From: Selaginella moellendorffii
Taxonomy: Eukaryota > Plantae > Lycopodiophyta
Direction of reading: 5' to 3'
DNA length: 64,000 nt
Assembly (NCBI RefSeq): GCF_000143415.4
Contig: NW_003314305.1
Span: 681,709 to 745,708, forward strand
A model generated the notes under the pieces. The model made no database searches. It was not told the DNA's origin and saw only the letters and a program-made list of their open reading frames with translations. A program made the position numbers and the translations under genes. Each line of letters opens with the position of its first letter. The first letter of the stretch is position 1. Shown one piece after another: positions 1-64,000 of the stretch.

Positions 1-1582
1 CCGAATATCCGGAATCCTTTCTGTGAAGAACTCGAGTGCTGCATCCTGACTATTCCGTCTGGAAAACGCAGCGTTATCATCAAGAGCAGTGCTAACAACG
101 GTACTAGCGACTGCGGCTACTCTAGCGTGATCTTTCCACCGAGCTACCAAGTAGTAACTTACGGGATTGAGTTGCTTTGGGCCATGCCAGGTAACTGCTC
201 CACTTCTGCGCATCTGTGCTCTCTGAATGCTACGTGCTTGGATGCACCCCATCAACCTGGGTTTTTCAACTGCATTTGTAACACAGGATCAGGAAATGGC
301 TTCTCGAATGGAACGGGCTGCTCAGGTAAGCAAAAAAATCTAGAATACCTTTCTTATCCCTCACCAGCACAAGATTCTTAAGTTGTTTTGTATAGCTGTA
401 GTGGATCACTGTGCGAGCTCTCCCTGCTCGGAGGGAGCAATCTGCGTCAACGACCTAAACTCGTTTACATGCAAGTGTAGACAAGGATACAAAGGAAACG
501 CTACCAGTGGCTGCAGGAAAACCGACGTCTTTCAGCACATCACGAGTGGACCTGTTCTTCTGGTCGTAGCTGCTGCGATACTAGCCGGCTCTATCTGCGT
601 CTGCATCGTAAGAACGAAAAAGTTAGGCCGCAAGAAGGGCTTGTTTCCAAAGCTCGGAAGCCTCGCTCACCTCCAGCTCGAGTTCAAGCAGAACGCCACC
701 TTCTTCTCCTTCGACGAGCTCTCGAGAGCAACGCAGAACTTCAAGGCCGAGCTCATGCTGGGAACCGGCAGCTTTGGCACAGTCTTCCAAGGAGTCCTGG
801 ACGACGACACTCCAGTGGCGATCAAGAAAGCCAACAGCACCACAGGCCCCCGGATCCAGCAGTTCCTCAACGAAGTCACCATCCTCTCGCAGGTAAACCA
901 CCGCAACCTCGTCAAGCTCCTCGGCTGCTGCCTGGAAACCGAAGTCCCACTCTTAGTCTTCGAGTTCGTCCCGAATGGAACTCTCTTCGAGCACTTACAG
1001 CACAGGAGATCTTCGATCCTCAGTTGGGAGAGACGCTTGCAAATCGCCATCGAGACCGCCGAGGCCATCTCCTATCTCCATTCCTCCGCGGCACAGCCGA
1101 TCTACCACCGCGACGTCAAGTCCACCAACATCCTCCTGGACGAGAAGTTCACTGCCAAGGTAGCGGACTTCGGGATATCGAAGTTAGTGAGCCTGGAAGC
1201 CACGCACGTCTCCACCACCGTGCATGGAACTCCAGGCTACATCGATCCACAGTACCAGCAAAACTATCAGCTTACCGACAAGAGCGACGTCTACAGCTTT
1301 GGAGTGGTGTTGCTGGAGCTCATCACGGGGCAAAAGCCTGTGGATTTCTCGCGGAACTCCTCGGACAAGAATCTCACCGCATTCTCGCTCGCTTACATCC
1401 AGAGCAGCCGGATCGAGGATATTATCGACAAGGGCCTGGAGCTGGGAGACGAGAGAGCCAAGATTTCGAGCATACAAGAGGTAGCAAACCTAGCGATCCG
1501 ATGCCTCGAGTTTAATCGGGAGAACAGGCCGGCGATGAGGAGTGTGGCCGAGGAGCTGATGAAGATCTCCGCCGCGTCGTGA
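1..1582 (+). CDS. Wall-associated kinase-like receptor kinase (WAK; Cys-rich ectodomain, 2 EGF, TM, RD kinase), 5'-truncated by window edge
   Basis: EGF-like Cys patterns (CSLNATC...FNCICN; CASSPC...FTCKC), TM segment VLLVVAAAILAGSICVCIV, kinase motifs LGTGSFGTV, VAIKK, HRDVKSTN, DFG, GTPGYIDP. GT-AG intron 326-395. Confidence 0.93.
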
Positions 1583-1900
1583 TTGCCGCGATCAATCGCT
1601 CTGCCCATTTGAAATGCCAAACAAAGATCAAACTTTTTTAGGGCTCTTCAACACCTAGTTGCAAGAATATGCGGTGATAGCTCTCTCTTTTTTTCATTGT
1701 GATTTTCATTTGTATTAATTTAGATCAGTTCAAAGTAAAGTTAATGGGATGGAAGGGAATAAAAGCAAGTGTTACTTTTTCTTCTGTTATTTTCTTTGAA
1801 TGTTTCCAATAATAATGAAAGAACAGTGTCACCATTGTGGCAAATCTTTTATTTTATTAGATTTATTTAAAAGGGATAAACTGATTTGTGCTAATGCTCT

Positions 1901-1946
1901 AGAATCTTCTGGAATATCACCATTCTAGAATATTCTCGAATGTTCA
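1901..1946 (+). promoter_or_regulatory. Heat-shock elements (nGAAn inverted arrays)
   Basis: aGAAtcTTCtgGAAt (1901-1915) and a perfect five-unit aTTCtaGAAtaTTCtcGAAtgTTCa (1922-1946), ~80 bp upstream of the sHSP ATG. Confidence 0.9.
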
Positions 1947-2024
1947 TGGCTCTGTGGAGCAATCTCTTGGCCCCAGCATCGATCAAAAGTTTATTAGATC
2001 TCATCTCTTTTCTAAGTTCTAGAC

Positions 2025-2471
2025 ATGGCTTTGCATTTCTATCGCGGGAATGGCAGCAGCATCTTCGATCCCTTTGAGGAGCTCTCATCGATCTTAGCTG
2101 GTGGCAACGAGCCGTCGAAGCAGATGGCCAGGGATGCAAGCGCCATCGCTAACACTCGCGTCGATTGGCTTGAGACGCCCGAAGCGCACGTCTTCAAGGC
2201 CGATCTCCCGGGGCTGAGCAAGGAGGAGGTGAAGATCAGCGTGGAGGATGGGCGCACTCTCCAGATCAGTGGCGACAGGAAGAAGCACGAGACACAGAAG
2301 AGCGATAAGTGGCACCGCGTGGAGCGCAGCTATGGGAGCTTCTTGAGGAAATTCCGCCTGCCCGAGAGCGCCAATGTGGATGCGATCAAAGCCCAAGTGG
2401 AGAATGGCGTGCTTACTGTCACAGTGCCAAAGATCCCCAAGCCACAGCCAAGAACAATCCAAGTAGAATAG
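2025..2471 (+). CDS. Cytosolic class I small heat-shock protein (HSP20/alpha-crystallin)
   Basis: [54 protein letters not shown]. Intronless, with HSEs upstream. Confidence 0.96.
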
Positions 2472-2663
2472 AGGAGTGATCTCATAGATGATTGGAAATC
2501 TAGATTCTAGCCCTCTTGTTTGAGTTATATACTAATAAAGGTAGTGGAAATTTTGCACGTAATTAAGGAGGAGGTGAATTTTACTAAGTCAGCACAGTTT
2601 GACTTTACGTTGACCTTCATTGACTTCTAGTCTCCCATCAACAGCCCTAGCGAGCCCTATCGC

Positions 2664-4433
2664 ATGGAAGGCAAACGTAAGAGAGGCGGCAAGAAGAAGA
2701 CGAGGAAGAAGAAGGATGCCAAGGTTCGTGTAGCAGCACCGCATTCTAGCGATGAGTCGGAGGATCGTGGGGTTGAGAGCCCTGGTGTGGAATTCGGGCT
2801 CGCATTCGCATCCAGGCACTGCGCCGTCCAGCCGCTGGGGAATCTCCTCTTCACGGGCAGGCAAAATATTCGTGATCCAGGGCTTGGGAGTCTCCAGCGT
2901 CTCAGCGATGAGATCGTCAGTGATATTCTGGCGCTGCTGGATGCCAAGGATCTGGCGCGGTCGGGCGTCTCGAGCAAGGGATTCTATGTTTTCAGCCACC
3001 AGGAAGCGCTGTGGCGGAATCTGGTCCTCGCGGAGCTGAAAGGAGGATTTTTGTTCCAAGGGAGCTGGAGAAAGACCTACGTCTCAGCTCGATCGGCTTG
3101 GACAAAGGTAAGGTGTTCTTTGAGAGCTTTGTTCGTGGAAGAAGGTTTTGATAGTTTTTGTTTCTTTCCATTCAGGAAGAGGATTTCTCTTCTCGATCGG
3201 CTTGTACAAAGGTAAGGTGTTCTTTGGGACTTTGTTCTGGAAGAAAGTTTTGATAGTTTGTGTTTCTTTTCTTTGCCAGAAAGAGGACTTCTCTCCTGTC
3301 AAGGTACTACTAATGACTGCTTTCTTGGCATCGTTCTAAGGTTCTCGTAATGTTCTTCTAGGTGGAAGACTTCTATTCGGACTACTTGTTCCAGAGCTGG
3401 CTTTGTGCCAGTGTGGAGATCAAAGACGAGTGGATTTCCAGGGACAACATCGAGCGCAGAAGCCACCTTTCAGTCGATGACTTTGTACGCGATTTCGAGA
3501 GGCTGAACAAACCAGTTCTTCTCACCGATGCTATCAACAACTGGCCTGCGCTGAAACGATGGAACCAGGACTATTTACTCGATCTGTGTGGGGACGTAGA
3601 CTTTGCTGCTGGTCCAGCTGACATGACGCTCAGCAACTATTTCGTCTATGCGAAGTCCGTGAAAGAGGAGCGACCTCTCTACTTGTTTGATCCAAAGTTC
3701 GGGGAGAAAGTTCCGCAGCTGGCTGCCGACTATGAAGTTCCTGTCTACTTCAGGGAGGACCTTTTCTCGATACTGGGGAAGGAGAGGCCCGACTATCGGT
3801 GGCTTATACTCGGGCCTGCAAGGTCTGGCTCCTCGTTTCATATTGATCCTAACAGCACTTCGGCTTGGAACGCAGTGGTCAAAGGTTCCAAGAAGTGGAT
3901 CCTGTATCCTCCGGGTGCTGTTCCTCCTGGTGTTCATCCCAGCCCGGATGGAGTGGACGTAGCAACTCCGGTGTCCATCACGGAATGGTTTATGAACTTC
4001 TATCACGAGACAAAGCGGGCCAAGCATAAACCGGTGGAGTGCGTTTGCAAAGCAGGCGAAGTCGTTTTCATACCAAACGGCTGGTGGCACATTGTTATAA
4101 ATCTGGAAGACTCGATCGCCATCACGCAGAACTACGTTAGCAGGTATTTCTGGTGTATGCGACGTCGCTGATGGCTAACATGTCATTTTTGCTAGGAGCA
4201 ACATCCTGAATGTTCTGGATTTCCTTAACAAGCCAAATTCCCAGGATTTGGTCTCAGGAACAAAAGATCGCGTTAACTTATACGACAAGTTCAAATCCAG
4301 GTACGAGGAGCTTCATCCCGGGTCATTGGAACAACTCCGGAACGAGAAAAGAGCTCAGGAATCTCAAAAGAAGCGGTCTGTTTGGGAGAGTGTAACTTCT
4401 GGCGGTGATTTTCGATTCAATTTCGGCAGTTGA
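2664..4433 (+). CDS. F-box + JmjC domain protein (JMJD6/JMJ22-like demethylase/hydroxylase)
   Basis: F-box LSDEIVSDILALL; JmjC with FHIDPN (HxD), KKW and WWH. Predicted exons 2664-3107, 3176-3211, 3280-3303, 3362-4143, 4196-4433 join in frame through GT-AG introns. Confidence 0.92.
3088..3294 (+). repeat. ~104-bp tandem duplication spanning an exon end, intron and next exon start
   Basis: ctcgatcggcttg(g/t)acaaagGTAAGGTGTTCTTT...cag(g/a)aagagga(t/c)ttctct occurs twice in tandem. Confidence 0.85.
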
Positions 4434-4534
4434 AAACAGTAGAGGTAAAAACTTTCAAAGACATTATTTTCTTGGAGTCTCAAGTTTTCTCTTGCAGTTG
4501 TCAAAGAATATTGCAAAAGTTTGTTAGAAACTTC

Positions 4535-6675
4535 TTACTCCATAAGGGGTTGCATTGCCTTTTTAAGCTCTTCAAGAACAAACTTCATTGTCGGCCTGCT
4601 ACTTCCGTCGAACTGTAAGCACAAAGCTGCCAAGTTTGCAACTTTTGCAACGCACTCCAGCATTTCTGGAGTTCTAGCATCCAACCTCTTGTCGATCAAC
4701 TCGCTGATGGCTCCTCTTTGTATGACGCTCATTGCAAATGTGGACAGGTTTTTATCTGAAGCACAGCGAGAGAAGTCTACAGGCATCTGACCTGTTATTA
4801 GCTCCAAGATGACTACTCCAAAGCTGTAAACGTCGCTCTTATCTGTAAGCTGATAGCTTTGCTGGTACTGTGGATCTATGTAACCCGGTGTTCCATGCAG
4901 AGTTGTGGAAATGTGAGTGGAATCTATGGGTACCAGCTTGGAAATCCCAAAGTCCGCTACTTTGGCCGTGAGCTTTTCGTCCAACAAGATGTTCGAGGAT
5001 TTGACGTCCCGGTGATATATCGGCGGAGAAGCTGCAAAGTGAAGGTACGTAAGAGCCTCCGCTGTCTCCGTCGCAATTCTTAAACGGTTTTTCCAGGATA
5101 ATGTATCTCCGCGTCTGTGCAGATGCTCGTACAGTGTTCCTCTTGGCACGAACTCGTAGACCAAGAGAGGTACCTCTCTTTCTATGCAACATCCCAGCAT
5201 CTTGACGAGATTTCTGTGGTTCACTTTCGAGAGGATAGTAACCTCGTTCAGAAACTGTTGAATGCGAGGGGCATTGCCGTTGTTGGCTTTCTTGATAGCC
5301 ACCGTGGTGCCGTCGTCCAGTTTACCCTTGTAGACTGTGCCAAAGCTGCCAGTGCCTAGCTTGAGGTCGCTTCTGAAGCACTTGGTGGCTCTCTCCATCT
5401 CTGCCCAGGTAAAGATCCTTGAGTTTTCTTTGAAACTGGCCTGAAGATGTTTCAAGTTTCTAGTTGACAGTGCGGACAATTTCGGCCGGAACTTCCAGAG
5501 GAAAAATCCAAAAACGAGAAGAGCTGGTGCGCCTATAGCTGATGATCAACGTGGAAGACACGTTTAAGAAGCAAGCTTTTCTCTTTAAGTAGCTCACCAG
5601 GAAGAAGAATAACGTATCGCTTTATCGCGCAGCCACCAGTCAAGGTACCGTTTCCTTCATACCCCGCCAAACACTTGCAACGAAATGATGTTCCTTCGTT
5701 GATACAGCGAGCTTTTGGTGCACACGATCCGGGGCTACAGTGATCAACAGCTAAAACCAAGGAAAACAACAAAGAGAAGAGTATGCTTCCTCGTCAAATC
5801 TGGATAGACTTACGCAAACAGCCACTTCCATTGCGGTATCCGTCACCAGCAAATCCATCCTTGCACAAGCAGTTGTAACCCGGTACGTTGCTCGCGTTTA
5901 CGCAGTTAGCGTTTGTAGAACAGAGATTTATGTCATCGACTGAAGCGCAGGTGCTCCCAGGTACCTCCCAGATCAACTCAACGCCATAGCTCGAGTCACT
6001 AGGCACGTAGCTCTTTGGGAAGATCACGCTGGAGAAGCCGCAAGACCTTGGAGCACAGCTCGTCAAAACAACACTCCGAGCTCCAGCCGGAATCGTGGTG
6101 ACGCAGCAGTCTTCAAGCGTGCAAAACGGATTGCGGGCGCTAGCGGTGCGATTGCGGGAGTTGGGACAACCGGTCTGGCACCTGGACGCAGTCGGGTAGA
6201 GATCCGTGGAGTAGTTGCCCCCGGCATTGCAACCGGTGAGGAAGAACTCGTTGTTCCCGGAGAGGAAGTATGGAGACGTTGGCTTCAAGCCCAAGCTCGC
6301 GGTGGCCTCGCTCCCGTTGCAAGACGTGGCCTTGAGGCTGGTCGCGTCGATCACCAGAGTCGTGGCAGTGACCTGGAGGACACGGAAGCTCTCGGTGTCG
6401 GTGCGGAGGAGGAGAGCGAAGTGCTCTTGGTGGTGCTGCTTGGAGGTGCTACACTCGAGTTGGAGCTGGGGGTGACCGCATCCAGGAAGCGAGCTGAGCG
6501 GCGAAGGTACGAGGATTTCTCCACATCTTTGCGAGCAGATTGATGGTGCTTTTGCTGTGGCAGTGGCGATGATGGCGATGCTCGCAACGATCAAGCAAAG
6601 TAGTGAAGGAATTATCGAGCAAAGTTGTGGACAAGGTATAGAAGAAGAAGAAGAATATTTGGGAGGAGAGCGCAT
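4535..6675 (-). CDS. Wall-associated kinase-like receptor kinase (GUB_WAK-like ectodomain, 2 EGF, TM, RD kinase)
   Basis: Signal peptide, CSQRCGEILVPSP...GCGHP ectodomain, two EGF repeats, TM, HRDVKSSN/DFG kinase. Exons ~6675-5814, 5750-5598, 5532-4535. Paralog of 1-1582. Confidence 0.93.
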
Positions 6676-6826
6676 TGCTTTTCTTTACCGGGAAGCTGAT
6701 CAAGGCTTGTTTGGTGGTGCCTGATAAAGGCGACAGCGACAAATCCATGGCGATCGAATCAACGTTTGGTGGCGGAACTAAAAACGAAATGGAGAGAAGA
6801 GCGTGTGGTTTGTGTTAGACAGCGTT

Positions 6827-6898
6827 GCGTTAGTAGTCCAACGGTCAGGATAATTGCCTTCCAAGCAATAGACCCGGGTTCGACTCCCGGCTAACGCA
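6827..6898 (+). tRNA. tRNA-Gly(TCC)
   Basis: Acceptor stem GCGTTAG/CTAACGC, anticodon arm ATTGC-CTTCCAA-GCAAT, T-arm CCGGG-TTCGACT-CCCGG, T-runs downstream. Confidence 0.97.
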
Positions 6899-7371
6899 TG
6901 CCTCTTTTCTCTTCTTTTTATATCTAAAAAGTGCCTATTCATTGCGTTATTCTGTTTTTTTGTAACTTCTACTTTTTAAAACTAACTAGCTAATTTTACA
7001 TTTTAATTATTTTCAAAACGTGCGGTTGCTACGATCCTTTATCACATTGTAGAACTATGATTATATCATTAGTATTTACTTTGCTGGTAACGTAAAACAC
7101 GGTACTTTTGAACCTTTTTGCCTTTTTAAAATTGATTTTCGAGGGGAATCGAGCCCAGCATATACCAGGAACGAATATCCCATGCAAATACCATTAGGGC
7201 TCCAGGGGATAGGGATTATAGGTCGCGGGGCTTCGATCGATCGATCTCTCCCAGGCAGGAACCCCCAAGCTCCAAGAAGCCATCCAATCCGCCACGACGG
7301 CGACGACGGCGGCCTCCTCCTCGCTCGCTCGCCGCCTGAGCAGCAGCAGCAGCGTCCTCGCGCGTGGCGGC

Positions 7372-7677
7372 ATGGCGGCGCGGCAATGGCTGCGCCAGAT
7401 GTCCTCGATGAAGGTAAAGGACGTGCCCGGCTATGTCAAGGAGAATGTGACGCCCGCCAACATCAAAAAGGCGTCGCGCACGCTCATGGACGAGTACTAC
7501 GACAAGTACATCCAGACGAGCAGCTTCACGCCCGTCTATCACTTCCTCATCGGCGGCACCATCTTTGCCTACATTGTTGCCTATCCCACTGAGATTCGCC
7601 ACTACCAGCATGAAGAGGAGGAGCGCCTTCGCAAGCTCCGGGAGGGCGGTGGCGGTGGCAGCGAAGGCGGCCATTGA
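7372..7677 (+). CDS. Mitochondrial ATP synthase subunit f, plant type (ATP17-like)
   Basis: 101 aa with KVKDVPGY, Y-x-x-KYIQTSS-x-x-P-x-x-H, one TM and C-terminal GGH, as recalled for plant subunit f. Confidence 0.8.
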   Translation: MAARQWLRQMSSMKVKDVPGYVKENVTPANIKKASRTLMDEYYDKYIQTSSFTPVYHFLIGGTIFAYIVAYPTEIRHYQHEEEERLRKLREGGGGGSEGGH

Positions 7678-8363
7678 TCTTCCAGCTCCTCCTCGATTCA
7701 TCCAGTTCGCCCTGGTGAGTTCTCTTCTCTTCTCTTTGCAGAGTTCTCTCTTCACGAGTTCCTCCGGCCCTTGGTTCTTTGCTTGCTTTGCTTCTCATTC
7801 GTCTACTCAATCGCCATCTTCGTCAATAGAGCTCGAGCTTCCTAGTTGATAGTTCTTTTCTTTTCTTTATCTCCATCGCCATCTTCATCTCGTGGAGTTT
7901 TCTCTTCACGACTGTTCGCCTTTTTCTTCTCAATCGCCGCCCGGGTTTCCTTTGCCATCGCCATCTTTTTTAAAGCTCGACTTTTCTAGCTCGATTTCTC
8001 GAAGTTACTCCTTTCTTTCCGGTTCTATAACCTGAATGCTTCTCTTCCAAATGCCTTTCTTTGTTCATTGTCACTGACTGGAGTTGTCTTACAGATTGTG
8101 CTGAAAAAAACACCCAAAAAAATGAAACAAGGAAGCAGTAGCTCTGAGGAAGGAAAGGACCTGGCCGTCTCTTTTTCTAGGAACACTGTCATAAAACTCT
8201 TGCGTACGCTGGTGTGTGTGAGGTACCTGTCTCCTTTTTCTCTTTGCGAGGGAGGATATCTTTTGGACCTTCCAGGAACTTTATTCTTGTCTTTGAGAAA
8301 CTCTGTTGTCTCTCACTTTTGTCATGAAATAACGGTGTTTCTAGGCGCCTTTTGTTTCCTCTG

Positions 8364-9659
8364 CTACAACTTTGCTGGAGCCAACATCCACTGCATCACG
8401 GGCCAGCCTCGTCTCAGCGCGATCGCTCTGAGACGAGCGTCGGGATTGACGACGTAAGCTCTTCCGACCTGCGAGAAAAAGCGGTGCGTAAGTAGGAAGC
8501 GAGAGTGTGTGTTTTTTCATCTCACGATTTCTAGCATGGGGAGATCGGCTATGCTGTCGCCAAAGCCGAGGCAATTGCTCAGTGACATCCCGTGCTCCCG
8601 CGCGAAGTCTTGGACTCTGAGAGCTTTCTCGTCATTGCTTGCGTACATTCCCTTTAGCTTCCCGGTCAGCCTGTCAATCACAATTTTAGAAGCTTTGCTT
8701 GATCGCAGGAAAAAAAAAAAAAGTAACCAACCTGCCATTCTCTTCGATTATCTCCGCTGCGTAAACATGGTCTGGAAGAAAAAAAAGAACAAAGATCTGT
8801 GATTAGAGGGAGCCAAGCAACTCAAACCATCCATACCTGCGTCGAGATCTTCCGCTAGAGGAGCCACCAAAAAATCCAACGAGCCAGTCACGAGAACGAT
8901 CTTAAATCCCTCGGCCTTCAACCTCTTGATGATCGCGGCCGCGTCCTTGAAAATCCTGCAAACCAAAGGAAACAAACTTCTCGTGAACTTCCAACTTTCG
9001 TGATCAGACCAAAGAACTTTCCACTCTTACCTGGGCTTGTAGTACTTGGTGTAGATGATCTTGGCGAGCGCGGCCTTGGATTCCACAGTCCTGCCCCTGT
9101 AACTCATGTAGAAGATCCGGTTAAACGTGGGCCTGTGGAACCAGTCGACGATGAGGTAGAGAACGCAGGTAAGAATGAAGTAAGGCACCCAAACAAGCCT
9201 CACCCACACGGCCAGCTCCTCCACACGGGCGCTAAAATACGCCAACACCACATTCGTCTTGCAAACCGTGCCATCTACGTCGAAGAACGCGGCCTTGCTC
9301 TCCACCGAGCTCAATCCACTGGTGTCGATGAAGGCATTGGCATCCGGCGATGGGAGATCCTCCGCGGCGGTGCTACCAGTGGATTCGGTGTAGGTGTTGG
9401 TCTTCCTCTCGATGAGATTGGGCCTGGATCTTGGAAAATACATCCCGGAGCCTGCAAATCGGGGCTAGCGGAGACGAGGAATCAGCGGGGAGAGGAAAAA
9501 GAGAGGAATTTTGTGACCCCAGGCCACGGATTGGAGCAATGCGGCAAGAGGAGAATCGAGAGATTTACCTTGGAGAAGAAATGTGGCCCTGCGATGGATC
9601 GATTCGCATCCGCCGGCTGCTAGATTCGCTGCGCTGTAGAGCGGCCGGATTGGGATCAT
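8364..9659 (-). CDS. HAD-superfamily subfamily IB hydrolase (SerB/PSPase-like) with probable organellar transit peptide
   Basis: Motif I AAFFDVDGT, motif II LVTGS, conserved K, motif IV GFGDSIADLPML, spliced C-terminal VGRAYVVNPDARLRAIALRRGWPV. Multi-exon, stop at 8364. Confidence 0.85.
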
Positions 9660-9711
9660 CGGCGCGCAGCGAGCAAGCGTCGCTGGTTCATCCGATCAAA
9701 CAGTGTCCGAT

Positions 9712-9806
9712 AAACCCTAGGTAGCTCCAAAATGGGCAAAAGAAAAATTAAGTTTTGGTCTTTTAGGGTTCTTGGGGTCGAGTTTTAGGGCTCCAATTTT
9801 AGGGTT
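9712..9806. promoter_or_regulatory. Telo-box-like motifs in a ~160-bp bidirectional promoter
   Basis: AAACCCTA at ~9712 and TTTAGGGTT copies at ~9762 and ~9798, between divergent ATGs at 9659 and 9821. Confidence 0.55.
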
Positions 9807-9820
9807 CTTGCGCGCGAGCG

Positions 9821-10069
9821 ATGGCGCCGGGCGCTGGATCAGCGGCCGCGAGAAGGATTTTGGCGCGGGGCATGGCGACGGTGACGGAGGAGGTGAAGCT
9901 GAGCAAGAGTAAGTCTGGGGAGTTTAATCTGGTGACGTTTATGGAGACGAGCAACATACGCACAGTCATGCATCTGGTGCCGTTTGTGGGCGCCGTGGCT
10001 TTTGTCACGGCGGAGGCGCTGGATTTCTACAGCCAGTGGAGTGCGATCCAGCAGCCCAGCAGACACTAG
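9821..10069 (+). CDS. Small uncharacterised protein (82 aa; presequence-like N-terminus, one hydrophobic segment)
   Basis: GC-rich ORF with Arg/Ala-rich start (AAARRILARGMAT), hydrophobic LVPFVGAVAFV, telo-boxes upstream and a U-rich 3' region. Confidence 0.55.
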   Translation: MAPGAGSAAARRILARGMATVTEEVKLSKSKSGEFNLVTFMETSNIRTVMHLVPFVGAVAFVTAEALDFYSQWSAIQQPSRH

Positions 10070-11998
10070 ATCTCCTCTCTTTCTCCTCTCTTTCTTCTTG
10101 AAATAAAATGCCCCAATTCCCATCCAAAGCTTCTTGGCATGGCCATCTTTCTTCACAATGAGACCTCTCTTTTGTGTCTCACACTTTGTTTCAGTGAAGA
10201 GATTACATTCTTGTTCCATTGACTATGTTGACTTATTATTGACTTTCTTTGACACAGTTCAAAAGTAAAGCAAATTCAACGCGTAAACAGCTGCTAAGGC
10301 CAGCATCTTGGGATCAATGTTGCAAAGACCCATACACCAGGTGGTGAACATGGACCTTGTTCCTCGGACTACGGATCTCTCTCCAGCTGCGTTGTTCCTT
10401 ATGGAGTAGCCGCCTCGACAACGATCCAGACGTGTGGAGTGTGCGAGAGGTATTTTCTCCAAGTTAGTTCCTTTTGGTTTCAATTCGGTATGTCATGCTG
10501 AAAACACCATAATGCAATTGAAGAATGCGTAGCGATTTGATCAAAGAAACTCTGTGTCAGGACACTGAATGAATAACCATGCTTAAACGAAAGAAACTTA
10601 TCTCAATCACAGTGGACATTCCTGTGAATCACGTTTCCCAGGATAGTCACGAAATGCTGTGCTCCCAACACAGTATATAAGGAGGGTAGAAATGGGGACT
10701 TTTCCCCCTTTTCCTTTTTGTACACTCTTGACGCATCTTTCCAGGGAGCCACCGGTTGACAAGGTTTGAATTCGCTAGCACAGCTTTATGCTGGTGAAGC
10801 AGAGAGAGTTGACACCCCAAATTTTGGCATCTGCATTCATGAGAGGCTGCACTATAATGTGCAAAGTTGACAACACCGTCCCAAGTTACGAAATTGCTGC
10901 TAGTTTTCGGTCAAGAACAGTAAACAGGGTGGGTGGCTCAAGAAAGCTTCTACCACCGCGTTAAGCCGCGTTAAGGCCGAAGCTTATTAAAGTCACAGGC
11001 ATCCTAAACAAAGTAGTGACGATTCTCACCAATGTCCGAAAACCATGAACAGCCTAAGTTTGGAAGAAGGAAGAGCTGCCTTATTATTGGCAGGATGGCG
11101 AGAATGTTGTGCAGATAACAGTTTATGGTCTCCAAAACAACTTTTATTTTCTCAGTGCTGAGACTAAGAGACGTCTAGCTGAACTTTCAATCGGAGTCCC
11201 AGATACAGAAGTGGAAGCTGGAAATCAATCAGCCAAAGCAACAGAATGGCTCCATTTGCTGCTTCCTGACAGCTATAACCTTCCAATTCCAAACGTTTGT
11301 GACATTGAGAAGCTCGGTAAGAGACTCTGAAGTTAATACTTACAACTGTTTCCAAGGCTGTATAGCACAAGCCAAACTATCAGAGGAAGAACAGGAAGGA
11401 GCGTATTGCTGCAGCCTATCGAAATGAATTTGGCGAGAGTTTCGAACAATTTCATGGACGTCTGCTGATTGCCAGCATATGTATGAGGAGGAAAAAGAAA
11501 GTCTATGCTTCTCCATCGGATGCTAGAACATCATCATCACCGGTAAGTGTTGACCAAGTTCTCACAGAAAACCAGGTTCTGAGCTTGTGGCTAACAGATC
11601 ATAGATGGATCCAGAACAACCCAATGTCAGAACATGGGAATAGGGTTCTTTGAGTATGATATTTTCTCGAAGCCGTCGTGTGGAGCACGCCACGTGTTAC
11701 GTGTATATAAACGTGCTGAGGTTAGGGTTCAAACAAAGAGGATGAAGCTGGTACCTTTCTCGTGTGGAGGTAAGGCGCAGAATGTGTCTGCTGATCCGGT
11801 TAAACTGGTCTACAAGGTATCCTCATTCGATTATGTCCTAGCTAAAATGTTTATGGGATTTATCTCTGATGTTAGGGACGAGTGCTTGAGCTGCCAATTT
11901 CTTCCGATTTGCCCTACCCCAAAGTTGAGTTCAAAGGTACTTCTTTTCAGTATATTTGATTTGTACTATTGAGCTAGTAACAACATGAGGTCTGTTAG

Positions 11999-12957
11999 AT
12001 GGCGGGAGAGCCTGGTGCTTAAGCCCTGAAGACGTTCTCACCAATTTCCAGCTTGAGAATTTTGGAATCGTACAAAAGGCAGGGCATATCCTGAAACCGG
12101 ACTCAGTGCTGCAGGCAAAGCTGGAACAAGTTAGGATTTACGGGGCGGGTGACTTCACAAGGGAGAATTATATTGCCGGCCAAACCAGCAACGAAGCAGA
12201 GCAGGAAGAACAAGAAGAAAAGGAAAGCTTCGTTTTGGAGCCAGATGAGGAAAGTTCAAATCAACAAGTCGGGAAATTGGAGGTGATACTTCCTGGGACA
12301 TACACTGGAGGTGAAGTTGTGATCACCTCTTGTCAAGGGAAGAAGCATGTGTCGGTGGCCACAAATGAAAGTACGACGTTCAGGTGGGTGGGTTTTACAA
12401 CCGATGCCGCCTCTGTTGAGGTGAGAGAGGTGAAGTCAGGTTATAGAGTTTCACTCATCTACAAGCTCTACAAGGCAACTTGGGAGGCAGAGGTGGACTC
12501 TTTCCCACAGGGTATCTTGAAATCGATCCAAGAGGCTGCTGCTGATTTGAAGGACAAGGAGAAGTTGGTATATGCATGTGTCCATGACTATCCATGCACA
12601 CACCAGCATGTTCTGAAAGATGAGTATGAGGATGTGACCTACGATGATGTTGTTCCGTTGCTAAAAGGTTCAGATTCCAGCGTTTACCATGCAATGAAGG
12701 ATGCAGGCCTTCAAGTTAAGCTGTGTGGCCTTGTCGAATTCGAGTCAGAGACTTCAGACGAGATACGCTATGGGTTACATAATGGTTTTCCTGGCCTCCA
12801 GATGATACAAGAGCACTTTGATTTTAATTATGAGGACAGAGGCATTTCTGAGTATGCAGGGGAAGAGTGTCGAGCTGTGGTACCGCGGTTCCTTCATAAG
12901 GATGAGTCGAGAGGGATCTACACGGTAAATGAATCGATCAAAGCTGGTATAGTTTAA
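11999..12957 (+). CDS. 2OG-Fe(II) oxygenase-like (DSBH) protein, catalytically degenerate; further upstream exons likely (~10.8-12.0 kb)
   Basis: RAWCLSPEDV...AKLEQVRIYGAGDF...GKLEVILPGTYTGGEVVI...WVGFTTD...EVREVKSGYRVSLIYKLY follows the layout of the fungal-type 2OG-Fe(II) family, but without HxD or the distal His. Confidence 0.6.
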
Positions 12958-13434
12958 CATATTGATTTTGCAGGATGGTTGGGGGGCTTTTGAAATGGTG
13001 GATCATAAACGAGGGTATATGAACTATGTGAAGAAACGAATGGTCTTAACTGGGGAGGAAAGCTCAAGGGATGATGCAGCAAAAAAGGCCAAAATGAGCT
13101 AGACACTCGGCCGCCAGCTACCTGGTGAACACACAAGTTTTCTTGCCTGTGGAATTTATGTTTCCTTGTAGAATAGGAGGTTAGTTGCTACTTTGGAGAT
13201 GATAGTTGTGCCTTCATATATGAGTCTACATCTTCCTGTCACAAGCTCTGATTTTAACAACTCACGATTTGACTGTCTACTTGGTTACTTTGCAAATTCA
13301 TACAGCACTTGCGTGCTGTTCTTTCGCAGGCTGTGGTTAAGTTTCCACGTTGGTATCAGACCACAACTCAAATCCGTGCAAGATGGTCAATCTTATGTTG
13401 AGAAAAGCAGAAGCTCATGAAAAGAGAGGAGGCT

Positions 13435-13560
13435 TGGCAGAAACACCGAGAGAGGGTACCTATAATCCATGGTGAATGTGTCCTTGCCAATCTTCCCGTC
13501 CGGATCGCTCGGCTGCTAGAAGGTCTTCACTGATGCCGGTCGTGCCATCGCAGCGGCACC
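13435..13560 (-). pseudogene. Tubby-domain C-terminal fragment
   Basis: Minus strand reads ASVKTF*...GKIGKDTFTMDYRYPLSVF, the conserved Tubby C-terminus, with a stop and an internal deletion. Confidence 0.75.
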
Positions 13561-14222
13561 AGAAGTTAAGTTTGTCGTGCTGGTCCTTTCATACCCGAAT
13601 ATTATAATTAGTTGCTCAAGTGAAAACCTCTAAATGAAACCTGACCTTGGACTTTTGGATCTGCTGCTTGTTAGGAAATCTGGCTCTCGCACTGAGCACA
13701 AGTTGTTTGCATTTCAGTTTCTCAAAACACACAATATTTCTCTATATATTTCAAAGTACTAGTATCATAATGCAGCTCTGTAAATACCTAATAGATGATC
13801 CTCATATATAACAACGAAGTTTCACATGACTAGAAGGCCGTACCTTGTTCACTGCGAGCGCTGCCTCTATGGTGGAATCTCCGCAGCAGGATGATTTCCT
13901 GACGCTGAGATCAGGGATGTCGGGATTTTCTGGGAAAATTCTGGCAAATGCTGAGGAATTCAAGACAGCTCAGATGGATCAAAACAGGTCGCATCGGTCT
14001 GCCATTAGCAGATTATTGTCCGCACGGATTTTCAACTCTGATATTATTACCAAAAACGAAAGGTTAGCATCCAATGTACCTTGTTCAATTCCTGAAATAA
14101 CAGTAATAGTTAATATCCAGTATCTTTTGCTATATTAATAGTAAAATGGCTTGATATTTTTAATTTACCAATTAATTTTTAAAGGAAACCTTTTAAGAAA
14201 TAAACATTTTTTACTACAAAAT

Positions 14223-17200
14223 CTATGACATTCTCACTTTTGCAAGCAAGTCAGGAGTGGCATGCTCCCTAATTGAGATGGCTGCACTTTCCACTGCTCC
14301 AATTAACTCCTCTCCCACACTTCCTTCTTCCATGCTTCCACCCAGCTTGGCTACTCGTTCCATCACAGAGAAGAGTCTACTTGCCACAACTCGCGCGCTT
14401 TGATTCCATTTCTTCTCTGCCAAAAGCTTCTGCAAGCTATGAGGAAGCTGACGGACTATCTGTGGCTCGCTCAGAGTGAAGAGGTACGAGTCGGGGCTCC
14501 ATATGCTCGTAAGCAATGCCATGAACGAAATGGCCTTCACAAACAGATCCCGAGTGAGTTCTTGCCCATGTAGAGAATGCCTTACCGTTGAGGGAAACTT
14601 TGATACGTAAGCTGTGTCTATTGTATCCAGTAACCACTCATGCTTATCTTCAAACTGGGCGTCCTTTAGAGCCAATGCACATTCGGTCATTAGCATCCAG
14701 TGTCCTGCAAAAGAAACGAGCTGAAGAGAAAGGACTGGAAAAATGCCAGTGAGGAGGAACCTGTTATCTGCCTGTCTAGCAGTCGAGAACGCACGACTTT
14801 CAGTGACGACAGTGGGAGAACTTTCATAGCGGCCAGCCGAGACCTTGCAAACGCAACCTTTCCAAAGCTTTCGTCCTGGATCTGCAAGCCAAACCTTCTA
14901 TTATGTACTTCTGTAAGCGTATGTAGCTTACCTTGAAAACGTCTAGCAACCAGCTCGTCCTTGCGGGTTTCAGGCATTCCAGAGCTACTGACCACTCCAT
15001 TGTATCTCTTTCGGTCTCTTCCGTGTCGTTGTGATCGATAAAACGTGCTGGAGACATGGATATTAGCTGTCTCATGCAGCTCTCGATGTGTACGAGAAGA
15101 TCTCTTGTATCTGTGGCCCAGAACTTAGCAAGTCCCTTCCAACATTCGACTCTGCATTCGCGACCGTCGGTCTGGAGTTTGCCAAGTACTTGTATAACGT
15201 CGGCTAGAAGTTTCTCCATGCGGGCTAGCGAGAAGATTTTGTGGAGGTCACCGAGACGGCTCAGCACGACTGTCCGCAAACTTGTTTCGATAGTGACCAG
15301 CTTCGAGCCTTCACATACCTCGTCCAGAACACTTGCTAGAGGAGGAACTTTGTCGGCATGACGAAAAGAGAAGATCAAGCACCGCTTTCTAACGTCTCCA
15401 TGATCGGGACCTGACGATGGCTGCAGAAACCATTCCTTGTGCTGCATGATTCGACGTATCAGACCTCCCCAGTCGAGCATAGGGAGTCTCGGAGCCTCTT
15501 CTAAGCATCGCATCACACTGATGACCTCATCACATGGAATACCGACCTGATCCAAAGAAAACATACGAAGATAAGCATCATAGCAGCTAAAGTCGCATTC
15601 TTTACCTTCGTCAATCCAATGCTGGACAGCCACTCGCTCAGCAAACGCAAGGTGCTGTGCGCTGGAAGACTTGACAAGCTAACCGGCTGATAGCTCCAAC
15701 GAACTATTGCTCTAGTGGGCCGCTCACTACCTTCTGCTGACACCCGCCCTTGGCTCACACGTAGCCATGCAGTGTGCATAATAGCAAGGCACCACCTTGC
15801 GTAGCCTCGCAACCGGCCACCTTCGCTTGAATGAGAGATGCGAACTATTTGTTGTAACATTGTTCTCAGCGTCCCCCCGTGAGCACTGCTGAACATAAGA
15901 GGAGTTGTCACCTTGTTTCCAGCTTGTAAAGAAGAGACTACGTGTTGCTCGGCTCCTTGAGGTTCGAACTCTGAGGCAACACCAGCTCCAAGAGCGTTTG
16001 CCAGCCCGAGCATTGCTCCGAGACAGTAATGCGCATCTTCCACCTGCGTGTAGCCTCTGTGAAGAGTTTCCAGCAAGTCTCTCACTGTTTCCTGAGCCAG
16101 CGGATGTGCTCCTGTCTGAAGAACCTTTGCCACAAGGCCTCCATAACCGATGCAGCTAGCCTTGAAAACATGCGCAAGCCAAGGCTGTGAGCTCCGCCTT
16201 GACTGAGGCAAGTCGACGATCTGCCGCACGAAACTACCGAGCCGGCTCAATAGTGACTCTATCTCCGCCGACTCTAGTAGCTCAAGCCTGTCCGATGCTT
16301 CCACGCACGTCGGGAGCACCAAAGAAGCGCCTGTTGCAAGACACATCGTTCCGACTTCGTCAATAGAGTCTGGTATCCAAGAGAACACTGCTTGAGTGAT
16401 ACGTTTTACCAGCGTTGTCTTTCCTGCTTTGCCGAGGGGCGTCACCGACTTTCCCAAGGCCCATACCAGACCCACTATAGCCCAAAGGTCATCCTCCTCA
16501 TTCCTTGAATCTTTCACGTTCGTTTCCTGAGTGAACACCTCTGTTGTAAAAAAGCTGTCTTGAGATAGTGCCAACATTGTCGAGAAAATCTGGGGACAGC
16601 GGAGAGCAAGCAGCTTCAAAACGCAGTGTACAATGTCGGACAGCAACGCGCATTCTTTCGAGCTGCCCATGCTGGAAAATTCTGACAAGAACAGGCTTTG
16701 GCAAGCGATTCCGAGCCCCGTAGCAGCTGACCCGACGACAAATGCGTTGTCGGCCTCGGTTGCAGACTGAATAAATAGTTAAGTTAGAAATGAAATCCAA
16801 AATCATGTAGCTCACCTGTATCAGCAAGCGCACTGCATTAGCTTTAACATCCCAGTCTGTGGGATGCAAGGAAGTTGTCAGCACTCCGAGGGACACGGCT
16901 GCCGAGCATTGCGCAGATTGATGCTCCAAAGACGATATTCTTGACTCAAGATATCTTGCAACAGAACTTGATGCCAAACTAGGTTGGCGTAACGACTGCA
17001 TAACCTCAAGTTAGATAGGCTATGGCCACTCATACGTACCCGGGAAAATGCTGCCAAAGCAAGAGTTGAGTTTTCAGCAACTCGTGGGATCCCTTCCTCA
17101 GAAGCATCAATACAGGCCTGCTGCAAAATAAGTAAACACAACAGAAATTCGCACGCCAAAACTCTTTTACCTTGACTATATGTTCACACGCTACTTCAGC

Positions 17201-20200
17201 GTTTCCATGGAGTTGACAGCCGATTTTTAGCCACTGATGCATGAAGCAGGACCAAGAGAACAGCGAAATTAACACCATGATCAAATCTCCGGAAACATTT
17301 AAGGTTTTTGCGACTTCGAAGAATACGCTCTTGAGGCCTTCGTCTTCGACCCTCAAAGCCTGCAGATGCAGATGATTGTTGTAAGCTCCAAATAAATATA
17401 AAAAGCAGCTATATACTTACCGATTTCTTCGCCGTTGCTAAACTCCCTCGGCTTGCATTCCAAAAAAATAAGAGCGAGCCTGGATAGTCGTTTTCTGCAG
17501 CATACAAGAAAAATTTAATACAACGCAACAGCAACCCATTGTCTTACGAGTCGAGCTGGTAAATGTACGAGGAATGCTTTCTAGCATCTTTTCAAGCTTC
17601 GACATGATAACCTTCTCAGTAGTAGCTCTTTGCCGCGTTCTACATGCAAATAGACGTTACGAAAAAGATTGTAAATGAAAGCACGCACTTATGCTCGTAG
17701 TCAAGAAACTTGGCAACAAGTCTCTCGCATTGGTATTTAGCGGCAGTACTGGCCCCGCGTAGAAGTATATCCACATGCTTTCCTTCATTTACCATAGTCT
17801 CTTTGAGTAGCTCCACCTACTTATTCACACAGTTCAATTTGCTTAGAAATGCGTGTATGCATACCTCGTATTCACAAAGCGATTCTACAGCTGCTGATCT
17901 CGTTCGATACCACTCTTCAGATGGCTGCTTGTCACATGAAGCAAATTCCCAGAGCGCATTCAATACTGCATGGGCATCTTCAGCATTCAGATTGGCATCG
18001 AGAGCTCCATGCTTAAGCAACATGCAAAAACTACCAGCTTGAACTTTAGTATTTAGCTCGAGTTCCTCTGAAGAAATAACGTACCTTTCAGAAATCGAAG
18101 GGCTTATCGGAAGAGGTGAAAATAATTTCGCAATCACCTTCCAAGCCGTGTAAAAATCTAAATAATAAGAACTGAGTTCCAGAAAAAGATTTTGTCCGCT
18201 TACCGATAGCATCGTGGCCACAGAGAAACGAGAGACTCTGCAATCCCAGCGCCTTGACAACAGGTGACCTGCACTCTACGCAAGCCTAATTGAAAGGTAT
18301 CAACAACTGGAACACTTCAAGCTCTTCTTTACCTGTACTGATAAAATAAGCTCTATACCCACATCGGGATCATGACCACACAGATCCCTCAGTGATGTCG
18401 CTCTGCTCAGTAGTACATCTGTTTCCTCTTTGGCTTGAGAAAACCATGACGGTACTAATGTTTTCTAACGGATAAGGACACTAAATCATAAGATGTTTTG
18501 CTACAGAACAATTTACCTGTAAGAAGGAATATGCACGATCCGTATGTTGCCAGATCTTATAGATCAATCGGATAGATGTTGCTTGAATACGCCTGCGAAA
18601 GAAGGAAAAAAAGAGTTGTTTGTTAAAATTTTAAAACAAGAAAAGATGACAATGCATGCTGGCAATTCTAAATCACTCATAAAGCCAGTAGTCTTGTATA
18701 GAAGTATTAAAATAGAAATGCATGAGGGAGAACGTACGCAATGAAGACACATTTTTACGCACAAATTTCCCTTATAGTCCACCATATGCTGAAGCAAATG
18801 CATGCTCAATGGCACGGTGGTTGGATGACCACATATATCCGGAAGAGCGTTCAAAAAAGCTATCTAGAAAGGTGAACAGTAAGTTCTGAAAAGCGATATC
18901 GTTTATCTTACCACCACATTTGTGTTCACGTCATGTCGTTGGTGATACTTCAAAGAGAACAGAAAGACGGGAAACAATGATATTCCCCATACAGCGTGAT
19001 GTTGTCCTAATAAAGCCAACATATTGATGGCAAAACCAGAGATCTTTGACGAAGGGTGAAATGTCAGGGCAGTCGTCAAGATGGCGAGTAGCATGGGAAA
19101 ATCTGAAGAAATAAGTCAGTAGTAATAAGCTATAAACAACACATTTACCAGAATCACTCAGATGAGTCGTGAGCGTCTTAAACCACGCTTCAACGTCAGC
19201 TTCCTTTGTCCACAGGGAGCATAACAGCTCATAGGCCAGTCCTCCCAGCTGCATGCTCTCACTCTTACCAGCTTTTACGTTCAGCAAACTTCCATCACTT
19301 AAGAGACGATCGATCTTCTTAAGCAGCGAGGTAGCTGCTTGTTTCAAAAGGCTAGATGGCGAGGTTAATATGTGCAACGTCGGAAATATCCAGAATAACA
19401 ACGACTGTAAAGTGAAGTTGGAATCTGAAAGTATCGCGCACAGTCAGAGTTATTTTAGAAAAGATAGAAACAGAGGACCTTTTTCGAGCCAAGTCTGTGC
19501 AAGAGCAAGTATCGAAAGTTGTTCTTGCTCTAATTCTGATATAGCCAGAAGGTAAGCCAAGGACGCCAAGTAGACATCCAGCCTCTGAGGTTTGCTCGGA
19601 AGAAGACTTATCCTTCGCACAAGGCAGACAAATGGCAGAGACGGCAGGGAATGTGTTTTGCTCTCATGCCATAGCCCGAACAAAAGCTCCAGTATTGGAC
19701 TGGTAAAATCCTCCTAAACATCATCATGTAACGTCACCACAGAAATGAAACGCACATATACCATTTCGGAGAAATGCGAGCTTTCCTCGAGCAAATCCAT
19801 GAGTTCTTGAATCCCCTCGCATAGAAATTCTATATCCTGAAGCGTCCACATTAGTGATACAAACTTTGTAAAATACAATGAAAGGATACTTGCCTGGGGA
19901 GTCTCAAGGAAACGAGACTGGGCATACTGAATCAGTAGCTTCATCAATCCAGGAGCCAAACAGGGACGGGAGATGGCAATCGCACAGAGATTCGAGTGAA
20001 GCCCTCGAGCAAAACTGCTCCTCATTCGCGACGGATCGAAAAAAACACGCGTGAGAAACGGCTGGATGAACTGCATGGCACGTTGATGGTCACTCGCGTG
20101 CAGTAGAACGAGACGAACTTGCTGGATGATCGACGAGGATGTTTCTTCACGAGATTGTAGAGCCTAGCTTCCAACAGATAAATAAATTATCACAACGAAG

Positions 20201-20624
20201 GAGATGGAAAAACAAGAAAACTGAGTACCTTGAGAAGAGGATGAACTGTGATCGAATTGTCATGGCCAGCAACATGGAGCTGGCAAAGGAATCCAATCCC
20301 GCAAACCAAAACATGTAGCGAGATGGACGACGTCACTGAATCCAGCGACGCTTGCAAGATCATCACCGCCTGGCCGAGCGAAATCCCGCCCGATTTCGCA
20401 ATCCTACACAGCTCCCGGACGCTCTGATCGACAATGCAGGGGTTCTGCGACGCGAGACATCGCATCAGCGCTTCCTTGCCGGATCCCGCTTGCGACATCA
20501 TCAATGCCGCATCTGGCGCCGCTGCAAAGCGCTGGAATATTGAGCTCACCGCAACGCGCTGGAGGAGAGGATGGGGCGCCTGGAGCTTGTCGCAGAGGAT
20601 CGCGAACGGATCCTTGGCCTCCAT
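14223..20624 (-). CDS. RST1: RESURRECTION1 / focadhesin-like ARM-repeat protein
   Basis: N-terminus (LCDKLQAPHPLLQRVAVSSIF...VDQSVRELCR) and later CLEEAPRLPMLDWGGLIRR match plant RST1. Many short-intron exons over 6.4 kb. Confidence 0.88.
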
Positions 20625-20819
20625 CGCTAATAGCTTCGCTCGAGCCCTAAATCCCCAGCATATTCTTTAATATTCTTATTCTTCGAATACTCGCATTTAG
20701 CCAGATTTAGCAACTCTTCGGCGCCATTCCCCAAAGAGAAAGAAAAATAAAAAAATTTCTCTCTCGCTCTAATCTCAATAATTCGTGTGGCGGCCACAGT
20801 CTCGCCATACACAACATAG

Positions 20820-20844
20820 CACGTGTACACCAGTCATACGTGGC
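20820..20844 (+). promoter_or_regulatory. G-box / ABRE pair in the divergent RST1-catalase intergenic region
   Basis: CACGTG at 20820 and TACGTGGC at 20837. Confidence 0.45.
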
Positions 20845-21092
20845 CACAACGGCTTTTGAGGAGCACTTCTACCCGTCCGATCGCAATCCAACGGCCAAGA
20901 ATCTCTATTTACTACGATGCTTATCTTTCCAAATCATCCACCCTTGGATCTAAGGCGCATCGACGGTCACTCTTTTTGGAAATATTCCTGGGTATATCCC
21001 TCGAGCCTTGGTTCATATCGCGAGAGGGCAAGGCGGTGAGGGCGCCGTGCCCAAAATCGTGTGCTAGCTTGGCGCGCGATTTCTTCCGCTCG

Positions 21093-23111
21093 ATGGATCC
21101 CTATAAGGTTTGATTCTCACCTTTTGCGCCGTAGCAGCTAGCGTAGAGTAGCTTATTGATTCTTTGCGCATTGCGGTGCCGGATCAATCTAGAGCAGTTT
21201 CTTCGCAATCGTGGTCTAGGCCTCCATTTCTTGATCTTCTTGCTCGATTTGTTCACGATTTGACAAAATTTCCTTGGATTTCTCCAGTATCGCCCTTCCA
21301 GCGCCTATAATTCGGCCCATTTCACCACGAACACTGGCGCTCCTGTGTGGAACAACAATGCGTCGCTCACCGTGGGCTCTCGAGGTACACAATTTCTTTC
21401 TATCCATAGCCCAAAATACTTACTTCATTGTATCTTTGTTTTTTTTTTTTTTTTTCTTGCCAGGTCCTATCCTTCTCGAGGATTATCATCTGGTCGAGAA
21501 GCTGGCCCAGTTTGATCGTGAAAGAATTCCCGAGCGTGTCGTGCATGCACGAGGAGCGAGTGCCAAGGGATTTTTCGAGGTGACCCACGACGTATCCCAC
21601 CTCACTTGTGCCGATTTCCTGAGAGCTCCCGGAGTGCAAACTCCCGTTATCGTGCGGTTTTCTACTGTCATTCACGAGCGTGGCAGCCCAGAAACTCTTC
21701 GAGATCCTCGAGGCTTTGCGGTCAAGTTCTACACTCGAGAGGTTTGTAGTTTTTTTGTTTGGCTTTCTTTCGTTTTTCTCAAAGAATGTGGTGTTGTGGA
21801 TGCAGGGAAACTTTGATATGGTTGGAAACAATTTTCCCGTGTTCTTCGTCCGAGATGGAATGAAGTTCCCTGACATGGTCCATGCGCTGAAGCCCAACCC
21901 AAGGACTCATATCCAGGAGAATTGGAGGATCATGGACTTCTTCTCGCACCATCCCGAGAGTCTTCACATGTTCACGTTCCTGCTCGACGATATTGGCATC
22001 CCGCTCAACTATCGTCATATGGAGGGCTTTGGCGTCCACACTTTCACTCTCGTGAACCGGGCTGGCAAGTGCTCCTACGTGAAGTTCCACTGGAAGCCAA
22101 CTTGTGGTGTCAAGAGCTTGCTGGAAGAACAGGCAGTCATCGTTGGTGGATCGAACCACAGCCATGCAACGCAGGATCTGCAAGACTCTATTGCAGCAGG
22201 GAACTATCCCGAGTGGAAGCTGTTTATCCAGACCATGGAAATCAAGAACGAGAACAACTACGACTTCGATCCTTTGGATGTTACCAAGACGTGGCCCGAG
22301 GATCTCTTCCCGCTGCAGCCCGTGGGTCGGCTAGTTTTAAACAAGAACATCGACAACTTCTTTGCGGAGAACGAGCAGCTGGCTTTCTGCCCCGCTTTGG
22401 TGGTGCCTGGAGTTTATTACACGGACGACAAGCTGCTTCAGACCCGAATTTTCTCGTACGCTGACACTCAGAGGCACAGGCTGGGGCCGAATTACTTGCT
22501 GCTTCCTGCGAACGCTCCCAAGTGTGCTCATCACAACAACCATCACGAGGGATTCATGAACTTCACCCACAGGGACGAAGAGGTATGACAAGCTTTTGCT
22601 TATACGTTCTATATCCTGTGTTTGCAGGTGAACTATTTCCCTTCGCGCTTTGATCCTTGCCGTCACGCTGAGCGAGTGCCTATTCCTTCTCACCCTCTCG
22701 GTGGTCGACGAGAAAAGGTTTGGCTATCTTCTCATTTTATGCTTTGGCAATAATGTTTTTCTCTTGTAGGTGATGATTGAAAAGGAAAATAACTTTGCTC
22801 AGCCAGGAGCAAGGTTCCGCTCCTGGCCTGCTGAGAGGCAAGATCTCAAACCTCTCTCTCAGCTAGTCATGTTTTAACTGAATCTCTGCTCCTCTTCCAG
22901 GCAAGAGCGTTTCATTGCGAGAGTTGTGGATGCTCTGTCCGACCCGCGCGTCACCCACGAAATCCGTAGCATCTGGCTCTCTTACTGGTCTCAGGTTAGA
23001 CAAGAAAGAAAAGACAGCATGTGATCAAACTCAACCATGAAACGTGTGCAGGCGGATCGTATGCTTGGTCAGAAGATTGCAACGAAACTCAACGTGAAAG
23101 CCAACATGTAG
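21093..23111 (+). CDS. CAT: Catalase (plant monofunctional heme catalase), intact, 8 exons
   Basis: MDPYK first exon (21093-21107), [16 protein letters not shown], heme-ligand [15 protein letters not shown]-terminal LNVKANM*. Confidence 0.97.
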
Positions 23112-23240
23112 ACGGATAAAACTATATCTGTGTCCATCGTGGTGATCGTGGTGAAATAAAGAGGTACTAGTTTCAATTATTAAACAATCCAAATCTGCAT
23201 TATTATTGAGGTATGTTTCTTGCATTGTCTTTCTTGACTT

Positions 23241-24160
23241 TTATTTGTTACCCGAGAGATCAGGCACCTGAGACTGTGGAATGCTCTTGTCACCACCTGT
23301 GTCTTGCTTGTTGCTCGTTGCTCCCTTGGTGTCATACCCAGCATCTTTCATCGATTTCTCGGCCGAGCCCCTGGACAGTTTGTTTGCTTTCTTTATTTCA
23401 ACAAGGTTCTCGTCTTGAGTCTGGAAGAGTGGTCGTCTAGCAAGAGTAGCATCTGGTGTCATGACAGGCTAGCCAACGTTATCTAAAGCTCACAAACCTC
23501 ATGAAGAGCCTCTTCCAGCCTCTGTAGCCCGCCCGGAGTAAGTTCCTCACAGTCGCACGCCGCAGTGACTCTGGGCGAGTGGACACGAGGAACACTGTCC
23601 AGTTCGTCCTGAGAAGCGTCCGGTAGAAGGTCCTCACTGGAACGATCGCCGGAGCGACGCCTCTGGCGGCCCACAAGTTAAAGTCAGTGTCGTTGTAGCT
23701 CCCAGCTCTGCAAAGTATTAACTTTCAACAGGGGAGGAAGAGATAGATCCAGACGTTACCCGAACTGCTTTGTAGCAAAGTAAGGCGTGGTTGAGAGGAG
23801 AGTACCATCGACATCAAACAGCCACGCATCAATGCCGGGCCTGGCGCAGAAAGTCTGGGCTTGCTGGAGTGCCAAGCTCGTTGCAGCTTGGACGTCGGCT
23901 TGGTACTGTGGCCCGGTGGTGTAGCTCCGGACGTATGGAACACACTCGGCAGGGACCCTCCAGCTCAAGAGGTTTCCAGACGCCACGCTAAACTGGAAGC
24001 TGCGACAGTAGGAATCCACGGACTGGGACCTTGGATCTCTCGGCGGGAGGGAAATGTCCTCGGGATTTAGCACACCAGCGAGCTCGATTGAGAAGGCAAG
24101 ATCAAACGATGAAAGAAGAAGAACAAGGAGAAATCGAGCAAGAGCAAGAAAAGACACCAT
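23241..24160 (-). CDS. Class B acid phosphatase / vegetative storage protein-like (HAD-IIIB); 3' end atypical
   Basis: Signal peptide, YCRSF...GNL, VPAECVPYV, AWLFDVDGTLLS, second exon ...TVRNLLRAGYRGWKRLFMR. No clear GDQWSD motif in the last exon, so the end coordinate is uncertain. Confidence 0.75.
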
Positions 24161-24389
24161 TGTGACTACGAAAGTTTCTCGACATGGACGACTTAATAGG
24201 CGTTGTTGATGATATAAGCATCTTATTAATCAACATAAAGCTATACAAAGAACTTTCCCGTACTCCCATTATGCAAAGGGAATAATCACTTTATTCTCCA
24301 TTTACTTACAGTATTAAATTTAAAAGTTACTATATAAGCTTTCATTCCAATCCACAGCATAATCTGTTTGAGCACAGAAGATTGGAGTT

Positions 24390-26324
24390 ATGGCGGAGTC
24401 ACAAGGCACAGCCAAACTGATGTTAAATCCAAGGGAGAAACTCACTGGAGCGCTTGTGATTGGCATCGCATTTGCAACTTTTGTTGCAACACTTGTGGTC
24501 ACTGCCATCTTCGCGGTTCCAGAGATGAGCAAGCCACCTCAAGGGGATTATTACCCAGATATCGTCAAGGAGGACATGTGCTCTACTTGCTGGGAGGCCA
24601 CCGTCTTTGCCACAAGCTCCGATCCATTCTACCAGTGGGTCTCTGATTCCTCACTCCCGGATGCTCTTGACGTCTCCCAGAGGGGAACGCTTGCATACCA
24701 GAGGGCCAGCATCTGGCGTGTTTCGGGCAATATCACCTCTACAAATGAGAGCTCTTTGTATAGCTCGCCAGATCCCCGCATTCTTGGAGGAGAGCTTGTC
24801 AAGAGAAGCAGGACTCTGGTGTGGAAGATGACAGTCTACTGGGGGATGAGTGTAAGAACTTGTTTCACCTTGCCAGGATCCAAGGATGATTCGTGTCTTT
24901 ACACAACCCCGATCGTCCAGACCGCTCCTGGATCATATGCAGCGCTCTTGGTTGGCGTTCCGTATCGGAAGGCTTCACAGGAACCATATGCCGTGGAGAG
25001 CAGCGCTTTGTATCTGGACAATAGTGCGGTGTATTTGACAAACTTTGTGAGCAACGCTAGAACCGGTGCTGGATTGAAGCTCCAAAGCTCTGGCAAAGAA
25101 ATCAAGAACTACGTCTACGAAGGCCAGGTTTGCAACAGGGCCTCCCCGATCCTCGTCACCCCGGACGTGGTTTCTTACATGGGTTTTCCAAGCTTCCAGT
25201 GCGCTTGCGATGGTAACCTTTGCCTTGTGGGTCTGAACATCACTGGCACAGCTTCGAATGAGGATGATATTTTTCCTCTGAAACTAAATGCCTCCGGGTG
25301 TGGCCAGGGCAATTCGTTTTGGGATTACGATAGGTATCCTTTGGAAGAGAATAGAACCATCTTCTACTCTTACAGCCCGAGTCGGGAGACATCGATACTA
25401 CTCCAGGTGAATTTCAGCACAACATTCGATATGGTAATCTTTGGTCCCAACCAGATACTCAAATACTTTGTTTCTTGCACTGAGGACACGATCCAGAAGA
25501 AGGCTCCGAGCGATGACACACTAGTGTCAGATCTGCAGAAGTGCTTGAAAAGTCCAATTGTTGCCGTGAGCCCTGCCTTTGACAGAAGAGTCGCTGTGAG
25601 AAGATACCGATCTCGGGTCTCGCTGGAAGGTCTCATGGACACCTTCAATTACAAGGTTCCAAGTGACAAGGACGACAACTTCTTGTGTGGCATGGACGAA
25701 GGCCAGTCAAAACTGGCGGACAAGCTGTGCACGGTAAGCTTGCAGGATCTAAAGAGCTCAAACGAGATGCAAAAGCTGGAGAAGCGCTTGAGGGAGTCTC
25801 TAAAGGTGGCGGACGTGCATAGGTTCGTGAAGAAGGAATGGGAGAGCACTTCGTCGCAGAGATCAGACATAACTGTTGGGATTGTCACAGCAGTGGTGAC
25901 CATCCTTGTGACCATCTGGGGGATGTTCAACAGGGATTTGCAAGAGGTGGAGGCGTTGATCTTGAAGCGCGCAGGCAAATTCACCAGGGTTGTGGAAGCG
26001 ACAATAGGACTTCCACTGTTTAAGACGGGAATTCGGGGTTTTCTGCTCTTGGGTGTGATCGTGTGGAACATGTTTAACGTGTTTGTCAGCTTGAATGCTG
26101 TGGGAAGTGAGCCCCGGCTTGCCACCTCAAAAACACTACTCCAGCAGCTCGACGGGATCTCGTTCTTGGTGACTACAACTTCAACAGTTCAAGTGACTCC
26201 ATCTTGGATTATCTTCTTTGCAGCGTGCTCGTTTGCAATCTTTGTGTTTGCCATAGTAACTTTCGGTGTGTACGTTCGCATGCGCTACGTGGAAAGAAAA
26301 GAAGAAGTAATTGCACCAGCTTAA
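24390..26324 (+). CDS. Uncharacterised intronless 644-aa multi-pass membrane protein (N-terminal TM, ~450-aa Cys-containing loop, 3 C-terminal TMs)
   Basis: Uninterrupted 1.9-kb ORF with hydrophobic segments and several N-x-S/T sequons. Multiple paralogous copies in the window. Confidence 0.8.
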   Translation: MAESQGTAKLMLNPREKLTGALVIGIAFATFVATLVVTAIFAVPEMSKPPQGDYYPDIVKEDMCSTCWEATVFATSSDPFYQWVSDSSLPDALDVSQRGTLAYQRASIWRVSGNITSTNESSLYSSPDPRILGGELVKRSRTLVWKMTVYWGMSVRTCFTLPGSKDDSCLYTTPIVQTAPGSYAALLVGVPYRKASQEPYAVESSALYLDNSAVYLTNFVSNARTGAGLKLQSSGKEIKNYVYEGQVCNRASPILVTPDVVSYMGFPSFQCACDGNLCLVGLNITGTASNEDDIFPLKLNASGCGQGNSFWDYDRYPLEENRTIFYSYSPSRETSILLQVNFSTTFDMVIFGPNQILKYFVSCTEDTIQKKAPSDDTLVSDLQKCLKSPIVAVSPAFDRRVAVRRYRSRVSLEGLMDTFNYKVPSDKDDNFLCGMDEGQSKLADKLCTVSLQDLKSSNEMQKLEKRLRESLKVADVHRFVKKEWESTSSQRSDITVGIVTAVVTILVTIWGMFNRDLQEVEALILKRAGKFTRVVEATIGLPLFKTGIRGFLLLGVIVWNMFNVFVSLNAVGSEPRLATSKTLLQQLDGISFLVTTTSTVQVTPSWIIFFAACSFAIFVFAIVTFGVYVRMRYVERKEEVIAPA

Positions 26325-27244
26325 ATCATGCAAGTTTATACAATTAATATGTATTGTTTGATGAGTGCCACAAAAATTGGATATAGATAGAGCTCAAGAA
26401 AAAGAGAAACTGATTAAAGTGAAAGTAACTAAAAAGTGGCAACCCACTCAATTTCATGCTATCTCTCATGTGTTACATGTTTTTGGTATCTGGAATTTGT
26501 ATAGCTTTCGCTTTTCTAAGGCATACAGCTTGCTTTCATGATGCAGCCTTTATCTATTGTATTTGAAAGCAATGATTCCAAGCATCCGTCTTTGGAATAT
26601 AAGTTACTTACAGCCAGCTCTGCCGCGCCTTTTTCTTCCTCGTAGAGGTAGGCCGTGGCCGTGCTATGTAGAGTATCTGCTTTTGGTATCTGGAATGTGT
26701 ATAGCTTTTGCTTGTCTAAGGCATACAGTTTGCTTTCATGAAGCAGTCTTTATCTATTGTACTTGAAAGCAACGATTCCAAGCATCCGTGGAATAGAGGT
26801 TGCATACAGCCAGCTCTCGTGCTTGATTGCAGCACCACCGGGTGTTTTTGAAGATTCCCGACCATGGCACACTGGTGCTCTTATATCAGCCCCATCCGAA
26901 TAACAATAATTTACTATCATAGCAATACAGTGCAGGTGTTCAGTTGTAGTGCGAATCGCCAAAAAATCTCAGGGGCTGGTCTTTTTGTGCTCATAGTTTC
27001 AAGCTGTTCGCCGCAAAATTCGTAGGAGTGGATCTACTTTCTATTTCTCTTGAGCTCTGCTCTTGCAGGGATGATTGCGTCTTTCAACGCAGCAATAGCA
27101 CATTAATCAAATAGTTTTGAAATACATTTGTAAAACTTACTTCAGTATAGTGACCTATGATCAATTTTTTTGTATCCAAGAGGGCAAAAGAGAATAAGTC
27201 TTTTATAAAACTAGTAGTGTAGAATGCCGTTCTAATGAGCGGGC

Positions 27245-27510
27245 GAGTGGAGCAGCGAGTGGAGCGACGCCAGCATGTTCTGCAGGCCGAGGTTGAAGCC
27301 GAGCATGAGCTGGTTGACGCTGCTCTTCTGATGGGATGCAGCCCAGCGGGCCCACCGACGCCACCACCATCCTCAGGCGCCCCCAGGCGGTACAGCTCCT
27401 ACACACCACGTTTATTCCATCTTAGCACGCTCTGAGGGCGCCACATATATGCTCACCGTCAGGTGCTGGGCGTAGGCAGCCAGGAGCAGGTTCTGGAACT
27501 GGCGCTCGCT
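27245..27510 (-). pseudogene. Captured GDSL lipase fragment (two exons plus intron)
   Basis: SERQFQNLLLAAYAQHLT|intron 27456-27399 (GTGAG...TAG)|ELYRLG...RMVVASVGPLGCIPS...VNQLMLGFNLGLQNML. Confidence 0.8.
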
Positions 27511-27512
27511 GT

Positions 27513-28341
27513 AGCGGTAGCCCAAATGATGCCAAGTGAGTGTTTGACGCCATCGACGCCAAGAACGTTTTCTCGTGGGCAGTTATGATGACTGCATATG
27601 CCCAAAACGGGTATCTGCAAGATGCTAAGCTTATGTCTGACGAGATGCCCGATCGGGATACTGTTGTGTGGAATACAATGCTTGGAGCGTACGCACAACA
27701 CGGCCATGTAGAGGAGGCAGAGATTCTGTTTGATTCGATTCCAAATCCCAACATTGTTTCGTGGACAACAATGCTTACAGCATATGCTCAAAGCGGGTAT
27801 ATGTGTAGCTCGAAGCATATGTCACCTCGCAATGCAATTGTGATAGAGTGTCATGCTGGGGCATCTTTCGAAAGAATTCTCAAGAGGCTAAGACACCTCC
27901 GAGCCTTGCGTATCCAGCAAGCATTGACGTCCATGCAGCTACTGCAATGGTTTCGGCATTTGCCGCGAGGGGCAATGACAGAGAGGCGTGTTCGAGAATA
28001 TGCCGGAGAGGAATGTCTTCTCATGGACGGCATTGCTCCAGGGATATGCCGAGAATGGTCTTCTAGACAAGGCAAAGAGCTACTTTGACGAGATGCCAGC
28101 ATGGAATCTTGTGTCGTGGACTGTGCTCGTCGTTTCATATGCTCAATGCGAGCGGCTTGAGATTGCACAAGACTTGTTTGTTGAGGCCCGAGTGGAGCAT
28201 AGTGACTTGGAATGCCTTGTTGGCAGCGATCGGGCAGGCCAAGTCTTTGGAGGAGGCGAAGCTTTTCCTTGTCACTATGCCCACATAGAACTTAGTGACC
28301 AAAAACACAATCTCTCAGATCAAGGAAGTCAAACAAAGTGA
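27513..28341 (+). pseudogene. PPR (PLS-type) pseudogene
   Basis: Repeats of FDxMPxRxxxxWxxMLxAYAQxG with frameshifts and stops. Confidence 0.85.
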
Positions 28342-28369
28342 AACCACTAGTTGACTTGGCTAATGCTTC

Positions 28370-28690
28370 TGTCATGAGCTTGCTGGAAGAGGAGGCGTCA
28401 TCGTTGGTGGATCCATGCAACACAGGATGCACAAGACTGTATTGCAGAAGGGAAAGACCATGGAAATGAAGAGTGAGAACAACTACAACTTCGATGTTAT
28501 ACCAGGATCTCTTCCCGCGGTCTAAGAACGTTGACTTGTTTCCAGAGAACGAGCAACCGCTGTTGGTGGTGTTATTGCAAGATGAACTGCTTCAGACTTC
28601 TTGTACGCTGTGCACAGGCTGGGGCCGAACTATTTGCTGCTTCCTGCGAACGGTCTGAAATTTGCATGACAATCTCCATGAAATTCAGGT
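28370..28690 (+). pseudogene. Degenerate catalase fragment fused behind PPR
   Basis: Nucleotide similarity to catalase 22109-22560 with deletions. Confidence 0.8.
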
Positions 28691-28984
28691 CAATTCTCTC
28701 TAATCTCAACAACCAACTCGAGCCACTTATACAGATGATAGGAAGCCTCAAGATGATCACTCTCTCATATCTACTCTCAAAGAAATCCCAGCTTGGGACA
28801 TAGGGAATTCTAACTCCTAATGAGCACCAGCCTGCCTCACGAATTCTCAAACACTAGCTTATATACTACCTACGCTGTCATTCCATGGTCCTCTTGGGTC
28901 ACAACTGCAGATGCCCGATAGCAAATTCCTCCAGAAAATCCTCTGCGCCACCTTGCCACCTGACCTTGGGCGGCACAAGCTTTA

Positions 28985-29320
28985 AGAGCAGACGCATAGG
29001 TTTATAAAGAAGGGAGAGCACTTCGGCAGAGAGATCAAGGATTACTATTAGGATTGTCATGAGGGAGTTGCAAGAAGTTTGATCGTGAAAGGTCACCAAA
29101 GTTGTGGGACTTCCATTGTTTAAGATGGGAGTGTTTGTGCTCGTGGGTGTGATGTGTTCATAAAGCTTGTGAGCCTCGCCTTGGCACTTCAGAAACACTT
29201 CTCCAGCAGCTCAATGGGATCTCGTTCCTAGCGACTACAACCTCAACATTGCAATCTAATTTGCATTTTTCAGTTACTTTTTTTGTGTGTACATCCGCAT
29301 GAAATAACTGAAGAACTGTG
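28985..29320 (+). pseudogene. Degenerate fragment of the orphan membrane-protein 3' region
   Basis: Similar to 25810-26290 (gagagcacttc...gggatttgcaaga...ggacttccactgtttaag). Confidence 0.65.
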
Positions 29321-29720
29321 CTTCCAAGCGAAATTCAAGGTTAAAATGAGAGGGGTACACTGCAAAAGAAACACTAGCCCGAAAAGCAAAGATCCAAATG
29401 CTATTGGAATAGAAGCAGCCACATTCTCCACCAAAAAGCATAGCATCCATAGACGACATACAGCTTGCAGTCATGAAAGAATCTCTATCTCTTCCTTTTA
29501 TTTCATTTGCTAGGCTCTTCATTGGTTTTGTGTTTTATGGACGTCTGAAAACTCGAACGTTGCGCTAAAGATCTGGCCCACCAGAAGCATTAGAAAGCCG
29601 AGTCAACTTCTGGTTACACTTTGCTTGGCTTCATTGATTCGGCCTGGAGAACATTAAAGAGAAACAAAACAAGAGAATGGGACTTACGAGCATGCAAACA
29701 AGCACAATGCAAGGCTTTTC

Positions 29721-31145
29721 ATGAGCAGGGCAGAATGGGTGCGAGGCGACACGCGAAGAACAGCCATCGGCGTGGATCTGGGCGACGATGCTCTCTCTTG
29801 GGGGCTGTGGAGTAGGGAAATTCAGAGCCCTCAGCAAGATAATGCTGAGAATCGTCTTCTAGACACAAAATGCTACTTTGACAAGATGGAATCTTGGACT
29901 GTGGTCGATGCTCAATGTGAGCGGGTTGAAGTCGGACGAGGCTTGTTTGCTGAGATGCTAAGTGGAGTATAATGCCTTGTTGACAGCGATAGGGGATACC
30001 AAAGAAGACTGGCCCTTGCAGTTGGCGATATAGTGTCATGCCGAATCCTGCTGTCCATGCGATTGCATTTCGAGGTGACATATGCTTTACGCTGGACATA
30101 TGCATATGCTGTTGTCCACAACAAGGGTTAGCATCAAAGAGAACCAATCTAGTTTTGATTTTTGCCACTCAGGTGGTTTTTGTGATTACTTGTTGATAGT
30201 ACTTTTATTTTCCCTAGTTATTATCTTTTCATAAATATTAAATGTTTACTTTTAAAACAAAATCCTCTCCAGATTCCTGGTCACCATTGCAGACCACAAT
30301 AAAACGTTCTTGGCTCGCTGTACTAGAGCATTGGGCATATGCTCCAATCATTGCATTCCACACACATCGATGTATACCCAGAGGGTGCTTATGGACAATG
30401 CCAAGGAGGTGTTTAAGCTGGCAAAGGATCCGGCTGTGGACCTCTGGGGCCCATGATCGCCGAGAGTGGGATCTTGAGACAGCCAAGGCGATGGTGCACA
30501 GGATGAAAAACCCGAGTGTGGCTTCTTGCACGCCATTGTTCGACATCAAGGCTAGTGATGCCCAGGACGTCTTCAACAGGATGATGGGTTTACCTCGATC
30601 AGGCAATATTTTCTGAGGCAAAGCGCATCTTCAAGCTCATACCCAACACGGTCGCATGGAACACGATCATCCCTGCTCATGGAGAGATGAGAAGGTGAGA
30701 ATTATGTTTGAAGGGATGGGAGCGTAGCGAAACTTGGAGACGTGACGACTTGGAATATCATAATCACGTGAAAGTACTCTTGATAAGCTTGTCACTAAGG
30801 TATTTGCAATTTGCATAATGTTGTTTTGTATATAATCCTCTTTATTGCGGAAGTTTGTCGAGCTCTCTTATCCAAGGTCTTTTCCTCGGCAGGAATCTAG
30901 TAGTAGGGTAAACCTATTCCCGTCCTCGGCGGCTTGGAGGTGCCCGGCCTTGGCGTAAGCGGAGATGATGATCTCGAGAGAGCAGCCAGCCAGCCCATTG
31001 ATTCGTCACTGTGCCAAATCGAAGGACTTGGCAAAAGGTCACTGGATACACAGCCAGATCATTTCAGATGGCATGCAAAGTCTTTGAAGGAGGCGAAGCC
31101 AATCTCTAGGATCAAGGAAGCCAAAAAAAGTGAAACTACTGCTTG
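29721..31145. pseudogene. Mosaic of PPR fragments in both orientations
   Basis: ENRLLD...YFDKM on +; SPRNAIAW and WNAMIGAYAQ on -. Paralogous to 56829-58750. Confidence 0.7.
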
Positions 31146-31149
31146 ACTC

Positions 31150-31580
31150 TGTCAAGAGCTTGCTGGAAGAGGAGGCCGTTATCGTTGGTGGATCGAACCA
31201 CAGACATGCAACGCAGGACCACGTAAATGAAGAGCGAGAACAACTACATCTTCGATGTTACCAAGATCTCTTCCTACGGTCTAGGCAAGAACATTGACTT
31301 GTTTGCGGAGAATGAGGAGCCCCATTTATTACGACGATGAACTGCTTCAGACTTCTCGTGTGCTGACACTCTGATGAGGCCGAATTATTTGCTGCTTCCT
31401 GCGAACGTCTCAAATGTGCAGAACAATCACCATGACCTTCATCCAAGGACGAAGAGGTATGACTTTGCTTTTTTCCTTGTGCTTGTACTCAACAGGTTTC
31501 CTTCCCTTCTCGTTACGTTGGGCGTGTTTCTACTACGAGTAAAGGTCTAACATCTCATTTTTGCTTTGGCAATGGACTTG
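31150..31580 (+). pseudogene. Degenerate catalase fragment
   Basis: gtcaagagcttgctggaag...gttggtggatcgaacca... similar to 22109-22750. Confidence 0.75.
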
Positions 31581-31648
31581 TAAAGAACAGTTCTTTATTC
31601 AATCTTATTCTTGAAAATTACAGAAGAATCATTACAAAAGCAAATTGA

Positions 31649-32302
31649 TTAAGTTTGCTTGATGAGGTCCCTGAGCTGCTGGATGAGCTTGGGATTGATC
31701 TGGAACGCCCTCTCGATGACAGCGTCATAAATGGGAGGATTGGATGCAAACACGGCTTTGGCTACCTGAGTGACACCGGGATTCTGGGAGTTGAATCCTG
31801 CAAGAGCAACAGCCGGTGTCTTCCCAACGTTGAGCTGGAAGTGAATGAGACCACGCGGAAACACAAAGAGATCTCCTGGATGCAAAGTTTGAGCGAAGAG
31901 TGTGTTGTTGGTGGTGCTCACGAATCCAACATAGAGAGTTCCTTGCTGGAGGAAGAGGAGCTCGGTTCCTCGTGGGTGGACGTGAGGGGGATTGACACCG
32001 TATGGAGCATAATCAATCCTCGCAAAAGAGACGCCAAGAGTGTTGATTCCCGGGAATACGCCAACATTTGCATTGGTGACTATGGATCCGAGCTTGTTGT
32101 TGGTGTTCCCGGGGTTCCGGAGTCCCTGGAACATGAAATCACTGGCCAGAGTTGCCGCAGCAGGCTTGCAAGTGAATCCATTGACGATGGTGTTGCTGTT
32201 TCCGTCGCGGACACAGAAATCCTGGAGGGCATCTTCATCTGAACCATGGACGAAAGCAATGGCACAAATGGCAACTAGACAAATGGCTAACTTGTAAGAC
32301 AT
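31649..32302 (-). CDS. Germin-like protein (cupin), copy 1
   Basis: Signal peptide, SDEDALQDFCV, germin box GVNPPHVHPRGTE and GDLFVFPRGLIHFQ. Intronless, with a TATA-like motif upstream. Confidence 0.96.
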   Translation of the reverse strand: MSYKLAICLVAICAIAFVHGSDEDALQDFCVRDGNSNTIVNGFTCKPAAATLASDFMFQGLRNPGNTNNKLGSIVTNANVGVFPGINTLGVSFARIDYAPYGVNPPHVHPRGTELLFLQQGTLYVGFVSTTNNTLFAQTLHPGDLFVFPRGLIHFQLNVGKTPAVALAGFNSQNPGVTQVAKAVFASNPPIYDAVIERAFQINPKLIQQLRDLIKQT

Positions 32303-32662
32303 CTTGTATCTTCACACAGATTTTTTGTTGTGATGCTACTTAATTGATGAAGAATGGAGTGAGGAGAAGTGTGGAGGTCGCTGGAGTTTATATAGGAGTT
32401 GTGAGCACTCCAGATCTGACTTGGTCATTTTACTCGTTAATTTCACTGGTTCAAGGTGACTAAATCATTATTCAGGTTGATCAGGTAGTGATATCAAAAG
32501 AAATGAACGTATGCTACATTCAATCCATCAAAAGGAAAGAACCAGGAAGACATGGACCAAGAATTATTCCTTAACTAAAACGTTGGCTTCGTTGAAGATG
32601 TCACCAGAGATGAATGGAGGGAAATGTTTTGAAACGTGAGGGAGCAGTACGGCAGCATTCTA

Positions 32663-32688
32663 CTCTCTCTCTCTCTCTCTCTCTCTCT
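32663..32688. repeat. (CT)n microsatellite (paralog at 36187-36208)
   Basis: Direct read. Confidence 0.9.
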
Positions 32689-32759
32689 AAACAGAGAGAT
32701 TTACCAACTCTATTCCCTCTTGCATTCTTGGAGGAGGACGAACAAGGGAGAACGCGACT

Positions 32760-34827
32760 ATGAGTCAAGATGCTGTACGACTGTGTTGTTAACGCTTTAA
32801 CACGCCCTTGTAGAGTAGTGGCTGATCCAGATAATATACATCAAGCTTGAAGAACCTTGACATGGAAGGTTCTGAGCATCGTTCCTGAAAGGCATGCTGA
32901 GCTTGAAATCCTCCACCACCTTCCAAGCAGCCATCGCTGGGAACTTGAATCACTTCACAACCTTGCACCACTCTGAGGCTAGATGTCTTCTTTCCTTCTT
33001 CTTGGTTGGCTACATTGATTGCTTTGGTTCCTTGATTTGGCAAGCTTCTTTGTTTCCACGAAAAGGATGTTTTGAGAGTTTTCTTTGTTCCAGGTAACTA
33101 AATTCACTTGTGGTGGAATCACTGTTGTGGGAGTGGCAAGGCAGCACCAAGTTGCGGATGGAGAAGGTGCCAGCACTTTCATGAATGCCTGGGCCAGCAT
33201 TGTCAAGAAGACTCCAATCGTTCCTCCAAAGCACGACAGGTCTTTCCTCATGGGCAACGATCCACTGCAGCCAAAGTTCGAGCATCCAGCAAGCCCAAGT
33301 ATCTCCCACTCTCGGTAAAGAAGCTCCACTTCTGTGAGGATGTAGTACATCCGAGATCACAGTACGGCTGAGACACGTGGTGACACGTGGTGGATACGAC
33401 TCTCACCTGTATATGTATAGCGATGATATCTGAGTGATAGAGTTTTTCTCTTCTTCCTTAGTTTTTCAACATGGTATCAGAGGTCAAGGATTAAATCCTG
33501 GGCTGAATGGAAGAGGAAGAAGAGGAAGATGATAAGCCCCCTGATCTGGAGCAAATATCAAGATGGAGGTTTTCTTGTTTATTTTGTCTTGTGCAGGCAA
33601 CCCTAAAATGGAGGCGGTTCTTGATCGAGACTGGCCTGGATTTGAATTGAAAGGGTTGTGACACTGCTTACTACTACTAGAGACAATCTGATGCCCCTGC
33701 TGCTACAAGGGAAGGCTTCCTTGGGCTAGAGATTTGCTGATGCTGCCAAGAGGCTTCTGTTCTTCCTGGGAATTGCTGTGCACAAGGGCCTTGAGGCTGA
33801 TGGAGAGATCACATTTGAGTGGGGGAGATGGAACAAAATGCTGGTTCCTGACGGGTCTTGATACAAGCTAGGCTGTGTGCAAGCTTGGGTACCTTGGAAT
33901 GTGCTGCTACTGTTGTTCAACACCACAAGATGCTGATTTCATGAGCTCAGCTTTTCTCGGCTGAGTGGGGGGAGTGAGATAGGTTTCCCAGTGGTTTAGC
34001 ATTAGTTTCTTTTTTCTGATCCAGCCTTCGCACACTGATCTCGGCTGAGTGGGGGTGTGAGGATGTAGTACATCCAAGATCACCATACGGCTGAGACACG
34101 TGGTGACACGTGGTGGATCTAGAGAGTCATGACTCTCACCTATGTATGTATAGTGATGATGATATCTGAGCAATAAAGTTTTTCTCTCTTCTTCCTTAGT
34201 TTTCAACAACTTCAGCATCGATCTCTTCAAGAAGATCAAGTAGTCGGCGACGAAAGAAGGCGGTGCCCGAGGACCCTCTACGTTTGTCAGCCTCATGAGC
34301 CATCTCTGGAAGTGCATCACTCGGGCCCGTGGCATCGATGGTGAAGTCCAAACCTGAGTTTTGATCGCGGCCAACGGGCGAAAGAGGTTCGTTCCTCCAT
34401 CCCCAACGACTACTTTGGCAACGTCATCTCCCACACCCACAGCACCGTGAAGGATCTCCTGGAGAAACCAGCATCCCACGCCACGGATCTCATCCAGGCT
34501 TCCATCAAGCGGCTTGACAATGAGTACATCCGCTCCCAGATGGACTTCGTGGAGCTCCAGCAGAAGAACCCGGTCCAGATCACGAGGAGTGGCAAGACGG
34601 TGCTGAGCCCAAACTTGAGCGTGACGAGCTGGGCGCAGCTTCCAATCTACGAGCTCGACTTTGGCTATGGAACTCCGGTGTTTGCTGGCGGGCCTTACGT
34701 GCCATTCGAGGGGATTAGCATCATGCTCCCTTCCTACACCAGGGATGGAAGCATTGACGTGGCCTGTTTGAGCCAGACATGGCCAAGCTCCAGGACATTT
34801 GCTTCGATGTACATCGCAAGTCCTTGA
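32760..34827 (+). pseudogene. BAHD acyltransferase (HCT-like) pseudogene interrupted by an LTR element
   Basis: QVTKFTCGG, HQVADG (HxxxD), DRS, LSVTSW...YELDFGYG. Insertion at 33333-34208, in-frame stop near 34241 and frameshifts. Confidence 0.88.
33333..34208 (+). mobile_element. Complete non-autonomous miniature LTR retrotransposon (TRIM-like)
   Basis: 5' LTR 33333-33471 and 3' LTR 34056-34208, both TG...CA. PBS TGGTATCAGAG (tRNA-iMet) at 33472, purine-rich PPT GAGTGGGGG before the 3' LTR, 5-bp TSD ACTTC. Confidence 0.93.
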
Positions 34828-35144
34828 CCGGAGCTGGAACGAATCGATTGGCTCTTATCTAGAGAAGCTTTCATGAGTTGAGAAGCTATACCGGACTTAT
34901 GGTTAGAGCACACCGGATCTGGCTTGGTCATTTTACTAAGAATCAAGATTGAACGAGGATGAACGTGTTAATTTCACTAGCTTGGATTGTTTCAGTTTGT
35001 CCGGGTCGTGGTCAAGCCAGTATCGGAAATGAAGGAACTAACAAGCCTCGTGATATTGGCGTGATAAAAACTTTCTTGTTTTTTGTAAGCCAGGCAAAAT
35101 TAGAATATTATTGGAATTTATGAAAGAATTAATGCGAGAACAAG

Positions 35145-36455
35145 CTGATTAAGTTTGCTTGATGAGGTCCCTGAGCTGCTGGATGAGCTTGGGATTGATC
35201 TGGAACGCCCTCTCGATGACAGCGTCATAAATGGGAGGATTGGATGCAAACACTGCTTTGGCTACCTGGGTGACACCCGGATTCTGGGAGTTGAATCCCG
35301 CAAGAGCAACAGCTGGTGTCTTCCCAACGTTGAGCTGGAAGTGAATGAGACCACGCGGAAATACAAAGAGATCCCCTGGATGCAAAGTTTGAGCGAAGAG
35401 TGTGTTGTTGGTGGTGCTCACGAATCCAACATACAGAGTTCCTTGCTGGAGGAAGAGGAGCTCAGTTCCTCGGGGGTGGACGTGAGGGGGATTGACACCG
35501 TATGGAGCATAATCAATCCTCGCAAAAGAGACTCCAAGAGTGTTGATTCCCGGGAATACGCCAACATTTGCATTGGTGACTATGGATCCGAGCTTGTTGT
35601 TGGTGTTCCCGGGGTTCCGGAGTCCCTGGAACATGAAATCACTGGCCAGAGTTGCCGCAGCAGGCTTGCAAGTGAATCCATTGACGATGGTGTTGCTGTT
35701 TCCGTCGCGGACACAGAAATCCTGGAGGGCATCTTCATCTGAACCATGGACGAAAGCAATGGCACAAATGGCAACTAGACAAATGGCTAACTTGTAAGAC
35801 ATCTTGTATCTTCGCACAGATTTTTTGTTGTGATGCTACTTGATTGATGAAGAATGGAGTGAGGAGAAGTGTGGAGGTCGCTGGAGTTTATATAGGAGTT
35901 ATGAGCACTCCAGATCTGACTTGGTCATTTTACTGAGACAATGGAGAACACGTCAATTTCACTGGTTCAAGGTGACTAAATAATGTTGATCGGGTAGTGG
36001 TCAAGCTGTTATCAAAAGAAATGAAGGTATGCTACATTCAATCCATCAAAAGGAAAGAACCAGGAAGACATGGATCAAGAGTTATTCCTTAACTAAGCCG
36101 TTGGCTTCGTACAAGATGTCGCACCCCACCAGAGATGAATGGGGGGAAATTTTTTGAAAGGCGAGGAAGCAGTACAGCAGCATTCTACTCTCTCTCTCTC
36201 TCTCTCTCCCCCCCCCCGACACACAGAGAACTCTGTTCCCTCTTGCATTCCTGGAGGGAGAACGCGACTATGAGTCAAGATGCTGTACGACTGTGTTGTT
36301 GACGCTTTAACACGCCCTTGTCGAGTAGTGGCTGATCCAGATAATATACATCAAGCTCGAAGAACCTCGATCTGATCATCGTTCCTGAAAGGCATGCTGA
36401 GCTTGAAATCCTCCACCACCTTCCAAGCAGCCATCGCTGGGAACTTGAATCACTG
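35145..36455. repeat. Segmental duplicate of 31645-32955 (germin, promoter and BAHD 5' end)
   Basis: Colinear similarity including the (CT)n tract, ending at gggaacttgaatcact. Confidence 0.88.
35149..35802 (-). CDS. Germin-like protein (cupin), copy 2
   Basis: Protein identical to 31649-32302 from MSYKL, at exactly 3500 bp offset. Confidence 0.96.
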   Translation of the reverse strand: MSYKLAICLVAICAIAFVHGSDEDALQDFCVRDGNSNTIVNGFTCKPAAATLASDFMFQGLRNPGNTNNKLGSIVTNANVGVFPGINTLGVSFARIDYAPYGVNPPHVHPRGTELLFLQQGTLYVGFVSTTNNTLFAQTLHPGDLFVFPRGLIHFQLNVGKTPAVALAGFNSQNPGVTQVAKAVFASNPPIYDAVIERAFQINPKLIQQLRDLIKQT

Positions 36456-36459
36456 TCAT

Positions 36460-36990
36460 AACCTTGCAATCCTCTGAAACTGCCCAAATGTTAGCTCAGA
36501 GTGCGGAAGAAAATCTTGTGATAGATCCGGTTGGAGTGCACAAAGCAGCAGCGTCCGGGCAATCCAGTCGTGTCCGCCACTTCCCAGGAATGATCTTTCG
36601 CTGAGAAAACAAGCGTCGTTCTGGAACCATCTCACAACCATCTTGTTACCATCCACGACGAGGGCGTTGCGGAAGACCATGGTCTCCATCACTGGCGATG
36701 GCGGGAGAGGATACCATCGGTCCTACCTCACCGTCCAATCCGTTCCCCTCTAAGCTGCCACCCACCTCAAAGTTGTCACGAACGACGTGAGCCGACCGGT
36801 CGAGGACACCCTGGATCCATAGCCGCTCGAGGACATAGCGTTGGCGCCGCAGCGCTCCATCGGTTCGTGTGTGCATCGAAGACGCTCACTGATTTCTTGC
36901 CGCCCCATCCGATAGAGCTTACTGCCGAGAGCCTGGCACATGAATCCTGCCGTGCTGTGGAGTGCAGCGGAGGAGGAGGAAGAATCATCC
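36460..36990 (-). pseudogene. Kelch-repeat (F-box/kelch-like) fragment
   Basis: CQALGSKLYRMG and SVSVFDAHTNRWSAAAP are kelch-type motifs in shifted frames. Confidence 0.55.
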
Positions 36991-36999
36991 TGCTTTCTT

Positions 37000-37300
37000 G
37001 GCGCTACTGGCAATGAACGCGATATGCGGCGCCGAGAGCATCGATGCGATGCTAGCGATGCTCCTCGAGGGCCACACACCCAACGAGGCATCGTTCGTGG
37101 CGGTGCTAAGCACTTGCGCGGACGGAGGCCGAGTGAGCGATTCTATCGAGTGTTTGCGTCCAGATCATAGCGTGAGACCCGTCAAGGATCGACTACTACA
37201 GCAGCATTGTGGATGTTCTAGGACGCCGAGGAGCTCACATTCTTCCCATCTCCTGGGCTTCGTTCCTCCCGGCTTGCAAAGTACACGCAACACTTTATGA
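37000..37300 (+). pseudogene. PPR C-terminal (E-domain region) fragment
   Basis: MLLEGHTPNEASFVAVLSTC...VDVLGRRG...WASFLPACKVH. Confidence 0.7.
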
Positions 37301-38839
37301 CGAGGAGGACGTTTCTAGGGTATCCGGGCAGCAGCCGCAAGCGCACAGTCAGCAGCAGCCGCGAGTTCAGCCGCAGCAGCAGGTTGCAGCAGAGGCACTA
37401 CCAAGTCCAGTCATTCAGAAGAAGCGTTGATGATGGCCTCAGATTCCGGCCTCAAATTGCTGAGCAGCTCACTCCTGAACCATGCACAGTTCGTGCAGCT
37501 CTCCAGTCACCAAAAGCAGAAAAATGGAAAGCGGCCATGCAGAATGAGTATAATTCTTTGCAATGCAATGAAGTCTGGGAGCTTGTTCATCTCCCACCAG
37601 GCAGGAAGATTGCCAGCACAAAGTGGATTTTCAAGCGAAATTGGATGCCACTTTGTGACGTGCCATTGAGACATTCTCTCCTGTGGCCAAGATGTCTTCT
37701 ATTAGGATTATTTTACACCTTGCAGCATGCTGGGATTTAGAAATACATCAGCTTGGGGATGGTCCAAAGTTAAGTTGAGCTCACAAGTTGAGTTCAATTC
37801 AGCTCAAGTCAAAAGTAACAATATGATTCCTGAAGTCAATTATTGCTGAACCATAAATCTTATATAAGGAAATATTAAGTCAGAAAAATTGTATTCTTTG
37901 GTTAACTTGAAATTTATGAATTTAAGTATGAATTGTTCAGAGAGATTTCTATCTTTTGAATCTTTTTAATGCAGTTTATACAATTTCTAGAATTAGAAGT
38001 TCGTTTGAACCCATAGAAATTTTTGGGCTTTATTAGTCCCAAATAAAATGGGAATATTGAAGTTCGAATGAACCTAAAATTTCTATTGTACATTTCAACA
38101 TTTTAACATTTCAACAATTGACCAGAAATATATAAATAATTCGAAACACTGATTCACTCGTTCATTCTTTAGGGTTTACAGAGATGGGAAGTAAGAAAGA
38201 CAAAAAATCTGTAAGTAGTTTTAGCATACAGAAATGTGAAAATGTTAATTTTGTTTCACTACCACAATCTCCATATTACACACTTGGTCCTTATTACCTG
38301 TCCGGGAATATTGAGACCACTGTCACTATTGATAAAAATGTTTATGTTACTTCTGAAACAACAATCTAGAGCAAGAGAAAAGAAGAAATAGACAACACAG
38401 CAGAAAGCACTAATAAATCCACTTTATAAACCTTTCAATGGCTTTTGTAATCCACTAAAATATTAAAAAAAAGTAAGTTTTTTATATATATCTTATTCCT
38501 TTTGATATGTTTTGTCTTTGCAAAGATATATGATGTGGACAAATCAAAGAATTAAATCTATATATGAATTTGGGATTGAAAGGTAGTGTGTATTCGCCAT
38601 TATTATATATGGCAGACCAGCTATATAAAATAAGGCTACATATTAATTATATGCTAGTTTTTAGCTTCTAAAACCCTATAGCCACTTGTCTCTCATAGTA
38701 AGTTGTAATTACTAAGACTGACAATTATCATTCAATATAGTGTCATGTCATAATAAAACATCATTCCCGAGATTGAAATATAGTATATTAATCAGAGAAT
38801 TCTTATTGCTGGGAAGTTTAATTCTTCTTGTGTGTTGCA

Positions 38840-39343
38840 ATGGTTAGGGAGAAGTTTACTTTTGGTCCCAGAGGCCTCTCATATGAGTCTCCACCTCCAT
38901 CTCCACTCTCAATCAATAATCCACCTTCACCTCTATGCAACAATCCTCCTTTTCATTTTGAGGGTTGTTGTGAGGCTCTTCTATTTGTGACCTCTAGTGC
39001 AACTGAACAAGAACTCCTTCCGTATGATGTTGTTAAAAGAGTTGAATTGCCTCCAATGCTTCAAGAGCGATGTCAATATTTTCTTCAAGATTTTGCTCCA
39101 GATATGGTAGGGGAGCTTAATATAGATACATATTATCTTCAGTGTCCTATATGCAACTTTTATTTAAACAAGACAGATGGTTGCATGAGTTTGGTAAATT
39201 TTATTGAGCATTGTTGCAAATGCCCAAAAGCGGGTTTGGAAGGTGTGCACGTGTGGATGTATAAGAAAATCAAGAAAGAATTAAAAACACACAGCTATTA
39301 TGATTTCATGATGGAGAATAAACACTGTATCAGTAAGTGCTGA
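38840..39343 (+). CDS. Uncharacterised Pro-rich/Cys-His protein, paralog A (element cargo)
   Basis: Intronless ORF with SYESPP and YYLQCPIC...EHCCKCP...HVWMYKKIKKEL. Clear paralog of 39637-40185. Confidence 0.6.
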   Translation: MVREKFTFGPRGLSYESPPPSPLSINNPPSPLCNNPPFHFEGCCEALLFVTSSATEQELLPYDVVKRVELPPMLQERCQYFLQDFAPDMVGELNIDTYYLQCPICNFYLNKTDGCMSLVNFIEHCCKCPKAGLEGVHVWMYKKIKKELKTHSYYDFMMENKHCISKC

Positions 39344-39636
39344 ATATGGGATATTTAGGCCACCCTTTAATGTAATATGAAAGTCATGCATAGTTTTTTC
39401 AAAAGTTTAATTCTTTATGAGTAAAGTGGAGAATTTTATATTTTCGAGAATGATATTATTCTAACATGTATAAAGATATTATTATATATACAAGTGGTTC
39501 TGACACTGTTATAATTCTGAAGTCTATTTTAAGACTGACAATTTAAACTTTAAAGAACCCCTAGATCTTTTCTTAGTATAAATACTGACAAGGGATGCTT
39601 TTAACATTGAAATTTCAGTTTGTTTAGAGTGTAGGA

Positions 39637-40185
39637 ATGGCTAGGGAAAATGCTATTGCTACTCGCACTTGGCCCCCATGCATTTCATATGAGTCTCCAC
39701 CTTCATCTTCAACTTCTACCAACATTCCACCCTTCCCTCCACACAACAATTGTTGTGAGGTTTTTTCTTTTGTAGCCCCAAGTGTGACTGAACAAGAGAT
39801 CCCTCTTCCAAATAATGTTCTAGATGTTGTTACTAAAGATGGATTGCCTCATGTGCTTCAAGAGCGATGCCAGATGTTTCTTCAAAATCTTGCTCCCGAT
39901 ATGGTTGAAACTTTTGAAAGAATGAACACATATTATCTCCAGTGTCTCATCTACTACTTTTATTTAGATAAAACGGAAGGCTGTATGGGTCTAGAAACTT
40001 TTCTAGAACACTGTCATAACTGCCCAAGAATTGGTTTGGAAGGTGTGCATAAATTGATGTATAAAAAAATCAAAAAAGAGTTAAGAACACACAATCATTA
40101 TCATTTCATGGTGAGGAACAATATTCCGTTAGTAAATCTTACATCCACAAGTGTTGAATATGGTATTTTTAGGCCATCCTACTGA
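39637..40185 (+). CDS. Uncharacterised Pro-rich/Cys-His protein, paralog B (element cargo)
   Basis: SYESPP and YYLQCLIY...EHCHNCP...HKLMYKKIKKEL. Confidence 0.6.
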   Translation: MARENAIATRTWPPCISYESPPSSSTSTNIPPFPPHNNCCEVFSFVAPSVTEQEIPLPNNVLDVVTKDGLPHVLQERCQMFLQNLAPDMVETFERMNTYYLQCLIYYFYLDKTEGCMGLETFLEHCHNCPRIGLEGVHKLMYKKIKKELRTHNHYHFMVRNNIPLVNLTSTSVEYGIFRPSY

Positions 40186-40484
40186 AAATTCCAGCCACTA
40201 ATAATTCTTACACTATGATATTATCCATCTCCGCCCCCCCCCCCCCCCCCTCTCGCCTTTTTTTTATTAACAAAATTGTATTACCTATAGATAATAAACT
40301 GATAATACTAGTAATTATGAAATTTGAAAGACTGACACTGTAACTTTGTCATCTCTGACACTGACACTGTCTTTGTCACTGACACTATCACTGTCACTAT
40401 CTGCTGCACTGACACTGTCAGTGTCACAATCATTATCACATTGACATGTGACACATCTTTCTCATTGCAACTGAAGATGTTGGC

Positions 40485-41381
40485 ATGGATCTTGGAGCAA
40501 AAAGCTCTCACAAGCCTGATGTTGAGTATCATTCTGCTCCAAGACATCGCCCCCGAATTGAGCCACCTCAAGTGGCTGATGAAGAAAGTGCATCACAGCA
40601 TGTTGAAATTGCTTATCGTAGCGTGGAGCCGAAGCAATGGGCAATCCATCAAGTGGCAGCAAAATCAAATGTAAGGTGTGTGGGGATGCTTCTGAGGGGC
40701 AAGTGTTGGGCTTGGATTTGTGGTGATAAATTTGCTTTTGTTCTAGCCCCATGTTTCCATGGGGAACGAAAGCAAACAGGATTTTCAAGATGGTGTTGGT
40801 TATATTGCTGCAACACTGATGTCAACCATACAAAGTGGCTTGAAGACACTATAGTGACTAAACCTGATGCAATACCTAAAGAATGGCCAGTTGTTAATGG
40901 GGTTGTGCTCACCTCGGATAAGATTGAAAACCTTGAGAAATCTGGTTTCAATCTTGAAAAGAGAGTTGGAGACATAAGTGATAAAACTAGGACTGTTCCT
41001 ACAAAGATGCATAGGAGGCCAGCGAGAAAAGATAAGGCAGTTAAATTTATTGGTACCATCTCCAAGCAGAAGAAAGGTAAAATAAACTTGGCTCAAACAC
41101 TTGAGTGTGAGATTCTCTCCACAGAGTACATCACTGTGCTTGCAAAGGAGTACATAGTCAAAATAGAAGGTGGAAAGTACACAATTGCTATTCAAGACTT
41201 TCCTTCTTGCACATGTCCAGACTTTACGAAGCGTGAGGAATATGGGAAGGCATATGCTCCTTGCAAGCATATGTACTACATTTTCATCAATAACTTGCAC
41301 CAGGATCCTAAAGTGGATATTCATATACACCAAGCAAGCCTTACTATTGCCGAGTTGCAGAAATTTTTTGGAGCTAATTAG
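40485..41381 (+). CDS. SWIM zinc-finger protein (transposase C-terminal-like, no DDE core seen)
   Basis: YTIAIQDFPSCTCPDF...PCKHMYYI fits the CxC-xn-CxH SWIM motif; additional Cys cluster N-terminally. Confidence 0.75.
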   Translation: MDLGAKSSHKPDVEYHSAPRHRPRIEPPQVADEESASQHVEIAYRSVEPKQWAIHQVAAKSNVRCVGMLLRGKCWAWICGDKFAFVLAPCFHGERKQTGFSRWCWLYCCNTDVNHTKWLEDTIVTKPDAIPKEWPVVNGVVLTSDKIENLEKSGFNLEKRVGDISDKTRTVPTKMHRRPARKDKAVKFIGTISKQKKGKINLAQTLECEILSTEYITVLAKEYIVKIEGGKYTIAIQDFPSCTCPDFTKREEYGKAYAPCKHMYYIFINNLHQDPKVDIHIHQASLTIAELQKFFGAN

Positions 41382-42343
41382 ATTTTCTAGCACTATCGAT
41401 GTTTATTCTCTATCAATAATATAAACTAATTATACCTTATATAATTAATAAAAATATTTTATTATTTCACTTTTCATTTCATATACTTGTGAGGGTTCTT
41501 TTCGCAATACTACCCATAGTATTCGTCAGTTTCCATTTTGTCTTTACCATCTCAAAAAATATTTCATAGTAGTCTTTTGGGTGCGTGATGTTGCAATGTA
41601 TTGTGAGAGCATATGTACCATCATAGTTGTTTTTTTTTCCTTTCAAATGGTTATATATCCTTATATATAATCTTAATTCAAATTTAATAATTTTAAAATT
41701 CTGACGAACCTGACATTTACTAGTTAGAAAGCACAGAGTACAAATTTAAAGAAGTGACAAGAATACTCTTTTTGCAAACATTTTATTTTATATTCTAACA
41801 AACATCTCTATCATTGCATGTAGTAAATATTTAAATTATTAAAACAGGAAGTGTCCTTTAGAACATTTTTATCTATATAATATATAGAGAGTTATGAAAT
41901 TATTAAGTTCGCCATAACTTTAAAATTTTAAAGTTTATAATGTTTGTACTAAATTACAATTGAAAATTGAGCTCAACTCTTCAACTCGTGAGCTGAAGTA
42001 TGGTCCACGCTCATCAGCTTGATATCAAGATGGCCTTTCTTTGTATAGAGTGGTGGTTATGGGAAACCGGTATCATAGCAAATAACAATCTCATGGGCAA
42101 CAAGACCACACAAGCGAGCAGTAAGGCTATGCAACTCTAGATTGCCTGCTTGACTGCAGCAGAAGAAGTGGAAGAGCAAACTTCATGTTGTGGAGAAATC
42201 CATCCAACATGACCACTTGTAAAGCACTGCCTATTTCTTTTCACCCAGACAGACTTTGAGAACTGGGTCAAGGAAATCTGCTTCATCTTTCTCTGTAACA
42301 ATTGTATGTGAACTGTGGGTGGAAAGAAGCAAAACTAGCCACT

Positions 42344-42544
42344 GGTGACAGAATAGGAAGAGTGGCAGATCCAAAACGACAAGGCAGTCTCCTCTATGAG
42401 GATTGGCTTGGGCAAATTAAGGATACAAACTTCATATGGTGAGTGGTAGTTAGGGGAAACTAGAGTGTGGTGGTGCAATTTGCCCAAGCCAATCCTCATA
42501 GAAAAGACTGCCTGGATCTGCCACTCTTCTTGTTCTGTGTCACC
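42344..42544. repeat. Inverted repeat / fold-back hairpin (~70-nt arms, ~58-nt loop)
   Basis: 42344-42418 is the reverse complement of 42477-42544 apart from a 9-nt bulge, a 2-nt indel and ~4 mismatches. Confidence 0.9.
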
Positions 42545-42895
42545 TTGACACGAACAAAGAGCAGTATGGATTGACACTGCTCATGGCAAACAAGCTGCCA
42601 CGGCTAGAACAAGGTACCTTCTAGCTCCGATCCAAAGAAAGCTTGGGAGAATAGCTTCCTTGATAAACCATGAATAAGAAAGAAACCACGAACTTCACTA
42701 CCTCTCCAAATGGACACTGCCTGCCTCATTGGAAGGTGGTGAGCCTCCTTGGCCACCTTGCGGAATGTGATATTTGCCATGACCTTTGCCATGACCGGGC
42801 TTTAAATATTAACTGAAGAAATCCTTGAAGACTTTTAAAAAAGACTAGGATGGATCTAATTCATTTTCCAGTGTGATTGAAGCTTTTGTTAATGT

Positions 42896-43855
42896 TCAGC
42901 TTATGACAACATCAGCGTTCTTGCTTGCAACGCGCATAGCTAGGAGGGGGTTGGCAGAATCTGCATTCTTGTTCTTCCTTGCAGCCCGCATAGATTGGAG
43001 CAAGGGATTGGACAGGTTGCACTCTGATGACAAGAAGTCCAAAAGCTTATCTTCATCTTCGCTTAGAAGCGTTGTGGTGCTCTCGATCAACAGCTTCCAG
43101 CAGGTGTCCACATTCCTGAGCTCGACCCCGTGAAGAAGTAACGCACAAGCCCCAATGAACTTGATCCGTGCACCACATTCTTGCACCAAGCTTCCCCCGA
43201 CCATAAGCTTGAGAAACATCTCCAAGAAGCAGACAAGGCAGTCTGGCGGTACCTGGCCCCGTGCACACGCATCGTGCAGCTCCTTGAATATTCTATCAGC
43301 ATCACTAGCCAGTTCAAAGGCAATGTTCTTGAAGCCCCGCAGCGAGACGGTCATAAACCAGGTGCCAAACTCTAAAACTGATCTCCACTTGCTCTCAGAT
43401 ACCAAGCTTCTCCAATGCTGGCGCATCCTCATCTCTGCTTGTGTTGTGGCTTGCAACTGGCCGTAGTCTGAAATGCTGGTGTAGAGATAACTGAGCTTCT
43501 TTTTACACTCAGGTGTGCATTGCCATGCCTCCAATGCCGTCCTAAACTCTATCATCTCAGCTTGGGGGAAGAAAGCCTTGGGAGGGCGTAGCTCTGGGAG
43601 AGGCTTCACTTCCATATCTTGCCTGTTCAGCCGCCGCTCTAGCACGCTTCCCTTTTGCAATCTATTCCCTACCACCTTTCTAATCTCATGCATAGATATC
43701 CCCTCCCAGGAGCCATACGCCAGCACATCCAGCGATTGCTGGATTTGGATGGAATCCCCCTTGTTCTTCTTCAGCGCCTCCAAAGCTTCCTTAGCCATCA
43801 TCAGGTCTGATCCTTTAGGGTTTGGAGCATGTTCTATTTTTATTTCTGACTTGGT
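42896..43855 (-). CDS. Uncharacterised ~300-aa helical protein
   Basis: Long ORF with protein-like composition and a short C-terminal repeat (SNPLLQSMRAARKN / ANPLLAMRVASKN). No motif recognised; start uncertain. Confidence 0.45.
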   Translation of the reverse strand, partial: TKSEIKIEHAPNPKGSDLMMAKEALEALKKNKGDSIQIQQSLDVLAYGSWEGISMHEIRKVVGNRLQKGSVLERRLNRQDMEVKPLPELRPPKAFFPQAEMIEFRTALEAWQCTPECKKKLSYLYTSISDYGQLQATTQAEMRMRQHWRSLVSESKWRSVLEFGTWFMTVSLRGFKNIAFELASDADRIFKELHDACARGQVPPDCLVCFLEMFLKLMVGGSLVQECGARIKFIGACALLLHGVELRNVDTCWKLLIESTTTLLSEDEDKLLDFLSSECNLSNPLLQSMRAARKNKNADSANPLLAMRVASKNADVVIS

Positions 43856-45570
43856 CATTTTAAAGTTAAGTTTATAAAAGAACAAGCTGATTGCAAGGCC
43901 TGGCCATCCACGCCACCTACGGCCCTCCATAGCCACGCTCGTGGAATGCGCGCGAGGCGATAGCTGGTGCCACATTGCTTCATTCGTTGGTGTGTGGATC
44001 AAACACACTCACCTCCTTGGACAACAGTCCCTCCTCCTCGCTTCTCCATCCTCCAATAACGTAGAGCTTACGTTTAACTGAATCCAAGAGCTTCTAATAT
44101 AGTTCCTAAATCTAACTGTAAAGCTGTAATTATCGTGGGAAAAGAAAACTCGCCCTGGAAGCATTTCAACTTCAAGAGTTGCCTGAGATCAGGCACCTGA
44201 GACTGTGGAATGTTCTTATCACCACCTGTGTTTTGCCTGTTGTTCCCTGGAGTTGATACTTAGGCTCTTCACGAGGTAACGGCTTTCGATGTTGGCTACC
44301 TAGTCCATGGCCATGAATCTCTGTTGCTGCTAGACGACCACTCTTCCAGACTCAAGATGCGACCCACCAGGAAGTAAAGAAAGCAAACGAAATGTCCAGG
44401 GCTAAATCCGAGTAAGAAGCAAAGCATCGCCTTCTTGGTTTCGTCCGTGTCCATAGTACGAGCACCCAAAGAGCCTGAAAAGACACTCACATACCACACT
44501 GCCCTTTCTCTGCATGGTTCATGTGTCTTCGTCTGCCCGAAAGTCCAATTGAATAAACAAACACATAAGGTCGGTTGTCATTGCAGTGAAGGCGAAGAGC
44601 TTCTCTTTACGTTCCAGCGGCCTTTTTAAGGAGCAGGCCCGAAATCCAGAGCTACTCTTCTTCTCTCGCTCATTGGCTTGCACAGTTTTTATGGAGAGTG
44701 TTCTGTTTTTTTACTTTCTCCTTTTTTTTTTCTCCCAGTTAAGGAAGCACGCGATAGCTCCTACAGCTTACCGGGGAGATCGAGATCTCGTGCTGAGTTT
44801 TTGTTTTAGGGGTAAGTTTGCGAGCTCTGGAGAATTCGCAAGCTTCTCCCAAAAACTGGCTGTCCAAGTTTCTAACATCCAATACGCCTCTGAAGCATCC
44901 GTTGATCCACACCCAGAAATGATAATCTTTACTCGAAGCGAAGTTCCCACTCGCCAGCTCCTTGTATGTATACTTTTAAGCCAAGCCTTGCAATGCCTGT
45001 CAAGAGCACGACCAAGCCAACCGAATGCTCTGCGACCACCCTGACGAGAGTGGAGAGATCTGACCCTGTCCAGACACCGGAGGTTCGGCGGCGTTGAACT
45101 CCCGCAGGCCACCCGCGGATATGACTTGCAGTCAATCCCAACGATTAGCCTGTCCATTTCCTGTAAAAATAGTCACGGATTTAAATCGGCACTTGAAATA
45201 AGGCATCGCCCTTACTTCGTTGATATCTTGAGCCTTCGGCTATTGTATCCAGGCCTTGATCCTAGACAATAGTAAAGGGCTGTAAGTATCTTCTATTCCA
45301 AAGACAGCTGTTTAGTTTTAGCCCGGATGCTTGGAATCGTTGCTTTCAAATACAATAGATAAAGACTGCTTCATGAAAGCAAGTTGTATGCCTTAGAAAA
45401 GCAAAAGCTATACACATTCCAGATACCAAAAGCAGATACTCTACATAGAGTGGATTGCCACTTTTTAGTTTAATCAGTTTCCCTTTTTCTTGAGCTCTAT
45501 CTATATGTTGAGATCTTTCAGTTGTGGCATTCAACAAAGAATACATATTAATTATATAAACATGCATGAT

Positions 45571-45780
45571 TTAACCTGGTACAGTTACCTCTTCTTGTCT
45601 TTCCACGTAGCGCATGCGAACGTACACACCGAAAGTTACTGTGGCAAACACAAAGATTGCAAACGAGCACGCTGCAAAGAAGATGATCCAAGATGGAGTG
45701 ACTTGAACTGTTGAAGTTGTGTCACCAAGAACGAGATCGCTTAGCTGCTGGAGTAGTGTCTTTGAGGTGGCAACCCGGTG
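45571..45780 (-). pseudogene. Orphan membrane-protein C-terminal fragment (inverted)
   Basis: ATSKTLLQQL...WIIFFAACSFAIFVF...YVRMRYVER. Confidence 0.85.
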
Positions 45781-45918
45781 GCAACAGTTGCAGCAGCACA
45801 TCGGAGCTTCTACGTGCTGTGCCGATTGTCCATTTTTCCCTCCCAAGAACCAAACCCGATTTTGGCGCCAAAAAGAAAAGGCCATGTGTTCTAGGTCTAG
45901 GTTGCGGCTCAGCGGCGG

Positions 45919-46008
45919 GGCGATTCCAAGCAAGTCTCTCGCCAGTGGAATCAACAGGTGCGTGGCGATTCCAAGCAAGTCTCTCGCCAATGGAATCAAC
46001 AGGTGCGT
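45919..46008 (+). repeat. 45-bp tandem repeat x2
   Basis: ggcgattccaagcaagtctctcgcca(g/a)tggaatcaacaggtgcgt occurs twice. Confidence 0.9.
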
Positions 46009-47012
46009 GATGTAACGGATGTGAGGCGATTCGACAATCTTTTAGCCGAGGATCGAGCAGTCGGTCAGGTCACGTCGGCGCAGGTGAATTTCATGACTGT
46101 CGTGGTGAACGAGCTGGAGCGCTCGATGAGCTTGCAAGAAGAGGGCTTTAGAGCAGGGATTAAGCTTCTTTGCGTGGTGAGAGCACTTCTCCAGAAGATC
46201 AGGAGAAGAGTCATGGTTGGTGATAGTGTTTTAGTCTCGGGAATAGATTAGACAGACAAACGCGGGATGATTGAAGGTGTTCTACAGAGACGATGGGACA
46301 CTTCGAATCCACCAGTGGCTAATGTTGATTTGCTACTGGTGCTGGATAGGCCGCGCTTGGATCCTGTGATAATGAATAGGTTCTTAGTCGAAGGTGAGTC
46401 TACTGGAATACCTCTAGCAGTGGTGCTCAACAAGGCGGATCTTGTTACTCAGGAGGTACCCGTTTTATTTCTTTTGCAAAGCTGATAGAAGGATCATTTT
46501 TAGTTTTCAGATGAAAGATAGCTGGGAGAAGCAGCTGTCGGGATATAAACCATACATATGCAGTGTAGAGACTGGTATGGGGTTTCATGAAGACATCAGT
46601 CTTTTTTGGCCCAAGTGGAGTCGGAAAATCGAGCTTGATCAACTTTCTACGTGGAAAATCTTGCCTTCCACCAGATGACATCCAGGTCTGTAGACCTTCA
46701 ATGTTCGTCTGAAACTAACTTCAATTGTCGCGTGTACAGGCACTAGACGAAGTCGACGATGAAGTCATTCGCGTAAGTGAGGTGTCGTCAGAAGAAAACA
46801 TTGAGAAGCATAGCATAGAAGCTATGGCAATGCCACGGCCTACCTGTACGAGGAAGAAAAAAGGCGCGGCGAATGCAATCAAGCACGAGAGCTGACAACA
46901 GACGCTCTTGCATCTGCCATTTAGAGGGGCTATGCTCGCTGATACTCCAGGTTTCAGCCATCCCAGCTTGTCAATGGTGACAAGGAACTCATTAGCATTG
47001 CTTTTCCCCGAG
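46005..47012 (+). pseudogene. RsgA/YjeQ-type small-subunit biogenesis GTPase pseudogene (plant organellar type)
   Basis: LLCVVRALL...VMVGD, PPVANVD, NKAD (G4), GPSGVGKSSLIN (G1), LADTPGF (G3) in circularly permuted order. Premature TAG at 46249 and frameshifts. Confidence 0.88.
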
Positions 47013-47159
47013 GTATTTTTTGTCAGCTTCTTCTTATCGCGATTGTGACCATAGCTGGATCAGCTGGTCTCAGCTTTTACTACTCAGCTAGACATGTAAA
47101 GGTGACTTACACTTTTTCTTTTCGTACCTTATATGATAACGTAAAAGCTTTCCAAGCGC

Positions 47160-47520
47160 TTTTACCATCGACATCAAACAGCCACGCATCAATGCCGGGC
47201 CTGGCACAGAAAGTCTGGGCTTGCTGGAGTGCCAAGCTCGTTGCAGCTTGGACGTCGGCTTGGTACTGTGGCCCGGTGGTGTAGCTCCGGACGTAGGGAA
47301 CACACTCAGCAGGGACTCTCCAGCTCAAGAGGTTTCCAGACGCAACGCTAAACTGGAAGCTGCGGCAATAGGAATCCACGAACTGGGACCTTAGATCTCT
47401 CGGTGGGAGGGAAATGTCCTCGGGATTTAGCACACCAGCAGGCTCGATTGCAAAGGCAAGATCAAAAGATGAAAGAAGAAGAGCAAGGAAAAGACGAGCA
47501 AGATGAAGAAGAGAAACCAT
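47160..47520 (-). pseudogene. Acid phosphatase exon-1 copy, truncated after FDVDG
   Basis: Near-identical to 23803-24160; the rest is missing. Confidence 0.85.
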
Positions 47521-47709
47521 TGTGACTATGAAAGTTTCTTGAGATGGAGCACTAGAATTTATATTTTTTAGCTAGTTTTTAATAAATATGGTCAGGAAAA
47601 CCGTTGTTATTGATCTTCTTAATCAATATAAAGGTCATACAATAAACTTCTCTTCCAAATCCAACCAATATCCTAATCTGTTTGAGCAGAGACAAGGCAT
47701 AATTAAACT

Positions 47710-49525
47710 GATGTTGAATCCAAAGGAGAAGTTCACTGGAGCATTTGTGATTGGCACCGCATTTGCAACTTTCGTGGCGACACTTGTGGTGACTGCTATC
47801 TTCACGGTTCCAAAAATGATCAAGCCACCTCCAGGGGATTACTACCCGGATATCATCAAGTGCTCTACGTGCTGGGAAGCCACTGTCTTTGCCACAAACT
47901 CTGATCCATTCTACCAGTGGGTCTCTGATTCCTCACCTGACGTCTCTCAGAGGGGAACATTTGCATACCAGAGGGCCAGCATCTGGCGTGTTTCGGGCAA
48001 TGTCACCTCTACAAATGAGAGCTCCATGTATAGCTCGCCAGATCCCCACATTCTTGGAGGAGAGCTTGTCAAGAGAAGCAGGACTCTGGTATGGAAGATG
48101 ACAGTCTACTGGGGGATGAGTGTAAGAACTTGTTTCACCTTGCCAGGATCCAAGGATGATTCGTGTCTCTACACAACCCCGATCGTCCAGACCGCTCCTG
48201 AATCATATGCAGCGCTCTTGGTTGGCGTTCCGTATCGGAAGGTTTCACAGGAACCATATGCCGTGGAGAGCAGCGCTTTGTATCTGGACAATGATGCGGT
48301 GTATTTGACAAACTTTGTGAGCAACGCTAGAACCAGTGCTGGATTGAAGCTCAAAAGCTCTGGCAAAAGAATCAAGAACTACGTCTATGAAGGCCAGGTT
48401 TGCAACAGGGCCTCCCCGATCCTCGTCACCCCGGACGTGGTTTCTTACATGGGTTTTCCAAGCTTACAGTGCGCTTGCGATGGTATCCTTTGCCTTGTGG
48501 GTCTGAACATCACTGGCTCAGCTTCGGATGAGGATGAGATTCTTCCTCTGAAACTAAATGCCTCCGGGTGTGGCCAGGGCAATTCGTTTTGGGAATCCTT
48601 TGAAAGAGAATAGAACCATCTTCTACTCTTACAACCCGAGTCGGGAGACATCGATACTACGGTGAATTTCAGCACAACATTCGATGTGGTAATCTTTGGT
48701 GCCAAACAGCGACTCAAATAATTCGTTTCTTGCACCGACGACACGATCCAGAAGAAGGATCCGAGCGATGACACACTAGTGTCAGATTTGCAGGAGTGCT
48801 TGAAAAGTCCAATTGTTGCCGTGAGCGGTAACTTTAGCATAACCGGATCTGGGGATTGGTTCATGGACACCTTCAATAACAAGGTTCCAAACGACAAGGA
48901 CGACCACTTCTTGTGTGGCATGGACGAAGGCCAGTCAAAGCTGGCGGACAAGCTGTGCACGGTAAGCTTGGAGAATCTACAATTGCAAGTTCTGGAGAAG
49001 CGCTTGAGGGAGTCTCTAACGGACGTGCAAACGTTCATGAAGAAGGAATGGGAGAGCACTTGGTCGCAGAGATCAGACATAAGTGTTGGGATTGTCACAG
49101 CAGTGATGACCATCCTTGTGACCATCTGGGGGATGTTCAACAGGGATTTGCAAGAGGTGGAGGCGTTGATCTTGAAGCGCGCAGGCAAATTCACCAGGGT
49201 TGTGGAAGCAACAATAGGACTTCCACTGTTTAAGACGGGAATTCGGGGTTTTCTGCTCTTGGGTGTGATCGTGTGGAACATGTTTAACGTGTTTGTCAGC
49301 TTGAATGCTGTGGGAAGTGAACCCCGGCTTGCCACCTCAAAAACGCTACTCCAACAGCTCGACGGGATCTCGTTCTTGGTAACTACAACTTCAACAGTTC
49401 AAGTCACTCCATCTTGGCTTATCTTCTTTGCAGCGTGCTCGTTTGCAATCTTTGTGTTTGCCACAGTAACTTGCGGTGTGTATGTTCGCATGCGCTACGT
49501 GGAAAGAAAAGAAGAGCAAGCTTAA
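47710..49525 (+). pseudogene. Near full-length copy of the orphan membrane protein, frameshifted near 48595
   Basis: ORFs 47588-48613 and 48779-49525 both align to 24390-26324; small deletion after GNSFW. Confidence 0.88.
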
Positions 49526-49946
49526 ATCATGCATGTTTATATAATTAAAATGTATTCTTTGATGAGTGGTACAAAATTTGGATATAGATAGAGCTCAATA
49601 AAAAGAGAAACTGATTAAAACGAAAGTAACTAAAAAGTGGCAACCCACTCAATCTCATGCTATGTAGAGTATCTCTCATGTGTTACATGCTTTTGGTATC
49701 TGGAATGTGTATAGCTTTTGCTTTTCTAAGGCATACAGCTAAGCAGTCTTTATCTATTGTATTTGAAAGCAACGATTCCAAGGCATAATGTGTGTGGTTT
49801 CCGAATTATATCCAGGGATGATTGCGTCTTTCAACGCAGCAATAGCACATTACTTCAGTATCGTGAGCTATGATCAATTTTGTTTATCCAAGAGGGCAAA
49901 AGAGAATAAGTCTTTTATAAAACTAGTAGTGTAGAATGCCGTTCTA

Positions 49947-50980
49947 ATGAGTGCTCTCAAGAGAGCAGCCAACCACGCCATTGAAGACTTCGCAACCGTG
50001 ATTCGCCACTGTGCCAAATCCAAGGACTTGGCAAAGGGTCGCTGGATACACAGCCAGATCATTTCAGATCAAAAGGAATACAGAGAGAACGTCTTCCTGG
50101 CCAATTTGCTCGTGGCAAATGCGGTAGCCCAAATGATGCCAAGCGAGTGTTTGACACCATCGACGCCAAGAACGTTTTCTCGTGGGCTGTTATGATGACT
50201 GCATATACCCAAAACGGGTATCTGCAAGATGCTAAGGTTATATTTGACGAGATGCCCGATCGGGATACTGTTGCATGGAATACAATTCTTGGAGCGTACG
50301 CACAACACGGGCATGTAGACGAGGCAAAGATTCTTTTTGATTCGATTCCAAATCCCAACTTTGTGTCGCGGACAACAATGCTCACAGCATATGCTCAAAG
50401 CGGGAATATGTCTAGCGCGAAGCATATGTTTGATTCTATGTCACCTCGCAATGCAATTGCATGGACATCAATGCTTGCTGGATATGCAAGACTCGGAGGT
50501 ATCTTAGCCTCTCGAGGATTCTTTCGAAAGATGCCCCAGCATGACACTATATCAGCGACTGCAATGATTTCGGCATTTGCCGCGAGGGGCAATGCAAGAG
50601 AGGCGTGTGCCTTGTTCGAGAATATGCCGGAGAGGAACGTCTTCTCATGGACGGCATTGCTCCAGGGATATGCCGAGAATCGTCTTCTAGACAAGGCAAA
50701 GAGCTACTTTGACAAGATGCCAGCATGGAATCTTGTGTCGTGGACTGTGCTCGTCGTTTCATATGCTCAATGCGAGCGGCTTGAGATTGCACAAGACTTG
50801 TTTGTTGAGATGCCCGAGCGGAGCATAGTGACTTGGAATGCCTTGTTGGCAGCGATTGGGCATGCCAAGTCTTTGGAGGAGGTGAAGCTTTTCCTTGTCA
50901 CTATGCCCGCATGGAACTTGGTGACCAAAAACACAATCTCTCAGATCAAGGAAGTCAAACAAAGTGAAACCACTAGTTGA
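49947..50980 (+). pseudogene. PPR (PLS-type) gene copy, most complete; frameshift near 50115 leaves a 277-aa ORF
   Basis: Tandem PPR motifs. The N-terminal part (49947-50110) is out of frame with 50147-50980. Confidence 0.85.
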
Positions 50981-50994
50981 CTTGGCTAATGCTT

Positions 50995-51863
50995 CTGTCA
51001 AGCTTGCTGGAAGAGGAGGCGTCATCGTTGGTGGATCGAACCACAGCTATGCAACGCAGGATGCACAAGACTCTATTGCAGAAGGGAAAGACCATGGAAA
51101 TGAAGAGCGAGAACAACTACAACTTCGATGTTATACCAGGATCTCTTCCCGCGGTCTAAGAACATTGACTTGTTTCTGGAGAACGAGCAACAGCTGCTTT
51201 GGTGGTGTTATTGCAATGATAAACTGCTAGAGACTTCTTGTACGCTGTGCACAGGCTGAGGCCGAACTATTTGCTGCTTCCTGCGAACGCTCCCAAGTGT
51301 GCTCATAACAACAACCATCACGAGGTAGTATGACAAGCAACGCTCTTGCTTTTACGTTCTATATTCTGTGTTTGCAGGTGAACTATTTCCCTTCCCATTT
51401 TGATCCTTGCCGTCACGCTGAGCGAGTGCCTATTCCTTCTCACCCTCTCGGTGGTCGACGAGAAGAGGTTTGGTTAGTCTACCTTTCAGCTTCTCATTTT
51501 ACGCTTTGGCATTCTCTTGTAGGCGATGATTGAAAAGGAAAATAACTTTGCTCAGCCAGGAGCAACGTTCCGCTCCGGGCCTGGTGACAGGCAAGATCTC
51601 AAACCTCTCTCTCAGCTAATCATGTTTTAACTGAATCTCTGCTCCTCTTCCAGGCAAGAGCGTTTCATTGCGAGAGTTGTGGATGCTCTGTCCGACCCGC
51701 GCGTCACCCACGAAATCCGTAGCATCTGGCTCTCTTACTGGTCTCAGGTTAGACAATAAAGAAAATACAACATGTGATCAAACTCAACCATGAAAGTGTG
51801 CAGGCGGATCGTATGCTTGGTCAGAAGATTGCAACGAAATTCAACGTGAAAGCCAACATGTAA
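50995..51863 (+). pseudogene. Catalase 3'-half copy (intron-containing), fused behind PPR
   Basis: Colinear with 22109-23111 including introns; degenerate at its 5' part and near-identical at its 3' part. Confidence 0.9.
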
Positions 51864-52002
51864 ACGGATAAAACTATATCTGTGTCCATCGTGGTGATCG
51901 TGGTGAAAGAAAGAGGTACTAGTTTTAATTATTACTCTTGTTCTAACAATCCAAATCTGCATTATTATTGAGGTATGTTTCTTGCATTGTATTGCTTGAG
52001 TT

Positions 52003-52790
52003 TTATTTGTTACCCGAGAGATCAGGCACCTGAGACTGTGGAATGCTCTTGTCACCACCTGTGTCTTTCTTGTTGCTCGTTGCTCCCTTGGTGTCATACC
52101 CAGGCCAAACCCCTGGACAGTTTGTTTGCTTTCTTTTTTTCAACAAGGTTCTCGTCTTGAGTCTGGAAGAGTGGTCGTCTAGCAAGAGTAGCATTTGGTG
52201 TCATGACAGGCTAGCCAACGTTATCTAAAGCTCACAAACCTCATCAAGAGCCTCTTCCAGCCTCTGTAGCCCGCCCGGAGTAAGTTCCTCACAGTCGCAC
52301 GCCGCAGTGACTATGGGCGTGTGGACACGAGGAACACTGTCCAGTTCGTTCTGAGAAGCGTCCTCACTGGAGCGATCGCCGGGCCGACGCCTCTGGCGGC
52401 CCACAAGTTAAAGTCAGTGTCGCGGTAGCTCCCAGCTCTGCAAAGTTTTAACTTTCAACAGGGAAGGAAGAGATAGATCCAGACGTTACCCGAACTGCTT
52501 TGTAGCAAAGTAAGGCGTGGTTGAGAGGAGAGTACCATGGACATCAAACAGCCACGCATCAATGCCGGCCTGGCGCAGAAAGTCTGGGCTTGCTGGAGTG
52601 CCAAGCTCGTTGCAGCTTGGACGTCGGTACTGTGGCCCGGTGGTGTAGCTCCGGACGTAGGGAACACACTCGGCAGGGACTCTCCAGCTCAAGAGGTTTC
52701 CAGACGCAACGCTAAACTGGAGGCTGTGACAGTAGGAATCCACGGACTGGGACCTTGGATCTCTCGGCGGGAGGGAAATGTGCTCGGGAT
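52003..52790 (-). pseudogene. Acid phosphatase copy lacking its start, frameshifted
   Basis: Colinear with 23241-24066; DVDG changed to DVHG; small deletions. Confidence 0.85.
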
Positions 52791-53251
52791 GGAACGCTAG
52801 AATTTATATTTTTTAGCTAGCTTTAAATAAATATGGTGAGAAATACCTCATAGGGAGGCAACAGAGGGAGCACATTCGTGCACGTCCGCGACGACGACCA
52901 GAATTGATCCATTATATGTTTTATAGTAGTACCTTTATGTTCATTAATACAGTATTTGTACCAAGTTTTATATAAGATCACAGCTTGTATGATCAATACT
53001 TATTATTATTACAGGAGGGGAAAGATCATGTAGAATAGGCATAATTTTCCATCGTCGTTCCTTGTTGTTGTCAATCAATTCAATCAATCAATCAACGTTC
53101 ATACAAAGAATTTTCACGTACTGCAACTATGCAAAGGGATTAATCACTTTATTCGCCACTTACTTACAAAAAAGTTAGTAACCTTTCTATATAACTTCTA
53201 TTCCAGCGGGTATCCACCGCATAATCTATTTGAGCAAAGAACATTAGAGCT

Positions 53252-53692
53252 ATGGCGGAGTCACAAGGCGTACCTAAACTGATGTTGAATCCAAGGGAAA
53301 AACTCACTGGAGCGCTCTTGATTGGCACCGCATTTGCAACTTTCGTCGCGACACTTCTGCTCACTGCCATCTTCGCGTGCAGATGGGACCACATCTGCAT
53401 TCGGGGTTTTCTGCTCTTGGGTGTGATCGTGTGGAACATGTTTAACGTGTTTGTCAGCTTGAATGCTGTGGGAAGTGAGCCCCGGCTTGCCACCTCAAAG
53501 ACACTACTCCAGCAGCTCGACGGGATCTCGTTCTTGGTGACTACAACTTCAACAGTTCAAGTCACTCCATCTTGGATTATCTTCTTTGCAGCGTGCTCGT
53601 TTGCAATCTTTGTGCTTGCCACAGTACCTTTCGGTGTGTACGTTCGCATGCGCTACGTGGAAAGAAAAGAAGAGGTAACTGTACCAGCTTAA
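53252..53692 (+). CDS. Internally deleted, in-frame 146-aa version of the orphan membrane protein
   Basis: TM1 joined through filler (CRWDHIC) to the last two TMs; ATG and stop retained. Confidence 0.6.
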   Translation: MAESQGVPKLMLNPREKLTGALLIGTAFATFVATLLLTAIFACRWDHICIRGFLLLGVIVWNMFNVFVSLNAVGSEPRLATSKTLLQQLDGISFLVTTTSTVQVTPSWIIFFAACSFAIFVLATVPFGVYVRMRYVERKEEVTVPA

Positions 53693-54576
53693 ATATATAA
53701 TTAATATGTATTCTTTGATGAGTGCCACAAAATTTGGATATAGATAGAGCTCAAGAAAAAGAGAAACTGATTAAAATGAAAGTAAGTAAAAAGTGTCAAC
53801 CCACTCAATTTCATGCTGTGTAGAGTATCTCTCATGTGTTACATACTTTTGGTATCTGGAATGTGTATAGTTTTTGCTTTTCTAAGGCATACAGCTTGCT
53901 TTCATTAAGCAGTCTTTATCTATTGTATTTGAAAGCAACGGTTCCAAGCATCCGGGCTACTGTCTTTGGAATAGAAGTTACTTACAGCCAGCTCTCGTGC
54001 TTGATTGCATTCGCCGCGCCTTTTTTCTTCCTCGTACAAGTAGGCCGTGGCATTGCCATAGCTTCTATGCTATGCTGCTCAATGTTCTCTTCTAACCATA
54101 TATGATAACTCTTGTTGCATGAATGTGGATTTAAGAGAATTTCTAAGCCCACCACGGGGTGTTTTTGAAGATTCCCGACCATGGCATGGAGCACACTGGT
54201 GGAGTGAAGTTTTGTCTCCTCCTGGTGCCTGAGGCGCATCGAATAACAATAATTTACTATCATAGCGCAGGTGTTCAGTCGTAGCGTGAATCGCCAGAAA
54301 ATCTCATGACCCTCAACAGCAGAGCTCAAGAGAAATAGAAACTGACTAGATATACTCCTACGAATTTTGCGGCATCCAGCGGCTTGAGACTATGAGCACA
54401 AAAAGACCAGCCCCACATAATGTGTGTGGTTTACGAATTATATCCAGGGATGATTGCGTCTTTCAACGCAGCAATAGCACATTACTTCAGTATCGTGATC
54501 TATGATCAATTTTTTATCCAAGAGGGCAAAAGAGAATAAGTCTTTTATAAAACTAGTAGTGTAGAATGCCGTTCTA

Positions 54577-55250
54577 ATGAGTGCTCTCAAGAGAACAGCC
54601 AGCCACGCCATTGAAGACTTCGCAACCGTGATTCGCCACTGTGCCAAATCCAAGGACTTGGCAAAGGGTCGCTGGATACACAGCCAGATCATTTCAGATC
54701 AAAAGGAATACAGAGAGAACATTTTCCTGGCAAATCTAAAAATGCGGAATGCAATTGCATGGACATCAATGCTTGCTGGATATGCAAAAATCGGAGGTAT
54801 CTTAGCCTCTCGAGGATTCTTTCGAAAGATGCCCCAGCATGACACTATATCAGCTACTGCAATGGTTTCGGCATTTGCCGCGAGGGGCAATGCGCCTTGT
54901 TCGAGAATATGCCGGAGAGGAACGTCTTCTCATGGACGGCATTGCTCCAGGGATATGCCGAGAATCGTCTTCTAGACAAGGCAAAGAGCTACTTTGACAA
55001 GATGCCAGCATGGACTGTGCTCGTCGTTTCATATGCTCAATCCGAGTGGCTTGAGATTGCACAAGACTTGTTTGTGGAGATGCCCGAGCGGAGCATAGTG
55101 ACTTGGAATGCCTTGTCGGCAGTGATTGGGCATGCCAAGTCTTTGGAGGAGGTGAAGCTTTTCCTTGTCACTATGCCCGCATGGAACTTGGTGACCAAAA
55201 ACACAATCTCTATGATTAAGAAAGTTAAACAAAGTGAATCCACTAGTTGA
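54577..55250 (+). pseudogene. PPR pseudogene copy with internal deletion
   Basis: Colinear with 49947-50980. Confidence 0.85.
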
Positions 55251-55261
55251 CTTGGCTAATG

Positions 55262-58200
55262 CTTCTGTCATGAGCTTGCTGGAAGTCATCGTTGGTGGAT
55301 CGAACCACAGCTATGCAAGACTCTATTGCAGAAGGGAAAGACCATGGAAATGAAGAGCGAGAACAACTACAACTTCAATGTTATACCAGGATCTCTTCCC
55401 GCGGTCTAAGAACATTGACTTGTTTCCGGAGAACGAGCAACCGCTGCTTTGGTGGTGTTATTGCAAGATGAACTGCTTCAGACTTCTTGTACGCTGTGCA
55501 CAGGCTGAGGCCGAACTATTTGCTGCTTCCTGCGAACGCTCTCAAATTTGCACGACAATCTCCTTGAAATTCAGGTCAATTCTCTCTAATCTCAACAACC
55601 AACTCGAGTCACTTATACAGATGATAGAAAGCCTCAAGATGATCACTCTCTCGTATCTACTGTCAAAGAAATCCCAGCTTGGGACACACAGGGAATTCTA
55701 ACTCCTAAGGAGCACCAGCCTGCCTCACGAATTCTCAAAAACTAGCTTATATACTACCTACGCTGTCATTCCGTGATCCTCTTGGGTCACAACTGCAGAC
55801 GCCCGATAGCAAATTCCTCCAGGCATCATTAGAAAATCCTCTGCGCCACCTTGCCACCTGACCTTGGGCGGCACAAGCTTTAAGAGCAGACGCATAGGTT
55901 TGTAAAGAAGGGAGAGCACTTCGGCAGAGAGATCAAGGATTACTATTAGGATTGTCATGAGGGAGTTGCAAGCAGTTTGATCGTGAAAGGTCACCAAAGT
56001 TGTGGGACTTCCATTGTTTAAGATGGGAGTGTTTGTGCTCGTGGGTGTGACGTGTTCATAAAGCTTGTGAGCCTCGCCTTGCCACTTCAGAAACACTTCT
56101 CCAGCAGCTCAATGGGATCTCGTTTCTAGCGACTACAACCTCAACATTGCAATCTAATTTGAATTTTTCAGTTACTTTTGGTGTGTACATTCGCATGAAA
56201 TAACTGAAGAACTGTGCTTCCAAGCGAAATTCAAGGTTAAAATGAGAGGGGTACACTGCAGCACGAAAAGCAAAGATCCAAATGCTACACAACTGTGCCA
56301 AATCCTTTTTTCCTTTTTTAAAGTATCAACTTTAAACTTTATTCTTCTTTCTTTTCATATTCACTTTAGTCAGGCTTTCTTTTCATAAAGCAAAATTCAC
56401 ATTCGGTTTTGAAGACACCCCCTTATTGATAGTCTTATATTTCACCTCTGAAATTAAGTATGATATATCTAAGATGTGGTGTACCATAGAAACTCAAAGC
56501 AATAGTCCAAATACCATAAACATTTCAAAGCGTGTAAAATGTGAGAGAACCATATTCATAATTTACGACACTAGGTGGACCTCCCAAGCGATTGGAATAG
56601 AAGCAGCCACATTTCCACCAAAATGCATGAAAACTCGAATCCATTCATTAACTATTTACATGCTAGCATGCGCTAAAGATCTGGCCCACCAGAAGCATTA
56701 GAAAGCCGAGTCAACTTGTGGTTACACGTTGCTTGGCTTCATTGAGTCGGCCTGGAGAACATTAAAGAGAAACAAAACAAGAAAATGGGACTTACGAGCA
56801 TGCAAACAAGCACAATGCAAGGCTTTTCATGAGCAGGGCAGAATGGGTGCGAGGCGACACGCGAAGAACAGCCATTGGCGTGGATCTGGGCGACGATGCT
56901 CTCTCTTGGGGGCTGTGGAGTCGGGAAATTCAGAGCCCTCAGCAAGATAATGCTGAGAATCGTCTTCTAGACACAAAACGCTACTTTGACAAGATGGAAT
57001 CTTGGACTGTGCTCGATGCTCAATGTGAGCGGCTTGAAGTCGGACGAGGCTTGTTTGCTGAGATGCTAAGTGAGTATAGCGACTTGGAATGCCTTGTTGA
57101 CAGCGTAGGGCATACCAAAGAAGACTGGCATTTTCTCAAACAAGGCTGCCCCTTGCAGTTGCCGATATAGTGTCATGCCGAGTCTTGCAAGCGTTGATGT
57201 CCATGCGATTGCATTTCGAGGTAACATGGAATCAACATATGCTTTACGCTGGACATACGCATATGCTGTTGTCCACAACAAGGGTTAGCATCAAGGAGAA
57301 TCTTGCATATGAACCAATCCATGCAACAGTATCTGGCATCTCGGCCAAGATAAGTTTGGCATCTTCCAGATGCCTATTTTGGGCATATGTGGTCACCATT
57401 GTAGACCACAATAAAACGCTCTTGGCTCGCTTGGCATCACTTGTAATACCACATTTTCCATAGATCTGGACGAGAAGATTTTCCAGGAAAACATTTTCCT
57501 TTCGATCTGAAAGGATCTGGCTGTGTATCTTTTTTGCGTCAATGGCGTTGCTGGCAGCTCTCCCTCGAGCACTCTTTAGGACAGCATTCTAGAACACTAC
57601 TAAAGCCTTTGAGCATTCTCTTTTGCTCCAATCTCGCTACCTCATCTTTCATCCCCTTGGAGAGACAGACATAAAGCCCCGAATCCTCATGAACTTTACA
57701 AGAGCCGACCACGCAGGGAAATCCGTCTTAAATGGCATGCTAACGATCAGATCCAGAACCTCCCGGAGCTCCCTGGCGCGACACAAGAGATCAACTCTGC
57801 CATGTAAGTGCCAATCCACAGTCTTGCATTGCGAGAAACAATTCCCTCGATTCCTCGAAAAACCCACCCTACCAAAGAGCGCCTGGCCGGAGAAGCTTCA
57901 CACTGGAGCATTTCCCTCAAGAGCTCCAGAGCATCGGGCATATGCCCAAACTGGGCATATGCTCCAATCATTGCATTCCACACGCATCGACATATACCCA
58001 GAGGGTGCTTATGGACACGGCCAAGGAGGTGTTCAAGCTGGCGAAGGATCCTGCTGTGGACGTCTGGGGGCCCATGATGGGATCTTGAGACAGCCAAGGC
58101 GATGGTGCACAGGATGAAAAACCCGAGGCACGCCATTGTTCGACATCAAGGCTGGAGAAATCAGCGATGCACAGGACGTCTTCAACAGGATGATGATTAC

Positions 58201-59150
58201 CTCGATCAGGCACTATTCTCTGAGGCAAGGCGCATCTTCAAGGTCATGCCCAACACAGTCGCGTGGAACGCGATCATCCCCACTCATGGAGAGATGAGGA
58301 GGTGAGAATTCTGTTCGAAGGGATGGGAGCGCAGCGAAACTTGGAGTCGTGGAATGGACGTGACGACTTGGAATATTGTAATCACGTGAAAGCTGATGGC
58401 ACTCTTGATAAGCTTGTCACTAAGGTATTTGCAGTTTGCATGATTTTGTTTTGTAGATAGTCCTCTTTATTGCGGAAGTTTGTCGAGCTCTATTTGAGGC
58501 TTTATCCAAGGTCTTTTCCTCGGCAAGAATGTAGTGGTAGTGTAGACCGAGAAGACGTCCTCGGCGGCTTGGAGGTGCCCGGCTGGGCGTAAGCAGAGAT
58601 GATGATCTCGAGAGAGCAGCCAGCCACCCCATTGAAGACTTCGCATACTGTGATTCGTCACTGTGCCAAATCGAAGGACTTGGATCATTTCAGATGGCAT
58701 GCAAAGTCTTTGGAGGAGGCGAAGCTGTTCCTTGTCACCATGCCACTTGGACCACGTAAATGAAGAGCGAGAACAACTACATCTTCGATGTTACCAATAT
58801 CGGTCTAAGCAAGAACATTGACTTGTTTGCGGAGAATGAGGAGCCCCATTTATCACGACGATGAACTGCTTCAGACTTCTCAACACTCAGATGAGGCCGA
58901 ATTATTTGCTGCTTCCTACGAACGTCTCAAATGTGCAGAACAATCACCATGAACTTCATCCAAGGACGAAGAGGTGTGACAATCCTTGTGCTTGTACTCA
59001 ACAGGTTTCCTTCCCTTGTCGTTTCGATGCTTGCCATCACGCTGGAGCCATCACGCTGGAGCCATCACGCTGGGTGTGTTTCTACTACGAGAAAAGGTCT
59101 AACATCTCATTTATGCTTTCGCAATTACGATGTATTCACGTTTAACTGAA
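55262..59150. repeat. Higher-order duplicate of 28370-31580 (catalase fragment, orphan fragment, PPR mosaic, catalase fragment)
   Basis: Paired near-identical ORFs (28531/55378, 28899/55758, 29621/56729, 29721/56829) in the same order. Confidence 0.88.
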
Positions 59151-60402
59151 TCCACTGTGCTCCGGAGCTAGTTCCTAAATCTTGAAACTGTAAAGCTGTA
59201 ATTATCGTAAGGTGGCGGGAAAAGAAAAAGCTTGGTATGTTTCTCACTCGCAGTTTATTGCCTGGAAGCATTTCAACTTCAAGAGTTGCCTGAGATCAGG
59301 CACCTGAGACTGTGGACTGTTCTTATCACCATTGCCTGTTGCCTGTTGTTCCCTGGAGTTGATACTCCTTAGGCTCTTCACGAGGTAACGGCTTTCGATG
59401 TTGGCTACCTTGTCCATGGCCATGAATCTCTGTTGCTGCTAGACGACCGCTCTTCCAGACTCAAGATACTTCCCTCCAGGAAGTAAAGAAAGCAAACAAA
59501 ATGTCCAGGGCTAAATCCGAGTAAGAAGCAAAGTATCGCCTTCTTGGTTTCGTCTGTGTCCATAGTACGAGCACCCAAAGAGCCTGAGAAGACATTCACA
59601 TACCACACTGCCCTTTCTCTGCATGGTTTCGCGAAAGTCCAATTGGTTGAGTAAACAAACACATAAGGCCGGTCGTCATTGCAGTGAAGGCGAAGAGCTT
59701 CTCTTTACGTTCCAGCGGCCTGGAGCAGGCCCGAGGTCCAGAGCTACTCTTCTTCTCTCGTTCATTGGCTTGCACAGTTTTTATGGAGAGTGTTCTGTTT
59801 CTTTCATTTCTTCTCCTTTTTTTTTCTCCCAGTTAAGTAAGCAGCAGCTCCTACAGCTTACCGGGGAGATCGAGATCTCGTGCTGGGTTTTTGTTTTACA
59901 GGTAAGTTTGCGAGCTCTGGAGAATTCGCACCCAAAAAATGGCTGTCCAAGTTTCTAACATCCAATACGCCTCTGAAGCATCCGTTGATCCACACCAGAA
60001 ATGATAATCTTTACTCGAAGCGAAGTTCCCACTCGCCAGATCCTTGTATGTATACTTTTGAGCCAAGCCTTGCAGTGCCTGTCAAGCCTGTGCTTCCAGA
60101 TCATCAGCACGACCAAGCCAAGCGAATGCTCTGCGACCACCCCGACGAGAGTGGAGAGACATGGCCCTGTCCAGACACCGGAGGTTCAGCAGCGTTGTCA
60201 GGTTGATGTTGCTGCTGCTTTGCTGCTCGTGTGAGGCTAAACTCCCGCAGGCCACCCGCGGATATGACTTGCAGTCAATCTCGTCGAAAAGCCTGTCCAT
60301 TTCCTGTACGGATTTATCGGCACTTGAAATAAGGCATGGCTCTTCCTTCGTTGATATCTTGAGCCTTCGGCTATTGTATCCAGGCCTTGATCCTAGACAA
60401 TA
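59135..60402. repeat. Direct duplicate of 44070-45272
   Basis: Colinear similarity (ORFs 44296/59405, 44586/59880) ending at gatcctagacaatag. Confidence 0.85.
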
Positions 60403-60519
60403 GAAAAGACGAAAAGAAAAAGTGTAAGTCACCTTTACCTGTCTAGCTGAGAAGTAAAAGCTGAGGCCAGCTGATCCAGCTATGCTCACAATCGCGATAA
60501 GAAGAAGCTGACAAAAAGT

Positions 60520-61460
60520 ACCTGGGGGAAAAGCAATGCTAATGAGTTCCTTGTCACCATTGACAAACTGGGATAGCTGAAACCTGGAGTATCAGCGAGC
60601 ATAGCCCCCCTAAAATGGCAGATGCAAGAGAAACGTGCCGCATCGTGTGTCTTCCGGATCCAGTCCGTTACGACACCCGAATGACTTCATCGTCGACTTC
60701 GTCTAGTGCCTGTCCACGCGACAATTGAAGTTAGTTTCAGACGAAATTCGAAGGTATACAGACCTGGATGTCATCTGGTGGAAGGCAAGATTTTCCACGT
60801 AGAAAGTTGATCAAGCTCGATTTTCCCACTCCATTTGGACAAAAACAACTGATGTTTTATCTTCATGAAGCCCCATACCAGTCTCTACACTGCATATGTA
60901 TGGTTTATATCCCGACTCCATCAGCTGCTTCTCCCAGCTATCTTTCATCTGAAAACTAAAAATGATCCTTCTATCAGCTTTGCAAAAGAAAATAAAACGG
61001 GTACCTCCTGAGTAACAAGATCCGCCTTACTGAGCACCACTGCTAGAGGTATTCCAGTAGACTCGCCTTTGACTAAGAACCTATTCATTATCACAGGATC
61101 CAAGCGCGGCCTATCCAGCACCAGTAGCAAATCAACATTAGCCACTGGTGGATCCGAAGTGTCCCATCGTCTCTGTAGAACATCTTCAATCATCTCGCGT
61201 TTGTCTGTCTAATCGATTCCCGAGACTAAAACACTATCACCAACCATGACTCTTCTCCTGATCTTTTGGAGAAATGCTCTCACCACGCAAAGAAGCTTAA
61301 TCCCTGCTCTAAAGCCCTCTTCTTGCAAGCTCATCGAGCGCTCCAGCTCGTTCACCACGACAGTCATGAAATTCACCTGCGCCGACGTGACCTGACCGAC
61401 TGCTCGATCCTCGGCTAGAAGATTGTCGAATCGCCTCACATCCGTTACATCACGCAGCTG
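60520..61460 (-). pseudogene. Second RsgA-type GTPase pseudogene
   Basis: Same motifs as 46005-47012, the same premature stop after SGID, and a retained GRHTM (G2-like) segment. Confidence 0.88.
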
Positions 61461-61611
61461 CTTCCCCCTCATCGGCAGCCGCGTAACCTAGACCTAGAAC
61501 ACATGGCCAAAATTCTCTTTTTGGCGCCAAAATCGGGTTTGGTCCCCTGGTTCTTGGGAGGGAAAAATGGACAATCGGCACAGCACGTAGAAGCTCCGGA
61601 TGTGCTGCTGC

Positions 61612-61822
61612 CACCGGGTTGCCACCTCAAAGACACTACTCCAGCAGCTAAGAGATCTCGTTCTTGGTGACTACAACTTCAACAGTTCAAGTCACTCCAT
61701 CTTGGATTATCTTCTTTGCAGCGTGCTCGTTTGCAATCTTTGTGTTTGCCACAGCAACTTTCGGTGTGTACGTTCGCATGCGCTACGTGGAAAGAAAAGA
61801 AGAGGTAACTGTACCAGCTTAA
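61612..61822 (+). pseudogene. Orphan membrane-protein C-terminal fragment
   Basis: Similar to 26115-26324. Confidence 0.85.
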
Positions 61823-62474
61823 ATCATGCATGTTTATATAATTAATATGTATGCCAGAAAATTTGGATATAGATAGAGCTCAAGAAAAGGCACCCCACTC
61901 AATTTCATGCTATGTAGAGTATCTCTCATTTCCTACATGCTTTTGGTATCTGGAATGTGTATAGCTTTTGCTTTTCTAAGGCATACAGCTTGCTTTCATG
62001 AAGCAGTCTTTATCTATTGTATTTGAAAGAAACAGTTCTTTGGAATAGAAGTTACTTACAGCCAGCTCTCGTGCTTGATTGCATTGCCATAGCTTCTATG
62101 CTATGCTTCTCAATGTTTTCTTCTAACCATATATGATAAAGTAAACGCTTTCCAAGTGCTTTTTTAAGTTCCCTCTTGTTGCATGAATGTGGATTTAAGA
62201 GAATTTCTGAACCCACCACCGGGTGTTTTTGAAGATTCCCGACCATGACATGGAGCACACTGGTGGAGTGAAGTTTTGTCTCCTGGTGCCTGAGGCGCTT
62301 TAACGACCTCTTATATCGAATAACAATAATTTACTATCATAGCGCAGGTGTTCAGTTGAAGCGCGAATCGCCAGAAAATCTCATGACCCTCTACAGCAGA
62401 GCTCAAGAGAAATAGAAACTGACTAGAGCCACTCCTACGAATTTTACGGCATCCAGCGGCTTGAGACTATGAGC

Positions 62475-63320
62475 GCCAATTTGCTCGTCCGAATGTATGG
62501 CAAATGCGGTAGGCCAAATGATGCCAAGTGAGTGTTTGACGACATCGACGCCAAGACGTTTTCTCGTGGTGACTGCATATGCCCAAAACGTGTATGCCCG
62601 ATCGGGATACTGTTGCATGGAATACAATTCTTAGAGCGTACGCACAGCATGGCCATGTAGACGAGGCAAAAGATTCTCTTTTTTTTATTCCAAATCCCAA
62701 CTTTTGTCGTGGACAACAATGCTTACAGCATATGCCCAAAGCGGGTTTATGTCTAGCGCGAAGCGTATGTTTGATTCTATGTCACCTCGCAATGCAATTG
62801 CATGGAAATGAATGCTTGCTGGATATGCAAGACTCGGAGGTATCTTAGCCTCTTCAGGATTCTTTCGAAAGGTGCCCCAGCATGACACTATATCAGCTAC
62901 TGCAATGGTTCCGGCATTTGCTGCGAGGGGCAATGACAGAGAGGCGTGTGCCTTGTTCGAGAATATGCCGGAGAGGAACGTCTTCTCATGGACGGCATTG
63001 CTCCAGGGATATGCTGAGAATCGTCTTCTAGACAAGGCAAAGAGCTACTTTGACAAGATGCCAGCATGGAATCTTGTGTTGTGGACTATGCTCGTTGTTT
63101 CATATGCTCAATGCGAGCGGCTTGAGATTGCACAAGACTTGTTTGTTGAGATGCCCGAGTAGAGCATAGTGACTTGGAATGCCTTGTTGGCAGTGATCGG
63201 GCATGCCAAGCCTTTGGAGGAGGCAAAGCTTTTCCTTGTCACTATGTCCGCATGGAACTTGGTGACCAAAAACACAATTTCTCAGATCAAGGAAGTCAAA
63301 CAAAGTGAAACCACTAGTTG
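62475..63320 (+). pseudogene. PPR pseudogene copy
   Basis: Colinear with 50100-50980, with frameshifts and stops. Confidence 0.85.
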
Positions 63321-63334
63321 ACTTGGCTAATGCT

Positions 63335-63530
63335 TCTGTCAGGCTTGCTGGAAGAGGAGGCGTCATCGTTGGTGGATCGAACCACAGCCATGCAACGCGG
63401 GATACACAAGACTCTATTGCAGAAGGGAAAGACCATGGAAATGAAGAGCAAGAACAACTACAACTTCGATGTGGTACCAGGATCTCTTCCTGCGGTCTAA
63501 GAACATTGAGTTGTTTCTGGAGAACGAGCT
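63335..63530 (+). pseudogene. Catalase fragment fused behind PPR
   Basis: Same junction as at 28370, 50995 and 55262. Confidence 0.8.
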
Positions 63531-63623
63531 TACAAAAAAGTTAGTAACTTTTTTCTATAAACTTCCATTCCAATCCAACAAGTATCCACTGCATAATCTG
63601 TTTGAGCACAGAAGATTGGAGCT

Positions 63624-64000
63624 ATGGCGGAGTCACAAGGCGCAGCCAAACTGATGTTGAATCCAAGGGAGAAACTCACTGGAGCACTTGTGATTGGCAT
63701 CGCTTTTGCAACTTTCGTGGCAACACTTGTGGTCACTGCCATCTTCGCGGTTCCAAAGATGATCAAGCCACCTCCAGGGGATTACTACCCGGATATCGTC
63801 AAGGAGGACAAGTGCTCTACTTGCTGGGAAGCCACCGTCTTTGCCACAAGCTCCGATCCATTCTACCAGTGGGTCTGTGATTCCTCACTCCCGGATACTC
63901 TTAACGCCTCGCTGAGGGGAACGCTTGCATGCCAGAGGGCCAGCATCTGGCGTGTTTCAGGCAATATCACCTCTGCAAATGAGAGCTCCTTGTATAGCTC
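63624..64000 (+). CDS. Another copy of the orphan membrane protein (5' part; runs off window)
   Basis: ATGGCGGAGTCACAAGG start, colinear with 24390-24766. Confidence 0.75.
   Translation, partial: MAESQGAAKLMLNPREKLTGALVIGIAFATFVATLVVTAIFAVPKMIKPPPGDYYPDIVKEDKCSTCWEATVFATSSDPFYQWVCDSSLPDTLNASLRGTLACQRASIWRVSGNITSANESSLYS

Follow-up and report, generated by a model that had tools for sequence, protein, structure and literature searches.

A probable non-autonomous Mutator-like element with two paralogous Cys/His genes in a Copia remnant of Selaginella moellendorffii

An insertion in a Copia reverse transcriptase region

A segment of 4257 bp interrupts a decayed Copia-type reverse transcriptase (RT) region within the 64,000-nucleotide stretch of Selaginella moellendorffii DNA that was analysed here (the window). 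The insert occupies positions 37755-42011, has clean boundaries, and carries the direct repeat CATCAGCTT at both sides, with the identical 9-mer located at 37746-37754 and at 42012-42020. The left part of the Copia region (37297-37754, forward strand) encodes N-terminal RT motifs, its translation stops at ...DLEIHQL at the insertion point, and its GC3 of 0.54 is as elsewhere in the window. The rest of the RT motif (DIKMAFL, 42021-42041, forward strand) lies beyond the right repeat copy, and the Copia frame is lost thereafter. When positions 37755-42020 are removed, the flanks fuse in one frame to give ...SIRIILHLAACWDLEIHQL followed by DIKMAFL, which is the Copia RT motif. Stops and frameshifts to the left and right of the insert mark this Copia piece as decayed. 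The insert also stands apart in composition, with a GC content of 33-35% versus 46-50% in the adjoining 2-kb bins (~47% around it).

The target-site duplication (TSD) is possibly 8 bp. If ATCAGCTT is taken as the TSD, comprising only the last 8 nt of the left copy, then both termini begin with G and align in register, and the nine identical bases would be read as an 8-bp TSD plus one chance match. An 8-bp TSD is compatible with Zisupton and hAT elements too.

The two ends of the insert are related as inverted repeats. The left terminal inverted repeat (TIR; 37755-37800, forward strand) carries subterminal AAGTTGAG(C/T)TCA repeats that belong to direct repeat family D15, and the right TIR occupies 41966-42011 on the reverse strand. 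The terminal 20 nt match at 13 positions. When the outermost 60 nt of the left end are aligned locally with the reverse-complemented outermost 60 nt of the right end, the best alignment extends over ~43 nt (~70% match) with a score of 16. None of 2000 shuffles attained this score (mean 7.0), and among 60-mer pairs drawn at random from the interior 0.14% did so. In addition, the 14-mer AGCTCACRAGTTGA has only two copies in the 64 kb, which are inverted and lie 24 and 18 nt from the ends (the left copy at 37778-37791), and the two termini hold four of the window's six TTGAGYTCA sites. The inverted repeats are above chance, yet they are short and imperfect and represent a weak form of the TIR feature.

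The original prediction, made from the sequence alone, held that removal of the insert and one repeat copy rebuilds the Copia motif DLEIHQL-DIKMAFL, that an 8-9-bp TSD flanks the insert, and that its ends are imperfect inverted repeats with TTGAG(C/T)TC submotifs. All of these points are borne out by the joined reading frame, the nine identical flanking bases (8 bp being possible), the terminal alignment and the distribution of TTGAGYTCA sites. The region is thus supported as the insertion of a DNA transposon, with a TSD and inverted repeats at its borders. No further copy of the element was found within the 64-kb window.

Open reading frames of the element

Four open reading frames (ORFs) on the same strand had been predicted inside the element. 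All four are present at the predicted starts, but ORF1 is not credible as a gene, its length being at chance level. In a control using 300 shuffles of the element sequence, the longest ORF had a mean of 72 aa and a maximum of 186 aa. ORF1 (38184-38369, forward strand, 61 aa) falls below this mean, has no Pfam match, exhibits a GC3 of 0.24 that approximates intergenic DNA, and is probably not a gene. ORF2 (38840-39343, 167 aa) and ORF3 (39637-40185, 182 aa) approach the shuffled maximum, and ORF4 (40485-41381, 298 aa) far exceeds it; all three are on the forward strand.

ORF2, ORF3 and ORF4 share features that set them apart from their surroundings. Their GC3 values are 0.31-0.37 (0.31-0.33 for ORF2 and ORF3) versus 0.50-0.77 for all other ORFs of at least 200 aa in the window. 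Moreover, the motif AAGACTGACA has only three copies in the 64 kb, all of them within the element, located 126 nt upstream of ORF2 (38714-38723, forward strand), 106 nt upstream of ORF3 (39531-39540, forward strand), and upstream of ORF4 (40328-40337). Because of this common AT-rich codon make-up and the shared upstream motif, ORF2-4 appear to be native to the element rather than recently captured host DNA. The third motif copy is embedded in a C-tract and an array of degenerate TGACAC/TGTCAC units (40232-40440, forward strand, repeat family D2). Homology to the transposase family described below begins just downstream of this array, which is a possible junction where the 5ʹ part of a transposase gene was lost.

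ORF2 consists of a Pro/Ser-rich head followed by a predicted helical Cys/His domain, and ORF3 is its paralogue, with 57% amino acid identity between the two. Over codons 40-150, dN/dS is 0.22-0.37. The indels that distinguish the bodies of the two ORFs (9, 21, 12 and 3 nt) are every one in frame, and neutral simulation gives a probability of only 1e-4 to 3e-3 that both would remain open. These patterns indicate that ORF2 and ORF3 are real genes. Word-based protein searches, whose range excludes long proteins, found no relatives of either ORF, host homologues included, in agreement with the expectation of two novel paralogous Cys/His ORFs. PDB sequences yielded nothing meaningful for either, and ORF2 has no Pfam match.

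Several leads to their origin were considered and rejected. ORF3 matches the Pfam family Strumpellin (PF10266) with an E value of 9.8e-5 and 20.7 bits, under the gathering cutoff of 25. Capture of a strumpellin gene was dismissed as the source of these ORFs on account of this sub-threshold score and the absence of a match in ORF2. Derivation from the transposase was likewise rejected, as hhalign comparisons with both transposase profiles gave probabilities of <1%. Only leads below 0.9 were returned for ORF3 from the ESM Atlas (streptophyte hypotheticals and Peptidase_C48), and the Peptidase_C48 lead was backed by no other search. An AlphaFold2 model of ORF2 from a 2-row alignment had a pLDDT of 38.8 and was unusable.

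ORF4 carries an S-H-K-P motif, a Cys-rich region, a WP..G..L..E...L..GF motif and a C-terminal SWIM finger, and is devoid of a catalytic core. An exhaustive HMMER search with ORF4 recovered 122 relatives at E<=1e-3, 30 of them at E<=1e-10, which are proteins of 400-754 aa matched over their C-terminal ~300 aa. Word-based protein searches gave no match because of their length window. A family HMM built without ORF4 matches it at an E value of 6e-66, exclusively over profile positions 126-447. The SWIM finger reads C242-x-C244-x15-C260-x-H262 and scores a Pfam SWIM E value of 0.0024, and relatives of ORF4 attain the Pfam gathering score. Judged by these matches, ORF4 is the C-terminal ~300 residues of a transposase family, cut upstream of the S-H-R-P motif. 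The SWIM ORF had been proposed as an accessory gene; the family HMM instead identifies it as the 3ʹ portion of the transposase gene of this family. Among 54 family-conserved positions, 40 are present in ORF4, and given the 14 that differ, ORF4 may be drifting. Comparisons of ORF4, the family alignment and the core alignment with PDB sequences produced nothing meaningful, the leads for ORF4 from the ESM Atlas (small SWIM proteins) all stayed below 0.9, and AlphaFold2 on ORF4 alone gave an unusable model (pLDDT 35.5).

These results bear on whether the insert is a Pack-MULE-like chimera, in which transposon ends enclose captured, functionless fragments, with ORF4 being a transposase piece and ORF2/3 a tandem host-gene piece, perhaps from strumpellin. 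Gene-fragment capture is common among Mutator-like elements (MULEs) (PMC5225508, PMC6446971), and ORF4 is indeed a mere fragment of its family's gene, but ORF2 and ORF3 are complete and start at their own ATGs, their dN/dS is below 1, their indels keep the frame, and under neutrality they would very rarely have stayed open. The weak match of ORF3 to Strumpellin (E 9.8e-5) could point to a host source, and long proteins are invisible to word searches; however, the Strumpellin score lies under the Pfam cutoff and ORF2 lacks the match, the GC3 of both ORFs resembles that of ORF4 and is matched by none of the other long ORFs in the window, and the upstream motif is common to ORF2, ORF3 and ORF4. 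Composition and the selection tests argue against recent capture of ORF2/3, and we regard such a chimera as unlikely.

Transposase family and superfamily assignment

Named members of the ORF4 family come from a fern (Adiantum) and a liverwort (Riccia), and others reside on metagenome contigs that are probably from mosses. In other plant genomes, the family has a large number of copies, most of them decayed. Full-length relatives carry, in order, an N-terminal Cys/His region, a D(66)D(130)E core, a Cys-rich region and a SWIM finger. The conserved D, D, C-x-x-H and W of the core are encoded in the exon upstream of the ORF4-like exon, and the E lies just past the intron. The helper residues are placed at +32 (C-x-x-H) and at about -22 (W), and the core of relative L005 comprises D536, D602, H634, W710 and E at about 732. 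Between the catalytic E and the SWIM finger lie approximately 250 residues, among them a conserved Cys-rich module. When the exons of relatives were searched singly, the core had no match in Pfam (MULE PF10551 included), NCBIfam or PDB sequences. Inverted-repeat scans, shared-block boundaries (L038/L052 and L016/L006) and a reverse-complemented 3ʹ boundary gave no usable end pair from which termini or TSDs of the relatives could be read, and no accessory ORFs were seen in their long loci, where copies are mostly decayed.

Searching the entire window with a profile built from the core of the relatives gave no match, consistent with the earlier observation of no visible DDE core in the element. 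With no transposase core in the window, the element therefore cannot move itself. On this sequence evidence, the absence of the core marks the copy as non-autonomous and stays compatible with the Mutator superfamily.

The MULE-like reading put forward in the original prediction gains support from the 8/9-bp TSD, the SWIM tail and the D-D-E geometry of the relatives, and on these grounds Mutator-like is supported as the best superfamily call. Because the core matches no library, this assignment rests on motif geometry and architecture rather than on scored homology. MULEs produce TSDs of 8-11 bp, often carry a C-terminal SWIM finger, have TIRs that are variable or absent, and can include extra ORFs (PMC6446971). 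The 9-bp CATCAGCTT TSD falls within this range of 8-11 bp, in which 9 bp is usual. A useful comparison is provided by Muta1, an experimentally active MULE of Aedes aegypti with catalytic and helper residues D214, D283, H307, W401 and E419, 8- or 9-bp TSDs, and many non-autonomous derivatives (PMC5225508). Its triad spacing and helper residues agree with those of L005, with no scored sequence similarity. In contrast, Muta1 has a FLYWCH finger, no SWIM finger and long TIRs.

MULEs with extra ORFs, such as MuDR (mudrA and mudrB) and VANDAL21/Hi (VANA, VANB and VANC), resemble the element in having a TSD within 8-11 bp and, if its TSD is 8 bp, termini that start with G. Such termini are typical of MULEs. 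They also share a SWIM-ended transposase with the ORF4 family; with the relatives of the element they have in common an N-terminal zinc finger and a D-D-E core that includes C-x-x-H and W. Like ORF2 and ORF3, some MULE accessory ORFs are lineage-restricted and have no homologues elsewhere (PMC6446971). There are also differences. Classical MULEs have long TIRs, whereas the termini of the element are short and imperfect; the Pfam MULE model misses the core of the relatives; the ~250 residues between E and SWIM set the relatives apart; and only the transposase tail is kept as an ORF in the element. Overall, we consider it reasonably probable that the insert is a non-autonomous Mutator-like (MULE-type) element that has lost its transposase core and has kept the tail and two paralogous genes.

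It is quite unlikely that the element instead belongs to another superfamily with a SWIM-ended transposase and an 8-bp TSD, chiefly Zisupton (KDZ class), or to an unclassified lineage. Zisupton elements combine a KDZ domain, a CxC domain, a C-terminal SWIM finger and 8-bp TSDs (bioRxiv 10.1101/2024.08.15.608186; PMC12730594). The C-terminal SWIM finger and N-terminal Cys-rich region of the relatives parallel this architecture, and some Zisupton/KDZ lineages carry cargo genes as the element does, but Pfam KDZ (PF18758) has no match in the core sequences of eight relatives, even at E<=10. The termini would be in register with an 8-bp TSD, although MULEs make 8-bp TSDs too. The Pfam MULE model fails on the relatives. 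Against a Zisupton assignment, the spacing of their D(66)D(130)E core, together with the positions of C-x-x-H (+32) and W (about -22), parallels that of Muta1. In the portion of the literature surveyed, KDZ elements are described from fungi and fish (via the cited Zisupton paper) rather than from land plants, and a literature search for Zisupton together with Selaginella recovered co-mentions in unrelated passages. For hAT elements, which have a long D-to-E spacing, the assignment was rejected: this spacing is only about 130 in the relatives, and the hAT Pfam domain is absent.

Finally, only one copy was seen and the inverted repeats are weak, as might be expected of a small AT-rich host gene cluster that arrived through a different kind of insertion or through repair and whose 9-mer and end similarity are incidental, but this is highly improbable given a perfect 9-bp direct repeat exactly at the junction that restores a protein motif, an inverted-repeat score absent from 2000 shuffles, and the homology of ORF4 to the C-terminal part of transposases whose family is highly repetitive, and for the most part degraded, in other plant genomes.

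Possible history and roles of the retained genes

For a non-autonomous Mutator-like element, the following history can be proposed. ORF2 and ORF3 would have been kept open by purifying selection as they diverged in an active transposon lineage, before the present insertion. The transposase gene would have lost its N-terminal finger and D-D-E core entirely, leaving the last ~300 codons as an intact ORF that begins with an ATG of its own. The element, mobilised in trans by a transposase from elsewhere, would have inserted by a cut-and-paste process into an already dead Copia element, duplicating 9 (or 8) bp of target. The TTGAGCTCA-like subterminal motifs are predicted binding sites for the transposase of an autonomous relative.

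Truncated transposases of other elements modulate transposition, and ORF4 might do so as a core-less derivative that binds DNA or transposase. One precedent is the KP repressor of the P element, a core-less transposase piece made by an internally deleted element. By analogy, both KP and ORF4 lack the core and could bind either DNA or the full-length transposase, but it is the N-terminal, DNA-binding part that survives in KP and the C-terminal part in ORF4. ORF2 and ORF3 may be lineage-specific accessory proteins with a status comparable to that of mudrB, and an anti-silencing-like role, as for anti-silencing genes of MULEs such as VANC, would be pure analogy. In a more elaborate and improbable scenario, ORF2, ORF3 and ORF4 (despite its lack of a core) would all be functional genes in a lineage that has relinquished its own catalytic core and is parasitic on an autonomous Mutator-like element, while still encoding proteins of its own. 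ORF4 would then bind the shared termini or the transposase of its partner, and ORF2/3 would represent small Cys/His accessory proteins of a new class that, for example, counter host silencing or steer the borrowed transposase to the lineage's own ends.

Transposon accessory genes offer a rare view of how mobile DNA deals with its own transposase and with silencing by the host, and to our knowledge nearly all known examples come from flowering plants. The element described here, from a lycophyte, carries three selected-looking ORFs and no catalytic core. By sequence comparison, its transposase lineage extends from this lycophyte to a fern, a liverwort and probably mosses, and the SWIM finger is the only part of it that the searched domain libraries detect. 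The element is best viewed as an unusual but recognisable type of plant transposon. If its ORFs are not expressed or active, it would be one further decaying MULE derivative. If they are expressed and active, they would form a compact system for non-autonomous elements that compete over a borrowed transposase.

A transposon insertion in a Copia reverse transcriptase

The segment at 37755-42011 (4257 bp) interrupts the reverse transcriptase (RT) region of a Copia element and differs from its surroundings in composition, with a GC content of 33-35% versus 46-50% in the adjoining 2-kb bins. It is flanked by the direct 9-mer repeat CATCAGCTT at 37746-37754 and 42012-42020, and deletion of 37755-42020 fuses the flanks into a single frame (...SIRIILHLAACWDLEIHQL joined directly to DIKMAFL) that is the Copia RT motif, just as the original prediction had it. 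The Copia fragment itself has decayed: both sides contain stops and frameshifts, and the RT frame is gone a few codons past the junction. The predicted target-site duplication of 8-9 bp also holds: the 9-mers are identical, and reading the duplication as 8 bp (ATCAGCTT) yields G-initial termini at both ends, in register. Duplications of 8 bp and of 9 bp are both known for Mutator-like elements (MULEs) (PMC5225508; PMC6446971). No second copy of the element was found within the 64-kb window.

The terminal inverted repeat is real but short and imperfect, as judged from four observations. The outermost 20 nucleotides match in inverted orientation at 13 of 20 positions. The best local alignment between the first 60 nucleotides and the reverse complement of the last 60 spans about 43 nucleotides with a score of 16, which was reached in 0 of 2000 shuffles (mean 7.0) and in 0.14% of random interior pairs. 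The sequence AGCTCACRAGTTGA has two sites in the whole window, in inverted orientation and 24 and 18 nucleotides from the respective element ends. Finally, the 64 kb contain six TTGAGYTCA sites, of which four fall within the termini, where TTGAG(C/T)TC submotifs had been noticed.

Two other features lie nearby. The right flank contains an inverted duplication of about 70 nucleotides with 82% identity (42348-42418 versus 42477-42538), and immediately left of the Copia fragment is a GC-rich ORF (36962-37300) that resembles a fragment of a pentatricopeptide-repeat protein.

The SWIM ORF and its transposase family

The last ORF of the element, ORF4 (40485-41381, + strand, 298 amino acids), has a SWIM match alone in Pfam, below threshold, and no matches in a word-based protein search. 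An exhaustive HMMER search recovers 122 proteins at E≤1e-3 (30 at E≤1e-10), which share 29-36% identity across nearly the whole of ORF4. These proteins are 400-754 amino acids long, and ORF4 always aligns with their C-terminal ~300 residues. Family members are known from the fern Adiantum nelumboides and the liverwort Riccia sorocarpa, and the others derive from Logan or ENA assemblies. The family alignment, A3, displays in order P-x-(T/C)-N-L-A-E-(S/T)-x-H-x-x-W; G-D..T...K-R and S-H-R-P-E-Y; a Cys-rich block (W-A-I-R-R ... C ... C ... A-P-C-F ... W-F-C ... H-T-W); W-P..G-T.L...E...L..A-G-F; and the SWIM finger with a conserved F-I-H-Q tail. ORF4 begins at the S-H-(R/K)-P motif and carries all later motifs; of the 54 positions with at least 80% conservation among the other members, it shares 40.

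A family profile built without ORF4 matches the open frame 40452-41378 with an E value of 6e-66, covering profile positions 126-447 only. These sequence comparisons identify ORF4 as a transposase tail, and its earlier description as an accessory gene is not borne out.

Scanning metagenome contigs with A3 produced 65 loci on contigs whose repetitiveness and introns make them look like plant genomic DNA, which we take to be moss. The better-preserved loci (L001, L003, L005, L009 and L016) have an exon of about 750 amino acids ahead of the ORF4-like exon, and stretches homologous to this upstream exon, mostly decayed, occur in more than 30 loci. Its N-terminus is a Cys/His region terminating in H-x-H. 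In the block that follows, every intact copy preserves two Asp residues, the first in M-F-D-H and the second in F-M-A-D-S-A, as well as C-x-x-H and a Trp. The N-L-A-E motif contributes its Glu immediately past a conserved intron, for which L005 displays both splice donor and acceptor (GT...AG, in the region L005:3380-3520, just before P-x-T/C-N-L-A-E). Numerous ORF4-family ORFs (including P0005-P0013, P0055 and P0104) begin a few residues ahead of the same motif, which, together with the L005 intron, places the catalytic E and the two D residues on separate exons across the family. The five loci encode a transposase of about 1200 amino acids, composed of an N-terminal Cys/His finger, a D-D-E core, a Cys-rich region and SWIM, present in many, mostly decayed copies in the apparent moss genomes. 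With the exons queried individually, it has no match in Pfam, NCBIfam or PDB sequences apart from the SWIM finger. Two long contigs (L048 and L058) that match solely via the SWIM finger carry many intact ORFs and look like giant-virus contigs outside the transposase family; three ORFs of L048 have a similar MTGG... N-terminus and are suspected to be capsid-like.

A transposase core was sought by tblastn, using the upstream exons of the relatives, and with a core profile; neither method detects one in the element or the rest of the 64 kb. The element is therefore non-autonomous, and the expectation that no DDE core would be visible proved correct. At 40232-40440 lie an 18-nucleotide C-tract and, after it, a degenerate TGACAC/TGTCAC array, and homology to the transposase family starts directly downstream. 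This array may be the scar of a rearrangement that deleted the 5′ part (the core) of a transposase gene.

For superfamily assignment, L005 can be compared with Muta1, a mutagenesis-tested MULE with published triad and helper residues (PMC5225508). The first D, second D, H of C-x-x-H, W and E occupy positions 536, 602, 634, 710 and about 732 in L005, and 214, 283, 307, 401 and 419 in Muta1, a comparable layout whose likeness is one of geometry, without scored homology. The architecture also shares published MULE traits, namely an N-terminal zinc finger, a core, a C-terminal SWIM and an 8/9-bp duplication (PMC6446971). The main rival is the Zisupton/KDZ superfamily, as Zisupton transposases likewise end in SWIM and make 8-bp duplications (bioRxiv 10.1101/2024.08.15.608186; PMC12730594); however, the KDZ Pfam model does not match the relatives' core. 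Profile searches of that core against Pfam (including the MULE and KDZ models), NCBIfam and PDB returned nothing. The proposed MULE-like identity fits in architecture and D-D-E geometry. Because the core lacks scored homology in these three libraries, we consider a Mutator-like family no more than probable.

Two paralogous ORFs under constraint

ORF2 (38840-39343) and ORF3 (39637-40185), both on the + strand, are the paralogues they were proposed to be, with 57% protein identity and 68-73% DNA identity, depending on the alignment used. Across the conserved body, dN/dS is 0.22-0.37 at a dS of 0.7-1.0, and the four indels (9, 21, 12 and 3 nucleotides) are all in frame; the single frame-shifting indel, of 14 nucleotides, is at the extreme 3′ end. 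In a neutral simulation with the base composition of the element, the probability that both ORFs stay open at the observed divergence is 1e-4 to 3e-3. On these three grounds, the pair was kept as coding sequences during divergence. A lone insertion in a dead Copia element should drift neutrally, and we therefore infer that the constraint arose in an active lineage before insertion. ORF1 (38184-38369, + strand) is at chance level and is probably not a gene.

No relatives of ORF2 or ORF3 were found by word searches (covering proteins of 0.55-1.75 times query length), among PDB sequences or in the 65 loci, and profile comparison revealed no relationship with transposase profiles. The sole outside signal is a Pfam Strumpellin match of ORF3, which we distrust: it is sub-threshold, and ORF2 has none.

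The sequence AAGACTGACA occurs three times in the 64 kb (chance mean 0.19), always on the + strand and within the element (38714-38723, 39531-39540 and 40328-40337), 106-157 nucleotides 5′ of the start codons (ATG) of ORF2, ORF3 and ORF4. TATA-like boxes lie between it and the ATG of ORF2 and ORF3, and it is a candidate shared promoter element. Its presence upstream of all three argues that these ORFs belong together and disfavours recent capture of host DNA. GC3 is 0.33, 0.31 and 0.37 for ORF2, ORF3 and ORF4, respectively, versus 0.50-0.77 for all other ORFs of at least 200 amino acids in the window.

Proposed mobilization and lineage of the element

Our analyses establish a duplication-flanked insertion with inverted ends that has lost the catalytic core, keeps a transposase tail and carries two constrained orphan paralogues. 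The original observation is confirmed, and its interpretation in part. An autonomous relative that recognizes the TTGAGCTCA-bearing ends would mobilize the element in trans. ORF4 could then modulate transposition as a transposase derivative that binds DNA or the transposase itself, and ORF2 and ORF3 would be accessory proteins specific to the lineage. An anti-silencing role is conceivable purely by analogy with VANDAL-type MULEs. The element is a non-autonomous, probably Mutator-like transposon of unusual make-up. Its transposase belongs to a non-seed-plant lineage for which the SWIM finger is the only part recognized by the domain libraries searched.
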